Shown piece by piece: positions 1 through 64,000 of a stretch of 64,000 nucleotides of DNA. This DNA is from Malacoraja senta (Eukaryota). The stretch lies in the NCBI GenBank assembly GCA_038087875.1, contig CM075990.1, positions 16,866,001 through 16,930,000 of the forward strand. Reading direction: 5' to 3'. The position numbers and the translations under genes were made by a program. The notes beneath the pieces are model-generated. The model was not told the origin of the DNA, made no database searches, and saw nothing but the letters and a program-made list of their open reading frames with translations. Numbering within the stretch: position 1 is the first letter of the stretch; every line of letters begins with the position of its first letter.

Positions 1-734
1 ATTCAACTTGCTTTTACCAAGATATGAAGCTGTGGTTTGCTTTCTGAGTTCCATTTGTCACAGTGTGAGGACTGAATTGATTGCTAAAGTAGACAAAGCA
101 CTGTCGGACCTACTCAGTCACCAGTTCACGTGGTGCCATTAGACATTCCGATCAATGAGAAACTCCAAGTGAAATTCATTTTGTTCCAAGCCATACAGCA
201 CAAAACAGGCCCTTCGGCCCAACTTGTCCATGCCGACCAAGATGCCCCATCTTCACTCGGCTCACCTGCCCATGTTTGGCCCATATCCCGCTAAACCTTT
301 CCTATCCATTTTCCTGTCAAAATGACTTATAAATGTTGTTGTAGCACCTGACTGAACTATCTCCCCTGGCAGCGAGTTCTACTTTCTGTGTGCAAAAGTT
401 ACCCCGCAAGTTCCAATAAAATTAATTTCCCTCTCAAACCTGTGTCTTCTCGTTCTTGACCACCCCCACCCCTCCCCTCCCCCTCCCCACTCTGGGTAAT
501 AAACATTGTGCACTCATCCTAATCTATCCCCTCCACAGATGCTGCCTGTCCCGCTGAGTTACTCCAGCTTTTTGTGTCTACCTGTGATTTTATGCACTCC
601 TCCTATAAGAAGATCACCTCCATAGCGGAGGCTCTCATAACTCCCTCAGCCTTCTCTCTCCTTCACCTGAATGGTCCACAGTCTGACCAATGTTGGGGTC
701 TGCACCAGTTTAAAATAATACTTCTCCTTCACAG

Positions 735-783
735 GGATCCACAGAGAGTTCCAACGCCACTACTGAAGACGAGGAAGGGAAGG
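735..783 (+). CDS. CAMK2G: CaMKII gamma linker exon (49 nt), GSTESSNATTEDEEGK(G)
   Basis: cttctccttcacag acceptor and gtaagt donor. The peptide resembles the CaMKII GSTESCNTTTEDEDLK linker exon, and its phase-1 end joins exon 22765 in frame. Confidence 0.9.
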
Positions 784-974
784 GTAAGTCGTTATTTACT
801 CTAGCCTAAGATGTTAATTATACCCTCTGTGCGATACAACCTTGTAACAAACCAAAGCTGGTCATTGTTCTTTTCTCGCGCTGTTCTTGATTAATCAGGT
901 TGCACAATGCGGGACTTTTTATCTGAATTTAATGCTGTCATGTAATCAAAGTTTAAATAGATATATAAAAAAAC

Positions 975-1258
975 TAAAAGAAGGTAGATGAAAATGCTGG
1001 AGAAACTCAGCGGGTGAGGCAGCATCTATGGGGCGAAGGAATAGGCAATGTTTCGGGTCAATGAGAAACTCCAAGTGAAATCCATTTTGTTCCAAGCCAC
1101 ACAGCACAAAACAGGCCCTTCGGCCCAACTTGTCCATGCCGACCAAGATGCCCCATCTTCACTCGCCTCGACTCCATAGATGCAGCCTCACCCGCTGAGT
1201 TTCTCCAGCATTTTTGTCTACCTTTGATTTTTCCAGCATCTGCAGTTCCTTCTTAAAC
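975..1258. mobile_element. Penelope-derived hairpin mini-element with captured local DNA in the loop
   Basis: Inverted arms (aaaatgctggagaaactcagcgggtgaggcagcatctatgg and its reverse complement); 12-bp TSD ATATAAAAAAAC at 963-974 and 1259-1270. Confidence 0.75.
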
Positions 1259-3185
1259 ATATAAAAAAACGAATGTGTTTTTAACTTGCTGACTTGCAGT
1301 GGGTGGCAGGTTTAAACTTAGTTAGCCTGGTGTTTCTGAGAAGGTGGTTACCTTTCCTCGGCATCTGATGGTTGCCTCTGCAACGCTAGAGGTCGCCGGA
1401 GGCCTGATGGATGTCTTTAAAAGTATGAGAGGTATCGATAGGGTAGACAGTCCGAGCCTTTATCCCCAGGATTGAAATATCAAAGACTAGAGGGCACAGC
1501 TTCATGATGAGAGTGGCAACGTTTAAGGGGGATTAAGGGGTAAGCCATGTTTTATTATTATTAATGTTTAATGCTTTATGTATCATTCTTAACTGTCACT
1601 GTATGTCATGTTGTCACTTGCGGGCGGAGCACCAAGGCAAATTCCTTGTATGTGAATACTTGGCCAATAAACTTATTCATTCATTTAGAACGGAGACGAG
1701 GAAACACGTTTTCACCCAGAGAGTTGTGAATCTGTGGAATTCTCTGCCTCGGAGGGCAGTGGAGGCCAATTCTCTAGATGCTTTCAAGAGAGAGTTAGAT
1801 AGAGCTCTTAAAGATAGCGGTCAAGGGATATGGGGAGAAGGCAGGAACGGGGTACTGATTGTGGATGATCACAGTGAATGGCAGTGCTGGCTCGAAGGGC
1901 TGAATGGCCTACTCCTGCACCTATTGTCTATTGAGATGTGCAGGGCAAGGTTTTTACACAGAGGGTGGTGGGTGTCAGGAACGTGCTGCGGGGGGGTGGT
2001 GGTGGAGGCAGATATGATTGTTCCATTTAAGAGACTTTTGGATAGGCGCATGGATATGCTGGGAATGGAGGGATATGGATTATGCACAGGACTAGGAGAG
2101 TTGGTCGTGGCATCATGCTCAGCACAGATCATGTGGGCTGAAGGGCCAGTTTGTGTATCGTACTGTCTGATGCTCCAATGATGAATTACTGCAGCAGACC
2201 AGAACCCCTGCTGTTTTGTAAACTATACAAGCTCTGTGATATTCTTTGATGAAATCTGTATCCATGCAACTGTGCTTCTCCACACCCACGCTGTCTCTCT
2301 CTTGTTTGCTGTCTGCTCCCTTCATTTTGCTTCTAATTATTCTGGGCTTAGTTAGATGTTGCCTGCATTTTGGGAGTAGGTTTAGTGATAAACAATACTG
2401 TTTAAGCTCGATGTGTGTGTGTGTGTAGGCTGCAGCCCTGTTACTCCCTGCAATGGTGGCCACTCGCTACCTCGAACAGTGATAGAGGTGTGCGTGCTGT
2501 GGGGAAACACACCAAAACTGAATTAGAATCACAGGGTCTCACCGGGTGGAAACAGGCCCTTTGGCCCAACTTGCCCACACCAGCCAACATGTCCAGTCCG
2601 AAGAAGGGTCACGACCCAAAAGTCACCCATTCCTTCTATTCCCGTCCTGCTGAGTTATCCAGCTTTTAGCGTCTATCTTCCGTGTAAACCAGCATCTGCA
2701 CTTCCTTCCTACACATGTCCCATCTGCACTAGTCCCACCTGCCTGCATTTTGCCCATATCCTTCTAAACCTGACCTATCCATGTACCTGTCTAAATGTTT
2801 CTTAAACGGTCCTTAGATACTGCTAGCACCTAAATTGAGATACTTCACAACAAAGGACTGACTGTGTGGTCAAGTTATGGAGCTGTACAACACAGAAACA
2901 GGCCATTCGGCCCACCTTGTACAGGGTGTTATTGTATTGTATTGTACAGGGTAATCGCTGGTCGGCATGGACTCGGTGGGCCGAAGGGCCTGTTTCCACG
3001 TTGTATCTCTAAAGTCTAACGTTTGAATACGGGCAGAGTGGTTTCCGGTCCTGTCTCTGTGTGTTTGGGCTGTTTGTCAGGTCCCCGTTCCAATTTACTG
3101 CATTTTGAGTGTATTCATGGAACACTGAAAACCCAGTTTTAGTCTCCTCTTGAGCACACAAGCAGACAGCAGTACCCCTGTGTAA

Positions 3186-3356
3186 TGGGCCTGTCCCACT
3201 TAGGTCACCAATTAGGCGACTAGTTTTAATGGAATTCACCTACGACATCTGGCAACAACCTACTACAGCAAAAATTGTCACCACTGTCGCCAAAAAATGT
3301 TCAACATCCAGTCGCCTGTAGTCGCACAAAAAAATCACCTAAGTGGGACAGGCCCA
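3186..3356. mobile_element. PIF/Harbinger-type MITE
   Basis: TIR TGGGCCTGTCCCACTTAGGT and its reverse complement; TAA on both flanks. Confidence 0.8.
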
Positions 3357-4262
3357 TAACACTGAAAGATCGTGTTCATCACCAAGACAATGCTCAGAGA
3401 GGCACAAACACTTGACAGCATGCGTCAAACCCAGACCTCTAATGACTGAGAGTAATCAATTCTCTCCACTTCAAAAAAAATTGAGGCTGCTGATTAAATT
3501 AAGGAAGTAAATCAAACTAACCTTTCGATGAAAGAATCAGTCTGATGTTTCCAACTTGGCCTCAAAGTCAAACAATGTAGGAATAACATAGTGGAGAGAA
3601 AATCCATTATCCACCAGTAATGTTCATTGTGTCTAAGTGTCGGATCTACAAGATAACATAATGTAACTCTGCCATATGCAAATAAGACCACTTAGCATCG
3701 TGGCCCCACCTGACAATGTTGCACTGGAGACGTCTATAATGGCCACTCATTGTGGGTGGACTACGTTGAATTGATTGTAGATTGGATGACGACCAAAACA
3801 AGAAGTTCTATTGTAAATTGAGAAGGCTCCCTGATCTGAAAGCAACATTGGATAGAACAGAAGGTAGACACAAAATGCTGGAGTAACTCAGCGGGTGAGG
3901 CAGCATCTATGGAGAGAAGGAATGGGCGACGTTTCGGGTCGAGACCCTTCTCCTGTGGTTCTACCAAGAGCACACCCAGAACTGTGGAAACCTTTTTCAT
4001 AGTTGCTTCACCTTGGAGAGCTAGTCTGTTTCCTTGCATTTGACCTGATATTTGAAGGAAAAAATCGTGAGGAAACAGATATTTGCAGTGGTAGATATCA
4101 GCATGGAAACATGGTGTTTGGCCCATATCTCTCTAAATCTTCCCTATCCATATACCTGTTTAAGAAGGAACTGCAGATGCTGGAAAATCGAAGGTAGACA
4201 AAAATGCTGGAGAAACTCAGCGGGTGCAGCAGCATCTATGGAGCGAAGGAAATAGGCAACGT

Positions 4263-4290
4263 CTGAAGAAGGGTTTCGGCCCGAAACGTT
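4263..4290 (+). ncRNA. Minimal hammerhead core inside a Penelope-derived palindrome, sense to the CAMK2G intron
   Basis: CTGAAGAAGGGTTTCGGCCCGAAACGTT, identical to the core at 56739-56766. Confidence 0.65.
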
Positions 4291-5335
4291 GCCTATTTCC
4301 TTCACTCCATAGATGCTGCTGCACCCGCTGAGTTTCTCCAGCATGCGTATGTCTTCTTTTCACTTCTTAAGGTGGAGCTTAGTTTAGTTTGGAGATCCGG
4401 TATGGAAACAGGCACGACAGCCCACTCAATCCTCACCGAATGATCCCATTTACTCTGAATCTTCTCCTTACAATTGTGTTTTGTGCTCATGTTCGTAATG
4501 CTAAGCTTTGCCCCTTTAAACGTAGTTTATCGTAATGTTGCCTCCATGTTCATGCTCAAGAAGCGTCCCATCAAAACGTCGTATAGAGTTTCTCCAGCAC
4601 TTTTGTCTACCTTCGATTTTCCAGCATCTGCAGTTCCTTCTTAAACAGGACATAAGCGTGTCAGATAAGGAGAGGAGAGGAGGAGTGAAATGTGAAGCAG
4701 TCTGCATATCCTTCCTTAAACAAGGAGATTAAAATAACACACAGTACTCCCGGCACATTCTCAACAAAAGCCGCTAACAGTTGCTGCAGCACTTGCACCC
4801 TCTGGCCAACTTGGATTGCTTGCCTGTCTAATTGTTTGGCATGTCTTCACTTCTGCTGTGCTTTGGTTATTTGCCTGAAGCTCGGATTACTCAGCAGGTG
4901 TTGAAATTGCTTTGGATTTTTACCCTGTGGCACAGTCAACAGAAGCCAAAAGATGCAAGAACAGTGAGGTAGCAATTAGATGCAATTTACACACCAGATG
5001 GCTGGAGCCAGTCTCACTTGAATGCAGTGACCATGAACACGTGAATTCATGAAGTCATGTCAGAAATCTCAACGCTCAAATTCAGGAACTGGTCTGAGAA
5101 CATTGAATTCTCCAATTTTAGGTAACGGACCTATTGCCTCCCTGTCCCCTGGACTCACATCCATTTCCTCTCCTCTCCCTCCTCCCCTTCCCTCTACATT
5201 CCGACCTCTGGCTTCACAGTTCACAACTCTTCAATCCTTTCTCTCACACCTTGAAGATAAAATTCAAATCGTCTGTAGAAAATCCAGTGGCCTGGATTAG
5301 TGGATTTGAGATATGCCCAGTCAGCTATGGAATAG

Positions 5336-5995
5336 AGTCATAGAGTGATGCAGTGTAGAAACAGGCCCTTCGGCCCAACTTTCCCACGCCGACCAACATG
5401 TCCCAGCCACACTAGTCCCACCTGCCGCGTTTGGTCCATATCCCTCCAAACCTGCCCTATCCATGTACCTGTCTTAACTGTTTCTTAAATGTTGGTATGG
5501 TCCCAGCCTCAACTACCTCCTCTGGCAGCTTGTTCCATACACCCACCACCCTCTGTGTGAAAAAGTTACCCCTCTGATTCCTATAAAATCTTTTCCCCTT
5601 CATCTTAAACCTATGTCCTCTGGTCCTTGATACACCTACTCTGGGCAAGAGACACCGTGTGTCTATCCAATCTATTCCTCTCGTGATTTTATACACCTCT
5701 ATAAGATCACCCCTCATCCTCCTGCACTCCAATGAATAGAGACCCAGCCTACTCAACCTCTCCCTATAGCTCTCACCCTTTGGTCCTGGCAACATCCTCG
5801 TAAATCTTCTCTGAATATTTTCCAGCTTGACAACATCTCTCCTATAACATGGTGCCCAGAACTGAACACAATACTCTAAATGCGGTCTCACCAATGTCTT
5901 ATACAACTGCAACATGACCTCCTAACTTCTATACTCAATACTATGACTGATGAAGGACAATGTACCAAAAACCTTATCTACCCGCGACTCGACCT
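5336..5995 (-). mobile_element. CR1/HER1-like LINE 3' fragment
   Basis: ORF 5457-5915 LYKTLVRPHLEYCVQFW...RGDLIEVYKI...FFTQRVVGVWN followed by the 3' UTR hairpin and tail. Confidence 0.9.
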
Positions 5996-8214
5996 TCATG
6001 GAAATATTGACTAATATCTGTAATAATGATATTAAAGCCTTCAAGTTCCTATGAAAACCCACATAGTTCACTGCTCGCGGTGCAAGTACAGACATGCACC
6101 ACTGTAATTGGTTTTCACTATGAATTGGCCGAGCAATCCCACACTGTACTCAAACCAAGATAAGAGTCAAGAGAGTTTAATTGACATTTGTACCGACAAT
6201 GGAACAATGGAATTCTTACTTGCAGCAGCATAACACGCCAGTAAACTCAGTAACACACAGATAATATATTATAAACAAAAAAAACAATAAACTAATCACC
6301 ACCATACAACTGTACTTCATGGAGCAACAAACATACACGTTCAGAGTTGAGGTTAGTGTTGTCTAATGTTCAAGAGCCAAGTGGTTGCTGGGAAGAAGTT
6401 TCAGGTTGGGACGGTGACCCAGCGGTAGAGTTGCTGCCTTACAGCGCTTGCAGCACCAGAGACCCGGCTTTGATCCCGACTACGGGTGCTGTCTGTGCGG
6501 AGTTTGTACGTTCTCCCCGTGACCGTGTGGGTTTTCTCCGAGATCTTCGGTTTCCCCCCACACTCCAAAGACGTACAGGTTTGTTGGTAAATTGGCTTGG
6601 TATAAGTGTAAGTTGTCCTAGTGTGTGTAGGGTAGTGTTAATGTGCGGGGATCGCTGGTCGGCGCGGACCCGGTGGGCCAAAGGGCCTGTTTCCGCGCTG
6701 TCTCTCTAAAAACTAAAAAAAAAGCAGTTCTTGAATGTGGTCGTCACAGTTTCAGACTCCTGTTCCTTCTTCCTGACGGTGGGAGTGAAATGAGAGCGTG
6801 GCCATGGCAGAGGGTCCTTGATGACATTGGTGTAGGTTTATTATTGTCGCGTTTACCAAGAAACAGTGAAAGGTTTTGTTTTGCTTGCTATCCAAACAGA
6901 TAATACTAGATATATATAAAATGAAACCAAACATAAGATGACATAGGTAGAGCAAAAGGGAAGATACAGAGTGAATAGGAAGGAACTGCAGATGCTGGTT
7001 TACACCGAAGATGGACACAAAATGCCGGAGTAACTCAGCAGGACAGGCAGCATCTCAAGAGAAAAGGAATGGGTAATGTTGAGTTGAGACCCTTCTTCAG
7101 AGCCAGACTGCAGGGTAACGTAGCGCATTAGTTCCAGAGTTTCATTAACTTTTTACAAATAAGGTTGGGATGGGTATTTTAGAGGTTACTTTTATTGTAT
7201 CTGGGGGCAGCACAGTGATGCAGCTGTTGCCTCACAATGCCAGACCCAGATTTGATCCTGACCCCGATCGGGTGCTGTCTGTGTGGAGTTTGCACGTTCT
7301 CTCTATGACCAGGTAGGTTTCTTCTGGGTGCTGCGGTTTCCTCCCACGTCCCAAAGACGTGCGGGTTTGTAGGTTAATCGGCCCACTGTAAATTGCCCCC
7401 TAGTGTGTAGGGAGTGGATGAGAAAGTGAGATAGCATAGAACTAGTGTGAACGGGTGATTGATGGTCGGTGTGTGACTCGATGGGCCGAAGGGCCTGTTT
7501 CAATTCTGTATCTAAATGGAAAAGAACCTGACTTGGAAATATATCACTCTTCCTTCATTGTCTCTGGCCCAAAGACATGCAGGTTTGCAGGTTAATTAGC
7601 CTCTGTGTATATATGTATGTAGGCAGTGGATGAGACAGTAGGGTAATGTGGGATAACATAGAAGTAATGTGAACTGGTAGACACAAAGTGCTGGAGTAAC
7701 TCAGCCGCTCAGCCAGCGTCTCTGAAGAAAAGGAACAGGTGACGTTCCGGGTTGAGAGCTTTCCTCTGACTGTGCGATCCGACCAGACTTGAGTGGATGA
7801 GAATGTGGGATCATCTCGAACCAGCGTGAATGGGTGATTGATGGTCAACTCGGTGGGCCGAAGGATCTGTTTCCATGCTGTATCTTTCATCAGTGAAAGG
7901 AATAATGAGGGTTTAGATTCCATTCCATCTTGAGTTGAGTTCCCACTGCCTCATTACTGATACCCAGAGACAATCACTTACACTAACGTCATAACCCGCC
8001 TGTGTGAATCTCTGGTAATCTTTGTAAACAAAACCTCTTTTGTCTTGGTTGTTATTCTAATTTAATGGACATTCAATCTCATCGCCTCAAACGTGAAACT
8101 ACACATTGTTTTTTTGACCCCACACCCCGCTCTCGTGTACATGGAGATAAATGTTTTGTGCCATTTTATGTGTGTGTTTTGTGTCTTCACCATGTCGCTG
8201 TCCATGCCTGGCAG

Positions 8215-8319
8215 TGTCGCCCCTTGATGCTGGCGTCGACTGTGTGGCACAGGGTCAGGCAGCTGCTGTGGACCTGTCAGAGTCGGCTGATGTTGACCAC
8301 AGCCCCGCGGTGACACCCT
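8215..8319 (+). CDS. CAMK2G: Candidate alternative CAMK2G cassette exon (105 nt, phase 1-1), (V)SPLDAGVDCVAQGQAAAVDLSESADVDHSPAVTP
   Basis: ctggcag acceptor after a UG/pyrimidine-rich tract, gtaagt donor at 8320, length divisible by 3, open in the required frame, lies in unique sequence. Confidence 0.6.
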
Positions 8320-11300
8320 GTAAGTCAGCGGCGACCATTGATCGCTGCCGTCCTGTGTGCTGTGTGACCACTGTGTGTGCAGTATCTGTCCGTGCATGGA
8401 AGGGCGAACCACACTCAGTATGTGCCTCGCGTTCAGTAGCGGAATATGGACGGGCTTTCTCATGCCGCAGGGCCGTTGCCTCTCTGACACCAGCATTGCT
8501 GTGCAGGAGGTTTGTGTGTGCGTTCACTGTCAGCTGGCACGATGGAACGATACATTTGATCCTTAATTTCCTCACCAGCATACCACAATCAGAACAAATT
8601 GGCAACAACACCTCCTCCCTGGTCTAGGACCAGAGGTCACAGCCTCAGAATTAAAGGGCGCTCTTTTAGAAAGGAGGTGAGGAGGAACCTCTTTAGTCAG
8701 ATGGTGGTTAATCTGTGGAACTCATTGCCACGCAGGGCTGTGGAGGCCAAGTCAGTGGATATTTTTAAAGCAGAGATAGACAAATTCTTGATTAGAACGG
8801 GTGTCAAGGGTTACGGGGAGAAGGCAGGAAATGGGATTAGGAGGGGGAGATAGATCAGCCATGATTGAATGGTGGAGTAGAATCGATGGGCTGAATGGCC
8901 TAATTCTGCTGCTATAACTTGTGAACACCTCGTTGACCAACAATATAGCATCACAAGGCTGCCTGCTCTGTCCCCTGCTCCACTCACTCTATACATGACT
9001 GTATTCTCTGGTGGCCTTTCAATAGAGAAGCACTGATTGGGTCCTCTGTGTGTGGGCTAAGGCATCACCGTCCCTACGGCAATGATACAGTGACTGGGAG
9101 AAACACATTACACTCTAGTTCCATTTAACGTATGTGTTTCCTTACAGTCCCACGCTTTGATCAGACTTTACTGGCTTTACCTTGCAATGAACGTTATTCC
9201 CTTACACTGTGAACGGCTCGATTGTAATCATGTCTTGTCTTTCCGCTGGCTGGTTAGCATGCAACTAAAGCTTTCCATTCTACTTCGGTACATGTGACAA
9301 TAAACTAAACTAAAACTCCGGTAAATATTTCACACACACAACTGTCAGCTCAGAAGACTTACCTCCTGTTTGACCCCCATGGCAATGCTCTTTGTGGCCT
9401 ATTTTGATATCATCTACACCTTGCAGATTCTACTGATATCATTGTGCAACCTCTACCTTGATTAGTAGCCATCACGGAGACTCAACATGCTTGGCCCCCT
9501 TCCAATCCAAGTAGTTGCTTCTCATCGACCCAGTTAAGTTGACCTGACTTTATTGTCACCTCTACTGAGGTACAGTGCAAAGCTTTTATAACCTGCTATC
9601 CAGTCAGCGGAAAGGCAATCCATGATTACAATCAAGCCATTTCCAGTGTATAGATACATGATAAATGGGGTAATGTAAATAATACTTAGTGCAAGATAAA
9701 GTCTGATCAAAGATAGTCCAAGAGTCCAAACCTGATCATTTACCTCGCATATTACGGTTGGTTCTATGCTTCAACTGGTTAGGAACAAACCTAAAGTTGA
9801 GTCGAGGGCCCTGGCTGAAGTCCTGAACCAGGGATGACGGCCTCAGAACAAGGGGACAGGGCTCTGGGTGCTCTGGTTTCCACCCACGTTTCAAAGACGT
9901 GCAGGTTAATTGACTCTGTAAATTGTCCCCAGTGTGTAAGAGAGAACTAGTGTACAGGGTGATTGTTGGTTGGCCATGACCCGGCGGGCTGAGTGGCCGT
10001 TTCCACACCGTATCACTAAACTAAACCAATAAGGGGGCAGGGCTGAGGTGAGAAGAAATGTCGACATTCTTTGGAATTTTCTTAGGAATGCCGCAGCTGG
10101 TAGAGCTGTTGCCTCACAGCACCAGAGACCCAAGTTCCATATTGTCCTTGGGTACTATCTGTCTGTGTGGAGTTTGCATGTGCTCCCTGTGGCCGCACGG
10201 ATTTCCCCCAGCAGCTCCAGTTTCCTCCCACATCCCAAAGACGTGCGGGTTTTGTAGGAAAGTTGGCCTCTGGATAAATTGCCCATTGTGCGTAGAGAGT
10301 GGAATAACAAAGAACTAGAGAAGATGGTCAGCATGGACCCGGTGGGCCGAAGGGCCTGTTTCCATGCTGTATCTCTAAACTAAACTAATCCATCTTCCCC
10401 CTATGTCTATGGAGGCTTGGTCATTGAGTTCATCCTATAGAGTTCTGGATATTGGTAGAATGGGCAGAGACATTGAGCTGAGGAGGAAGATGGTGATGAG
10501 CAGGCTTGAAGCTACTAAACCATCTCCTCCTAATACCATATATTCTTGTTTTAACAATACGGACTGCTTTTACTTGGCCTTCCTGTTGGTAATGTTGTCA
10601 AAATCCCCTGACAACAGTAATCCACAAATTTCCTTGCCTGTTTTTGTGCCGAATGAATCCAAATATCATTTGGCGGAGAGAACTGGACTCCTCAATGGGC
10701 AAAGAACAGGAGAGAGGCCGTGTAGGAAGGAACTGCAGATGCTGGTTTACACCAAAGATAGACACAAAATGCTGGAGTAACTCCGCGGGCCAGGCAGCAT
10801 CTCTGGAGAACAGGAGAGAGACCAACTGGTTTGTTGCATTGGCTAACCCAATATTGAAGGGCTGAATAGCCTTCTTTCTAAACTTTAACATCCTATGGAT
10901 ATCTTCTGGACTCTACAGTGAAATCAAGATCATTCCACTGCTTGGAAATAGCAGCGGCTAGCTATGAAAATATCTATTCAATTCAGAGAGCAAACTCTAG
11001 ATTGCCTCCCCTGCCAGTTTATCTTGTTCAGAGATACATATGCATCATGCGTCTAATCAGGGCATCATAAATATTCAGTTCCAAGAGCAGTTGTAACAAT
11101 GGGAAACAGTGATTCATATTTTGAATGGAAAGCAATTTAGAAACATACTCATTATTAACGTGCTTACAGCTGATTTTCCGCCCATACAAATAACATGATC
11201 CAAAGGCAAGGTTTATGATCATTAATCATCGATTTAAGTATGAAAGCTGTTTTCTTCTGTCAGCTCTCAGTTGGAATCCTCGAGTTTTCTTGCACAAGTG

Positions 11301-11506
11301 GAAGATATCCAAAACTCTTCATTGTTGCAATGTTATTTGTGGGAGCTGGCCCTGCTGAAACACAGTCACACTTTAGGCCAAGTTGCTACTTTTCAAAAGA
11401 GGCACTTAATTGTCTGAATGAGAGGGCATGAACTAAGAGGGGTTGGACAAACTTGGATTGTTTTCTCTGGATCATCAGAGGTTGAGAAGAGACCTGATAG
11501 AAGTAA

Positions 11507-11746
11507 TGGGCCTGTCCCACTTACGCGATTTTTTCGGTGACTTGCCGGCACCCGTCATAGTCGCAGCAGGTGGCCGAAAATGTCCAACATGTTGAAAATC
11601 CAGCGTGACCGGAAAAAGCTATGACTCTTTGGGGGACTACTCACGACATGACATGTCGACACATGACGCCTGTATGGTCGTGAGTAGTCGCCCAAAGAGT
11701 CGTGCCTTTTTCTGGTAAGAAAAATCGTGTAAGTGGGACAGGCCCT
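11507..11746. mobile_element. PIF/Harbinger-type MITE
   Basis: TIR GGGCCTGTCCCACTTAC; TAA TSD. Confidence 0.8.
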
Positions 11747-12806
11747 TAAGAGAGAGCCAAGAGTGTTTTATTGTCTTATGTCCCAAAACATGAACAATGA
11801 AATTCTTACTTGCAGCAGCACAACAGATATGTAACCATAGTATTCTGTAAAACCCATAATAAACAAAAAAGTTATTTATATATTGATATATATACACACA
11901 CACACACGTATGTATATATACATATGTATTTTTTTTAATCAAACAGACAAATAAACAATAATATAAATGCCCCCAAGTCTATGGAGTTCAGAGCCTATTT
12001 GGAGGTTGGAGTGTTTAACAGCTTAATGGCTGTAGGGAAGAAGCTGTTCCTGAACCTGGACGTTACAGTTTTCATGCTCCTGTACCTTCTCCCCGATGGC
12101 AGGGGTGAAATGAGAGCGTGGCCAGGGTGGTGTGGGTCTGTAATAATGCTGGCTGCCTTTTTGAGGCAGCGACTCTTGTTGTTGGGGGAAGCCTGTAGAT
12201 TGCCCCTCTTGTGTAGGGAGTGGATGCGAAAGTGGGAGAACATAGAACTAGTGGACTCGGTGGGCTGAAGGGCCTGTTTCCACACTGTATATCTAATCTA
12301 AACGAAAGTAAACTGGAGGTAGACAATAATGCTGGAGAAACTCAGCGGGTGAGGCAGCATCTATGGAGCAAAGGAAATAGGCGATGTTTAATAAACTGGA
12401 GATTCTTGAACTTGGTATCTAGTCCCGAAGGGTGCAATGTGCTTCTACAGACGATGATGTGCGTTTCTCAAGTTTACTTTGGGCCTCAGTTGAACAGTGC
12501 AGGAAGCCACGGATAGGGAGATCTGAGTGGAAGTGAAGTGGTACATAGTCAGGCCAAACACTTCAGTCTATTGATCCCAGCTAAGTAGGAATGTGGGAGC
12601 AAAATTAACAGTGTTCATTTTGGTTGGGTGGTAGGGTGTCTATTGCTGCACTCTCTGTAATATTGCATGGCCTTGCAGTGTTGTGTTGTATTTGCTTAAG
12701 GTCCTTGCTTGTTGTGTGTGTGTTGTGTGTGTTTGTGTGTGTAAATATTATATCCATTTTACGTTTGAATTTCTTTCTCCTCCACCCACTATGTGTGTGC
12801 GCTCAG

Positions 12807-12890
12807 CCCCTGACAGTGTGGAGTTCATATGTGCAGTGGATAATACAGATAATTCAGAGCTGCTGCAGGCTACATCTCCCCCTATGCAGC
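12807..12890 (+). CDS. CAMK2G: Candidate alternative CAMK2G cassette exon (84 nt, phase 1-1), (A)PDSVEFICAVDNTDNSELLQATSPPMQ
   Basis: gctcag acceptor, gtaagt donor at 12891, frame-preserving and stop-free. Upstream are a long UG-rich tract and TGCATG (12664-12669). Confidence 0.6.
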
Positions 12891-13839
12891 GTAAGTCAAG
12901 CAGAAGGTTCTGCCAAGCAGTTGCTTGAAACCAGTATCTAATTTCACTGGAGATTGGGTGGAGTGAATCATGCTAAATAATTTTTTGCACCTTCATACCG
13001 AAAAAAACATTAACAAACGCAGAAAAATTGCATATTAATCTTTATATAGTTTTTTATTTTTAGAGATACAGCATGGAAACAGGCCCTTCGGCCCACCGAG
13101 CACACCGACCAGTGATCCCTACACACTAACACTGCCCTACACACATTGCGGACAATTCACATTTATACCAAACCAATTAACCTACAAACCTGTACGTCTT
13201 TGGAGTGTGGGAGGAAACCGAAGATCTCAGAGAAAACCCACACAGGTCACGGGGAGAACGTACAAACTCCGTACAGACAGCACCCGTAGTCAGGATCAAA
13301 TCCGGGGCTCTGGCTCTGTGAGGCAGCAACTCTACCGCTGTGTCACCATGCCGACCGGTGTTTGTGTTTTGATTAAATAATTTGTGTTCTAAAGAAAATG
13401 CTGATTGTAAACTATTTATGTGAAAATATTCATTATTCCTAATATTTATCTTTCAAAGATAAGAACAGCTACAAGAATAAGTAAATTGATTTCCCTCAAG
13501 AAACCCTTGATCGTAATAATTACTTTTGCTGTCAACGTGAACAAAAAAATAATTGGAAGTTTTAAAAACGATTTGATTGTATTGATAGAGAATTTTACAC
13601 CACAGCCTGTCCCCTAGTTAATGAACAGGTTTTACAGTTGTCCACAAGTCAGTTTTGTCCTTCAATTGGAAAATACGCAAAAATCACTCAATACAGTAGA
13701 TGTATCTCCACAGTATTATCAGGAAGGACATCAAAAGCACATAACACTGATAATTACAATAAAACGTGGGAGAGTCAGGCTAGTTCTGCCGTAGGAACAT
13801 ATAATAAACTTTTGAATTTAATAAGTGTTATCAGTGTAA

Positions 13840-14057
13840 AGGGCCTGTCCCACTTGCTGATTTTTTCGGCGACTGCCGGCGTCAGTGACTGACGTATCAG
13901 GGATGCTGAAAGATTTTGAACATTTCAAAATCCAGCGGCGACAAAAAAATGTTGCGACACTTGAGGAAACACCGCGCGTCAATGCGTCATCACGCCGTGT
14001 CACGCCGCGACTTTTTTGGTGACCTGATACGTCGGTCAATGATGCCGGACAGGCCCA
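13840..14057. mobile_element. PIF/Harbinger-type MITE (right TIR shortened)
   Basis: GGGCCTGTCC...GGACAGGCCC ends; TAA/TTA flanks. Confidence 0.7.
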
Positions 14058-15230
14058 TTACTACGGGTGTCTGGAGTTGTGGGGAGAAGACAGGAGAATG
14101 GGGTTGAGAGGGAAAGATAGATGAACAGTGATTGAATGGCGGAGTAGACTTAATGGGCCAAATTACCCAATTCTGCTCCTATAACTTATGAACATGAATA
14201 ATATTTTGGGAGCTTAATCATAGATAGAGCTGACCGTAAATCGTGAATTCATGAACCCAGGAATAGCCTGTTCAGTTCAGTCTAGTTTATTGTCCCGTGT
14301 ATCGAGGTACAGTGAAAAACTTTTGTTGCGTGCTAACCAGTCAGCAGAAAGACAATACATGATTACAATCGAGCCATTTACAGTGTACAGATACATGATA
14401 AGGGAATAGCGTTTAGTGCAAGGTAAAGCCAGCAAAGTCCGATCAAGGATAGTCCGAGCGTCACCAATGAGGTAGATAGTAGTATTCTAGATATACTGGA
14501 TAGCATCCTGTACACTGGATGTTACCGAACTAGGAACTGTAGATGTTAACAGGGTCAATGTGAAAACAGGGCATCTGTCAGGGAACCAGGTGCAATACAG
14601 ATCTTAAATTCTGCACCCGCCTCTCTCCAATATGCTGTTGAATAATTCCCAAAACATTGAGATTTCTACCAGCTACAACAGGTTAAATGCAAGATGCCTT
14701 TTATATTATAAAGGACACAAAGTGCTGGAGTAACTCAGCGCGTCAGACAGCATCTCTAGTGAACATGGACAGGTAACGTGACCCAAAACATCACCTGATT
14801 ATTTTCTCCAGATGTGCTGAGTTACTTCTATGCTTTGTGTGTTTATTTTGTAAACCAGCATCTGCAGTTCCTTTTTTAAAATCTTTGATATTACATGACA
14901 GACACCTGAGCAGTTAACACATTGGGGATAAATAGATACCAAAGATTTTCAATGGGTTTGTGGATGAATAATCATGTCAAGGGACCCTCACTAAAATACT
15001 TAAAGGAAAGATTTCTCAACAAACCTTCAAAGTGTTCTGACGTTTGTCATCACAAGGTTAAAATGTTAACAGACTTGTCTAAATAGCCATGTCTAAATGA
15101 TTCATGGAGGGAGATGAGTCTTTACATTTTAAAATTGTGTGTTCTTTCCTCTTAAAAAAAAATAATTACAGAGTCGTGGAGCTGTACAGCATTGAAACAG
15201 GCCCTTCAGCCCACCTTATCCATGCTGATC

Positions 15231-15369
15231 TCTTCTTCTTGCGTATTGCGTGCACAGCCTAAAGTTGTAGGTCAACTTGTTCTGTTTGATCTTATTTGCT
15301 TGTGCACGCTGGGTTGATTGCATTCGTCGAAACAGGGCAGACCACATGAAGGTTGCAATCTTCCACCCC
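15231..15369 (-). mobile_element. 139-bp ribozyme-headed short retroposon with (AAG)n tail
   Basis: TSD CATGCTGATC at 15221-15230 and 15370-15379; inserted into a CR1 3' end; 3' hairpins and an AAGAAGAAGA tail. Confidence 0.8.
15316..15369 (-). ncRNA. Minimal HDV-like (CPEB3-like) self-cleaving ribozyme fold
   Basis: Minus strand reads GGGGUGG AA GAUUGCA ACC UUCAUGU GGU CUGCCCU G UUUCGA CGAA UGCAAUC, which parses as P1, P2, P3, L3, P3', P1', mini-P4, J4/2 (CGAA) and P2'. Confidence 0.8.
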
Positions 15370-17281
15370 CATGCTGATCAAGCTGGCATACTAGGCTAGT
15401 GCCATTTTCCTGCATTTGGCCCATAGCCCTCTAAACCCTTCCTATCCATGCATCTGTCCAAATGTCGTTTGAAAGATGGAATTGTATTTCCTTCTACGGC
15501 TTCCTCTGGCAGCTCATTCCAGATATGGACCACCTACCTTTTGTTTTTCTGTGTGCAGTTTGTTATTGTGATCATGTGTGTTTGATTGTGTGTCCATTTT
15601 GTGGTCGTTCACCTGGACTGAGGTCAGTTGGCAGGGCTCGCCACGGGGAGGTGGACAACATGAGCCCCAACAAGCCTGTAAACACAGTACTCATCAATAA
15701 CACAATAGACAAAAGAAAGTTCAATAAATTGAATAAAAGCCCAAAGTCCCTCGTGCAACCAAGACAGTTATTAGTTCAAAGTTTAGTTGGAGTTTGTGGT
15801 GTTGAAGTGGCTGATAGTTGTTGGGAAGAAGCTGGTTTTCACTCATGTACCTGCTTGCCGGAGGCAGGAGTAAAGTGAAAGGGTTCTCCTCTTTGACTAA
15901 TACAGTCCACAGCAGTTTAGACCGTGGCTGTCTTCCCCTTTAGAAGAGGCACTTCAGGCTTGTTCCAGGAACATTGGGCCTGCTGTTGATATGCGCGTAT
16001 CCCTCCGAGACATGAAGTTGAGGATTTTCAGAGTTTTCGTGGAAATATCAACAATAAATAAGCTGGAACCGCAAGCTATGAAATGGAATGAACTAAACCA
16101 ATGTTAATCTGAAGAGAGTTTTGGCAGGTTAATATTTCATGAATCGAACCTGAAGCTAAATGTTAACCCATCTTTCTTCTGCTTTATGTGTGTATTGCTG
16201 CATCTGCTGCCTATCTCCAACACTCTGTGTTTTTACTTCAGGTTTCTGGGGCATTTATTTAAATAAATACATAAGTATTGAACTTACTGCATCCCTGTTA
16301 ACCAGAGACCTTGCTTATTCTTCCAGGTGGTTACTTATCTAATTACAAGCTGCCACCATTGGGAAATTTTAATTTCACCAGCAGGGCCCACTGTCATTTA
16401 GTTTAGAAAAGCTAAATTTAATTTCCTTCAAGAAAACAGCACAGCAACAGATGTGGGCAATTTAACCCCTCAAGCAAGTTGTGCTGTTCAGAGGCTGATC
16501 TACACTGTAACTCCACATGTCTGCTTTCCCCCGACATCTCGCAAAAGGCTTAGTTTAGTTAAGGGATACAGCCTGGAAACAGACCCTTTGGCCCACCTAG
16601 TCCATGCTGACCAGCGATCATCCATTCACACTACTTCTATGTGATCCCACTTTCTCATCCACTCCCTACACATTAGGGGCAATTTTTACAATATAACCCC
16701 CAAACCCGCACATCTTTGGGATGTGGAGGAAACCGGAGCACCTGGAGGAAACCCACACTTTCACAGGGAGAACGTGCAAACTCCACACAGACAGCACCCG
16801 AGGTCAGGATCGAACCGGACTCTCTGGTGCTGTGAGGTAGCAGCTCTACCAGATGCGCCACTTTGCCACCTTTGCTTAAGTAATCTTAACTAAGATTATC
16901 CCTTTGATGTAAAATTTACACTTGGCACTGCTCAGTAACTTGGGAAACTGGCAAGTAGAAAAAAAGCTGTCTTGGGGAAAAAAATGTTTCCCTGTAACCT
17001 ACCCACAGTAATCAGACACTTTAATCTACTATGAAAACAGTCTGTTAGTTTCACTGTGGGAGGCCATTGAAAATGGCCAGCAATCACTTTGTCACCAGAG
17101 TATAGAGGCTACATTTCTGCCTCTGCTTACAGAGGTGTTTCTGAACTTCACGCACAAAAGATGTGATGCTAATTGTTATGTCCTTCTCGTCTCCTCAAGG
17201 AGCAAAAGTAGTTTCTGTCTATCCAACCTCATCTGCGAACATACAGTTAACCGTGTTACAATATGATAGCTGTATTCCTAA

Positions 17282-17712
17282 AGGGCCTGTCCCACTTTCA
17301 CGACTTAATTCAAAACCTCTGCCGAGTTTAAAGGACCGGAAAAAAAAATCAAGATCGTGTTAATCTACGAATTCCTACGACCTTCCACGACTATGTTCAT
17401 GAACTCTTACGAACTCCTACGAGTATGTCTACGAGTTCCCACGACTATTTCAATGCCCTCCTTACCAGTAAAAAGTTGCAATTTTTTTCATCCCGACCAT
17501 TTTTTTACTCGTGGACATTTTTAATCGGGCTGGAAAAAACATCCCGACTTACCTGATGCCACGAGTACCTACGGCCGGCATAACGAGACGCTACGATATA
17601 TCCACGAACTCCTACGACCTCCGACAGACTCATTACGAACATTCTGCGAGTTTGAATCAAGGGGAAAACTTAGGAGAATTCGTGAATAACTCGGGAAAGT
17701 AGGACAGGCCCT
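17282..17712. mobile_element. PIF/Harbinger-type MITE with internal CTACGA repeats
   Basis: AGGGCCTGTCCCACTTTC / GAAAGTAGGACAGGCCCT ends; TAA TSD. Confidence 0.8.
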
Positions 17713-18189
17713 TAAGAAAACACACATTATAGAAAGTCATGTTATAATAACAATTGTGACAAGGGGGGAGGGGGCTAGAGAGTTTCAGATAAGCAATAAC
17801 AAAACTTCACCCTCCTACTGAACAAGAATCTTAGCTATCCCTTCAAGATATTCCAAGTCTCTGCTTCCTCTGCCCTTTGAAAAATAGAGTTCCCAATACT
17901 CACAACTCTCCGAGAGGAAAGGTTTAGCATCATCTCTGTTTCAAGTAGATGACTCCTTATTTTTCAACAAGATTCTCTCAACAAGAGAAGGCAGCTGCTC
18001 AGCATCCGCCCCTCATTCTCTGTGATCATCAACAATCACAAAGTGAAGAATGATTGGCCTCCAAGTGGGTGCACTCTGGTGTACGTCTCTCCATTTGGAT
18101 GTCAGTTCAGTTTAGTTTCTTGTCACGTGTACCGAGGTACAGTGAAAAGCTTTTGTTGCTGCTATGTGACATCTAACGTGAGGAGACCA

Positions 18190-18482
18190 GGTGGTCCTTG
18201 ACAGAGACAGACCCGGGACCAACGGCATGGACCACCATAGATCTCCCTGCTGCAAACTCCTTCCACCTTCTCAGCCGCTGTGGTCTCCACCCGGCGGCCA
18301 GGCACCACCCTCCTCCGCCTGTTGCACCATCCAGGTCTTCTCCTTGGGCCATGTTTTAGTCAGAACCCTCGTCCTGCCCACCATGGGAGGCCCTGCCAGG
18401 AGCTCAGCTCCACACGGTCTACCTCTCAGAGTCTTAGACACACGCAAGCTTCTCCACTAAAAGGTGCGGATCCTTGGAGAAA
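18190..18482 (-). mobile_element. Possible RTE (Expander/Rex3-like) 5' UTR remnant
   Basis: Minus strand gcttgcgtg...ctcctggcagggcctcccatgg...ctgactaaa resembles RTE 5' ends as recalled; no ORF support. Confidence 0.35.
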
Positions 18483-21415
18483 ATTCTCTGCAATATCCTA
18501 TGAACATGAGTCAAAGCTTTCCAAAAAGAATCATAACTTTCCAAGTTTTACCCACACCCAAATCCAGATATAATATACATTGTACTCTCTCAATGGCCAG
18601 TACACCCACACAGGGTTGAAACATAGAAACATAGAATATAGGTGCAAGAGTAGGCCATTCGGCCCTTCAAGCCAGCACCGCCATTCAATATGATCATGGT
18701 TGATCAACCAAAATCAGTACCCCGTTCCTGCTTTTTCCCCAAATCCCTTGATTCCGTTGATTCCAAGATCTCTCTCTTCAAAACATCCAGTGAATTGGCC
18801 TCCACTGCCTTCTGTGGCAGAGAATTCCACAGATTCACAACACTCTGGGTGAAAAAAAAAGTCCTCATCTCAGTCCTAAATGGCCTACCCCTTATTCTTA
18901 AACTGTGACCCCTGGTTCTGGACTCCCCCAACATCAGGAACATGTTTCCTGCAGTCGAGGCTGATGGAGCTGAGGTCCACATAAGCCAGTATCTGGGGAA
19001 CATTCACCGTTACTCTCCAGCCCACCACCAGTACATAGGTTGATTTTGTCCGTGGCTTTTTCCTGATGCATGTAAAAGAGGCAGTCTGACTGTTTACGAT
19101 CATAGTTCCAAAGGTTGGATTAATCAATTACATTAAAATAAGTCACCATTCTGGCAGAGGTTATAACTGGCTGTTTTTGATGGGAGATCTAATCATTAGT
19201 TGCATTAAAGGATTGATTGTAATGACTTCTTCGTCCAGTAATTATACGGTGGAATCCATGCCCCTTTTTTAATTTCATGGAATTAAAATTAATCGACCAT
19301 GGCCCAGGCCAGCATTCATCACTCATCCCTAACTGCCCTGGAGAAGTGGGTGGAGAGCCGCCCACCATGTGATGCCACGGAGGTTCTTGTGGTCAAGCAG
19401 TTCTCTGTCTTCTGTCGGGTCAGGGCTCATGGTGTTTGAGCCCAACATCAGTGAAGGACTTCGTAAATTCATGTGTTCATCAGTCGTCGGAACAGAATTA
19501 GGCCATTCGGCCCATCAAGTCTACTCCGCCATTCAATCATGGCCGATCTAACTCTCCCTCTCAACCCCATTCTCCTGCCTTCTCCCCGTAACCCTTGACA
19601 CCCGCACTAATCAAAAATCTTAACAATCTCCACCTTTAAAATATATGATAAGAATTGATCATAAACAGATAAGGAAAGACTGGTTATCTGGCTGTTGAAA
19701 ATCGAAGACCATGAACTATTGTAGTGCGTGGCATGGCGGTAGAGTTGCTGCCTTACAGCGTCAGAGACCCTGGTTCGATCTTGACTACAGGTGCTGTCTG
19801 TACGGAGTTTGCACGTTCTCCCTGTGGGTTTCCTCCGGGTGCTGCAGTCTCCTCCCACATCGCAAAGACGTGTAGGTTTGTAGTTCAATTGGCTTCAGAA
19901 AATTGTAATGTGCGGGGATTGCTGGTCGGTGCGGACTCGCAGGGCCGAAGGGCCTGTTTCCATGCTGTATCTCTAAACAACTAAACTAATCACCCTTTCC
20001 CAAAAATGTATGCAATAGGTGTCGGTGCATCAGAATTGGAACAGAGACCTGTAGACGGGAAAGATTAACGGGAGTCCAGGTTTTAACTTTCAGAATAAAC
20101 TCTGAAGAAGGATCCCGACCCGAAACGTCACCCATTCCTTCTTTCCAGAAATGTTTCCTGTCCCACTGAGTTACTCTTGTATTTCGTGTCTATCTTCCAC
20201 TTGGGAGACACATGTGCTAAGACAGCTGATTCCTTTCAATACAATACAATTTATTTGTCATTTGGACCCCGTTGAGGTCCAAACGAAATGTCGTTTCTGC
20301 AGCCTTACATTACAAAACGAAGAAGACCCGAGACCCAACACAATTTACACATACATCCATCACAGCGCTGTGATGGAAGGCAAAAAAAACTTATCTCTCC
20401 ACTGCACACCCCCCCCCCCCCCCCCGATGTCAGTGTCAAAGTCAAAGCCCCCGGCGGGCGATGGTGATTGTCCCGCGGCCATTAAAGCCACGCCGGGTGA
20501 TGCAAGGTCGCGCACCGGGTCTTGGTGTTAGAGCCCCGGCGCGCGCTCGCAAAGTCTCGCGGCCATTCCAAGCCGCGCGGAGCGGTGATGTAAAGTCCCG
20601 CTCCAGGTGCTCTTCAACCCCGCAACTCGGGCGGGAGAAGTCGCCGCTGCAGAAGCCCCGAAAAGCGGTCTCCCACCGTCCGCCAGACCCGCGGTTGTAG
20701 CCTCCGAATCTCCGGGGGTTTCCATACGCTGATGGTCACAGATACAAAGCATACGTTGCTGTTTGTACCACCCTCTATCTACATCTCCACTCCCCTGTCG
20801 TCTGTGGTCTGGTAGTTAGACTGTCCAGGCATGGGCTTACTTAAGGTCACTTTCTTTGCCAGTGGTCACTGCGACTGGTATAGTTTAGTTTATAGTCATG
20901 TGTACTGAGGTACAGTGAAAAGCTCTTTTTGATGCCTGCTATCCAGTCCATGGAAGACTATACATGATGGCAATCATGCTGTATAATGCAGGTACAATGG
21001 TCTTATCCAGTGTCAATAACATCCTTCACCCTGACCTGAGGAACTTCTTCCATCTTAGGCTGATCTGACTTTGCCCACGGGTCACTTTATGCCATTGTCT
21101 GTCTTTGTGCATTGCGTCCCTTTACAGACCCAAGTGGTCTCTTTTTCATTTGGTCGTGGATAAAATAAATAAATCACACATCATAGCCTTTCTTGTTTCT
21201 TCAATGATTGTTTTTTGTTGAAGGATTCAACATTCTGCATGGCCGGTACAGGTCTGTGTCTGGACTGGGAGACACAAAATGCTGGAGTAACTGAGCGAGA
21301 CAGGCAGTGTCACTGGAGAGAAGGAATGGGTGACGTTCCAGGTCGAGACCCTTCTTCAGACGTGCAACATCACTCATTCCTTCTCTCCAGAGATGCTGCC
21401 TGACCCACTGAGTTG

Positions 21416-21745
21416 TGGCCCTGTCCCATGGTACGAGTTCATTCCAAGAGCTCTCCCGAGTTTTAAAAAAATCAAACTCGTGGTAAGCACGGAGAATGAA
21501 CGTAGCGGGTACGTCGGAGCTCGGGGACGTCTCTTAGCGGCTCGTAACGCTAACGCCAGGTACTCGGGAAGACTCGCTAACGGCAGGTAAGTTCGGGAAG
21601 ACTCGTGAAGATTTTTCAACGTGTTGAAAAATGTCCACGAGAGCCCTGAGTACCGACGAGTGGCCATTACCGTAAATCTCCGAGTTCGAATCAGGGCAAA
21701 CTCGGGAGAACTCTTGGAATGAACTCGTACCGTGGGACAGGGCCA
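21416..21745. mobile_element. PIF/Harbinger-type MITE nested in a Penelope-derived arm
   Basis: TIR of about 45 bp starting TGGCCCTGTCCCA; splits ctgagtta/ctccagc at a TTA site. Confidence 0.8.
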
Positions 21746-22764
21746 TTACTCCAGCATTTTGTGTCTACCTTCGAGTTAAACCAGCATCTTTCCTACACAT
21801 TTTGTCCGCTCCACTGTGTGTAGACTGGTGCAGATTGTGACCAGGGATGGTGGAAGGACAATAATTGCCTTGGGTGTACGAAGGAACTGCAGGTACTGTT
21901 TTACACCGAAGATAGACACAAAATGCTGGATAAGACTCTATCTTATCTACGGTATCTTATCTCTAGACTCCCTCTCCCCTGATCTGAAGAAGGGTCTCGA
22001 CCCGAAATGTCACCCATTCCTTATCTCCAGGGATACTACTTGTCCCACAGAGTTACTCCAGCATTTTGTGTCTATCTTAATTGTCTTGGTGATTGAATAC
22101 AATGCAGCAATGGAAATGGGAAACTAGCAGTTTAAAGGGATTAGTGATCCCGTCATTTGATTGCAATTCCATTAACGGAAACTGAGGATTTTAAATGTGG
22201 ATGACAGAACAAACTGGAGATCAAGAGCCAGGATCATGACAGGATTGTCGGTACATTATATACATTCAAAATAATGCAGTCTGCCATGCTCCGCCTGTCG
22301 GCTTCATGTATGCCCTGCAACAACTAATAGTTGACTCTCAAGTACATTCTGCACCTGTTTATCAAACCAGCATTCAGAAACAGACACATAAAGCTGGAGT
22401 CACTCAGCGGGACGTAGCTTGTCGCGGGTGGACGTAGGTTGACGGGTTGTCGTAGGTTGTCGTCTTTGTGGACGTAGATTGTCGTAGGTGGACGTCCTAA
22501 TGGGTCGCCGGTTGTCGGTAGCTTGCCGGAGCTTGACGTCGACTAGGTTGTTGTAGACATTGTCGTAGACATTGTTGTAGGGGGGTCCAGTTGCTGGTTT
22601 TTCGGCGACCTGCTACCATCGTCAGTCGCCTAAAAAATTCGCCTAAGTGGGACAGGCCCTTTAGCCCAGCATTTTGTGTCTATCTTGGTATAAACCAGCA
22701 TCTGCAGCTATCGCTCTAATAAGCGACATTTTACTAATCTGCATTTTTATTTCTCCTCTTCTAG

Positions 22765-22840
22765 GACGCAAGCAGGACATCATCAAGATCACAGAGCAGC
22801 TTATCGAAGCGATCAATAATGGAGACTTTGAGGCCTATAC
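22765..22840 (+). CDS. CAMK2G: CaMKII gamma association (hub) domain exon, [25 protein letters not shown]
   Basis: 76-nt exon with ttctag/gtaagt sites. IIKITEQ...[10 protein letters not shown] is the gamma-type sequence. Confidence 0.95.
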
Positions 22841-24076
22841 GTAAGTTCAGGGGTCCTGGGGTGGTGGGATGAGCTGTTACGTTGGCTCTCTGACGTATCT
22901 CCAACAGAACAATGCATGAGGCTTTGAGTTGTAACATCCCTGCTGCAGCTTTGTAAGGATGTAAATAGGACCAGGAAAAGGCCATTCCTCCTTCTTGACC
23001 GTCTATTACCTGCTGTTCCCCACTCGAACCCCTCACCCTATAATTTCTCTCGAGAACCTTTGGACAACACAGTGGAGCAGTGGTAGAGTTGCTGCCTCAC
23101 AGCGCTAGAGACCCGGGTTCGATCCTGACTACGGGTGCTGTCTGTGTGGAGTTTGTACATTTCCCACACTCCAAAGATGTACAGGTTTGTAGGTTAATAG
23201 GCTTCAGTAAAATTGAAAATTGTCCCTAGTGTGTGTGGGATAGTGTTAGTGTGTGGGGATCGCTGGTTGGTGCGGACTCGATGGGCCAAAGGGCCTGTTT
23301 CCACACTGTATCTCTAAACTAAACTAATGATTGTTCCTGAGTTGTCTTTGAATCACTAGAGACCAGTGCCTGGTCTGTCCTGGTTCAGTGTTTCATATAA
23401 TCTACATTGCATGGAGACTCCATGGACCAGGAGTTCTCAGTGGCCTTGAGATGATCTGGACCGTTAACAGACCCGTGTTCATTTTGTATTGGGAAGTGTG
23501 GCGCAGCGGTAGAGTTGCTGCCTTACAGCGCTTGCAGCACTGGAGACCTGGGTTCGATCCTGACCACGGCTGCTGTCTGTGCGGAGTTTGTACGTTCTCC
23601 CTGTGCCCTTGCGAGGTTTTTCTCCGAGATCGTTGGGTTTTCTCCCACCCTCCAAAGACATACAGGTTTGTAGGTTAACTGGCTTGGTAAATGTAAAAAT
23701 TGTCCCAAGTGAGTGTAGGATAGTGTTAGTGTGCGGTGATCGCTGGTCGGCGCGGACCTGGTGGGCCGAAGGGCCTGTTTCCATGCTGTATCTCGAAGCT
23801 AAACTAAACTGAGTGGCTTTGCAAGTCATAGGGTCACATAGCGTGGAAACAGGCCCCTCGACCCAACTTGCCCACACCGACAAACATGTCCCATCGACAC
23901 TAGTCCCACCTGCCTGCATTTGGCCCATATCCCTCTAAACCTGTCCTATCCATGTACCTGTCCAAAAGTTTCTTAAACGTTGCTATAGTGCCTGCCTCAA
24001 CTACCTCCTCCGGCAGCTTGTTCTATACATTCACCACCATTTGCGTGAAAAAGTTCCCCCTCAGATTCCTATAAAT

Positions 24077-24883
24077 GTGAGGTTATCCACTTTGGTGGCA
24101 AAAACAGGAAAGCAGACTATTATCTAAATGGTGGCCGATTAGGAAATGGGGAGATGCAGCGAGACCTGGGTGTCATGGTACACCAGTCATTGAAAGTAGG
24201 CATGCAGGTGCAGCAGGCAGTGAAGAAAGCGAATGGTATGTTAGCTTTCATAGCAAAAGGATTTGAGTATAGGAGCAGGGAGGTTCTACTGCAGTTGTAC
24301 AGGGTCTTGGTGAGACCACACCTGGAGTATTGCGTACAGTTTTGGTCTCCAAATCTGAGGAAGGACATTATAGCCATAGAGGTAGTGCAGAGAAGGTTCA
24401 CCAGACTGATTCCTGGGATGTCAGGACTTTCATATGAAGAAAGACTGGATAGACTTGGCTTATACTCGCTAGAATTTAGGAGATTGAGAGGGGATCTTAT
24501 AGAAACGTACAAAATTCTTATGGGATTGGACAGGCTAGATGCAGGAAGATTGTTCCTGATGCTGGGGAAGTCCAGGACAAGGGGTCACAGCTTAAGGATA
24601 AGGGGGAAATCCTTTAAGACCGAGATGAGAAAAAACTTTTTCACACAGAGAGTGGTGAATCTCTGGAACTCTCTGCCACAGAGGGTAGTTGAGGCCAGTT
24701 CATTGGCTATATTTAAGAGGGAGTTAGATGTGGCCCTTGTGGCTAAGGGGATCAGGGGGTATGGAGAGAAGGCAGGTACGGGATACTGAGTTGGATGATC
24801 AGCCATGATCATATTGAATGGCGGTGCAGGCTCGAAGGGCCGAATGGCCTACTCCTGCACCTATTTTCTATGTATCTATGTAT
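24077..24883 (+). mobile_element. Young CR1-like LINE 3' fragment inserted in an opposite-strand CR1 copy
   Basis: Uninterrupted 211-aa ORF2 C-terminus (24154-24789); TCTATGTA tail; CTATAAAT at both junctions. Confidence 0.92.
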
Positions 24884-25672
24884 CTATAAATCTTTCCCCC
24901 CTCACCTTAAACCTATGTCCTCTGGTTCTCGATTCCCCTACTCTGGGCAAGAGACTCTGTGCATCTACCCGATCTATTCCTCTGATGGTTTTGTACATAA
25001 GTCAACAGCGGGACTTGTTCTGCAGCGGTGAATCAGGTTGCTGTGAGTGGGCGTGGAAGGGGCAGATAAGGAACCATTCCTTGTAAATGAAAAGCCCATC
25101 AGACACGGAGCAGTGTTCAACTCTGTGCTAGTGAGTAGGACTGGTGGATATTTGTAAGGACTAAATTAGCAATGATGCTAATTAACATGTGGGAGGATTT
25201 GGATGGGGAGAGAAAAAGTCATAGAACGTACTGTGCCAGAGTCTTGCCAATATTCCGAGCCTACACGTGGGCTTGCTTCCAATAAATTAAAGAGAATGAT
25301 TTTCATTTGAATCATGTTGCTACAGTAACGCAGCGGTAGAGTTGCTGCCTCACAGCGAATGCAACGCCGGAGACCCGGGTTCGATCCCGACTACGGGTGC
25401 TGTCTGTACGGAGTTTGTAAGTTCTCCTTATGACTGCGTGACTATAGATCTGGGATTACAAATATCCTTAATCTGTGCACTGTGGACGGCTTGATTATAT
25501 TCATGTACATTCCTTTCTCTAACTGGACATCACACAAACAAAAGCCTTTTTACCTCGATGCACGGGACAATAATAAACGAAACTAAAACAATTTATGTTG
25601 AAAGTTTAACTTGCTACCGAGTTCAGGGTCTACTTAACACCGGCCTTTCAAACACTTTTAGTGACAATAGAT

Positions 25673-26342
25673 CTTCTTCTTCTTCTTCTTCTTAAGCCCT
25701 TTGCTCCTCTAGGGAACATTGGCCATTGGCAAATGTCCTCCACCTCACTCGGTTGCTGGCAGTTCTTTCGAGATCTCCCCAGTTGAGCCCACTCTCAGAC
25801 ACTTCTGTCTGGACACCTCTTCTCCAGCTGATCCTGGGGCGACCTCTCTTCCCTTGTCCTTGGGGGTTCCATTTCAGGGCTTGCCGGGTGGTGTTTGTGG
25901 CAGGTTTCCTGATGGTGTGTCCAATCCAACTCCATTTTCTCATTCGAATTTGTAAGTCAATGGGCTCCTGGCTTGTTCTTTTCCACGGGTCCGCATTGCT
26001 TACTTTGTCTCTCCACCAGATGTTCAGTATTCTCCTGTGGCAGGTGTTAGTGAATGTTTGCAGCCTGTTTGTAGTGTTTTGTTGTTGTCCATGTCTCTGA
26101 TCCATACAGTATCACCTGTTTCACATTTGAGTTAGAGATGCGTATTTTGGTGTTGATTGAGATGTGTTTGGAGCTCCAGATCTTCCTGAGCATGTTAAAC
26201 ACCACTCTAGCCTTATTGATTCTACTTCTTATGTCTGCCTCTGCCCCTCCGGTGATGTCCACAACACTGCCTAGGTATGTGAATGTTTCTACCTCCTCTA
26301 GAGCAGTGCTGTGTATAAGGATAGGGTTGCTGGTTTTGGAGT
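25673..26342 (-). mobile_element. 5'-truncated RTE-clade LINE (C-terminal ORF remnant, frameshifted)
   Basis: Peptides ETFTYLGSVV...RINKARVVFNML...VILYGSETW and WSWIGHT...WNPQGQGKRGRP; (GAA)n tail; 12-bp TSD GTGACAATAGAT at 25661-25672 and 26343-26354. Confidence 0.85.
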
Positions 26343-26374
26343 GTGACAATAGATGACTGCATATAAATAAGTTT

Positions 26375-26375
<1 letters not shown>

Positions 26376-26405
<30 letters not shown>

Positions 26406-26925
26406 TTATTGGCTAATTATTCACATACAAGGAATTTGCCTTGGTGCTCCACCCACAAGTAACATCATGACATACAGTGACAGTTACGAATGACTCAGAA
26501 AACACTAAACATTAATAATAATAAAACATTAATGATAAAACACCATTGATCAAGCATGTGAACCAACAAAATACCAGATCAAAGGGAGGCTACAGATTTT
26601 TGGCTGTTCAGTAGAGCAACTACTGGTGGGTAAAAACTTTTTTTATTTCTGGCTGTGGCAGCTTTGACAGTCCGGAGTCGCCTTCCAGAGGGAAGTGATT
26701 CAAAGAGTTTGTGGCCAGGGTGAGAGGGGTCAGAGATGATCTTGCCCGCTCGCTTCCTGGCCCTTGCAGTGTACAGTTCATCAATGGAGGGAAGGTTGCA
26801 GCCAATAACCTTCTCAGCTGATCGGACGATTCGCTGCAGCCTCTAGGTGTCGTGCTTGGTGGCTGAGCCAAACCAGACCATGATGGAGAAGGTGAGGACA
26901 GACTCTACGATGGCCGTGTAGAATT
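26376..26925 (-). mobile_element. Rex1/Babar-like LINE 3' fragment with (ACTT)n tail
   Basis: QFYTAIVESVLTFSIMVWFGSAT peptide. The 3' UTR gagcaccaaggcaaattccttgtatgtg also occurs at about 1627 and 45960. Confidence 0.75.
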
Positions 26926-29240
26926 GGAGAATTGGAGAATAGTTTAACTTTTTCCAAGTTTTGCATAATTTTAATATCAATGCAAAGTTATTTATGAGAG
27001 GAGAAATGACCTGAAGGCAATAGTTACGGTAATTACAGTTCCAGCATTCTGAAGCGGCCATTAGGGACAGAAGCATGAATTTCACAGAGCACGATGATAC
27101 AGCATAGGGTTGAAGTGCAATATTAATATTTATATTCTCAGTGAAATAAACATTGAGTAAACTGTGAGCTGAGGAAGGGGAGGTTGGATTATTTTTTAAT
27201 TAATGCAAAGTATTTGAAATGAGTGTTGGCAATGTTTGTTTAAAATTAGTTTGGGGGGGGGGAGGTTAATAATGCAAATATAGGCTTGGAAAATAAATGC
27301 TTACTATCCTAATGTAATGAAGTGTCAGAGACTTTACATATAGCCGGGAGACACTTGTCATAGTCAAAGATTCAGCAGCATTGTCACGGCAAAGGGGAAA
27401 CTTGCTCAGGAGTCGCAGGAGGAGTTTTCATGCAGCATAAAAAATGGATTGCAAGCCAGTACCAGCCTCTATAAAACCTGGGTTGGGTCACATGTGCAGT
27501 TCCTGCCTCCTCTTTACCGGAAGTATCTGCAGGGTTTGGAGAGGGTGCAGAAAAGGTTTACCAGATTGGAGAAAAAAGGAACTGTAGATGATGGTTTACC
27601 AAAAAAAAAGCACAAAAGGCACTTCAGCATGTGGAAAGAATAACATAATATGTAGGATTCACTCAGGGGATAATCCATATCTGGAATACACTGCTAAAGA
27701 GGAAGTCACAGAAGCAGATACAATTAAGACTTTTGCAAGACTTTCACAAGATATATGGTGAGGAAGGGTTTAGAGGACTATGTGCCAACTGCAGGCAAAT
27801 TGGTCTTGTCCAGAACGTCAACTTGGTCGTCATGGACAAAGTGGGCCGAAAGGCCTGTTTCCATGCTGGACAGCTCTATGACTCTCGAACCCTATCATTT
27901 CTGGTTGTCCCTCCTGACACCTCTCTGCCTCTCTCTTCCTTCCTCTTCTTTTTTTAATTTTAAAATACTCTTGAACACCTACAGTAGGTTGACTGAGCTC
28001 TTGGTCAGCCCTTCCATTTCGGGAGCACAGTGTCAAATCATATCACCGTCTATATCTCTTGTTTCCATCCCCCACTGACTCTCAGTCTGAAGAAGGGACT
28101 CAACCCAAAACGTCACCTATTCCTTCTCCCCAGACCTGACCCGCTGAGTTACTCCAGCTTTTTGTGTCTATCGTCAAATGTTGTTTGTCCGTGCTCTTTG
28201 CAAGGCCCAGCAACCTTAAAGGTGCGAATGAGTAGAGATTGTTGTGGATAGTGGTTAGATCAAAGGCTGATTGAAAGGAGCGATCTGTGCACCAAGGGCG
28301 CCCCCTGGAGACGGTGATTAATCTTGCTCCCAACTGTTGATGAACCACACACTCAAGTTAAGAGCACAAAAGGACATAAAGTGCTGGATGTAACGCTGCG
28401 TCTCTGGGGAACATGGAGAGGGGACATTTCTGGTCGGGATCCTTCTTCAGACTCTGAGGAAGTGGGATAACATACAACTTGTACTCAAAGCTTTACAGTG
28501 TAAAGTTAGTGTGGGCTGGTGCTGAAGGACCTGTCTCCATGCTGTATCTCTAAATTAAAAACTAAACTAAACCCTCTTGACTCTTGATGCAGATGTTGGT
28601 CAATACATAAAAAGGACACACAGTGCAGGAGTAACTCAGCAGGACAGGCAGCATCTCTGAAGAACATGGCTGGTTAACCCTTCTTCAGACTGAGTTACTC
28701 CAGCACTTTGTGTCCTTATCCTTAAACCAGTATCTGTAGCCCTTCGTTCTACATTTTACCCCCACCCACCCTCCACGACTTCGCTTTTCCAGCTCTCTCC
28801 CCAATCCTTCAGTCTGAAGAAGGGTACCGACCAAAAAAACCCTTTCCGTTTCCTTCCACATGTGCTGCTTGACCCACGGAGTTCCTCCAGCATGTTGTTT
28901 CAGACTGATTTTTGATGTATATTTCCAGCCTTGAAGACTGGCTCAGATTTATAAAGAAAGATAGAGGTTTATGAAGCAAAACATTGGGTCAGGCAGTATC
29001 TGTGGGGAGAATGAACAGACTAAAGTTGGGTCCCGATCCGAAACATCATCTGCCCATTCCCTCCACAGATGCATCCCGGCCCCATTAAATTCTTCCAGCA
29101 CTTTGTGTTTTGTTCAAGTTTCCAGCATCTAAACTACCTCGCATCCATCTCTGTCTCTTTATAAAGTGTCTTTTGTGGCTTCAAGACATTGCTAATTATT
29201 TTACGCTTGTTGTAAAATGGAAAAATATGACACACTAATG

Positions 29241-29560
29241 GGCAGCAGGGTGGCGCAGCGGCAGAGTTGCTGTCTTACAGCGCCAGAGACCCGGGTTTGA
29301 TCCTGACTACAGGTGCTGTCTGTACGGAGTTTGTACATTCTGCCCAAGATCTGCGTGGGTTTTCTCCAGGGTCACCGGTTTCCTCCCACACTCCAAAGAC
29401 GTACAGGTCTGTAGGTTAATTGCCTTGGTGTAATTGTAAATTGTCCCTAGTGTGTGTAGGATAGCGTTAATGTGCGGGGATCACTGGTCGGCGCGGACTC
29501 AGTGGGCCGAAGGGCCTGTTTCCGCGTTGAATCTTGAAACTATATCTCTAAACTAAACGA
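29241..29560 (+). mobile_element. tRNA-derived V-SINE (HE1-like), representative copy
   Basis: Box A (tggcgcagcgg), box B-like gggtt(c/t)gatcc, V domain (ggagtttgtac...gcgtgggttttctcc), CR1-like 3' end and ctaaa tail. Plus-strand copies at about 6405, 7203, 10085, 19725, 23065, 23495, 32485, 37160, 39790 and 62300. Confidence 0.85.
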
Positions 29561-30927
29561 GTTAGTCCACACCAAGCTCCCGTTCACAGCCGTTAGATAG
29601 TGGCTGTGTAACCTGCCTTTTGCAACAGTGATAAAGTTGCCCAAGGCACTGAGATCTCAAGAGTCTCAAGGGATTGTTTTCACACCCTCCTTTGAGAACA
29701 GATGGAGTTTTAACTTAATGTCTCATCTGAAAGATGGAAACCTGAGACTGGAGCGGATCGAGTGTCAGCAGAGATTTCTGTGGGACTTGAAACGATAACC
29801 TTCTCTGCACAAGAGTGCAGAAGAGAGCCCATACAATACAACGTAATTCTGGGAAACATCCTCTTTCAGTCCATCAGTCTATCAACTGACAGAGAGGCAT
29901 GTTTTTGTGCTGTGTTCACGACACATTTAAGTAGCGAGTATAAGTGGTTTTGAATGCAGTTAAGGGGTGTTTTTTCCTGTGTTAACTCTTGGCTGTGTTT
30001 TCACATTGCTCGAGTCACAGATCTATTTCCGTTAAAATAGCATTTGGCATTTCTCTGGCACGAAGGATGTACTTGATCCATGTGCCCCACCCCTCCACTT
30101 CAGAACTGAAATCCAATTCCTCCTGCACCATATTGATGACAAGTTCACATCCAGTTGTCTGTAACTATGTGTAGTAGGGAACTGCAGATGCTGCTGTACA
30201 CCAAAGATAGACACAAAATGCTGGAGTAACTCAGCAGGACAGGCAGCATCTCTGGAGAGAAGGAATGGGCAGCATCTCTGGAGAGAAGGTTTTGGATCGA
30301 GACACTTCTTGTGTGTGTGTCTATGTGCCGGCCACTGCAGACTGTGCGGGAGAATTAGCCTGCTTTTGAACCTCTTAGTTTCATGTTATCCACGTACAAA
30401 ATCATTTGCCTCTTACAATATGCACTTAAGCGTACCTTGTTATTATTTGATTTTGGACATCTAAACTAGATACATATCAAGGCTATCCGTTGCAATCTCA
30501 CACTTCAGTATTTGTTATACACAGATCTCTAGGGACAGTTCACAGCCGCCGATTAAACTTCCAACCTGCATGTCTGTGTGATGTGGGAGGAAACCAGAGC
30601 ACTGTATGGAAACTTGCTCATACAAACTCCACACAGACAGCACCCGTAGTCAGGGTCGAACCCTGGCTCTGTAAGGCAGCAACACTACTGCTGCTATATA
30701 GAGGCCAGGATTGAATCTACATCACCTGAGCTGTGTGGACAGCAGAACTACTCGCTGTGCCAATAGACAATAGGTGCAGGAGTAGGCCATTTGGCCCTTC
30801 GAGCCAGCGCCACTGAACCAGCCCCAGATTCTGTGCAAAGTTTTGTTTTATTAATGTCTGTTTCTCTTGTTTCTTACAGCCTATGTCAAACACAACGTCT
30901 AGTAAGGTTTTGGGAAACCAAGTTTAA

Positions 30928-31059
<132 letters not shown>

Positions 31060-31284
31060 TGAAGTACAGAGATACTGCGCTGTTCTTCCAGGGCCGAAAT
31101 CTGGTAGAGCAGAGTCCAAGATTGTCCACCTCATGGCAAGTGAACTTGCAGGCAAGGCCCACAGACTGAGGTTGTATTAGACTGTATTAAATACAAAATA
31201 GAGGTTGGCTTGAGTGTAAAACTGGAGCTTCCCACTATTGTGATTGTGGCCGGACTCAAGCAAGCTGTGCTCCCTGGTGCAAGT

Positions 31285-31605
31285 TTAGTTTTAGTTTAGT
31301 TTACAGATACAGCGCAGAAACAGGCCCTTCAGCCCACCGAGTCCACACCAACTAGCGATCCCTGCACATTAACACTGCCTTACACATACACTAGGGACAA
31401 TTTTACATTTTACATTTACACCAAGCCAATTAACATGCAAACCTGTACGTCTTTGGAGTGTGGGAGGAAACCGAAGATCTCGGAGAAAATCCCACGCAGG
31501 TCACGGGGAGAACGTACAACCTCCGTACAGACAGCACCCGTAGTCAGGATCGAACCCGGGTCTCCGACATTGCAAGCAAGTAGTTCTACCGCTGCGCAAC
31601 CGTGT
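31285..31605 (-). mobile_element. V-SINE (HE1-like), minus-strand representative
   Basis: Reverse complement of the same SINE; other minus copies at about 13050-13350, 16550-16870, 53345-53640 and 60955-61260. Confidence 0.85.
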
Positions 31606-32902
31606 CTCCCCAGATAGACAGGTTGTCCTGACCTAGATAGAGCTCTGGGCCAGGCCTCTGGACAATGCTTGCATCTTTCCTCAGAGTAAACACACAACCC
31701 AGCCCAAGCCCTTGCTTCAACCCTCTAAGGATCAGGATTGGCTCAATTCTCATCTTGCTGTTCACAGTAAAAGGGGAGGGGGAGAGGAAGAGGGAGGGGA
31801 GAAATGGGGACAGGTGGAGCAAGCGCATGATAGGGGGGTCATAGTCATAGAGAGGCATAGAGTGATACAGTGTGGAAACAGGCCCTTCGACCCAACTTGC
31901 CCATGCCGACCAACATGTCCCAGCTACACTAGTCCCACCTGACTGTGTTTGGTCTATATCCCTCCAAACTTGTCCTATCCATGCACCTGTTAAACTTAAA
32001 TGTTTGGATAGTCACAGCCTCAACTACCTCCTCTGGCAGCTCGTTCCATGCACCCACCACCATTTGAGTGAACAATTTGCCCCTCGGATTCCTCAGGTGG
32101 GGAGAAAGATGTGGGGTTTTGGTAATAGTTTTAAATAATTTGCCAGACCAGCCCCAAGAAAGTCTCGTGGGTGACGCAAGAAACTGCAGGTGCTGGAATC
32201 TTGAGCAAAACACAAAGTGCTGGAGGACTCAGCGAATCAGGCAGCCTCTCGGGAGGGGAATGGACAGATAATGTCTAGAATTGGGACCGTTCTGCAGAAG
32301 GGTCCTGTACCAAAACATCGTCTGCCCATTCCCTCCATAGATGCTGCCTGACCTGCTGAGTTCCTCCAGCACTTTGTATTTTGCTCCAAACCCGAGGGGG
32401 CTGGATTGTTGCAGTTTGCAGTTCCAGGTGTGCAGTTTTAGACAGGTAATACCACGGTACATTTCTCCCAGGTGTCCAAAACAAACGGCACAGTGGTGCA
32501 ACGCTAGAGTTGCTGCCTCACAGCGCCAGGGACCCAGGTTCGATCCTGACCACGGGTGCTGTCTGTACGGAGTTTGTATGTTCTCCCCATGACCCGCGTG
32601 GGTTTTCTCCAGGATTTCCGGTTTCCGCTCACACTCCAAAGACGTGCAGGTTTGCAGGCTAATTGGCTGGGTGGAATTGTAAATTGTCCCTAGTGTGTAT
32701 AAGATAGTGTTAATGTGCGAGGATCAGTGGTTGTCGCAGACTCGGTGGGCCGGAGGGCCTGTTTCCACACTGTATTTCTAAACTATTTCTGTTTAAGAAA
32801 GAACTGCAGATGCTGGAAAAATCAAAGGTAGACAAAAATGCTGGAGAAACTCAGCGGGTGAGGCAGCATCTATGGAGCGAAGGAATAGGCGATGTTTCGG
32901 GT

Positions 32903-33316
32903 TACATAGATACATAGAAAATAGGTGCAGGAGTAGGCCATTCGGCCCTTCGAGCCTGCACCGCCATTCAATATGATCATGGCTGATCATCCAACTCAGT
33001 ATCCCGTACCTGCCTTCTCTCCATACCTCCTGATCCCTTTAGCCACAAGGGCCACATCTAACTCCCTCTTAAATATAGCCAATGAACTGGCCTCAACTAT
33101 CCTCTGTGGCAGAGAGTTCCAGAGATTCACCACTCTCTGTGTGAAAATGTTTTTACTCATCTCGGTCTTAAAGGATTTCCCCCTTATCCTTAAGCTGTGA
33201 CCCCTTGTCCTGGACTTCCCCAACATCGGGAACAATCTTCCTGCATCTAGCCTGTCCAACCCCATAAGAATTTTGTACGTTTCTATGAGATCCCCTCTCA
33301 ATCTCCTAAATTCTAG
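32903..33316 (-). mobile_element. CR1-like 3' fragment (same subfamily as 24077) nested in a Penelope-derived element
   Basis: ORF 32996-33325; interrupts the tttcgggt/cgagacc hammerhead stem. Confidence 0.88.
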
Positions 33317-33508
33317 CGAGACCATTCTTCAGTCAAAGAGTCTTGACCCGAAACGTCACCTATTCCTCCGCTCCATTGATGCTGCCTCACCCTCTGAGTT
33401 TCTCCAGCGTTGTTGTCTGCCTGCTAAACTATTTCTAGTGGGTTGGATCCGAATGGAGCTTTGTTGAAGCCTCCTCAGTTACAACCGATTATTTTCTTGC
33501 TCCCTCAG

Positions 33509-33741
33509 TGTTGTCCAAGAACAGTAAGCCGATCCACACCACCATCCTCAACCCGCATGTCCACCTGATCGGGGAGGATGCTGCCTGCATCGCCTACATC
33601 CGTCTAACGCAGTACATGGATGGGCAGGGACGACCTCGGACCACACAATCTGAGGAGACCCGGGTGTGGCACCGTCGCGAGGGCAAGTGGCAGAACATCC
33701 ACTTCCACTGCTCAGGTGCCCCAGCCGCACCGCTCCAGTGA
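33509..33741 (+). CDS. CAMK2G: Last coding exon of CaMKII gamma, (L)[18 protein letters not shown]...[13 protein letters not shown]
   Basis: ccctcag acceptor. The C-terminus [10 protein letters not shown] is characteristic of CAMK2G. TGA at 33739-33741; the exon continues to a donor after 33754. Confidence 0.95.
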
Positions 33742-34084
33742 ACACCTTCTGCAGGTAGGAGGGCCGCAGTTTACACACCTCACCCCCCCCACCATCCTCA
33801 TTAGGTCAGATTTAGGCCATTCGGCCCATCAAGTCTACTCCGCCATTCAACGATACGATGGAACTTTATTTATCCCAGGAGGGAAATTGATTAGGCTGAT
33901 CATGGCTGATCGATCTCTCCCTCTTAACCCCATTCTCCTGCCTTCTCTCCATGACCTCTGACACCCGTACTAATCAAGACCAGTACAGTACAGGGCAGAA
34001 ACAATCACACAATGGCTTCACTGAACATGATGCCAAATTAAACTGGCTGCAAGTGATCCAAGTGGCATGAGTGTTTTGTCAGGA

Positions 34085-34320
34085 CGGAGCTGCAGATGCT
34101 GCTTTAAACTGGAGACAGACACAAAAAGCTGGGGTCATTCAGCGGGTCAGACAGCATCTCTTGAGAAAAAGGGATAGGTGATGTTTCGGGTTGAGACCCT
34201 TCTTCAGACTCCTTCTTCTTCAGTCTGAAGAAGGATCTCGACCCGAAACATCTTCCTATTCCTTCTCTCCAGAGATGCTGTCCGACCCGCTGAGTTACTC
34301 CAGCTTTTTGTGTCTGTCTT
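34085..34320. mobile_element. Penelope-derived palindromic mini-element with back-to-back hammerhead-like cores
   Basis: Inverted arms of about 105 bp around a ccttcttcttc spacer. Confidence 0.75.
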
Positions 34321-34836
34321 CCTGTTTTATTGTCCCACATCGAACAATGAAATTCTTACTTGCAGCAGCACAGCAGAAGATGTAAACATGGTACCCAATA
34401 TAATAAACGAGAAAATCGTTCAGTCTGTGTATATCCATCTCCCGCTATTCCCTGCATATCCCATATGATATGGAATGATATGTTAGAACTTTATCCCAGG
34501 AGGGATTTGGTCTGCCGACAGTCATAAAACACAACAAGGTACATGAAACATGAAATTAAAGTGACGAGCGGGAAGTCAAGGATTGGGGGTGTGAAAGATT
34601 GGGGGGGGGGGCGGGGGGAGATAGCCCCAGGGAAGAAGGATCTCCTGTGGTGTTCTGTGCTCCATCTTGGTGGAACCAGTCTGTTGCTGAAGGTGCTCCT
34701 CAGGTTGACCAGTGTGTCATCCATGTGCCTGTCTAAAAGTCTCAAGCATGCGGCTGTTCCGTGCGTGCAATGAGGAAATGAACTAAAGGGAACGGCTAAG
34801 AGCTGTCGAGTGAGCCGTTTGTCCTTTGCGTTTCAG

Positions 34837-36330
34837 CTTGGAGATGCTGGAGTAGACTTCTCGTCCAAACAGTGGAATGAAGCCGATCACTGTCATGGTA
34901 AATTCTTGAAGACCAACAGCGCCATGCGCCAACCTGCATGTGTATGATGCTGCTGTGGTGGCTGCCTATTTGTTGTTTCCATGGATCCATCGTGTCTGTT
35001 TCTGCTGTATAGGAGATGTACAGATAAAAATGGCTGCTGTAATATGTACCTGATAACTCACTCGTTCGATGGCAGAGGTTCACGCAAAAAAAAAAAAGAT
35101 TCTGAACCCGTATACTTGCCAAAGTACGGAGGTCCGTCCTTTAAAAATAATGTATAAAAAAAAAAGAAACTTAAAAAAAAAAAATCACAACAAATTTAAC
35201 AAGTTGCAGTAGTGCTCAGATCTTTAAAAAAAAAAAAAAGTCAAGATTTAATCGAGATTACAATAACTCTGAACGGTAATTGGCAGCAGGAGAGTAATGT
35301 CGGAGGAAGCCTTCGCTCCTCCTGTCAGTGTGAGGTACCAGTTAATAGCTGAACCGCTAACCCACTTGGAGACTGACACGCAACATCGTTGACACTCAGA
35401 GGCCAAGACGATGACCTCACTGCTCTGCTAAACTACCTGAGACACAAAAAACACAAAATAATATATAAATAAAACTTCTGGGTGATTGCATTTTTATTCT
35501 TCTCTCTCCTGTCGATCCATTACAAAGTGAAGTTGTGATCTCATTCATTGAAATGGACCACACATAATAAGGTATTTCTTTCTCAAATGTTAACATTTCT
35601 TCCAGTGTTCTCTGCATCAAGGTTAATATGAATGTATAATATTGAAGTTCTCTGTCGTGCCTAAGTGCAGTAATATTATCTTTGGTTTTTAAAAAAACAA
35701 ACAATTGCTAGGTCAGTTTGCATCCACAAGTTTGCAGTATGTTGTGATCCAGTTACTGATGACAAACTTTTTTGAACTAAAAGCCTTGTGTCTTTGAGGT
35801 TTGGTGTAGATGTGTAGCCCGATAACATTATCTTACTGGGAGTATAAGATCAAACTCGCAAGCATTAGTGTTGGTACTCACAAACAACACTGTACAGCTG
35901 GTCGTCAAAGGTCACACATTTAAAACATATACTGTATGCAGTTTTACAGAGGTTATGCATGTGTTGTTTATGGTCAATATTTTCACTGTATGTGTTTACT
36001 TGACAACAAAAAAGACTGATGTACCTAGTTCAGCATCTTTAACTATCTTGCACAGTCTGGTCTGTATGCATCACATAATTTAAGCCTAAGCTTGATATGA
36101 TAAATTCCTGTTTAAAACAATAAAGTAAATGAATTGCATTGTTACTGTATCTTATGGGGCTAATAATATCTTATAGTTTTAACTGAGGCAATTGATGCAG
36201 GATTTTTGCATGATATGTGACAACAACTACCCTCTGTCTGTTTGTTATGAATGTTGGTAGATCTTCATAGCTTTGTTACTATAGGACTTGATCTTAAAAA
36301 AAAAGTATTTAATAAACTTAATACAAACCG
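34837..36330 (+). other. CAMK2G: Probable terminal non-coding (3' UTR) exon of CAMK2G
   Basis: tttgcgtttcag acceptor at 34836 can pair with the gcag/gtagga donor at 33754. About 1.5 kb AU-rich and free of recognisable TEs; AATAAA at 35468, 36119 and 36311. Confidence 0.7.
36311..36316 (+). terminator. Polyadenylation signal AATAAA (probable distal CAMK2G site)
   Basis: AATAAA at the end of the AU-rich block, followed by a U/GU-rich element (tcttgtttt). Confidence 0.55.
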
Positions 36331-38111
36331 GTGCATCTTGTTTTAACTACTGCAGTTGATGGATTGTCTACCCCAGAGCCTGCTTGAATTTGTCGTCAAT
36401 GAATTAGTAAAGAGCATTCTCAAAATGCGATATTCAGTGTTTTTAGTTAGTTCACGAAACGAGTCACAAAATGGGTGAAACTGGACTTGAATCTTTCCGC
36501 TGGTCTGCATCTCGCTTTAGTTTGCAAATTGCATGGTTTGCATCCCTTCATACTCCGCATTGGTCAGGACCCTGGAGGAGAAGGCGTTTGACATGGGTAC
36601 TCTAGGTGGGATTTGGTGGGGCCATCACTGTGTTTGTTTGCTCCATCCTTGCACTGCACACCTTCACCTGTGAGGTCCCGAAGGAGGAACGTCCTTTAAT
36701 TCAGACGTGGACCTGGTCGGATAACGGCAAATGACTCGAGCTAATGGCCGAGGCTTTGTTCAAACTCGTTCTGGATCAGAACACGTAGTTTGAGCAACAA
36801 ATCGCAAACCCTCTCCGTCCTTAGCAAATCTATCATACCTGAACCAGTCCCAGAGAAAATTAGTGACACAGAAATATCATGTCCATGCTGGCCAAGAAAG
36901 GTCTGGTCTAGTCAGCTTTCACCCATTTTGAGGCTCAGTGCTTTCAGTTACCTTTAATGTAACCTGTTTCTGTGTGTCTAGCACTTTTAAACAAAAAATA
37001 AACACAGTCTGTGTACCTAAGTGGGTCTGTTATCTGTCTCACCCCACTATCGCCCTGCCCTAGCGACAAGCGGGCTTTGTTGCGTTGTGTGCCGTTCACA
37101 GTGTTCATTGATTCATTCAGCTGCCAAACTTGCATCAAGGGGTTAAAATTATCCTTAACAGGGCGGCACATGTGGAGCAGCGGTAGAGTTGCTGCCTCAC
37201 AGCGCCAGAGACCTGGGTTCGATCCTGACTACGGGTGCCGTCTGTACGGAGTTTGTACGTTCTTCCCGTGACCGCGTGGTTTTCTCCAGGTGCTCCAGTT
37301 TCCTCCTGCACTCTAAAGACGTGCTGGTTTGTAGGTTAATTGGTAAGTTGTAAAATTGTCCCTAGTGTGTGTCGACTAGAGTATGGGGCAACCGCTGGTC
37401 GGCGCGGATTCGGTGGGCCGAAGGGACTTTTTCTGCTCTGTATCTCTAAAGTCTAAACTAAAATCTGAACAGTGGGATAGAGTATAAAATGCAAACATTC
37501 ACTCCCTGTTTTAATCACGAGGCATTGTTCCTTGGACAGCCACAGCCATGAGCACTTATGACCACAACGAGAATTGCTTTGACAGAAGAGTCACGCTGAG
37601 AGAATGAATCTCACCAGGAACACAATTGGATTTTTGACCCAATTGGAATTGTTTGAACTGCAGTATTTCATGATTCTTTTTGCACTGATTGTGTTTTCTC
37701 GACAAGAATGATCTGTGAGCAGGCAGTATTGATAACAGCAGCTGGCAAGAAGATAGAAACATAGAAATTATTATTATACCAACACTTTAGTCTGGAACAC
37801 CTTTCTCTATGGGCATAGCTGATCTTTCAATTTACAGATGCTGTAACACAACATACAGACCAGTCTGCACCACACAACATATTTCCTGCAACTTGACACG
37901 CTGTCATTCAAAGATAGCCACAAAATTCTGGAGTAACTCGGTGGGACAGGCAGCATCTCTGGGGAGCAGGAATGGGTGACGTTTCAGATCGAGACCTTTT
38001 AACTCCAGCATTTTGTGTCTATCCTCGGTGTAAACCAGCATCTGCAGTTCCTTCCAACTCACTCATTCAAAGACTGGCTTATGGAAGGAAGCTGGCAAAT
38101 GGGTCCAGCTT

Positions 38112-38508
38112 AGATAGAAACATAGAAACATAGAAAATAGGTGCAGGAGGAGGCCATTCGGCCCTTCGAGCCAGCACCGCCATTCATTGTGATCATGGCT
38201 GATCGTCCCCAATCAATAACCCGTGCCTGCCTTCTCCCCATATCCCTTGATTCCACTAGCCCCTAGAGCTCTATCTAACTCTCTCTTAAATCCATCCAGT
38301 GATTTGGCCTCCACTGCCCTCTGTGGCAGGGAATTCCACAAATTCACAACTCTCTGGGTGAAAAAGGTTTTTCTCACCTCAGTCTTAAATGGCCTCCCCT
38401 TTATTCTAAGGCTGTGGCCCCTGGTTTTGGACTCACCCAACATTGGGAACATTTTTCCTGCATCTAGCTTGTCCAGTCCTTTTATAATTTTATATGTTTC
38501 TATAAGAT
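38112..38508 (-). mobile_element. CR1-like 3' fragment
   Basis: LIETYKIIKGLDKLDAGKMFP...GYGEKAGTGY; catagaaa tail repeats. Confidence 0.88.
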
Positions 38509-38984
38509 GCCCCCTGTGGTCCTTGGTCGGCATTGGGCTGAAGGGCCTGTGCCTTTTCCGTGCCCTTCAGGACCAGTCTCCAAACCAGACCACTGAGGTT
38601 GGAAGAATCATACTGTACAATATGTCAGTACAGTATCCTAGACGTTCATCACTTAAGGCTGATGGGCCAAGATCACACTGTATTTAAAACGAATTCACAG
38701 TTATTAAAACGTCAATTATTCTAATTTTTGTTTCGAATACACAGTTGTCTCTTGCTTTGAACATAAACTACGTACAAGCAACTTATCACAAAACTTCTGA
38801 CTATTCCTGAAAAAACACATGTGATTATGTTGAATATACTGTGCATTAACAGAAGCCACTAGGTGTCAGTGTTATATAAGGGTTTCAGTTTGATCTGTTC
38901 CCTGTGCCTTAGCGCTCGCATTGTGCTCTGCGGTCTATTGGATTTGCAATGAAGACTACATTCAGTCATAGTTCATCGGTTCAT

Positions 38985-39148
38985 TCTTCTTATGGAGTCC
39001 ACACACAAGATTACAAGTTGTTCAGCCAGAGCTGATCACACTTCTCGGCATCTGCATACAATGGTGTCTGTCTTGTCGCTTCTTGTGCTTGGTGGTGGGA
39101 GGAATGGTGGAAATAGGGCCGCGACGTGAACGCTCTTTCCTTGACCCC
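38985..39148 (-). mobile_element. About 164-bp short retroposon headed by a degenerate HDV-like ribozyme
   Basis: Minus strand starts GGGGUC AA GGAAAGA GCG UUCACGU CGC GGCCCU and ends in an AAGAAGA tail. GTTCAT direct repeat at 38979-38984 and 39150-39155. Confidence 0.65.
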
Positions 39149-41457
39149 TGTTCATAGGTGATAGAGCAGAATTAGGCCATTCGGCCCATCAAGTCTACTC
39201 CGCCATTCAATCATGGCTGATCTATCTTTCCCTCTCAATCCCATTCTCCTGTCTTCTCCCGATAACCCCAGACACCTGTACTAATCAAGAATCTATCTAT
39301 CTCTGCCTTAAATATATCAATTGACTTGGCCTCCACAGCCTTCTGTGGCAATGAATTCCACAGATTCACCACCCACTGATTAAAGAAATTCCTCCTCATC
39401 TCCATCTCCTTCTTAAAGGTAAGTCCTTTTATTCTGAGGCTGTGGCCTCTGGATCTAGACTCTCCCACTGGTGCAAACATCCACTCTATCCACTATAGTC
39501 TGTTGGTTTACACAAAGGTGCTGGTCAATGTATCATTAAAAGATTGGCATAACTGGAGATAGAAACTGAGAATAGGGTGGGACACAAATAGCAAACCTAC
39601 ACATTCTGTGAGGTGTTTAGCTTTTCAATAGGATTTTTCTTTCCACTGTCACCTCAATCGATCCAAGTGCCTGAACCTCATATCTTTCAACTTGTCCAAG
39701 TCACCCCGTTCTGATTTTGAAACATATCAGCTACCATTAAAATGTGGACACCAGGAATTGCAGATGCTGGAATCTTGCATCTGCAATTCCTTTTGCTGCC
39801 TCACTGCGAATGCAGCACCGGAGACCCGGGTTTGTTCCCGACTACGGGTGCAGTCGTGCAGTTTGTACGTTCTCCCCGTGACCTGCGTGGGTTTTCTCCG
39901 ATATCTTCGGTTTCCTCCCACACCCCAAAGACGTACAGGTTCGTAGGATAATCGGTTTGGTAAATGTAAACATTATCCCTAGTGGGTGTAGGATAGTGTT
40001 AGTGTGTGTTGGTCGGCACGGACCCGGTGGGCCGAAGGGCCTGTTTCCCCGCTGTACCTCTAAACTATACTAAACTAAACTAAAGTACTTGTAAAAAACA
40101 ATCTACTGGAGGACCCCGAGCATCATATGTGGAGGGAAGAGGTAGGTTGGGACTCATCATCTGACCAGTCCAGATGAAGGTTTCCAACACGAAAGGCCAA
40201 CGGCCCATTTCCCTATACTGGTTCATCCTCAGACAGATTCTTGCTCTAGATCCCAGCATCTACATTCTCTTGCGTTCCAATTCACAGTTACATTTCCCAT
40301 TCACTTTGCCAATTTTCTGTCTGCTGCCCCGTTCATTCCGTGGGCTTCGACCTCAAAGAAACTTTTCACGATTATTTTGGCCAGAGACAAAAAACAAAAC
40401 ACTAAAAGCCATTTGACTGATATATTTGACAGGGTTTAGAGGAAGGTGGGACTAGTATAGATAGGGCATCATGGTCAGCAGGGGCAAGTTGGGCCGAAGA
40501 GCCTGTATCTGTTCTGTATGAGTTCCTTGTTTGGGCACACAAGGAACTGCAAGTGCAGTGCTCCAGGAACTCAGCGGGGATGGCAGCATCCGTGGAGCGA
40601 ATGGATAGATGACGTTTCAGGTCAGGACCCTTCTTCAGAACCGATTCCATTTTGTGAGGGGTTTATGAACAAGTCGACGTGCAGTGAAGCATAGAAAGCC
40701 AGAACAGGTCATAAATTCATGTTCTAGGAGCAGAATTAGGCCATTCAGCCCATCAAATCTACTCTGCCATTCAATCATAGCTAATCTATCTCTCCCTCCT
40801 AACCCCATTCTCCTGCCTTCTCACCATAACCCCTGACACCCGTACTAATCAAGAATTTGTCAATCTCCGCTTTAAAAATATCCATTAACGTGGTCCCCAC
40901 AGCCGTCAGTGGCAATGAATCCCACAGATTCACCCCCTCTGACTAAAGAAATTCCTCATCAGTATTTCCATGTGAGATTTGGGTGTAACGGTAATGTCTG
41001 AGAGAACATAGAGGTCTAATATATAAACACGAATGATTGAAAGTCAATGCAATTTACTTTTAAACAGATTCCATCAACCGGTTAATGTACAATCTTTGGA
41101 TCATTGATGAAAGTGCAGTCTAAGCATCTCTTCCTACTTTATGAGACGTGTCCATTAACAGAAGCTTTACGGACTTGGGTTTAACATTTCCATTAGGAAA
41201 GAGTAAGAAAAATGAGCTTGGGACCGTAATTGAGAGAAATTAAAGCAGCATGACGTCTGTCGACAATAATACATCAATAACTTGCCAGCTTTACTTACAA
41301 TCATAAAAATTCAATTTAAGGCTGATTCATCTTTGCTCCAATCAATCTTCAAATGATTCAATCTGCAAAATACATTCTACATGCAGAATCTGTCCCAATG
41401 ATTTGGGTTTCTGTTCGAGGCAGTCGTGAGTTGATCTGGAAATTTATCTTACGTTTA

Positions 41458-42896
41458 CAGTGGCTTGCAAAAGTATTCGTACCCCTGGAACTTTTCCACA
41501 TTTTGTCACGTTACAACCACAAACGTAAATGTATTTTATTGGGATTTTATGTGATAGACCAACACAAAGTGGCGCATAATTGTGAAGTGGAAGGAAAATG
41601 ATACATGGGTTTCAAATTTGTTTACAAATAAAGAACTGAAAAGTGTGGCGTGCAAAAGTATTCAGCCCCCTTTACTCTGATACCCCTAAATAAAATCCAG
41701 TGCAACCAATTGCCTTCAGAAATCACCTAATTAGTAATTAGAGTCCACTTGTGTGTAATCTAATCTCAGTATAAATCCATCATCCGAAAATGGAAAGAGT
41801 ATGGCACAACTGCAAACCTACCAAGACATGGCCGTCTACCTAAACTGACAGGCCGGGCAAGGAGAGCATTGATCAGAGAAGCAGCCAAGAGGCCCATGGT
41901 AACTCTGGAGGAGCTGCAGAGATCCACAGTTCAGGTGGGAGAATCTGTCCACAGGACAACTATTAGTCGTGCACTCCACAAATCGGGCCTTTATGGAAGA
42001 GTGGCAAGAAGAAAGCCATTGTTGAAAAAAAGCCATAAGAAGTCCCGTTTGCAGTTTGCCACAAGCCATGTGGGGGACACAGCAAACATGTGGAGGAAGG
42101 TGCTCTGGTCAGATGAGACCCAAATTGAAGTTTTTGGCCTAAATGCAAAACGCTATGTGTGGCGGAAAACTAACACTGCATATCACCCTGAACACACCAT
42201 CCCCACTGTGAAACATGGTGGTGGCAGCATCATGCTGTGGGGATGCTTTTCTTCAGCAGGGACAGGGAAGCTGGTCAGAGTTGATGGGAAGATGGATGGA
42301 GCCAAATACAGGGCAATCCTGGAAGAAAACCTGTTAGAGTCTGCAAAAGACTTGAGACTGGGGCGGAGGTTCACCTTCCAGCAGGACAACGACCCTAAAC
42401 ATACAGCCAGAGCTACAATGGAATGGTTTAGATCAAAGCATATTCATGTGTTAGAATGGCCCAGTCAAAGTCCAGACCTAAATCCAATTGAGAATCTCTG
42501 GCAAGACTTGAAAATTGCTGTTCACAGACGCTCTCCATCCAATCTGACTGAGCTTGAGCTATTTTGCAAAGAAGAATGGGCAAAAAAGTCAGTCTCTAGA
42601 TGTGCAAAGCTGGTAGAGACATACCCCAAAAGACTTGCAGCTGTAATTGCAGCGAAAGGTGGTTCTACAAAGTATTGACTCAGGGGGGCTGAATACTTTT
42701 GCACGCCACACTTTTCAGTTTTTTATTTGTAAAAAAATTTGAAAACCATGTATCATTTTCCTTCCACTTCACAATTATGCACCACTTTGTGTTGGTCTAT
42801 CACATAAAATCCCAATAAAATACATTTACGTTTGTGGTTGTAACGTGACAAAATGTGGAAAGGTTCAAGGGGTATGAAAACTTTTGCAAGCCACTG
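41458..42896 (+). mobile_element. Tc1-family DNA transposon (IR/DR type) with internal 5' deletion
   Basis: TA on both flanks; inverted repeats of about 210 bp starting CAGTGGCTTGCAAAAG; transposase ORF inside. Confidence 0.95.
41774..42678 (+). pseudogene. Tc1 transposase (DD34E), N-terminus missing
   Basis: WSDET, QQDNDPKH and SPDLNPIEN with 34 residues between the second D and the E. The frame is open from about 41774 (KSIIRKWKEYG) but lacks an ATG and the start of the paired domain. Confidence 0.85.
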
Positions 42897-43129
42897 TATA
42901 TATCGTCTTAAAACATCGCGAAGGGTCGCAAGTTTCTGGCTTCACAGAAACAAAAGATAGCACCAACTGCATGACTTTGGTGAGTTCAGTTTCCTGTCAC
43001 GTATACCGAGGTACAGTGAAAAGCTTTTTACGCATGCTAACCAGTCAATGGAAGGACAATACTTGATTACAAACGAGCCATTCACTGAGTACAGATACGT
43101 GATAAAGGGAATTTCGTTGAATCAAAGAT

Positions 43130-43590
43130 AGACAATAGACAATAGGTGCAGGAGTAGGCCATTCGGCTCTTCGAGCCAGCACCGCCATTCAATGTGATCA
43201 TGGCTGATCATCCCCAATCAGTACCCCGTTCCTGCTTTCTCTCCATATCCCCTGACTCCGCTATTTTTAAGAGCCCTATCTAGCTCTCTCTAGAAAGCAT
43301 CCAGAGAACCTGCCTCCACCGCCCTCTGAGGCAGAGAATTCCACAGACTCACCACTCTCTGTGAGAAAAAGTGTTTCCTCATCTCCGTTCTAAATGGCTT
43401 ACTCCTTATGCTTAAACTGTGGCCCCTGGTTCTGGACTCCCCCAACATCGGGAACATGTTTCCTGCCTCTAGCGTGTCCAAACCCTTAACAATCTTATAT
43501 GTTTCAATGAGATCTTCTCTCATCCTTCTAAACTACAGAGTGTACAAGCCCAGCTGCTCCATTCTCTCAGCATATGACAGTCCCGCCATA
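43130..43590 (-). mobile_element. CR1-like 3' fragment
   Basis: ORF 43290-43523; caataga tail repeats. Further copies at about 1684-1935, 8619-8925, 18620-18952, 39150-39495, 46039-46330, 52487-52722, 53858-54152 and 55955-56165. Confidence 0.85.
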
Positions 43591-46500
43591 GTCCGAGGGT
43601 CTCCAATGAGGTAAATAGTTGTTCATGTCAACTCTTGAATTGTTGGTAGGATGGTTTACTTACCTGAAAACAGCTGGGAAGAAACTGCCCCTGAATTTGG
43701 AGGTGTGCGTTTCCACAATTCTGTACCTTTTGTCTGATGTCAGAGAGGACTGGCCAGCCTGCGACTCATCGTTGATTATGCTGCTGGCCTTGCCGAGGCA
43801 GCGTGAAGTGTAGATGGAGTCAATGGAAGGGAGGTTGGTTTGTGTGATGGTCGGGCTGCATCCACAATTCGCTGCAGATAAAAGATATGAAACGTAACCA
43901 CAAACATAGACCACAGACTGGCTTCAAAGGAGCATCTTTGAGAGGAGAGGGAAGTTTTTGGGGATGGAATTCCAAAGTTTCAGCTTGAAGCTTGACTGTC
44001 AGTGGTCAGAAGATTACAATCATCAGTGTCAACTGGACCAGCAAGGGGGGGAAGCAGAGATCTCAGAGGCTTTGGTGGTTGGCAGAGAAACACAGAGATA
44101 GGGAGAGACTGAGGCAAGGATGATTTGAAGGTAAGGATGATTTTTTTTAAAGTGCGGTTTGGAAGCCAAATGGGACACCTGAATGGCAAACGATTGCATT
44201 GAACAACCTCACACATTAAGAAGCATTGAGATGGAGAAGGGCTTTAGGTCATCTCCAACACCTCTCCGCTGAAGTGCAGATGATCAGAAGGATTGAGAAA
44301 ACCAGTACAGCTCCAGTCCAGAATGCGTTTTCACACTTCTGTACCTCTTGCTCGAAGGGAGAGGGGAGAAGAGGGAGTGACCGCGGTGAGACTGGCCCAT
44401 GATGATGCTGCTGGTCCTGCCGAGGCAGCGTGAGGTGTAGATGGAGTCAATGGAAGGGAGCTTGGTTTGGGCTGCGGCCACAATTTCTGGCGGTCTTGGA
44501 TGGAGCTGTTCCCAAACCATGCTCTTGAAAATAACATATAATTGCAGTCATTTTCATATCCAGAATACAACTCAGTAGGACTATTATTAAACTCTTGAAA
44601 TGAGATTGAATCCAAAGGTGAATCTTAAAGGCTTATTCCCTGTGTCAATATTAATTAAGGGGGATATAAGGAGAATTCATTGCAGGTGCATAATATTTCA
44701 TGATTATCTATATCACTTTCTTCTTGAGCCATCCTTATTCAATTTACAAGCAAGGAGTGATAATTTATTAAACATCCAATTGCAATCCTTTACTACCATT
44801 AATACAATGTAATTATAGATTCAACAGGGCAGGTTTGCAATAGAAAACATACCGGGCGCTAACTGAGTCGTGTTAGTGTTTTCGATGACACGTAATACTG
44901 AAACTAATGAACTGCGGAGCAAGTGTGATTGCAATCCAGGCAGTTGAAAGCTCTGCAATTATTCTCACAGTCGGGACATGTCATGCCTTCCCTTGGAGGC
45001 TATTTCATTTTTATTGCTCTTTCTCCAGGAAGTATATTTATTGCACTTACCGCCATTTTGTAGACTGATTTTGCGCACTGCTTTTGAAGTATGAAAGGGA
45101 ATTCCTCGACACATCGTGAAAAACTGAACACAATGATTCTTTCCTCAAGTGTTGTACAGCCCATACCTCTTCCCAGTAAGCACCAGGCTTGAACACAACA
45201 CAGCACTATCTTCAACAACCGTGACCTTCAATAGACCATTGAACATAGAACATCGTACAGCACAAGAAAAGGCCCTTTGCCCACAAAGTCTGAGCCAGAC
45301 ATGATGCCAAGGTACACTAATTTCCTCTGCCTACCCCCATATAACCCCCCTCCATTCCCTGCATATGTATGTGGCTCCATAAATGCATCTTAAACACCAC
45401 TATCCTATCTGCCTCCACCACCACCCCTGACAGCGAAATCTAGACATCAAATATGAGATGGCCCCTTGTTAGGGAGACTACACATGTAGGAACACAAACC
45501 ATCTTGATGGGATCAGTTCGGGTGGCATGGTGATTCATTTACACGTCTGAGCATTTTGTTCCAAAGAATGTTGAGAAAATGCAACAATAAGCCACAGGTA
45601 TTGCAACAAGGAGCAGAAAGAGATGCCGGAGTGAAACATAGAATGGGGTTTGGAGACACAAGCAACTGCAGATGCTGGAACAAAGTGCTGGAGGAACTCG
45701 GTGGGTCAGTCGGCATCTGTGCAGGGAAAGGATGGTCATCGTTTGGGTTGGACTGATGGAGTTGGTGGGAAGGAAGCCGGGAAAGAGAGGCAGGGCAGAA
45801 CAATACCTGGCGAGTAATCGACAGATACAGGTGAGGAGGGAGGAGATGAATGGCAGATGGCTGGAGTAAGTGACATAGGTTGGAGCTGAAAAATACAAAA
45901 GGGTTTGGCATGCCTTCATGCTCTTGGTACTTTCTCCTCTTTTTACCCCTCTATCTTGGCACCAAGGCAAATTCCTTGTATGTGAGTACTTGGCCAATAA
46001 ACTTATTCATTCATTCATTCATGTGCCCACCACCCTTTAAGAATAAGGAGTAAGCCATTTGGAACGGAGACGAGGAAACACTTTTTCACACAGAGAGTTA
46101 GTTGTGAGTCTGTGGAATTCTCTGCCTCAGAGGGCGGTGGAGGCCGGTTCTCTGGATGCTTTCAAGAGAGAGCTAGATAGGGCTCTTAAAAATAGCAGAG
46201 TCAGGGGATATGGGGAGAAGGCAGGAACGGGGTACTGATTGGGGATGATCAGCCATGATCACATTGAATGGCGGTGCTGGCTCGAAGGGCCAAATGGCCT
46301 ACTCCTGCACCTATTGTCTATTGTCTATTGTCACCCTCTGAGTGAAAGGTTCAAATCAAATCTTGTCCCTCGCACCTTAAATATATGTCGCCTTGTCTTT
46401 GATTCACCTGTCTTGGGTAAAAGACTCAGTGCATTCACCCTATCTATTCCCCTCATGATTTTATACACCTCTATAAGATCAGCCCTCATCCTCCTGCGCT

Positions 46501-48717
46501 CCAAGGTATAGAGTCCTACCTGCTCAAACTCCAGTTCAAGCCCTCAAGTCCTGGCAACATCCTCGTAAATCTACTCTGAACTCTTTGCATCTGAACAACA
46601 TCCTTGTGACCAAAACTGCAGGAAGGAACTGCAGATGCTGCTTTAAATCGACAGTAGACACAAAATGCTGAAGTAACTCGGCGGCACAGGCAGCATCTCT
46701 GGGGAGAAGGAAGGGGTGACGCTTCGGGTCGAGTCCAAAGAAGGATCTTGACCTGAAACATCACCCATTCCTTCTCCCCAGAGATGTTGCCTGCCCCGCT
46801 GAGTTACTCCAGCATTTTGTGTCTCTGTGACTACTGTACATAGTCAGTGTTCTATGTGAACTGACGGATGTTACAGAATTGAAACCGGTTCTGATTGAAG
46901 CGGACTGTTCACGTTAATTTCATCAAAGGTTTTTATAGATTCCCAATAATGGAATCATTTGAAAGATGCATACACAAGGTAGAAGGTGAACGATTAGTGT
47001 GATGGCCCTTGTGGCCTGGTGCAACAATGCCCACCTATCACAGAAGTATATTGAATTAGGCCAAAGAGCTTATAATGTATTTGTAAGCAAAAAATGCACT
47101 CTGCAACAATGACATTCACTCTCCTGGGAGCTTTTAACAAGATTATACATTCCAAGCAAATAACTGGGGATAGCTTAAGTATATTTCAATCAAACTGAAT
47201 TGAAAAGTATGATTGAAAATATTGAGGTCAAGTGACCAGGTCTTTTATGATATTTGTGATCCATATAGATATTTATTAATTTCCTTTCTCCCCAACATCT
47301 CATTTTTAATCCATTTCATTCCCCTGGTTTTTGCAAGTCTGAAGAAGGGTCTCGACCCGAAACCTCGTCTCCTCCTTCTCTCCATAGATGCTGCCTCGCC
47401 CGCTGAGATTCTCCAGTTTTTGCCTACTTTAACATTCTGCATTTATGTAAGGCCTTTAATATAGTGAATTGCCCCGAGCATACTTCAAAATAAGGAAATT
47501 AAATCTCAAGATCATGAGGAAAAATAACAAACTCTTCACTGGTGATAGACACAAAAAGCTGGAGTAATTCAGCGGGACAGGCAGCATCTCTGGAGAAAAG
47601 GAATGGGTGATGTTTCGGGTTTGAGACCCAACTTCAGACAGAGAGTCAGGGGAAAGGGAAATGAGAGATATAGATGGTGATGTAGAGAGATATCGAACAA
47701 ATGATATGCACTTGGAAAAGGTTGCCAACGTCTTGGTCAAAGAGGCATCATTTAACGAGGAGAGCCAAGTGGCTAGGTTAAGTGGGGAGAAGTATATCAG
47801 AACTTAGAGTCGATGGTGTTGTGAAGGCACAATTAAAATGACAGTTGCCCGAGAAGCCAAAGCGATAATATTGTGGTTTCCTCCAATACTGTCTCTATAT
47901 CATATATCACCGCTCTTTCCTGTTCCCCTGCCCCAGTGGAAACCCATTTCCCCCACTATCTCCCACCCAATCAGTACTCCTGCATTCCCCATTCCTCTAA
48001 CACTCATCTCCCATCCCTGGGATCCTCATTTCCCTATCATTCCCCCTTCTCCTCCTCCACAGATGTCCTCTCCTCTGGCTTTACATTTAATACCTGCTCT
48101 TCTCTCCGTGAGCCTATGAACCTATCTGACCCCCTTTTCATGTCCAGCCTTTGTCACTTACTCCACCCATCTGCTAATCCTTCCCCCCCCCCCCCCCCCG
48201 TCACCTGTATCCACCTATCACTTGCCAGACTTTGTCCAGCCCTGGCCTCTCTCTTCCACCTTACTCCCAACTACTCCAATCAGTCTTGTCTGTCCACTCC
48301 CTCCACAGATGCTGCCTGACCCACTGAGTTCCTCCAACACTTTGTGGTTTGCTACAGATTCCAACATCTGAAGTTCCTTGTGTCTTCATATGAGTCCTGT
48401 ATTATATTAGTTTGTGAAATATTTTGTGACATTCTCAGGATATGAACGATGTTTTGAAAAAATATAAATCAATTTTTTTACTGAGCGCCACACCTCACTA
48501 AAAATAAAAATGTTTTACACAAGATTGCAATTTAATCAGCGATATCATCAAACTGATTGCTGCATTAAATAATATTTTTATTTATGGGATTTGGGAAAAA
48601 TATACCAACTGCAATAACTGATCTGGAAGAGTTTCTTCCAGAGGATTAACATGGATTCTGAAGTAGAGTGGTCTTCTGATTCAATGTTGAATTTAGTTCT
48701 GGAGAGATAGAATGGGC

Positions 48718-48745
48718 GACGTTTCGGGTCGAGACCCTTCTTCAG
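48718..48745 (-). ncRNA. Minimal hammerhead core (GUC variant); identical copy at 59516-59543
   Basis: Minus strand reads CTGAAGAAGGGTCTCGACCCGAAACGTC. Confidence 0.6.
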
Positions 48746-50254
48746 ACTGGAATGCCTCAGTAAGGAGGAGCGATAAGGATGGCAAGGTCAGGGAATCTTG
48801 GATGACCAGAGAAATTATACGTCTGGTCAAAAAATGGAAAGTTTACATGTGTAAGGTTTCAGAAAGGAAATCTTACACCCGAAGGAATGGGTATCCTCTC
48901 GGGTCGAGACCCTTCTTCAGACACGAAGGGTCTCGACCCGAAACTTCGCCCATTCCTTCTCTCCAGAGATGCTGCCTGTCCCGCTGAGTTGCTCCAGCTT
49001 TTTGTGCCTATCTTCGGTTTAAACCAGCATCTGCAGTTCCTTCTTACGCATAGAATCAGAAGAGTTGTAGAATCACACAAATCAGGGAGATTGAGCCCAT
49101 CTCTTCCATGGACACTGGATAGTTGTCCATTGGTTTAATGTTCGCTCTTGTGCTCGTACGTCACGTACTCCATCCAACCCTCTGTCCATCTTTTCCCCTG
49201 GACTAATCCTGCTCTTCCTTGTCCAAAGGACAATTCTCTTGGCCGTGATGAATGCAAGTACAAGTACAATGTCCCAGCAAATGATCCCTTGGGTCAAGTG
49301 GAATTCTAAGCATCATAAAGGATGCAACAACGTGATGTTAATTGTATTCATGTCGCTGTGATCCACAAAGCAGATCACTGTACACATTTTCCAATTAGAC
49401 ATGTGCCCTAGGAGATGTAATCCCAAAGGAACATAGGATTACAGACTACTAACAAGAGGCAGATCAGGACAGCAACACGGTACTTTTGCTCACAGAGTGC
49501 TCTATTGAATGATGGCCCTCAGCTTCGAGAACCCAAGAGTAAGAGATTTCTCATTTGTTACTTAGATAGACACAAAAAGCTGGAGTAACTCAGCGGGAGA
49601 GAAGGAACGGGCGGCATTTCGGGTCGAGACCTTTCTTCAGACTGTCTGGACCTTCATGCATATTGGCTACAACATTTGTAGTTTGCCCCTCACTCTTTTC
49701 AAAAATGTAGTTCATTCATGAAAAATATGTCAACATTCTGTATGTTCTGCAGGACAAAGGGTCCTGACCCGAAACATCAGTGTGAACGAAACGTCCGCTA
49801 TTAAAGATAGCGGAGTCAGGGGATATGGGGAGAAGGCAGGAACGAGGTACTGATTGGGGATGATCAGCCATGATCACATTGAATGGCGGTGCTGGCTCGA
49901 AGGGCCGAATGGCCTGCTCCTGCACCTATTGTCTATTGTCTATTGTCATCATCCTTTTTCTCCAGAGATGCTACCTGACCCACTGAGTTACTCCAGCACT
50001 TTGTGTCTATCTTTGGTAGAAGCCAGCATCTGTAGTTCCTTTCTGCACAGAACATTCAGATGTATTTTAAGCTTTAAGCATGGAAACAGCCCCTTCGGCC
50101 CACCAACCATTGTCCACTCCGACCATTGCTCTCCTGTTCACACTAGTTCTATGTTATCCCACCTTCCCCACACACTGGGCAAGCTGATGTACATGGAAGG
50201 TCAACACAGAATGCTGGAGAAACTCAGCGGGTGAAGCAGCATATATGGAGCAAG

Positions 50255-50680
50255 CTCATATAACATAACATCCATAGTTCCCCGATTCTGGTACAGAATC
50301 AACTTCAAGCTCCTCAAATTCGTATACAAAGCCCTTAGCGGGCTTGTCCCTCCCCCCTACTGACTATCCCGCGGTCTAGGTTTAAGCTCAGGGGTGACCG
50401 TGCATTTGCGGTTGCAGCACCTAGACTGTGGAACAGCATTCCTCTCCTCATCAGAACTGCCCCCTCCATCGACTCCTTTAAGTCGAGGCTCAAAACCTAT
50501 TTCTACTCTCAAGCGTTTTTGAGCCACTCTGAGGGGGCGCTGTAAACAGTTTATATACGTATATTTAGGTCTGTCTACCATTGTATGTAGCACATTAGTA
50601 CCTGCACTGAAGTGAAGCATTTTGGTCAACGTGAGTTGTTTTTAATGTGCTATAGAAATAAAATGGATTGATTGATTGAT
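50255..50680 (+). mobile_element. L2-like LINE 3' fragment
   Basis: RINFKLLKFVYKAL...AFAVAAPRLWNSIP...FKSRLKTYFY; ends in AATAAA and (ATTG)n. Confidence 0.75.
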
Positions 50681-51004
50681 AGTAGTGTTGGGCTGAGGTT
50701 GGGGTGTGCAGGATGGTTCAGGAGCCTGATGTCCAAGTCTGACGCCATGTTTGGGCCAAGCTGTAGAGTCATAGGGTGATATACAGTGTGGAAACAGGCC
50801 CTTCGGCCCAACTTGCCCATACTGGCCAACATGTCCCAGCTACACTCATTCCACCTGCCAGGGCTTGGCTCATAGAATGACAGAATGGGGATTTCCTTCG
50901 CTTCCATCGTGAATCAGATGGAGTGATTTTTACAAGAGTTTGGTAGTTTAATTACATTAACAGCACGAGTTTTGCATGACAATATTATGTGTTTTGGTTG
51001 CTTT

Positions 51005-51343
51005 GTTGGGGAAGTCCAGGACAAGGGGTCACAGCTTAAGGATAAGGGGGAAATCCTTTAAGACCGAGATGAGGAAAAACTTTTTCACACAGAGAGTGGT
51101 GAATCTCTGGAACTCTCTGCCACAGAGGGTAGTTGAGGCCAGTTCATTGGCTATATTTAAGAGGGAGTTAGATGTGGCCCTTGTGGCTAAAGGGATCAGG
51201 GGGTATGGAGAGAAGGCAGGTACGGGATACTGAGTTGGATGATCAGCCATGATCATATTGAATGGCGGTGCAGGCTCGAAGGGCCGAATGGCCTACTCCT
51301 GCACCTATTTTCTATGTATCTATGTATCTATGTATCTATGTAT
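51005..51343 (+). mobile_element. CR1-like 3' fragment with (TCTATGTA)n tail
   Basis: Nearly identical to about 24560-24883. Confidence 0.9.
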
Positions 51344-51734
51344 TAGAATGTGATCATTTGTCCTGGTGCCCTGGATCAATCAATGCCACGCATGGTGAGG
51401 TTGCTACTCTCATTCCTTGAACAATTGGTTTAGCATAGCACTGCCATTAATATATTTCAAGTTCCACTTCCACCTCTGGCTCCTCACTTTGACAATAATA
51501 AGTTTACCAAAGTAATCACTCGGCTCAAACCATTTCAAATTTTCTATTACGAAGAAAGTCAAAGATAAATAATGACAGATCATTACTCATGGAAAATATC
51601 TTCTCAACCTTCGCTAGCCGCTGACTCGTGATGGTAGCGAGGGCGCTGTGGTTCCATCATGCCTTTCCCTTCATTTCAAGACATCGCTGACTGTCTTACA
51701 CGTCACGTGTGAGGAGGAATGATGAAGGATGAGG

Positions 51735-52235
51735 ACTGTGTCGACGGGACCCAGCTGGAGAGAGTGAAAGATTCAAATTACTGGGCGTGCATATTTCCAA
51801 AGATCTTTCCTGGACCCAGCACACTGATGCAATTATAAATACAGCCTCTACTCCCAGAGTAGATTACGGAGATTCGGTACGTCAAAGAGGATTCTCTCGA
51901 ACTTCTACAGATGCACAGTAGAGAGCATAGTGACCGGTTGCATCGTGGCCTGGTTCGGCAACTTGAACGTCCAGGAGCGGAAAAGACTGCAAAAAGTTGT
52001 GACCACTGCCCAGTCCATCACCGGCTCTGACCTCCCCACCATCGAAGGGATGTATCGTAGTCGCTGCCTCAAAAAGGCAGCCAGCATCATCAGAGACCCA
52101 CACCATCCTGGCCACACACTCATCTCACCCCTGCCATCGGGAGAGGGTACAGCAGCCTGAAAACTGTAACGTCCAGGTTCAGGAACAGCTTCTTCCCTAC
52201 AGCCATTAGACACTACAACCTCCAAATAAGCTCTG
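51735..52235 (+). mobile_element. Rex1/Babar-like LINE fragment
   Basis: FYRCTVESIVTGCIVAWFGNL...SRCLKKAASIIRDPHHPGH; related minus-strand pieces at about 11760-12175, 43600-43875 and 44325-44525. Confidence 0.75.
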
Positions 52236-55200
52236 AACACTTTTATTGGTCGGCAATCTGAAGCCAAACCAGTCAAAATTACTTTCTCCCATATCATTGT
52301 GATTCTTTTGGAATTTGCTTCTCCAGCGAGCTGCGTGTGGACGTTGGTGGCCATATTCTCAAGAGAAAGGTTGGTCGATTTGTGGAATCTGAGTAGAGGA
52401 AGGTGGCAATGAGTCAATTCAACTGATATTTAGTTATTTGGCAAAGTTGATCTGAAGGCCTGATATTCTCGCTTCTGCTTCTGATGACAATAGACAATAG
52501 GTGCAGGAGTAGGCCATTCGGCCCTTTGAGCCAGCACCGCCATTCAATGTGATCATGGCTGATCATCCCCAATCAGTACCCCGTTCCTGCCTTCTCCCCA
52601 TATCCCCTGAATCCACTATCTTTAAGAGCCCTATCTAGCTCTCTCTGTTGAAAGCATCCAGAGAACCGGCCTCCACCGCCCTCTGAGGCAGAGAATTCCA
52701 CAGACTCACCACTCTCTGTGTGAAGAAGACAAACGGTCTCAGATGAGGAGAGAAGAGGAATGAGATGTAATGCTGGAGGGAGGGAGGGAGATAGGTTGAA
52801 AGGGGTGGGAGGGGGAAGAGGGGTGGGATAGTGACATAAATGAGTGCACATTGGGGTGGGGGCACAGGGAGGAGAGAATGGGAAGGGGAGGCATTACTTG
52901 AAATTGGAGAGTTCAATGTTCATGCGGTTGGGTTGTAAGGTATACGACGTGCTTCCTCCAGTTTGCGTGTGGCTTCCCTCTGGCAATGGAGGAGGTCCAG
53001 GACAGAAAGGTCAGTGTGGGAATGGGAAAGGGATGGAAAAGGTTCCATAATTGAATTGTTTCTTCCTTATTTGTTCTGTGACCCAGATGAAGCCTAGTTT
53101 AATCTCTGCTGCGAGACAAAATGACCAAGTCTCACATCACAGAGTCAGCAACTTCCACTCTCTCCAGGGTGAACTCATAATAAGCTTTTAGGTCCCAATT
53201 ACAGCTATTTATCTCTAATTGTTTTTTTGACCTGATGAGATATTAAGATAAATTTAAGTTAATGAGGATAATCACCCCCCTGAAGCTGCTATTAATGCAG
53301 TACTCAAATAAAGATCGCTATGAAATTAGACCATAAAACTGTCTTTAGACTTGGGATTCAGTGTGGAGGCAGGCCCTTCGGCCCATCAAATCCGTGCCGT
53401 CCTGTGATCACCATGTGCACTAGCATGATCCTACATGTTAGCGACAATTTACTGAAGCCAATTAGCCTACAAACCTGCAGGTGTTTGGAGTGCGGGAGGA
53501 AACTGGAGCACCCGGAGAAAACCCACGCAGGTCACGGGGAGAACGTACAGGCTCAACGTGCAGACAGCACCCGTAGTCAGGATCGAACCGGGGTCTCTGG
53601 CGCTGTGAGGCAGCAACTCTACCGCTGCTCCACAATGCTGCCCCAAGAGAAGTGAAGTCAGGGCACTGGACGGAGATATAAATGCAGGTTAAAGTACAGC
53701 AATAAATAACCTTGGAAGTTATTGCAAAACAAAGTATGGTCGGTGATGGAAACAGAAGCTGGAGGTGTTTTGGAGTTTTCATGGAGAGGAGAACCATTGG
53801 CCAATGATCAGGTGGGAAAAGTTTGAGATCATTTAGGACAGGAAAGAGGGAAAGAAGGAAACATAGAAAATAGGTGCAGGAGTAGGCCATTCGGCCCTTC
53901 GGGTCAGCACCACCATTCAATATGATCATGGCTGATCATCCCCAATCAGTACCCCGTTCCTGCTTTCTCCCCATATCCCTTGATTCCGTTAGCCCTAAGA
54001 GCTAAATCTAACTCTCTCTTGAATACATCCAGTGAATCGGCCTCCACTGCCTTCTGTGGCAGAGAATTCCACAGATTCACAACTCTCTGGGTGAAAAAGT
54101 TTCTCCTCAACTCAGTCCTTAATGGCCGACCCCTTATTCTTAAACTGTGGCCCTAAATCTGGAGGTGTGTGTTTTCACATTTCTGTACCTCATGCCTGAT
54201 GGGAGAGGAGAAGAGAAAAAAAAGAAGAAATATGTCGGAAGGAACTGCAGATGCTGGTTTACACCAAAGATAGACATGAATGCAGGAGCAGAGAAAGGTG
54301 CAGGACTCTTGATGAAGAAAGGAGAACTTCAGACATAAGTTGAGGAGATTCTGCGTTGGAGCAGACATGTGTAGGAAGGAACTGCAGATGCTGGTTAGGC
54401 CTGAGATAACATTGAACGCAGGTGGGAGCAATGATGTAAAGGATGATGGTTCATCGTGGGTCTATGGAAGGATTACGGAGAGGTGAATGGGAATGGTGGG
54501 ATCATTGGATGAGGGGGAACAGATAGGGTGAATGCACAGTCTTTTACCCCGAGTAGGGGAATCAAGAAGCAGAGGACCTAGGGTTAAGACGAGGATTCAA
54601 CTCCCCCCCCCCCCCCCGACTTAAGTTGAGGGGGGAAAGATTTAATAGGAACCTGAGGGACAACTTTTTCTTTTACACAAAGAGTGGTTGGAGTATAGAA
54701 CAAGCTGCCATAGGAGGTAGTTGGGGTAGATATTATCAAAAGGTTTAAAAAATCATTTGGACAGGTACATGAATCGGATGGGTTTACAGGGATATGGGCC
54801 AAACACAGGCAGGTGGGACTAGTGTCGATGGGGCAGGTTGGACCATAGGGCCTGTTTCCATGCTGTATCCCTCTAAGAAAATGTTGTCTAAAGATAAGGA
54901 GCCGATCCTTAAGCCTAACCCAACCTCCCACTGTCACCCACATTCCCTTCACAAGTCACTTGTATGCAGAGTCCATTGAAAGCGGAAGGAGGATCTTGAC
55001 CTGAAACGTCACTATCCATGTTCTCCAGAGATGCTGCCTGACCCGCTGAGTTACTCCAGCGCTCTGTGAAACGTCACCTATCCATGTTCTCCACAGATGC
55101 TGCCTGACCTGCTGAGTTACTCCAGCACTCTGTGTCCTCTACAATAGTTTCAATGTTCCATCTGCAGAAGGAATGCAATGTTCTACAACTGATGAATTTA

Positions 55201-56672
55201 TTTTAAAATTAATCTGCAAATCTACAGTATTTTGAAGGTCAAAATCACACTCTGTATTTGCATTCTCTGACAGAACAACGACTTCTTATTGCAAGTAGCA
55301 AGTTCCTGCCAAGTTTGGCGGAGTTTACAGAGGACACTTCGTTGCTGCTGGAAGTGCAGGATGTTTTAAAGAGAAGGAATGTTCCTAGCTGGACTATTTT
55401 TAACATTGTTATGTCTTTAAATGAACAAAATCATTATTGGAGCCAAGAGACAGCAAGTCAACGTGAATCAGCCACCGTTACCAGTGGCAACACGGGGGGG
55501 TACCCAATCTTAGAGTTCCTGGAGCGGCCCAACGTGTGAAGTCATCTTGTTGTTGTGACCCAACTTTGCTCGTCCTACTGAACCCGGGCGGGTGGAATTA
55601 TTCCATGTATCCTGCTCTCAATCTGGCAGCAGGATATCAATGTGTGGGAAGGAACAGCAGATGCTGGTTTACACCGAAGATAGACACAAAATGCTGGACA
55701 GCGGGACAGGCAGCATCTCTGGAGAGAAGGAATGGGTGACGTTTTGGATCGAGAAGCTTCTTCAGTCTGAAACGTCACCCATTCCTTCTCTCTAGAGATG
55801 CTGCCTGACCCACTGAGTTACTCCAGCTTTTTGTGTCTGTAGCAGGGAATCAACTTCCATCACCCTCTCCCCCTCTCTCAAAATAGAGAACAGAAGGAAC
55901 AGGAGCGAGTTTCATTTTGAACTCCCAGTTTGAGGAAAATTCATTGCATGCCTATTCTCTGCCTCAGAGAGCGGTGGAGGCCAGGTTCTCTGGATACTTT
56001 CAAGAGAGAGCTAGATAGGGCTCTTAAAGATAGCGGAGTCAGGGGATATGGGGAGAAGGCAGGAACGGGGTACTGATTGGGGATGATCAGCCATGATCAC
56101 ATTGAATGGCGGTGCTGGCTCGAAGGGCCGAATGGCCTACTCCTGCACCTACTGTCTATTGTCTAGGTTTATTCTTGTCACGTGTATTGAGGTATAGTGA
56201 AGCACTTTATTCTGCATGCTTCCTAACCAGATCTGATGAACTATACATAAATACTATCAAACCCAACTCAAGTACAATTGGTGGAACAAAGGGGAAGATA
56301 CAGAGTGCAGAATACAGTTTCATAGATGAAGCCCAACATGTACAAATGAGGTAAAGGAGGATGGGGAAGCACTCTGGCTTCAGGAAGGACAGTCCAGAAG
56401 CCTGATTACAGAGGGGAAGAATGAAGGCAGATGGGTTATGAGCAGGCAGGTAGGAGATGGTCTTGGCATTATGTTGGGCACACACATTGTGGGCTGAAGG
56501 GCCTGTTCTTGTGCTGTACTGTTCTATGTTCTAACCCAGCAGCGACATATTTGGTGCCTTTCGTGGTATACTAGTCTCCACAGTGCTGTTAAACTCATGT
56601 TGTCAGATAACCAACAATATTTAGCAAGGTTCCAGAAATGATCTTATTTGAAAATGCACTAACATTATTTAC

Positions 56673-57579
56673 AGGTACACAAAAATGCTGGAGAAACTCA
56701 GCGGGTGCAGCAGCATCTATGGAGCGAAGGAAATAGGTAACGTTTCGGGCCGAAACCCTTCTTCAGACTGATAGGGGGTGGGGAGAGGAAAGGAAAAAAG
56801 GAAAAGGAGGAGGAGGAGCCCGAGGGCTGGGGGAGGGGAGGAGACAACCAGAGGGCTGATGAAGGGGAGGGGACAGCCAGGGCTAGCAGAATTGGGAGAA
56901 TTCAATGTTCAAGCCCCAAGGATGTAGACTGCCCGAGCGGAATATGAGGTGCATTTCCTCCAATTTACGGTGTTGCTCGCTGTGGCCATGGAGGAGACCC
57001 AGGACAGAGAGGTCAGATACGGAATGGGAGGGGGAGTTGAAGTGCTGAGCCACCGGGAGTTCAGGTTGGTTATTGCGGACCGACCGGAGGTGTTCGGCGA
57101 AACGATCGCCAAGCCTCTGCTTGGTCTCACCGATGTAGATCAGCTGGCATCTAGAGCAGCGGATGCAATAGATGAGGTTGGAGGAGATGCAGGTGAACCT
57201 CTGTCGCACCTGGAACGACTGCTTGGGTCCTGGAATGGAGTGGAGGGGGGAAGTGAAGGGACAAGTGTTGCATCTCTTGCGGTTGCAAGGGAAAGTACCA
57301 GGGGAGGGGGTGGTATGGGAGGGAAGGGAAGAATTGACAAGGGAGTTACGGAGGGAGCGGTCTTTGCGGAAGGCAGACATGGGGGGAGATGGGAAGATGT
57401 GGCGAGTGGTGGGGTCACGTTGGAGGTGGCGAAACTGACGGAGGATCACTTGTTGTATGTGACGGCTGGTGGGGTGAAAGGTGAGGACTAGGGGGACTCT
57501 GCCTTTGTTGTGAGTGGGGGGATGGGGAGAGAGAGCAGTGTTGCGGGGTATGGCAGAGACCCTGGTGCGAGCCTCATCT
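56673..57579 (-). mobile_element. Penelope-like retroelement 3' part (GIY-YIG endonuclease plus terminal repeat), cut by the assembly gap
   Basis: ORF 56883-57449 has CNRKRCNTC and NLIYCIRCSRCQLIYIGET...RFAEH...HFN; the downstream repeat contains a hammerhead core. Confidence 0.9.
56739..56766 (-). ncRNA. Minimal type-I hammerhead ribozyme core in the Penelope terminal repeat
   Basis: CUGAAGA A GGGU-UUCG-GCCC GAAA CGUU: conserved boxes, stem II with a UUCG loop, and palindromic AACGUU in place of stem III. Confidence 0.7.
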
Positions 57580-57779
57580 NNNNNNNNNNNNNNNNNNNNN
57601 NNNNNNNNNNNNNNNNNNNNNNNNNNNNNNNNNNNNNNNNNNNNNNNNNNNNNNNNNNNNNNNNNNNNNNNNNNNNNNNNNNNNNNNNNNNNNNNNNNNN
57701 NNNNNNNNNNNNNNNNNNNNNNNNNNNNNNNNNNNNNNNNNNNNNNNNNNNNNNNNNNNNNNNNNNNNNNNNNNNNNNN
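57580..57779. other. Assembly gap (200 N)
   Basis: Run of exactly 200 N between a Penelope fragment and a CR1 fragment. Confidence 1.
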
Positions 57780-58260
57780 AGAATCTATCTATCTCTGCCT
57801 TAAATATATCCATTGACCTGACCTCCATAACCTTCTGTGGCAAAGAATTCCACAGATTCACCACGCTCTGACTGGAGGAATTCATCCTCATCTCCTTCCT
57901 AAAGGAATGTCATAAGATCATGTGATAGGAGTAGAATTAGGCCATTCGGCCCATTCAATCATGGCTGATCTATCTCTCCTCCTAACCCCATTCTCCTGCC
58001 TTCTCCCCATGACCTCTGACACCCCATTAATGTCCTTTAATTCTGAGGCTATGACCCCTGGTCCTAGACTCCCCCACTAGTGGAAACATCCTCTCCACAT
58101 CCACTCTATCCACGCACTTGAAGTGCTCCCGAGAATGTGTCAGCTCGGCCAGGTTATTGTATGACATGGAGAGATGTCCTCCACCAAGGTGGTTGCTCAA
58201 GGTCCAACGTGGTCCAACGTGATGTTTGAAGCTGACCACTTGCTTGCGTTTGCCTTGCAG

Positions 58261-58443
58261 ATCAGTATCTTCATGACTCACCTGTCGAACTACGGCAATG
58301 ACCGCCTGGGCCTGTACACCTTCGAGAGCCTGGTGAAGTTCGTGCAGTGCTGGACCAACCTGAAGCTGCAGACACTGCCCCCGGTGGAACTGGCTGCCAA
58401 GTACTTCCAGCTCTTCCCAGAGGAAAAAGACCCTCTGTGGCAG
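58261..58443 (+). CDS. NDST2: Internal exon (183 nt, phase 0-0) of heparan sulfate N-deacetylase/N-sulfotransferase, [61 protein letters not shown]
   Basis: ttgcag/gtaggg sites and the NDST motif [27 protein letters not shown] and the position downstream of CAMK2G on the same strand favour NDST2. Confidence 0.88.
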
Positions 58444-61400
58444 GTAGGGACCAGTCACCTGGCCTCAGAGTTCCTCTCCAGTGTCACAGAGTCACACAAC
58501 TTGGAAACAGGCCCTTCGGCACAACTTGCCCCACCGGCCAACATGGCCCATCTACACTAGTCCCACCTGCCTGCGTTTAAGGTCATACGGTCATAAGGAA
58601 TAGGAGTAGGATTAGGCCATTCGGCCCATCAAGTCTCCTCCGCCATTCAATCATAGCTGATCTATCTCTCCCTCCTAACCCCATTCTCCTGCCTTCTCCC
58701 CATAACCTCTGACACCTGTACTAATCTAGAATCTATCTATCTCTGCCGTAAAAATATCCATTGACTTGGCCTCCACAGCCTTCTGTAGCAAAGAATTCCA
58801 CAGATTCACCATCCTCCAAACCTGTCCAATCCATCTGGGTCTAATGCCAATCTATTATCTCGTCTCTATTGTCTATTCAACCTAAGGCCCTTACATCAAT
58901 TATTGCTGTTAAGTACTGTTAGACTTTCATGATACATTTATCTTGAGAAAGCAACTATTTTGAGCTGTCTTTACAGATATAATGTTGTGCCAAGGAATTA
59001 ATGAGGTTTAGACATTTTTTTATTGATGAAGAATCCCAGCTGGCAAAATAGATTTTCTTTCAAAAAATTCTTTCACAATTATAGAATTTCTGCCGTGCCA
59101 TGAGACAGTCTCACTGAGCTTCGAGACATCAGCATTAATTTCATTGTTTTTTTTGTTAAAATAACTTGTATAGAGTCAAACAGTTGCCCATGCAGACCAA
59201 GATGCCCCAACTGCACTAATCCCATTTAGAGTGTCACGGAAACAGGCCCTTCGGCCCAACTCATCCATACTGACCAAGATGCCTACCTATGCTAATCCCA
59301 TTTAGTCATCCAGCTGTTAGCAGATGTTTAGTTTAGAGATACAGCGCGGAAACAGTTCCTTTGGCCCACCGAGTCCACACCGACCAATGGTCACCCCGTA
59401 CACTAGTTCTATCCCACACACTAGGGACAATTTGCAGAAGCAAATTAACCTACAAACCTGGGGCAGACTCAACATTCAGCGGGCGAGGCAGCATCTATGG
59501 AGAGAAGGAATTGGCGACGTTTCGGGTCGAGACCCTTCTTCAGACTTTAATTGGACTTTAACTTGCACGAATCATTATTCCCTTTATCCTGTATCTGTAC
59601 ACTGTGGACATTATCTTTGTAAAGACAGCTCAAAATAATCATGTCTTGTCTTTCCGCTGACTGGTCAGCATGCAACAAAACCTCGGTACACGTGACAATA
59701 AACTGAACTAATACTGGGATTAATGTAGGACTTGTACTGAGTTCAGTTTATTGTCACCTGTAGCGAGATGCAGTGAAAAGCTTTTTGTTGCGTGCTAACC
59801 AGTCAGCGGAAAAACAATACATGATTAAAAATGGATAATGGATATAAATGGCCAGTATAAATGGATGGCTGATGGTCAGTATGGACTCAGTGGGCCGATG
59901 GGCCTCTCAGGCCATTGGGACTAACCGTGATGTACAGCTAGGTGCTGGCACAGGTGGGCTGAGTTGTTTAGGAACACATCAGGTTGGCTAATGTCCGTGT
60001 GGGGCAGGACCAGGATGTTCTTACCCAGTCAGGGCTACATGTTGCTGTGGTTTCCTCTTCTGTACAGGGGCAGTTGATTCAAGAGCAATAAACTGTGTTG
60101 TGAGACGATTCATTGGTTTAGTGCTGTGGATGGATTAAAGATAAGTCAGTGTTTTTCTATGAAGAAGTCCCAGGAGGTGTTAAAATGATTCTTGAGGATT
60201 CACAGTGTACAGATACATGATAAGGGAATAGAAAACAGGAGTAGGCCATTTGGCCCTTTGAGCCAGCACTGCCATTCAATATGATCCTTGGCTGATCATC
60301 TAAAAGCAGTACCCCGTTCCTGCTTTCTCCCCATATCCCTTGATTCCTTTAGCCCTAAGAGCTAAATCTAACTCTCTCTTGAAAACATCCAGTGAATTGG
60401 CCTCCACTACCTTCTGTGGCAATTTAGTGCAAGGTAAAGCCAGTAAGGTCCAATCAAAGATAGCCTGATCAAAAATGACCCACAACCCTTACTCTGTCTG
60501 AAGAAGGGTCCTGACCAGAAACGTCACCCATCCTGCCTCTTCAAAGATGCCGCCTGCCCCACTGAGTTACACCAGCACTCTGTGTCCATTTTACAATTTA
60601 AAAGGCAGTTAGATGAGTACATGGATTGAAAAGGTTTGGAGAGATACAAGCTAGTCGCGGGCAAATGGGACAAGCTCAGGTAGTCAGGATAGAGGGCACT
60701 GCGGAAAGGTGAAGAGTGGTGGGAATTTGCCTGGAACGCGCTGCTGGGGATGGTGGTGGCGGCAGATACGATCGTGGCGTTTATGGTAGGCATGGATATG
60801 CAGGGAATGGAAGCAGAGGTGATTAGTTTAACTTGACATCATGTTCGGCACGGACATTGTGGGCCGAAGGGCCTGTTCCTGATGCTGTAATATTCTGTGG
60901 ATGCTCAGTGTTAAATTTCCAGGAACCGTTAGTTTAGTTCCAGGAACTGTTTGGTTTAGTTTAGAGATACAAGCCCTTCAGCCCAACGAGTCCGTGCTGA
61001 CCAGCGATCCCTGCACACTAACACTATCCTACACCCACTAGGGACAATTTACACTTACACCGAGCCAATTAACCTACAAACCTGCACGTCTTTGGAGTGT
61101 GGGAGGAAACCGAAGATCTCGGAGAAAACCCGCGCAGGTCACGGGGAGAACGTACAAACTCCATACAGACAGCACCCGTAGTTGGGATCGAACCCGGGTG
61201 TCTCCGGCACTGCAAGAGCTGCAGGGCAGCAACTCTACCGCTGCGCCACTGTGACCGCCCTTTGATTAGTTTGCAGCGAGATAGAGAATCTGTCGGTCAA
61301 GCAATAAATCTGATAACCAGACAGTGAGGAAGTGCTGATGCAGCGATCCTGTCACGAGCCGGCAGGCCCTGGTCTTGATTACCTTTGCGACATGCTGCTT

Positions 61401-61612
61401 ATTCCTTAATTACACCGTCTGTTTATTAAAGAAGCTCTGACTGAAAATAGACTCCAGTGATTCACAAGATTCCCCAGGGTGAGGGTCAACATATTAAACT
61501 GCTCTGCACTGAGTCCGTAATCCAAGTTGCTCATCTTGAAGGCTGTTGCTTCCATTGCTACTGATTAGTTTAACCAACCATTGATTCAATGTGGACCATT
61601 CAGCCCATCAAA

Positions 61613-61794
61613 GATAGACACATAAAGCTGGAGTAACTCAGCGGGACAGGCAGCATCATCTTCAGAAGAAGAAGGGTCTCGACCCGAAATGGCACCCATT
61701 CCTTCTCTCCAGCGATGCTGCCTGTCCCGCTGAGTTACTCCAGCTTTTTGTGTCTATCTTCGGTGTAAACCAGCATCTGCAGTTCCTTCCCACA
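61613..61794 (+). mobile_element. Penelope-derived hairpin mini-element
   Basis: 16-bp direct repeat CATTCAGCCCATCAAA at 61597-61612 and 61795-61810; truncated inverted arm plus a full arm. Confidence 0.8.
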
Positions 61795-63543
61795 CATTCA
61801 GCCCATCAAACCTGTTCAAGCATGTAGCCCGATCAATGGTCTGAAAAACGCCATCAACAGCTTTGTACTGAATTGCTGCAAACGTGACAATATTAAACCA
61901 ATACTAATATTAAAGAGTCACAGAGTGGTAGTCATACCCTTCAGCCCAACTCGTCCATGTCGACCAAGATAGTCCCACCCGCCCACACATCCCTCTATTC
62001 ATGCACCTGTCCAAATGTTGTTCCTGTACCTGCCTCAACTACCTCCTGTGGCAGCTCGTTCCACATACACACCACCCTCTATGTGAAGAGGCACCACAAG
62101 ACATTGGCTCGGCCACATTGCGTACAGTTCTGGTCACCCCGTTACAGGAAGGTTTAGCAGGATTGTGGCCGGATCAGTGGGTCTCAGCGACCAGGCAAGG
62201 TTGGACAAACCTGGATTGTTTATCTCTTGAACGCCTGAGGTTGAGGGGAGACCTGACATTAGGTCTACTGCTGCACCACTCTGCCCCCTTCACAACGTCA
62301 GAGACCCGGGTTCCACCCTGATCTCGGGTGCTGCCTGTGCGGAGTTTGCACGTTCTCCCCGTGACCGCGTGGGTTTTCTCCGGGTGCTCCGCTTTCCTCC
62401 CACCCCCAAAAGACTCGCAGGTTCGTAGGTTAATTGGCTTCTATAAACTGCCCATGGTGTGTAGGATGCGACAGCAGGATAACGTGCAGCTGGTGTGTGG
62501 GCCAAAGGGCCTGTTTCCATATCTCTAAACTAAACTATCAAAGCTTGTTGAACCCCACTGGTCCGATTATAATCCAGTCCTGTGTGCTCCATTTAATATT
62601 CCACTTGAAATGCCCACATTGTCTCCAGAGTACATCCATTTTGGATCTGCTTATTGCTGTTGCTGTCTGCAATTACCTGGAACAAAATCCACGCTGAAAA
62701 TAGATTTGGAGATGTTACCTGGGGGAACACAGCCGGTACCTGGAGTGTCAGGTGTCTGTTATTGAAGCTTTCAGAAGCACAGCTCAGAACTGTCAGATTA
62801 TTCATCTCCGTGACAAGGGCCTGAGATGGAGATGGAGATGGGGAAATACCATTAGCTGGGTTGAGAGGAGATATAGGCATGCTGTGCACGTGTACATAAG
62901 GATCGCTCGTTGAGTAGGCAGCACTGGGAAACAAAAAGAATGGATTTGAAACCAGGTTTGATTTTGTAGAGGGCCCTTTGGGATTAGCAAGTAAGTAAAG
63001 TGCCTTCCATTGCTGCCTGCCTCTGGCCTAATTGACCCCAGTAATATGATTCTTCCACTGCGCTCAGCAAATCAATGTTTTTACCATTTTTAAGTAACAA
63101 GGGCTGCTGCACTGCTCTGGTTTGGGATGAGATGCAGCTTTGCGGTGCAGAGAGGCCTCTGAAGGTTAGGACAGGGCAGGCACCGCCAAGCAAATGCCCC
63201 CTGAGCTCCTCATTGCCCTTGTCTCCACACATGGCCGACCGTGGGAGGAGATGGTCATGAGTGATAGGAGCAGAATGAGGCCATTCGGCCCATCAAGTCT
63301 ACTCCACCATTCAATCATGGTTAATCTATCTTTCCCTCTCAACCCCATTCTCCTGCCTTCTCCCCATAACCCGTAACATGTTGAAGTGAGATGCCTGAGG
63401 AAAATAGTCATACAGTCTGGAAAGAGGCCCTTCGGCCCAACTCGTCCATGTCGAACAAGATGCTCCATCTAAGATAGTCCCGTTTGCCTGCGTTTATCCC
63501 TCTAAACTTTTCCCTTCCATGTACATGTCTAAGTCTCTTTTAA

Positions 63544-64000
63544 CGACAGAGGTTCACCTGCATCTCCTCCAACCTCATCTATTGCATCCGCTGCTCTAGA
63601 TGCCAGCTGATCTACATCGGTGAGACCAAGCGGAGGCTTGGCGATCATTTCGCCGAACACCTCCGGTCGGTCCGCAGTAACCAACCTGAACTCCCGGTGG
63701 CTCAGCACTTCAACTCCCCCTCCCATTCCGTATCTGACCTCTCTGTCCTGGGTCTCCTCCATGGCCACAGCGAGCAACACCGTAAATTGGAGGAAATGCA
63801 CCTCATATTCCGCTTGGGCAGTCTACATCCTGGTGGCCTGAACGTTGAATTCTCCCAATTCTGCTAGCCCTGGCTGTCCCCTCCCCTTCATCAGCCCTCT
63901 GGTTGTCTCCTCCCTTCCCCCAGCCCTCGGGCTCCTCCTCCGCCTTTTCCTTTTTTCCTTTCTTCTCCCCACCCCCTATCAGTCTGAAGAAGGGTTTCGG
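63544..64000 (+). mobile_element. Penelope-like element 3' fragment, inverted near-identical copy of about 56750-57207
   Basis: Same GIY-YIG coding sequence and 3' region with only scattered substitutions; runs off the window end at ctgaagaagggtttcgg. Confidence 0.9.

What the first reader, a model, noticed from the sequence alone, without database searches (positions are those of the whole stretch)
15231..15369. Ribozyme-headed SINE: a 139-bp retroposon starting exactly at the cleavage site of a minimal HDV/CPEB3-like ribozyme
Seen: a 139-bp insertion in a CR1 3' end with a 10-bp TSD (CATGCTGATC) and a minus-strand (AAG)n tail. Its first 54 nt fit the HDV nested double pseudoknot: P1 GGGGUGG/CUGCCCU with the G+1:U wobble, P2 GAUUGCA/UGCAAUC (7 perfect bp), P3 ACC/GGU, L3 UUCAUGU, P1.1 G, P4 reduced to UUUCGA, and J4/2 CGAA with the catalytic-C equivalent at 15326. 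The two internal P1 wobbles and the L3 difference from UUCACGU are all CpG>TpG changes, implying an ancestral GGGGCGG/CCGCCCU/UUCACGU. The 3' half has nested hairpins (GCGUGCACA/UGUGCACGC and AAGUUG/CAACUU), and there is no tRNA, 5S or 7SL head. Established: the CPEB3 ribozyme has L3 UUCACGU and J4/2 CGAA; HDV-like ribozymes process the 5' ends of RTE and R2 retrotransposons. Inference: a promoter-less non-autonomous element that cuts its 5' end out of host transcripts and is copied by an RTE LINE. It is antisense to CAMK2G, so it would not cut that pre-mRNA. Novelty cannot be confirmed without a database search.
Basis: partly seen in the sequence, partly recalled or inferred. Interest (0 to 1): 0.92.

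Follow-up and report, generated by a model that had tools for sequence, protein, structure and literature searches.

The report
Ribozyme-headed mini-LINE retroposon family
A 139-base mobile element found in thousands of copies starts exactly at the predicted cutting site of a tiny HDV/CPEB3-type self-cleaving RNA fold that it inherited, with its tail, from a parent LINE; this kind of element is known, but related LINE heads in the same genome match the "mammalian" CPEB3 ribozyme model, which may bear on that ribozyme's origin.

Summary
Window 15231-15369 (minus strand) is a 139-nt retroposon with a 10-11-nt target-site duplication and an (AAG)n tail. Its first 54 nt fit every helix of an HDV-like double pseudoknot. 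The family has at least 2,400 copies, and all 60 copies I inspected begin at or within one base of the predicted cleavage site. It is not a new kind of SINE. A ~3.1-kb APE+RT LINE in the same genome carries the same 54-nt head at its own 5' end and the same last ~40 nt. The element is therefore an internally deleted ("bipartite non-autonomous") LINE, a kind already described for RTE, R2 and Ingi. A second, independent deletion derivative also exists (59 junction matches). Copies within the family show no compensatory changes. LINE relatives from metagenomes carry the same fold with different P1, P2 and P3 sequences. Rfam does not match the window copy, and no RNA data exist, so cleavage is inferred and not shown. 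One unexpected result: Rfam's "Mammalian CPEB3 ribozyme" model matches at least 39 places in this genome, many just upstream of a second LINE family's ORF. Verdict: a new member of a known kind, with a notable CPEB3 lead.

The parts
15231..15369 (-). Whole 139-nt non-autonomous retroposon (family A copy); about 5% diverged from the family majority
15370..15379 (.). Target-site duplication, copy on the 5' side of the element (CATGCTGATC on + strand)
15221..15230 (.). Target-site duplication, copy on the 3' side of the element
15316..15369 (-). 54-nt HDV/CPEB3-type ribozyme fold (element positions 1-54); predicted cleavage 5' of G at 15369
15363..15369 (-). P1 5' strand GGGGUGG (positions 1-7)
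15354..15360 (-). P2 5' strand GAUUGCA (positions 10-16)
15341..15353 (-). P3 ACC / L3 UUCAUGU (family majority UUCACGU) / P3' GGU (positions 17-29); C22 pairs with G37 (P1.1)
15334..15340 (-). P1 3' strand CUGCCCU (family majority CCGCCCU; parent LINE CCACCCU), positions 30-36
15327..15333 (-). G37 U38 (P1.1 side) and a 5-nt linker UUCGA where P4 would be (positions 37-43)
15323..15326 (-). J4/2 CGAA (CUAA in the parent LINE); C44 at 15326 is the putative catalytic cytosine
15316..15322 (-). P2 3' strand UGCAAUC (positions 48-54)
15271..15315 (-). Middle part (positions 55-99). About the first 25 nt match the LINE 5' UTR just after its ribozyme; the origin of the rest is unknown. It holds the 5' arm GCGUGCACA and the hairpin AAGUUG/CAACUU
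15231..15270 (-). Tail shared with the LINE 3' end (positions 100-139): the last codons plus the TAG stop of the LINE ORF, a ~20-nt 3' UTR and (AAG)n
15393..15533 (-). Host sequence: C-terminal end of a LINE-like ORF remnant into whose 3' UTR the element inserted (context only)
   Evidence: empty-site form in other copies, joint 15219->15369

Best explanation
The element is a bipartite non-autonomous retroposon: an internally deleted copy of a ~3.1-kb LINE with a single APE+RT ORF and RTE-like architecture. It keeps only the LINE's first ~80 nt and last ~40 nt. The first 54 nt fold into a minimal HDV/CPEB3-type double-pseudoknot ribozyme with almost no P4. Inferred mechanism: copies have no promoter of their own and are transcribed as part of longer host or read-through transcripts. 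The ribozyme cuts immediately 5' of G1 and so creates the exact 5' end of the RNA. The parent LINE's protein recognises the shared 3' end and copies the RNA into a new site by target-primed reverse transcription, which leaves a 10-14-nt target duplication and an (AAG)n tail. Shown here: the family, its exact shared 5' end, the shared head and tail with the LINE, the fit of the fold, and its covariation across LINE relatives. Inferred: catalysis, lack of a promoter, and which protein mobilises it.
For: (1) Exact 5' ends. All 30 best genome matches start GGGGTGG. Of 30 copies taken in chromosome order after an exact 22-mer match, 19 start GGGGTGG, 8 have one substitution in the first 7 nt, 2 have lost one G, and 1 has an internal deletion. 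Perfect TSDs of at least 8 nt abut the start in 15 of 26 and 17 of 30 copies. (2) Four other coded organisms hold the family. Contig loose ends fall exactly at 15231 (517/476/519/532 records) and at 15369 (247/not listed/195/179). (3) Shared tail. A pattern excluding the SINE body gave 223 matches, control 0. About 88 of the 100 listed rows carry one alternative upstream sequence that is a LINE ORF end, with its stop codon inside the shared tail. Pfam confirms the LINE domains: RVT_1 E 2.4e-23 and Exo_endo_phos_2 E 1.7e-8. (4) Shared head. The LINE 5' end carries element positions 8-54 or 1-54, followed by a 5' UTR and the APE domain. (5) A second deletion derivative joins the LINE's 5' ~97 nt directly to the tail, has TSDs, and gives 59 junction matches at <= 1 mismatch, control 0. 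A ~93-nt variant also keeps the head and tail. (6) In 9 of 14 LINE 5' loci, antisense LINE sequence directly abuts positions 1-13 of the head. This is what twin-priming inversions would give if template RNAs ended at G1. (7) Chance fit is excluded. (8) Covariation across relatives. In 80 metagenome loci encoding related LINE proteins, the strict descriptor hit only 4 loci, all on the + strand just upstream of the ORF, and Rfam added 3 more. Across the 8 heads compared, P1 pairs 5-7 show 3-4 pair types each, 2 of 3 P3 pairs vary, and P2 differs entirely yet pairs fully. L3 (TYCACGY) and J4/2 (CTAA or CGAA) stay constant. (9) One relative reaches 55.6 bits on Rfam CPEB3_ribozyme, gathering 35. 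(10) Print precedent. RTE LINEs are predicted to carry 5' HDV-like ribozymes, and RTE, Ingi and R2 give bipartite non-autonomous derivatives (PMC5786205 passages; PMC6765202 passages). Silkmoth R2 ribozymes lack P4 (PMC3774820 passages).
Against: No Rfam family matches the window copy even at E <= 10, and the whole window has no match at gathering score. Within the family, 0 of 18 pairs show a change on both sides, and no measure exceeds the shuffles; 60 of the 84 rows had been selected by a pattern that covers positions 33-54. A covariance model built only from five relatives' 5' halves scores the window head at just 16.6 bits, E 0.31, and the LINE heads at 20.8 bits, E 0.039. The nested minimum-energy fold of the 54-mer is no better than shuffles (z +0.31); pseudoknots are not modelled there. 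P4 is reduced to a 5-nt linker. Only 4 of 15 metagenome relatives with an ORF N-terminus show a detectable ribozyme, and those were found by tools that demand pairing, so the covariation set is ascertained. No LINE copy with an intact ORF was seen: the longest open frame was 681 aa with an internal stop. My descriptor rules are recalled, not taken from a paper I could read.
Confidence: 0.78

Rival explanations
1. The precise 5' end comes from transcription initiation at an internal promoter in the first ~50 nt, as in L1 or jockey. On this view the HDV-like fold is inactive or incidental.
For: No cleavage or RNA-end data exist. There is no Rfam hit and no within-family covariation. In L1Tc the same 77 nt act as both promoter and ribozyme (PMC3383444, abstract in the listing), so a promoter role cannot be excluded.
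Against: A chance fit anchored on the terminal base is below about 1e-6 per position. The fold is kept through compensatory changes in LINE relatives. A relative passes the CPEB3 model.
Confidence: 0.08
2. The fold is a genuine ribozyme lineage, but the version in this family has lost P4 and is catalytically dead. The family amplified while the LINE head was still active, or its ends are set in some other way.
For: P4 is reduced to 5 nt. The J4/2 second base differs between LINE (U) and SINE (G). The covariance model from relatives scores the head weakly. All LINE copies seen are decayed.
Against: Thousands of copies at ~95% identity, and two further deletion derivatives, all keep the exact 5' end. 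Natural HDV-like ribozymes without P4 are described (PMC3774820 passages).
Confidence: 0.09
3. The head is retained mainly as a structured 5' cap substitute or a protein- or ribosome-binding module, the IRES-like role proposed for R2 and L1Tc heads. Cleavage would be secondary.
For: HDV-like heads are proposed to support translation initiation (PMC6765202 passages). The LINE 5' UTR segment after the head is complementary to the 3' UTR.
Against: The 139-nt element encodes nothing, so translation cannot explain retention in three non-coding derivatives.
Confidence: 0.05

Closest known systems
Bipartite non-autonomous RTE elements (Repbase-type names RTE-N, RTESINE1/2, WALLSI3, MAR4), as described in PMC5786205
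   Same: They consist only of the 5' and 3' ends of a LINE with RTE-like architecture, have no ORF, keep the LINE's true 5' end and end in a microsatellite-like tail. The paper itself links retention of the 5' end to a predicted self-cleaving ribozyme.
   Different: This element is much shorter: 139 nt, against 195-286 nt for the RTE-N consensus lengths listed in that paper. The head is a 54-nt fold without P4. This family's presence in Repbase or Dfam could not be checked. The RTE clade of the parent was not tested by phylogeny.
R2 SIDEs (short internally deleted elements) of Drosophila, PMC3414825 (abstract only, listing)
   Same: Internal deletion derivatives that keep the 5' HDV-like ribozyme and the 3' protein-binding end.
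   Different: R2 is site-specific in 28S rDNA and uses a different endonuclease type. The family here is dispersed and its TSDs have many different sequences.
NARTc / L1Tc Pr77-L1TcRz of Trypanosoma cruzi (PMC3185411, PMC3383444; abstracts)
   Same: An autonomous LINE and its truncated non-autonomous partner share an HDV-like ribozyme in the first 77 nt.
   Different: They belong to the Ingi clade in kinetoplastids, cleavage was shown in vitro, and the same DNA is also a promoter. None of this was tested here.
Mammalian CPEB3 ribozyme (Rfam RF00622; PMC4836649 passages)
   Same: The numbering is the same through L3. The core letters U20, C22, A23, G25 match, J4/2 is C-G-A-A, and P1.1 is one G-C pair plus U-U (passages compared). 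Relatives in this genome and in metagenome contigs pass the RF00622 gathering score.
   Different: The window copy has no P4 and does not match RF00622. It heads a retroposon, whereas CPEB3's ribozyme is a single conserved intronic copy.
Minimal HDV-like ribozymes of microbiomes and theta ribozymes (search listing only)
   Same: Very small HDV-like folds.
   Different: They occur in bacteria or phages and are not retroposon heads. I read only titles and abstracts.

Membership tests
HDV-like self-cleaving ribozyme (nested double pseudoknot) | P1 of about 7 bp that starts at the cleavage site and pairs with the 7 nt just 3' of P3/L3 | tested here: met
   7 of 7 pairs in the window copy; 94.8% of cells paired over 49 distinct heads.
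HDV-like self-cleaving ribozyme (nested double pseudoknot) | P2 pseudoknot closing the fold, with J4/2 directly before its 3' strand | tested here: met
   7 of 7 pairs; 96.5% of cells paired. The P2 3' strand lay inside the selection pattern for 60 of the 84 rows.
HDV-like self-cleaving ribozyme (nested double pseudoknot) | 3-bp P3, ~7-nt L3, and P1.1 between an L3 cytosine and the G after P1' | tested here: met
   P3 97.3% paired; C22-G37 in 49 of 49 distinct heads.
HDV-like self-cleaving ribozyme (nested double pseudoknot) | Catalytic cytosine at the first position of J4/2 | tested here: met
   C44 is invariant in 84 of 84 heads. Only the 38 rows not chosen by the pattern (L001-L030 and 8 LINE or second-derivative rows) are informative, and all 38 have C.
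HDV-like self-cleaving ribozyme (nested double pseudoknot) | P4 helix | tested here: not met
   Only a 5-nt linker is present. P4 is absent or variable in R2 ribozymes (PMC3774820 passages), so it is not strictly defining.
HDV-like self-cleaving ribozyme (nested double pseudoknot) | Match to a curated covariance model (Rfam HDV, CPEB3 or drz families) | tested here: not met
   None at E <= 10 or at gathering score for the window. Relatives do match: RF00622 at 55.6-64.2 bits and RF02682 at 30-42 bits, below its gathering score of 44.
HDV-like self-cleaving ribozyme (nested double pseudoknot) | Compensatory base changes that preserve the helices | tested here: inconclusive
   Within the family, 0 pairs changed on both sides. 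Across 8 heads of related LINEs, P1 pairs 5-7, P3 pairs 1 and 3 and all of P2 covary, but those heads were found by methods that require pairing.
HDV-like self-cleaving ribozyme (nested double pseudoknot) | Mg2+-dependent self-cleavage 5' of G1 | not testable with these tools
   No RNA run was listed; a bench assay is needed.
Bipartite non-autonomous LINE (internal-deletion derivative) | 5' end identical to the 5' end of an autonomous LINE | tested here: met
   LINE 5' loci L094, L095, L100, L102 and L106.
Bipartite non-autonomous LINE (internal-deletion derivative) | 3' end identical to that LINE's 3' end | tested here: met
Bipartite non-autonomous LINE (internal-deletion derivative) | No ORF; dispersed copies with TSDs | tested here: met
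   139 nt long; TSDs of varied sequence.
RTE clade of LINEs (parent element) | Single ORF with N-terminal APE and RT, no ORF1, about 3.1-3.3 kb, very short 3' UTR and a short-repeat tail | tested here: met
   APE follows a ~165-nt 5' UTR. RVT_1 is present. The stop codon lies ~20 nt before (AAG)n. Length ~3.1 kb was estimated from one copy. Relatives are ~1000-aa proteins on 3.1-3.5-kb contigs.
RTE clade of LINEs (parent element) | Placement inside RTE in an RT phylogeny, as opposed to Vingi or Ingi, which have similar architecture | not tested
   No labelled reference sequences were on hand. Source names were uninformative.
Canonical SINE (pol III head from tRNA, 5S or 7SL) | Head derived from a small RNA gene with an internal promoter | tested here: not met
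   ARAGORN found none. Rfam at E <= 10 found no small-RNA family.

The most novel reading that the evidence does not exclude
The mammalian CPEB3 ribozyme may be a domesticated head of this LINE lineage. Rfam's RF00622 model, said in 2021 to have no counterpart outside mammals (PMC8233481, passage), matches at least 39 places in this genome at or above its gathering score, best 64.2 bits. At least 9 of the top 20 lie 59-111 nt upstream of the APE domain of a second LINE family with open frames up to 1014 aa. It also matches decayed LINE copies in three metagenome contigs, where 35 of the 37 positions from P1 to P1' equal the model consensus, including the freely variable helices P1 and P2. On this reading, the window's 54-nt head is a miniaturised member of that lineage, and thousands of sense-oriented copies could cut host transcripts.
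Probability: 0.3. Interest if true: 0.8.

Novelty: new member of a known kind. Interest (0 to 1): 0.6.

Why it matters
The element shows how far a retroposon can shrink and still spread. About 54 nt make its own 5' end and about 40 nt are recognised by the LINE protein. A vertebrate genome tolerates thousands of copies, and at least four other organisms hold the family. If active, it would be among the smallest natural eukaryotic HDV-type ribozymes and a compact, natural RNA 5'-end-defining module. The wider lead matters more. CPEB3-model ribozymes sit at LINE 5' ends in this genome. They would supply the outgroups that CPEB3-ribozyme evolution studies say are missing. They would also make the old question of where the CPEB3 and HDV ribozymes came from directly testable.

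Tried and rejected
RNA evidence: no RNA holder was listed and no raw reads were on offer. In-vivo 5' ends therefore could not be read; only DNA contigs were laid.

Rfam on the window gave nothing relevant.

A LINE carrying the identical 22-nt core but a different downstream sequence was not found. All 30 inspected of the 60 pattern matches were family copies with indels. The LINE was instead found from the 3' side.

Local BLAST of the element against the window and the first 30 loci gave no partial copies.

Within-family covariation gave no signal.

A related LINE family (about 41% aa identity, 886-aa open frame) was checked for a diverged head. Its 381-nt 5' flank (L115) shows no fit to my descriptor and scored nothing with model R1.

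Source names from the homologue search did not settle the LINE clade.

It was replaced by a genome search with PF08332.

Ruminski 2011 and Webb 2009 are not held. What they report about RTE heads is known to me only through the papers that cite them.

My first translation of the host ORF was in the wrong frame and was redone.

The search of earlier findings returned nothing.

Full report
**What is there**

On the minus strand, window 15369->15231 is a 139-nt sequence. It is bounded by the direct repeat CATGCTGATC and ends in AAGAAGAAGA.
- P1 GGGGUGG/CUGCCCU
- J1/2 AA
- P2 GAUUGCA/UGCAAUC
- P3 ACC/GGU
- L3 UUCAUGU
- G37
- a 5-nt linker in place of P4
- J4/2 CGAA, with C44 at window 15326

The descriptor is my own and was written from recalled rules. 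It found 2 loci in 5,000,000 random bases modelled on the window, none with P2 of at least 7 bp and none as short as 60 nt. In 725,976 real bases it found only one low-complexity locus outside the family. A fit anchored on the terminal base of a retroposon is therefore not chance.

**It is a large family with an exact 5' end**

- The genome that holds the window (1.94 Gb) gave 3,803 first-look candidates. All 40 scored matches were full length at 94-100% identity.
- A 22-nt core occurs exactly 2,412 times, with 0 for the reversed control.
- All 30 best copies start GGGGTGG.
- Of 30 further copies taken in chromosome order, 19 start GGGGTGG, 8 have one substitution in the first seven bases, 2 have lost one G, and 1 has an internal deletion.
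- Perfect target duplications of 8 nt or more abut the start in 15 of 26 and 17 of 30 copies. Four and two copies respectively could not be evaluated by the script, and imperfect duplications were not counted.
- DNA contigs from four other coded organisms hold the family at very high depth. Loose ends fall exactly at 15231 and 15369. Some contigs skip 15220-15368, which is the uninterrupted form of the host repeat.
T5 is invariant in 84 of 84 heads, so the predicted ancestral GGGGCGG is wrong.

**Where it comes from**

I searched for the tail while forbidding the SINE body. This gave 223 matches, control 0. About 88 of the 100 listed rows share a different upstream sequence. That sequence is the end of a LINE ORF. 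The last codons and the TAG stop lie inside the shared tail, and only about 20 nt follow before (AAG)n.

The LINE encodes RVT_1 (E 2.4e-23) and an APE endonuclease (Exo_endo_phos_2, E 1.7e-8). About 2,100 candidate 3' ends exist, all decayed. Walking 5' along one long copy showed the same ribozyme sequence ahead of a ~165-nt 5' UTR and the APE domain.

Twenty small loci then showed three things:
- LINE 5' ends begin GGGGTGGGAG (L100 and L102; L095, L104 and L106 nearly so).
- In 9 of 14 LINE 5' loci, antisense LINE sequence directly abuts positions 1-13 of the head, the pattern expected from twin-priming inversions on RNAs that end at G1.
- A second deletion derivative joins the LINE's first ~97 nt straight to the tail and has its own target duplications. 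Its junction gives 59 matches at 1 mismatch or fewer, control 0.

A ~93-nt variant of the main family also keeps the head and tail. The LINE is about 3.1 kb by estimate from one copy.

The element is therefore an internally deleted LINE. The LINE head differs from the SINE head at position 8 (unpaired), at position 32 (U5-A instead of U5.G) and at position 45 (J4/2 CUAA instead of CGAA).

**Is the fold a ribozyme?**

Evidence within the family is silent. 96.1% of cells pair, but no pair changes on both sides and nothing exceeds the shuffles. Sixty of the 84 rows had been selected with a pattern that covers positions 33-54. Four further results count against, or do not help:
- Rfam does not match the window copy.
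- The nested fold of the 54-mer is no better than shuffles (z +0.31).
- No RNA data exist.
- A covariance model built only from five relatives scores the window head at 16.6 bits, E 0.31, and the LINE heads at 20.8 bits, E 0.039.

Evidence from relatives is positive. The LINE's RT has ~1000-aa APE+RT relatives on 3.1-3.5-kb contigs. Eighty metagenome loci encoding such proteins were fetched. My strict descriptor hit only four of them over 446,888 bases, all on the coding strand just upstream of the ORF. Rfam added three more below its gathering score.

Across the eight heads compared:
- P1 pairs 5, 6 and 7 show three to four pair types each.
- P3 pairs 1 and 3 show three types each.
- P2 is different in every lineage yet fully paired.
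- Three close relatives differ by two clean compensatory swaps in P2.
- L3 (TYCACGY), the G after P1' and J4/2 (CTAA or CGAA) stay fixed.

The caveat is ascertainment. Only 4 of 15 loci with an ORF N-terminus show a head, and the tools that found them demand pairing.

**What is already in print**

- A review states that RTEs and baggins elements carry HDV-like ribozymes, lack promoters, and that some SINEs use such ribozymes (PMC6765202, passages).
- Kojima 2018 describes bipartite non-autonomous LINEs of RTE, Ingi, Vingi and R2. The paper ties their retention of the true 5' end to a predicted self-cleaving ribozyme (PMC5786205, passages).
- R2 ribozymes can lack P4 (PMC3774820, passages).
- CPEB3's L3 and J4/2 letters match this head (PMC4836649, passages).

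The finding is therefore a new member of a known kind. I could not read Ruminski 2011 or Webb 2009, and I could not query Repbase or Dfam.

**An unplanned result**

One metagenome relative matches Rfam's "Mammalian CPEB3 ribozyme" at 55.6 bits (gathering score 35). In that match, 35 of 37 positions from P1 to P1' equal the model consensus.

Searching the window's own genome with RF00622 gave 51 matches, of which 39 reach the gathering score. The best is 64.2 bits. Only 59 of a rough 102,000 first-look candidates were scored, and 0 of 14 control genomes matched. At least 9 of the top 20 sit 59-111 nt upstream, on the same strand, of APE matches belonging to a second LINE family with open frames up to 1014 aa. 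Two were confirmed by cmscan.

[quoted passage not shown] Four searches of the held library found no paper that links it to LINE heads.

**Two more ribozyme-like heads in the window**

- At 39147 (minus strand) there is a decayed CPEB3-type head followed by an AAG-like tail.
- At 15668 (minus strand) there is an HDV-like fold that heads a third family. In the genome search, 38 of the 39 other scored copies start at query position 1 (the predicted G1) and one at position 2.

**Side claims**

- CaMKII association-domain exons lie on the + strand at window 30943-31041 and 33493-33723. The copy is therefore antisense to a CaMKII-family gene. Which paralogue it is was not tested.
- The host sequence is the end of a LINE-like ORF on the minus strand (43% identity over 42 aa to another copy, E 3e-13).

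Noticed in passing
own genome, e.g. L196 (57-140, minus strand) and L197 (56-139, minus strand); places listed: Rfam RF00622 'Mammalian CPEB3 ribozyme' matches at least 39 places at or above its gathering score (best 64.2 bits). At least 9 of the top 20 lie just upstream of the APE domain of a second LINE family with open frames up to 1014 aa.
   Followed up: partly
L183, L184, L185 at 806-889 (+): Three metagenome contigs carry a decayed LINE of the same broad clade (36-37% aa identity to the window family's LINE). Its 5' UTR matches RF00622 at 55.6 bits.
   Followed up: partly
window 38985-39147 (minus strand): A second short element starts GGGGTCAAGG with a CPEB3-type P3/L3/P3' (GCG TTCACGT CGC) and ends in an AAG-like tail. 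The copy lacks the P4 and J4/2 part and looks decayed.
   Followed up: partly
window 15556-15668 (minus strand): A third HDV-like fold (P1 GGGGCTC/GAGCCCT). The genome gave 609 first-look candidates. Of the 39 other scored copies, 38 begin at query position 1 and one at position 2. Six of 9 exact-start copies have P3 ACC/GGT where the window copy has ACC/GGC.
   Followed up: partly
window 15246-15254 with 15302-15310 (minus-strand element positions ~61-69 and ~116-124); LINE L094 ~1635-1645: The LINE 5' UTR segment right after the ribozyme (..CGTGCACA..) is complementary to its 3' UTR (..TGTGCACGC..). In the short element the two form a long-range stem; the 3' domain folds with z -3.51. This may bring the two RNA ends together.
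   Followed up: no
L096, L098-L101, L103-L106; also L093 2394-2447 (minus strand): Nine of 14 LINE 5' loci have antisense LINE sequence directly abutting the head, like twin-priming 5' inversions.
   Followed up: partly
own genome C20:6844495-6860556: Five copies of the second deletion derivative's junction sit at about 3.1-6.6 kb spacing, all with the same variant letter. This suggests a tandem or segmental repeat.
   Followed up: no
window 30943-31041 and 33493-33723 (+): Exons of a CaMKII association domain (PF08332, 40 and 109.9 bits).
   Followed up: no
L094 1517-1581: In this LINE copy the first 7 nt of the head are replaced by a stretch that looks to me like a tRNA-derived SINE fragment (by recall, not tested). 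This copy is 5'-truncated or rearranged.
   Followed up: no
window 15185-15226 and 15409-15450: The host repeat flanking the element is itself extremely abundant in the contigs of the four other organisms laid.
   Followed up: no

What the first reader, a model, noticed from the sequence alone, without database searches (positions are those of the whole stretch)
38985..39148. Second, different short retroposon with an HDV-like head carrying the CPEB3-type P3/L3 motif
Seen: the minus strand starts GGGGUC AA GGAAAGA GCG-UUCACGU-CGC GGCCCU A UUUCCA CCA UUCCUCC. P1 GGGGUC/GGCCCU has 6 bp with a G+1:U wobble, and P3/L3 is GCG UUCACGU CGC, as I recall the mammalian CPEB3 ribozyme core. It has the same UUUCSA mini-P4 as the 15.3-kb element, but P2 is imperfect (2 mismatches) and P1.1 and J4/2 are decayed. 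It ends in AAGAAGA and is flanked by GTTCAT repeats. P1, P2, P3 and the body differ in sequence from the 15.3-kb element while the architecture is retained. Inference: at least two families of ribozyme-headed SINEs exist in this genome. This copy is probably inactive; such elements could be a source of intronic CPEB3-like ribozymes in vertebrates (speculative).
Basis: partly seen in the sequence, partly recalled or inferred. Interest (0 to 1): 0.78.

Follow-up and report, generated by a model that had tools for sequence, protein, structure and literature searches.

The report
Ribozyme-headed mini-LINE, CPEB3 ribozyme kin
This is one damaged copy of a 164-base jumping element with at least 741 copies, whose front end is predicted to be a tiny self-cutting RNA, and longer related jumping genes in the same genome start with near-copies of the mammalian CPEB3 'memory' ribozyme, which likely began as the front end of such an element.

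Summary
Window 38985-39148 (minus) belongs to a 164-nt retroposon family with 741 exact head matches (about 3,000 copies estimated), a sharp 5' end, an (AAG)n tail and mostly 11-13 bp target duplications. The family majority restores P2, the P1.1 G and J4/2 CCAA: a 52-nt, P4-less HDV-type fold with a 6-bp P1. This copy has four head lesions and is likely dead. It is not a Pol III SINE: its last 73 nt are 93% identical to the 3' end of a single-ORF APE-RT LINE in this genome, so it is an internally deleted, Vingi-like derivative. Sister LINEs carry full heads above the Rfam CPEB3 cut-off (best 64 bits). One family differs from the Rfam CPEB3 consensus at five or six positions outside L4 and shares its P4 stem, which points to a LINE origin for CPEB3. 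Eight families show a family-specific 5'UTR/3'-end duplex (best of 40,320 pairings). Single-cell reads from one study show RNA 5' ends at G1. Cleavage is untested, the partner's 5' end was not found, and the Vingi label is not tested against named references.

The parts
38985..39148 (-). One copy of family A, a 164-nt non-autonomous bipartite retroposon; 8 differences from the family majority
39097..39148 (-). 52-nt P4-less HDV/CPEB3-type ribozyme head (P1 6 bp, J1/2 2 nt, P2 7 bp, P3 3 bp, L3 7 nt, 1-bp P1.1, 5-nt loop in place of P4, J4/2). Damaged in this copy: G35A, A45U, U48C, U50C
39104..39107 (-). J4/2; C42 (39107) is the position of the catalytic cytosine, kept here and in 84 of 87 copies; the last A is changed to U in this copy
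   Evidence: first base of J4/2 is the catalytic C (PMC10879173 passage)
39081..39092 (-). 5' arm of the predicted 12-bp duplex that joins the 5' UTR to the 3' end (one mismatch in this copy, C60A)
38985..39057 (-). LINE-derived 3' part: last codons of the ORF (..DAEKCVQLWLNN..), stop codon, 3' UTR and tail; family majority 93% identical over 74 columns to the majority 3' end of LINE family G
38999..39010 (-). 3' arm of the predicted 5'/3' duplex
38985..38991 (-). (AAG)n tail
39150..39159 (-). Probable target-site duplication, upstream copy (10 bp, 1 mismatch to the downstream copy)
38971..38980 (-). Probable target-site duplication, downstream copy
39149..39408 (-). 3' end of an older, abundant LINE into whose tail the element inserted (CR1-like C-terminus; label recalled, no Pfam hit)
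15230..15369 (-). Family B, the '15.3-kb element': 54-nt P4-less head with 7-bp P1, different P2 and P3, same L3 type, own 10-bp 5'/3' duplex; passes the strict descriptor

Best explanation
The feature is a damaged copy of a short non-autonomous retroposon that joins a likely self-cleaving, P4-less HDV-type RNA head to the 3' end of a single-ORF LINE that is likely of the Vingi clade, and it likely spread by borrowing that LINE's protein. Inferred cycle: host read-through transcription passes over an intact copy; the head cuts the RNA just before G1; the 5' UTR pairs with the 3' end, closing the RNA into a short handle beside the (AAG)n tail; the LINE's endonuclease-reverse transcriptase primes at a nick on the tail and copies to G1, leaving an 11-13 bp duplication. 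Shown: family, boundaries, duplications, fold by covariation, origin of the 3' part. Inferred: cleavage, the role of the duplex, the origin of the 5' part, the clade name. This copy is likely inactive. The head type is shared with autonomous sister LINEs, and the mammalian CPEB3 ribozyme likely descends from one such LINE 5' end.
For: 741 exact 22-nt head matches, reversed control 0. 77 of 90 distinct copies start at G1 and 87 of 90 within 5 nt; 56 of 78 full-length copies show a duplication, 42 of them 11-13 bp. In the sample picked by the 3' end only, 27 of 30 loci keep the head. P2 pairs are intact in 77-87 of 87 copies, and 35 of 87 pass a strict descriptor. Across 12 heads of 8 families, 11 of 17 pairs change on both sides and 92.9% of cells pair; 0 of 500 shuffles reach that pairing. 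The 3' 73 nt match 13 copies of LINE family G at 83-91% and majority to majority at 93%. Family C is a 3.1-kb single-ORF LINE with APE and RT, no RNase H hit, the same tail and a CPEB3-type head. The matched 5'UTR/3'-end assignment is the best of 40,320 permutations over 8 families. In two single-cell runs, loose read ends before G1 (68, 79 and 81 reads, median 31-32 nt) have the template-switch oligo as consensus in full 30-nt register (oligo recognised from memory). A 6- or 7-bp P1 is normal (PMC4908430 passage), and autonomous family H also has 6 bp.
Against: No cleavage assay. The head has no P4, one P1.1 pair, two wobbles in a 6-bp P1 and a competing 5-bp alternative to P2 (-5.4 against -7.4 kcal/mol). 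Genomic copies show no selection on the head (5.5% against 4.6% non-CpG divergence in the body, 25 copies). In two bulk RNA runs 85-89% of reads run on into unlike flanks, both strands are equally covered and there is no start pile-up. The template-switch signal comes from one study of an organism that may not be this species; agreement is only 0.46-0.52; the oligo is also joined at an antisense site inside the element (21 reads); it cannot tell a cut end from a transcription start. The 5' end of family G was not found, so positions 1-91 are tied to a LINE only through sister families. No source names any homologue Vingi, and the tree has no RTE or Ingi outgroup. The duplex is not the row minimum for families C and D, and is not significant for D (48 of 500 shuffles).
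Confidence: 0.8

Rival explanations
1. The head in family A no longer cuts. It works as an internal Pol II promoter, as the Pr77 hallmark of L1Tc does, or as a protective 5' fold, and the sharp 5' end is a transcription start.
For: The L1Tc ribozyme sequence doubles as a promoter (PMC8256844 passage). The fold is stripped down and has an alternative P2. Template-switch-joined ends at G1 fit a start site as well.
Against: P4-less minimal HDV-like ribozymes are active in vitro (PMC10879173 passages). Two separate families, A and B, keep every core pair and the catalytic C while P1, P2 and P3 differ. Only 3 of 56 copies carry an extra G after the duplication; capped templates often leave one (recalled; weak).
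Confidence: 0.2
2. The likeness to CPEB3 is convergence forced by the HDV fold, and the mammalian ribozyme has another origin.
For: Family A matches mainly in the core (a 19-nt run over P3/L3/P1) and near-majority copies stay below the Rfam cut-off; family B gave no hit at E 0.01. No mammalian flank could be examined for LINE remnants.
Against: Only six nucleotides are invariant in HDV-like ribozymes (PMC8256844 passage). The five-copy majority of family D equals the Rfam consensus at 58-59 of 64 positions outside the L4 loop, including the whole 7-bp P4 stem and a compensatory pair in P2 (counted by eye). P2 and P4 vary freely among sister families, so they are not fixed by the fold. 39 of 60 listed matches pass the cut-off; 0 of 14 control genomes do.
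Confidence: 0.15
3. It is a conventional Pol III SINE with a small-RNA-derived head and a LINE tail.
For: Size, copy number, duplications and LINE-derived 3' end are SINE-like.
Against: No tRNA in the window; no B box on either strand and no sense A box; the only plausible Rfam match of the head is RF00622; the same head type starts autonomous LINEs.
Confidence: 0.03

Closest known systems
Bipartite non-autonomous LINEs / SIDEs: NARTc (L1Tc), RIME (Ingi), SIDER, R2 SIDEs, Vingi-1_EE derivatives (PMC5786205 and PMC4035085, passages)
   Same: Only the two ends of a LINE are kept; mobilised in trans; NARTc, SIDER and R2 SIDEs start with an HDV-like ribozyme, some shown active in vitro.
   Different: Vertebrate host; the head has lost P4 (52 nt); CPEB3-type core sequence; a 5'/3' duplex. 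[quoted passage not shown]
Vingi clade of non-LTR retrotransposons (PMC13708176, PMC5753468, passages)
   Same: Partner and sister LINEs are compact, single-ORF, APE + RT, with no RNase H hit; Anolis, lancelet and urchin homologues at about 49-55% identity; internally deleted derivatives.
   Different: No named Vingi sequence was available, and RTE is also single-ORF without RNase H (recalled), so the clade is inferred.
Mammalian CPEB3 ribozyme, Rfam RF00622 (PMC8233481, parts 1-3 of 6 read)
   Same: G1.U wobble, identical P3/L3, single P1.1 pair, 19-nt identical run in family A; sister heads score up to 64 bits; family D shares the P4 stem.
   Different: CPEB3 is single-copy, intronic, conserved, with 7-bp P1 and P4, and was reported as not found outside mammals. 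Family A is multicopy, decays neutrally, has a 6-bp P1 and no P4.
Minimal HDV-like ribozymes drz-Mtgn-1 and theta ribozymes (PMC10879173, passages)
   Same: P4 replaced by a short loop; first base of J4/2 is C.
   Different: Those are nearly all phage-encoded and often beside tRNAs; here P4 loss occurs in two vertebrate retroposon families.

Membership tests
HDV-like ribozyme | Nested double pseudoknot P1/P2/P3 supported by covariation | tested here: met
   11 of 17 pairs change on both sides across 12 heads; 92.9% paired, slid controls 42-51%. Structure set by eye; sequences related.
HDV-like ribozyme | G1 wobble or pair, P1.1 G, catalytic C first in J4/2, A last | tested here: met
   Family: G1 78, G35 85, C42 84, A45 85 of 87 copies.
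HDV-like ribozyme (this copy) | Intact P1.1, P2 and J4/2 | tested here: not met
   G35A, A45U, U48C, U50C; fails the strict descriptor.
HDV-like ribozyme | Self-cleavage 5' of G1 leaving a 5'-OH | not testable with these tools
   Only indirect: template-switch-joined ends at G1 in one study.
Rfam RF00622 CPEB3 ribozyme | Score of at least 35 bits | tested here: inconclusive
   This copy 26.9, near-majority copies 28.6-30.4; 6 family-A copies among the 30 fetched hits reach 37-43.7; families C-F reach 38-64.
Rfam RF00622 CPEB3 ribozyme | P4 helix and 7-bp P1 | tested here: not met
   Absent in family A; present in C, D, E, F.
Rfam RF00622 CPEB3 ribozyme | Orthologous position in CPEB3 intron 2 | not tested
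   The CPEB3 gene of this genome was not located; the 30 fetched hits are retroposon copies or fragments.
Bipartite non-autonomous LINE (SIDE) | 3' part from the 3' end of an autonomous LINE | tested here: met
   93% over 74 columns to family G.
Bipartite non-autonomous LINE (SIDE) | 5' part from the 5' end of the same LINE | tested here: inconclusive
   Family G 5' end not found; homologous heads start sister LINEs C, E, H.
Bipartite non-autonomous LINE (SIDE) | Target duplication and simple-repeat tail | tested here: met
   56 of 78 copies; (AAG)n.
Vingi clade (partner LINEs) | Single ORF, APE + RT, no RNase H | tested here: met
   Family C and J proteins; for family G only the C-terminal part was recovered.
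Vingi clade (partner LINEs) | RT phylogeny with named Vingi elements, apart from RTE and Ingi | not testable with these tools
   No named reference available; tree has no outgroup. C-terminal motif likeness to Vingi is recalled.
Pol III SINE | tRNA/7SL/5S head with A and B boxes | tested here: not met

The most novel reading that the evidence does not exclude
The mammalian CPEB3 ribozyme is the tamed 5' end of one subclade of Vingi-like LINEs whose relatives survive in this genome. These elements use a ribozyme-made 5' end together with a family-specific 5'UTR/3'-end duplex, and their short derivatives carry active 52-54 nt P4-less ribozymes that cut host transcripts at G1 in living cells.
Probability: 0.55. 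Interest if true: 0.85.

Novelty: new variant of a known kind. Interest (0 to 1): 0.7.

Why it matters
The origin of the CPEB3 ribozyme is open: Bendixsen 2021 could not reconstruct deeper ancestors for lack of a non-mammalian outgroup. These LINE heads supply outgroups and a specific, testable donor. Families A and B would be P4-less ribozymes in a vertebrate genome, a form so far reported almost only from phages. About 40% of sampled family A copies keep an intact fold and could cut host RNAs. Vingi elements are being engineered as RNA gene writers (PMC13708176), so a ribozyme head and a 5'/3' duplex would be direct design rules for donor RNAs.

Tried and rejected
Rfam at gathering threshold on the window: 0 matches. 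A guessed pattern for the partner's C-terminus found nothing because the partner reads YNEDAE. A DNA search for family D used wrong coordinates, half flank, and was uninformative. Searches for the family G 5' end failed: the C5-variant head pattern gave 38 matches, and the 30 fetched are all short family A copies; an N-terminal protein search recovered families C, E, F, H, I, J, K but not G; a P4-plus-P2 pattern gave 7 matches, 2 family A and 5 unrelated. An exact P4 pattern for family D gave 2 matches, one already known and one unrelated. No RNA holder was listed on record; raw-read runs of the same species label were laid instead. A recalled likeness of urchin drz-Spur-3 to CPEB3 was wrong by the primers in PMC5984629. 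A 7-bp P1 register for family A does not pair. Webb 2009, Webb and Luptak 2011, Ruminski 2011, Kojima 2011 and Jimenez 2015 were not held.

Full report
Observation. A relaxed HDV descriptor finds only this element and the 15.3-kb element in the window and nothing in 40 dinucleotide-matched random 64-kb sequences; the strict version finds only the 15.3-kb element. Rfam gives no match at the gathering threshold in the window. At E-value level RF00622 (CPEB3) gives 26.9 bits for this copy and 28.6-30.4 for three near-majority copies, cut-off 35. The genome is 1.94 Gb and unnamed; the repeats look like those of a cartilaginous fish (recalled, not determined).

The family. A search of the own genome listed 40 full-length matches, self included, at 91-100% among 1,603 candidates, of which 40 were scored. 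An exact 22-nt head pattern has 741 matches and the reversed control 0. Seven of 28 copies picked by their 3' end carry that exact word, which gives a rough total near 3,000. Of 96 loci, 6 duplicates were dropped; 77 of the 90 start at G1 and 87 within 5 nt. Most of these were selected through the head, but among 30 loci selected by the 3' end, 27 keep the head. A duplication was found in 56 of 78 full-length copies, 42 of them 11-13 bp. 48 begin with A, which may be shared with the tail, and only 3 have an extra G. Mean divergence from the majority is 5.5% in 25 copies, and the head decays as fast as the body. Reads or contigs holding the element carry seven organism labels.

The head. The majority restores a perfect 7-bp P2, G35 (85 of 87) and J4/2 CCAA (C42 in 84 of 87); 35 of 87 copies pass the strict descriptor. 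P1 has 6 bp, which is within the normal range (PMC4908430, passages). P4 is replaced by a 5-nt loop, as in phage minimal ribozymes (PMC10879173, passages). This copy has G35A, A45U and two P2 mismatches and is likely dead. Family B (15230-15369) has 4,287 candidates, a 7-bp P1, different P2 and P3 and the same L3 type; 22 of 30 copies pass the strict test. On 12 real heads from 8 families, 11 of 17 pairs change on both sides and 0 of 500 shuffles reach the observed pairing; the rows are related and the structure was set by eye.

The body. The 3' part translates like the end of a LINE ORF, as in the homologue C-termini. A protein search found family G, 13 5'-truncated copies among the 30 fetched loci, whose last 73 nt match family A at 83-91%, and 93% majority to majority. 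There is no tRNA, B box or sense A box. The element is therefore a bipartite, internally deleted LINE, a kind described for RTE, Ingi, Vingi and R2 (PMC5786205, passages). The 5' end of G was not found in five attempts, so positions 1-91 are assigned by analogy.

Sister LINEs. RF00622 on the genome listed 60 matches, 39 at or over the cut-off, best 64.2 bits; only 59 of about 102,000 candidates were scored, and 0 of 14 control genomes pass. The 30 fetched loci are 12 of family C, 5 D, 3 E, 4 F and 6 A. Nine C copies are 96-98% identical over 3.1 kb, with one ORF of about 1,010 codons, APE and RT domains, no RNase H hit and the same tail. 172 homologues were found; those with names come from lancelet, urchin, starfish, teleosts, Anolis and insects, and none is named Vingi. 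The architecture fits Vingi as summarised in PMC13708176 (passages), and human DNA holds an ancient Vingi trace, X12_LINE (PMC5753468, passages). In a tree of 31 C-terminal regions, G, C, D, E, F and H fall in one group (87/87, not starred, midpoint root) with marine invertebrate proteins; I, J, K and Anolis lie outside, and the I, J and K heads differ in P3 and L3. The clade label is inferred.

CPEB3. The five-copy majority of family D equals the Rfam consensus at 58-59 of 64 positions outside L4, with the whole P4 stem and one compensatory P2 pair (counted by eye; column support is 2-5 of 5 and weakest in the 5' strand of P1). Family H has the CPEB3 P2 sequence. Since P2 and P4 vary among sister families, this points to common descent. 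The head sits on deeply split LINE lineages, so LINE-to-intron is the simpler direction. PMC8233481 (parts 1-3 of 6 read, supplement not seen) states that the ribozyme was not found outside mammals. The general idea of co-option from mobile elements is in print (PMC7761336, passages). Ten literature searches listed no paper naming a LINE donor, but Webb 2009, Webb and Luptak 2011, Ruminski 2011, Kojima 2011 and Jimenez 2015 were not held, and Repbase and patents were not searched. No mammalian flank could be examined.

The 5'/3' duplex. In family A, positions 57-68 pair with 139-150 (61-82 of 87 copies per pair). For eight families the 40 nt after the head were folded against the last 40 nt. 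The matched assignment is the best of 40,320 permutations; it is the row minimum in 6 of 8, and beats base shuffles at 7 of 500 or fewer in 7 of 8, with D at 48 of 500. Windows were chosen by hand, one copy per end. Twelve of the 24 non-A loci are 5'-inverted insertions; in the six with a clear duplication the inverted piece is about 91-117 nt, the head plus UTR. This fits a second priming event next to the duplex, but that is inference.

RNA. In two bulk oligo-dT runs the element is read on both strands, 85-89% of reads continue into unlike flanks, and no start pile-up is listed: mostly passive, uncut. In two single-cell runs of one study, the loose ends before G1 (68 and 79 reads in X21 on two references, 81 in X22; median 31-32 nt) have the template-switch oligo as consensus in full register. 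From the agreement of 0.46-0.52 I estimate about a third of those reads. The oligo is also joined at an antisense site (21 reads in X22). This fits RNA 5' ends at G1 but does not separate cleavage from initiation, and the organism may be a relative.

Other papers seen as passages only: PMC6765202, PMC10919898, PMC5984629, PMC8256844, the 2026 bioRxiv preprint (58), PMC3391268, PMC4035085. Earlier AI notes on other genomes reach the same Vingi/CPEB3 reading; I recorded mine first, and they are not independent evidence.

Verdict. Real feature; dead copy of a new variant of a known kind; confidence 0.8 for the element's nature, about 0.65 for a LINE origin of CPEB3, 0.55 for the full novel case; interest 0.7.

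Noticed in passing
L128, L139, L132, L136, L142, L145, L125, L129, L133, L138, L144, L146 (hits): 12 of 24 non-A ribozyme loci are 5'-inverted LINE insertions; in the six with a clear duplication the inverted piece is about 91-117 nt (head plus 5' UTR), a recurrent breakpoint near the end of the UTR.
   Followed up: partly
L159 (G000:C8:937600-937900) and L259 (G000:C4:35489700-35489900): Two family C copies with nearly full open frames (1,014 and 1,008 codons) begin with 4-6 tandem repeats of the first 26 nt of the ribozyme, as if the reverse transcriptase jumped back repeatedly at P1.
   Followed up: no
L134:1300-1570 (minus), L292:1680-1900, L298: Further single internally deleted copies from families D, H and F; L134 keeps a full P4-containing CPEB3-type head and has a duplication.
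   Followed up: partly
L257/L258 (family J) and L259 (family C): Family J is very close to an eel protein (P0103, branch sum 0.13) and family C is 86% identical to a cluster holding an Aldrovandia protein (P0005), which hints at horizontal transfer among fishes.
   Followed up: no
L216-L220: Five near-identical family A copies with the same flanks on small contigs, so a larger repeated unit or segmental duplication carries them.
   Followed up: no
L191-L220 and L161-L174: Some family A copies keep the partner's extra A in the 3' arm of the duplex; most have lost it (71 against 2 of 90 copies), which would perfect the duplex if the 5' arm is unchanged.
   Followed up: partly
window 41764-42678 (+): Tc1/mariner transposase ORF remnant (HTH_Tnp_Tc3_2 and DDE_3).
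   Followed up: partly
window 56883-57788 (-): 301-codon open frame with a weak GIY-YIG hit, probably a Penelope-like fragment.
   Followed up: no
L013:5-163 (+): U1 snRNA gene or pseudogene (111.7 bits) 1.3 kb from a family A copy.
   Followed up: no
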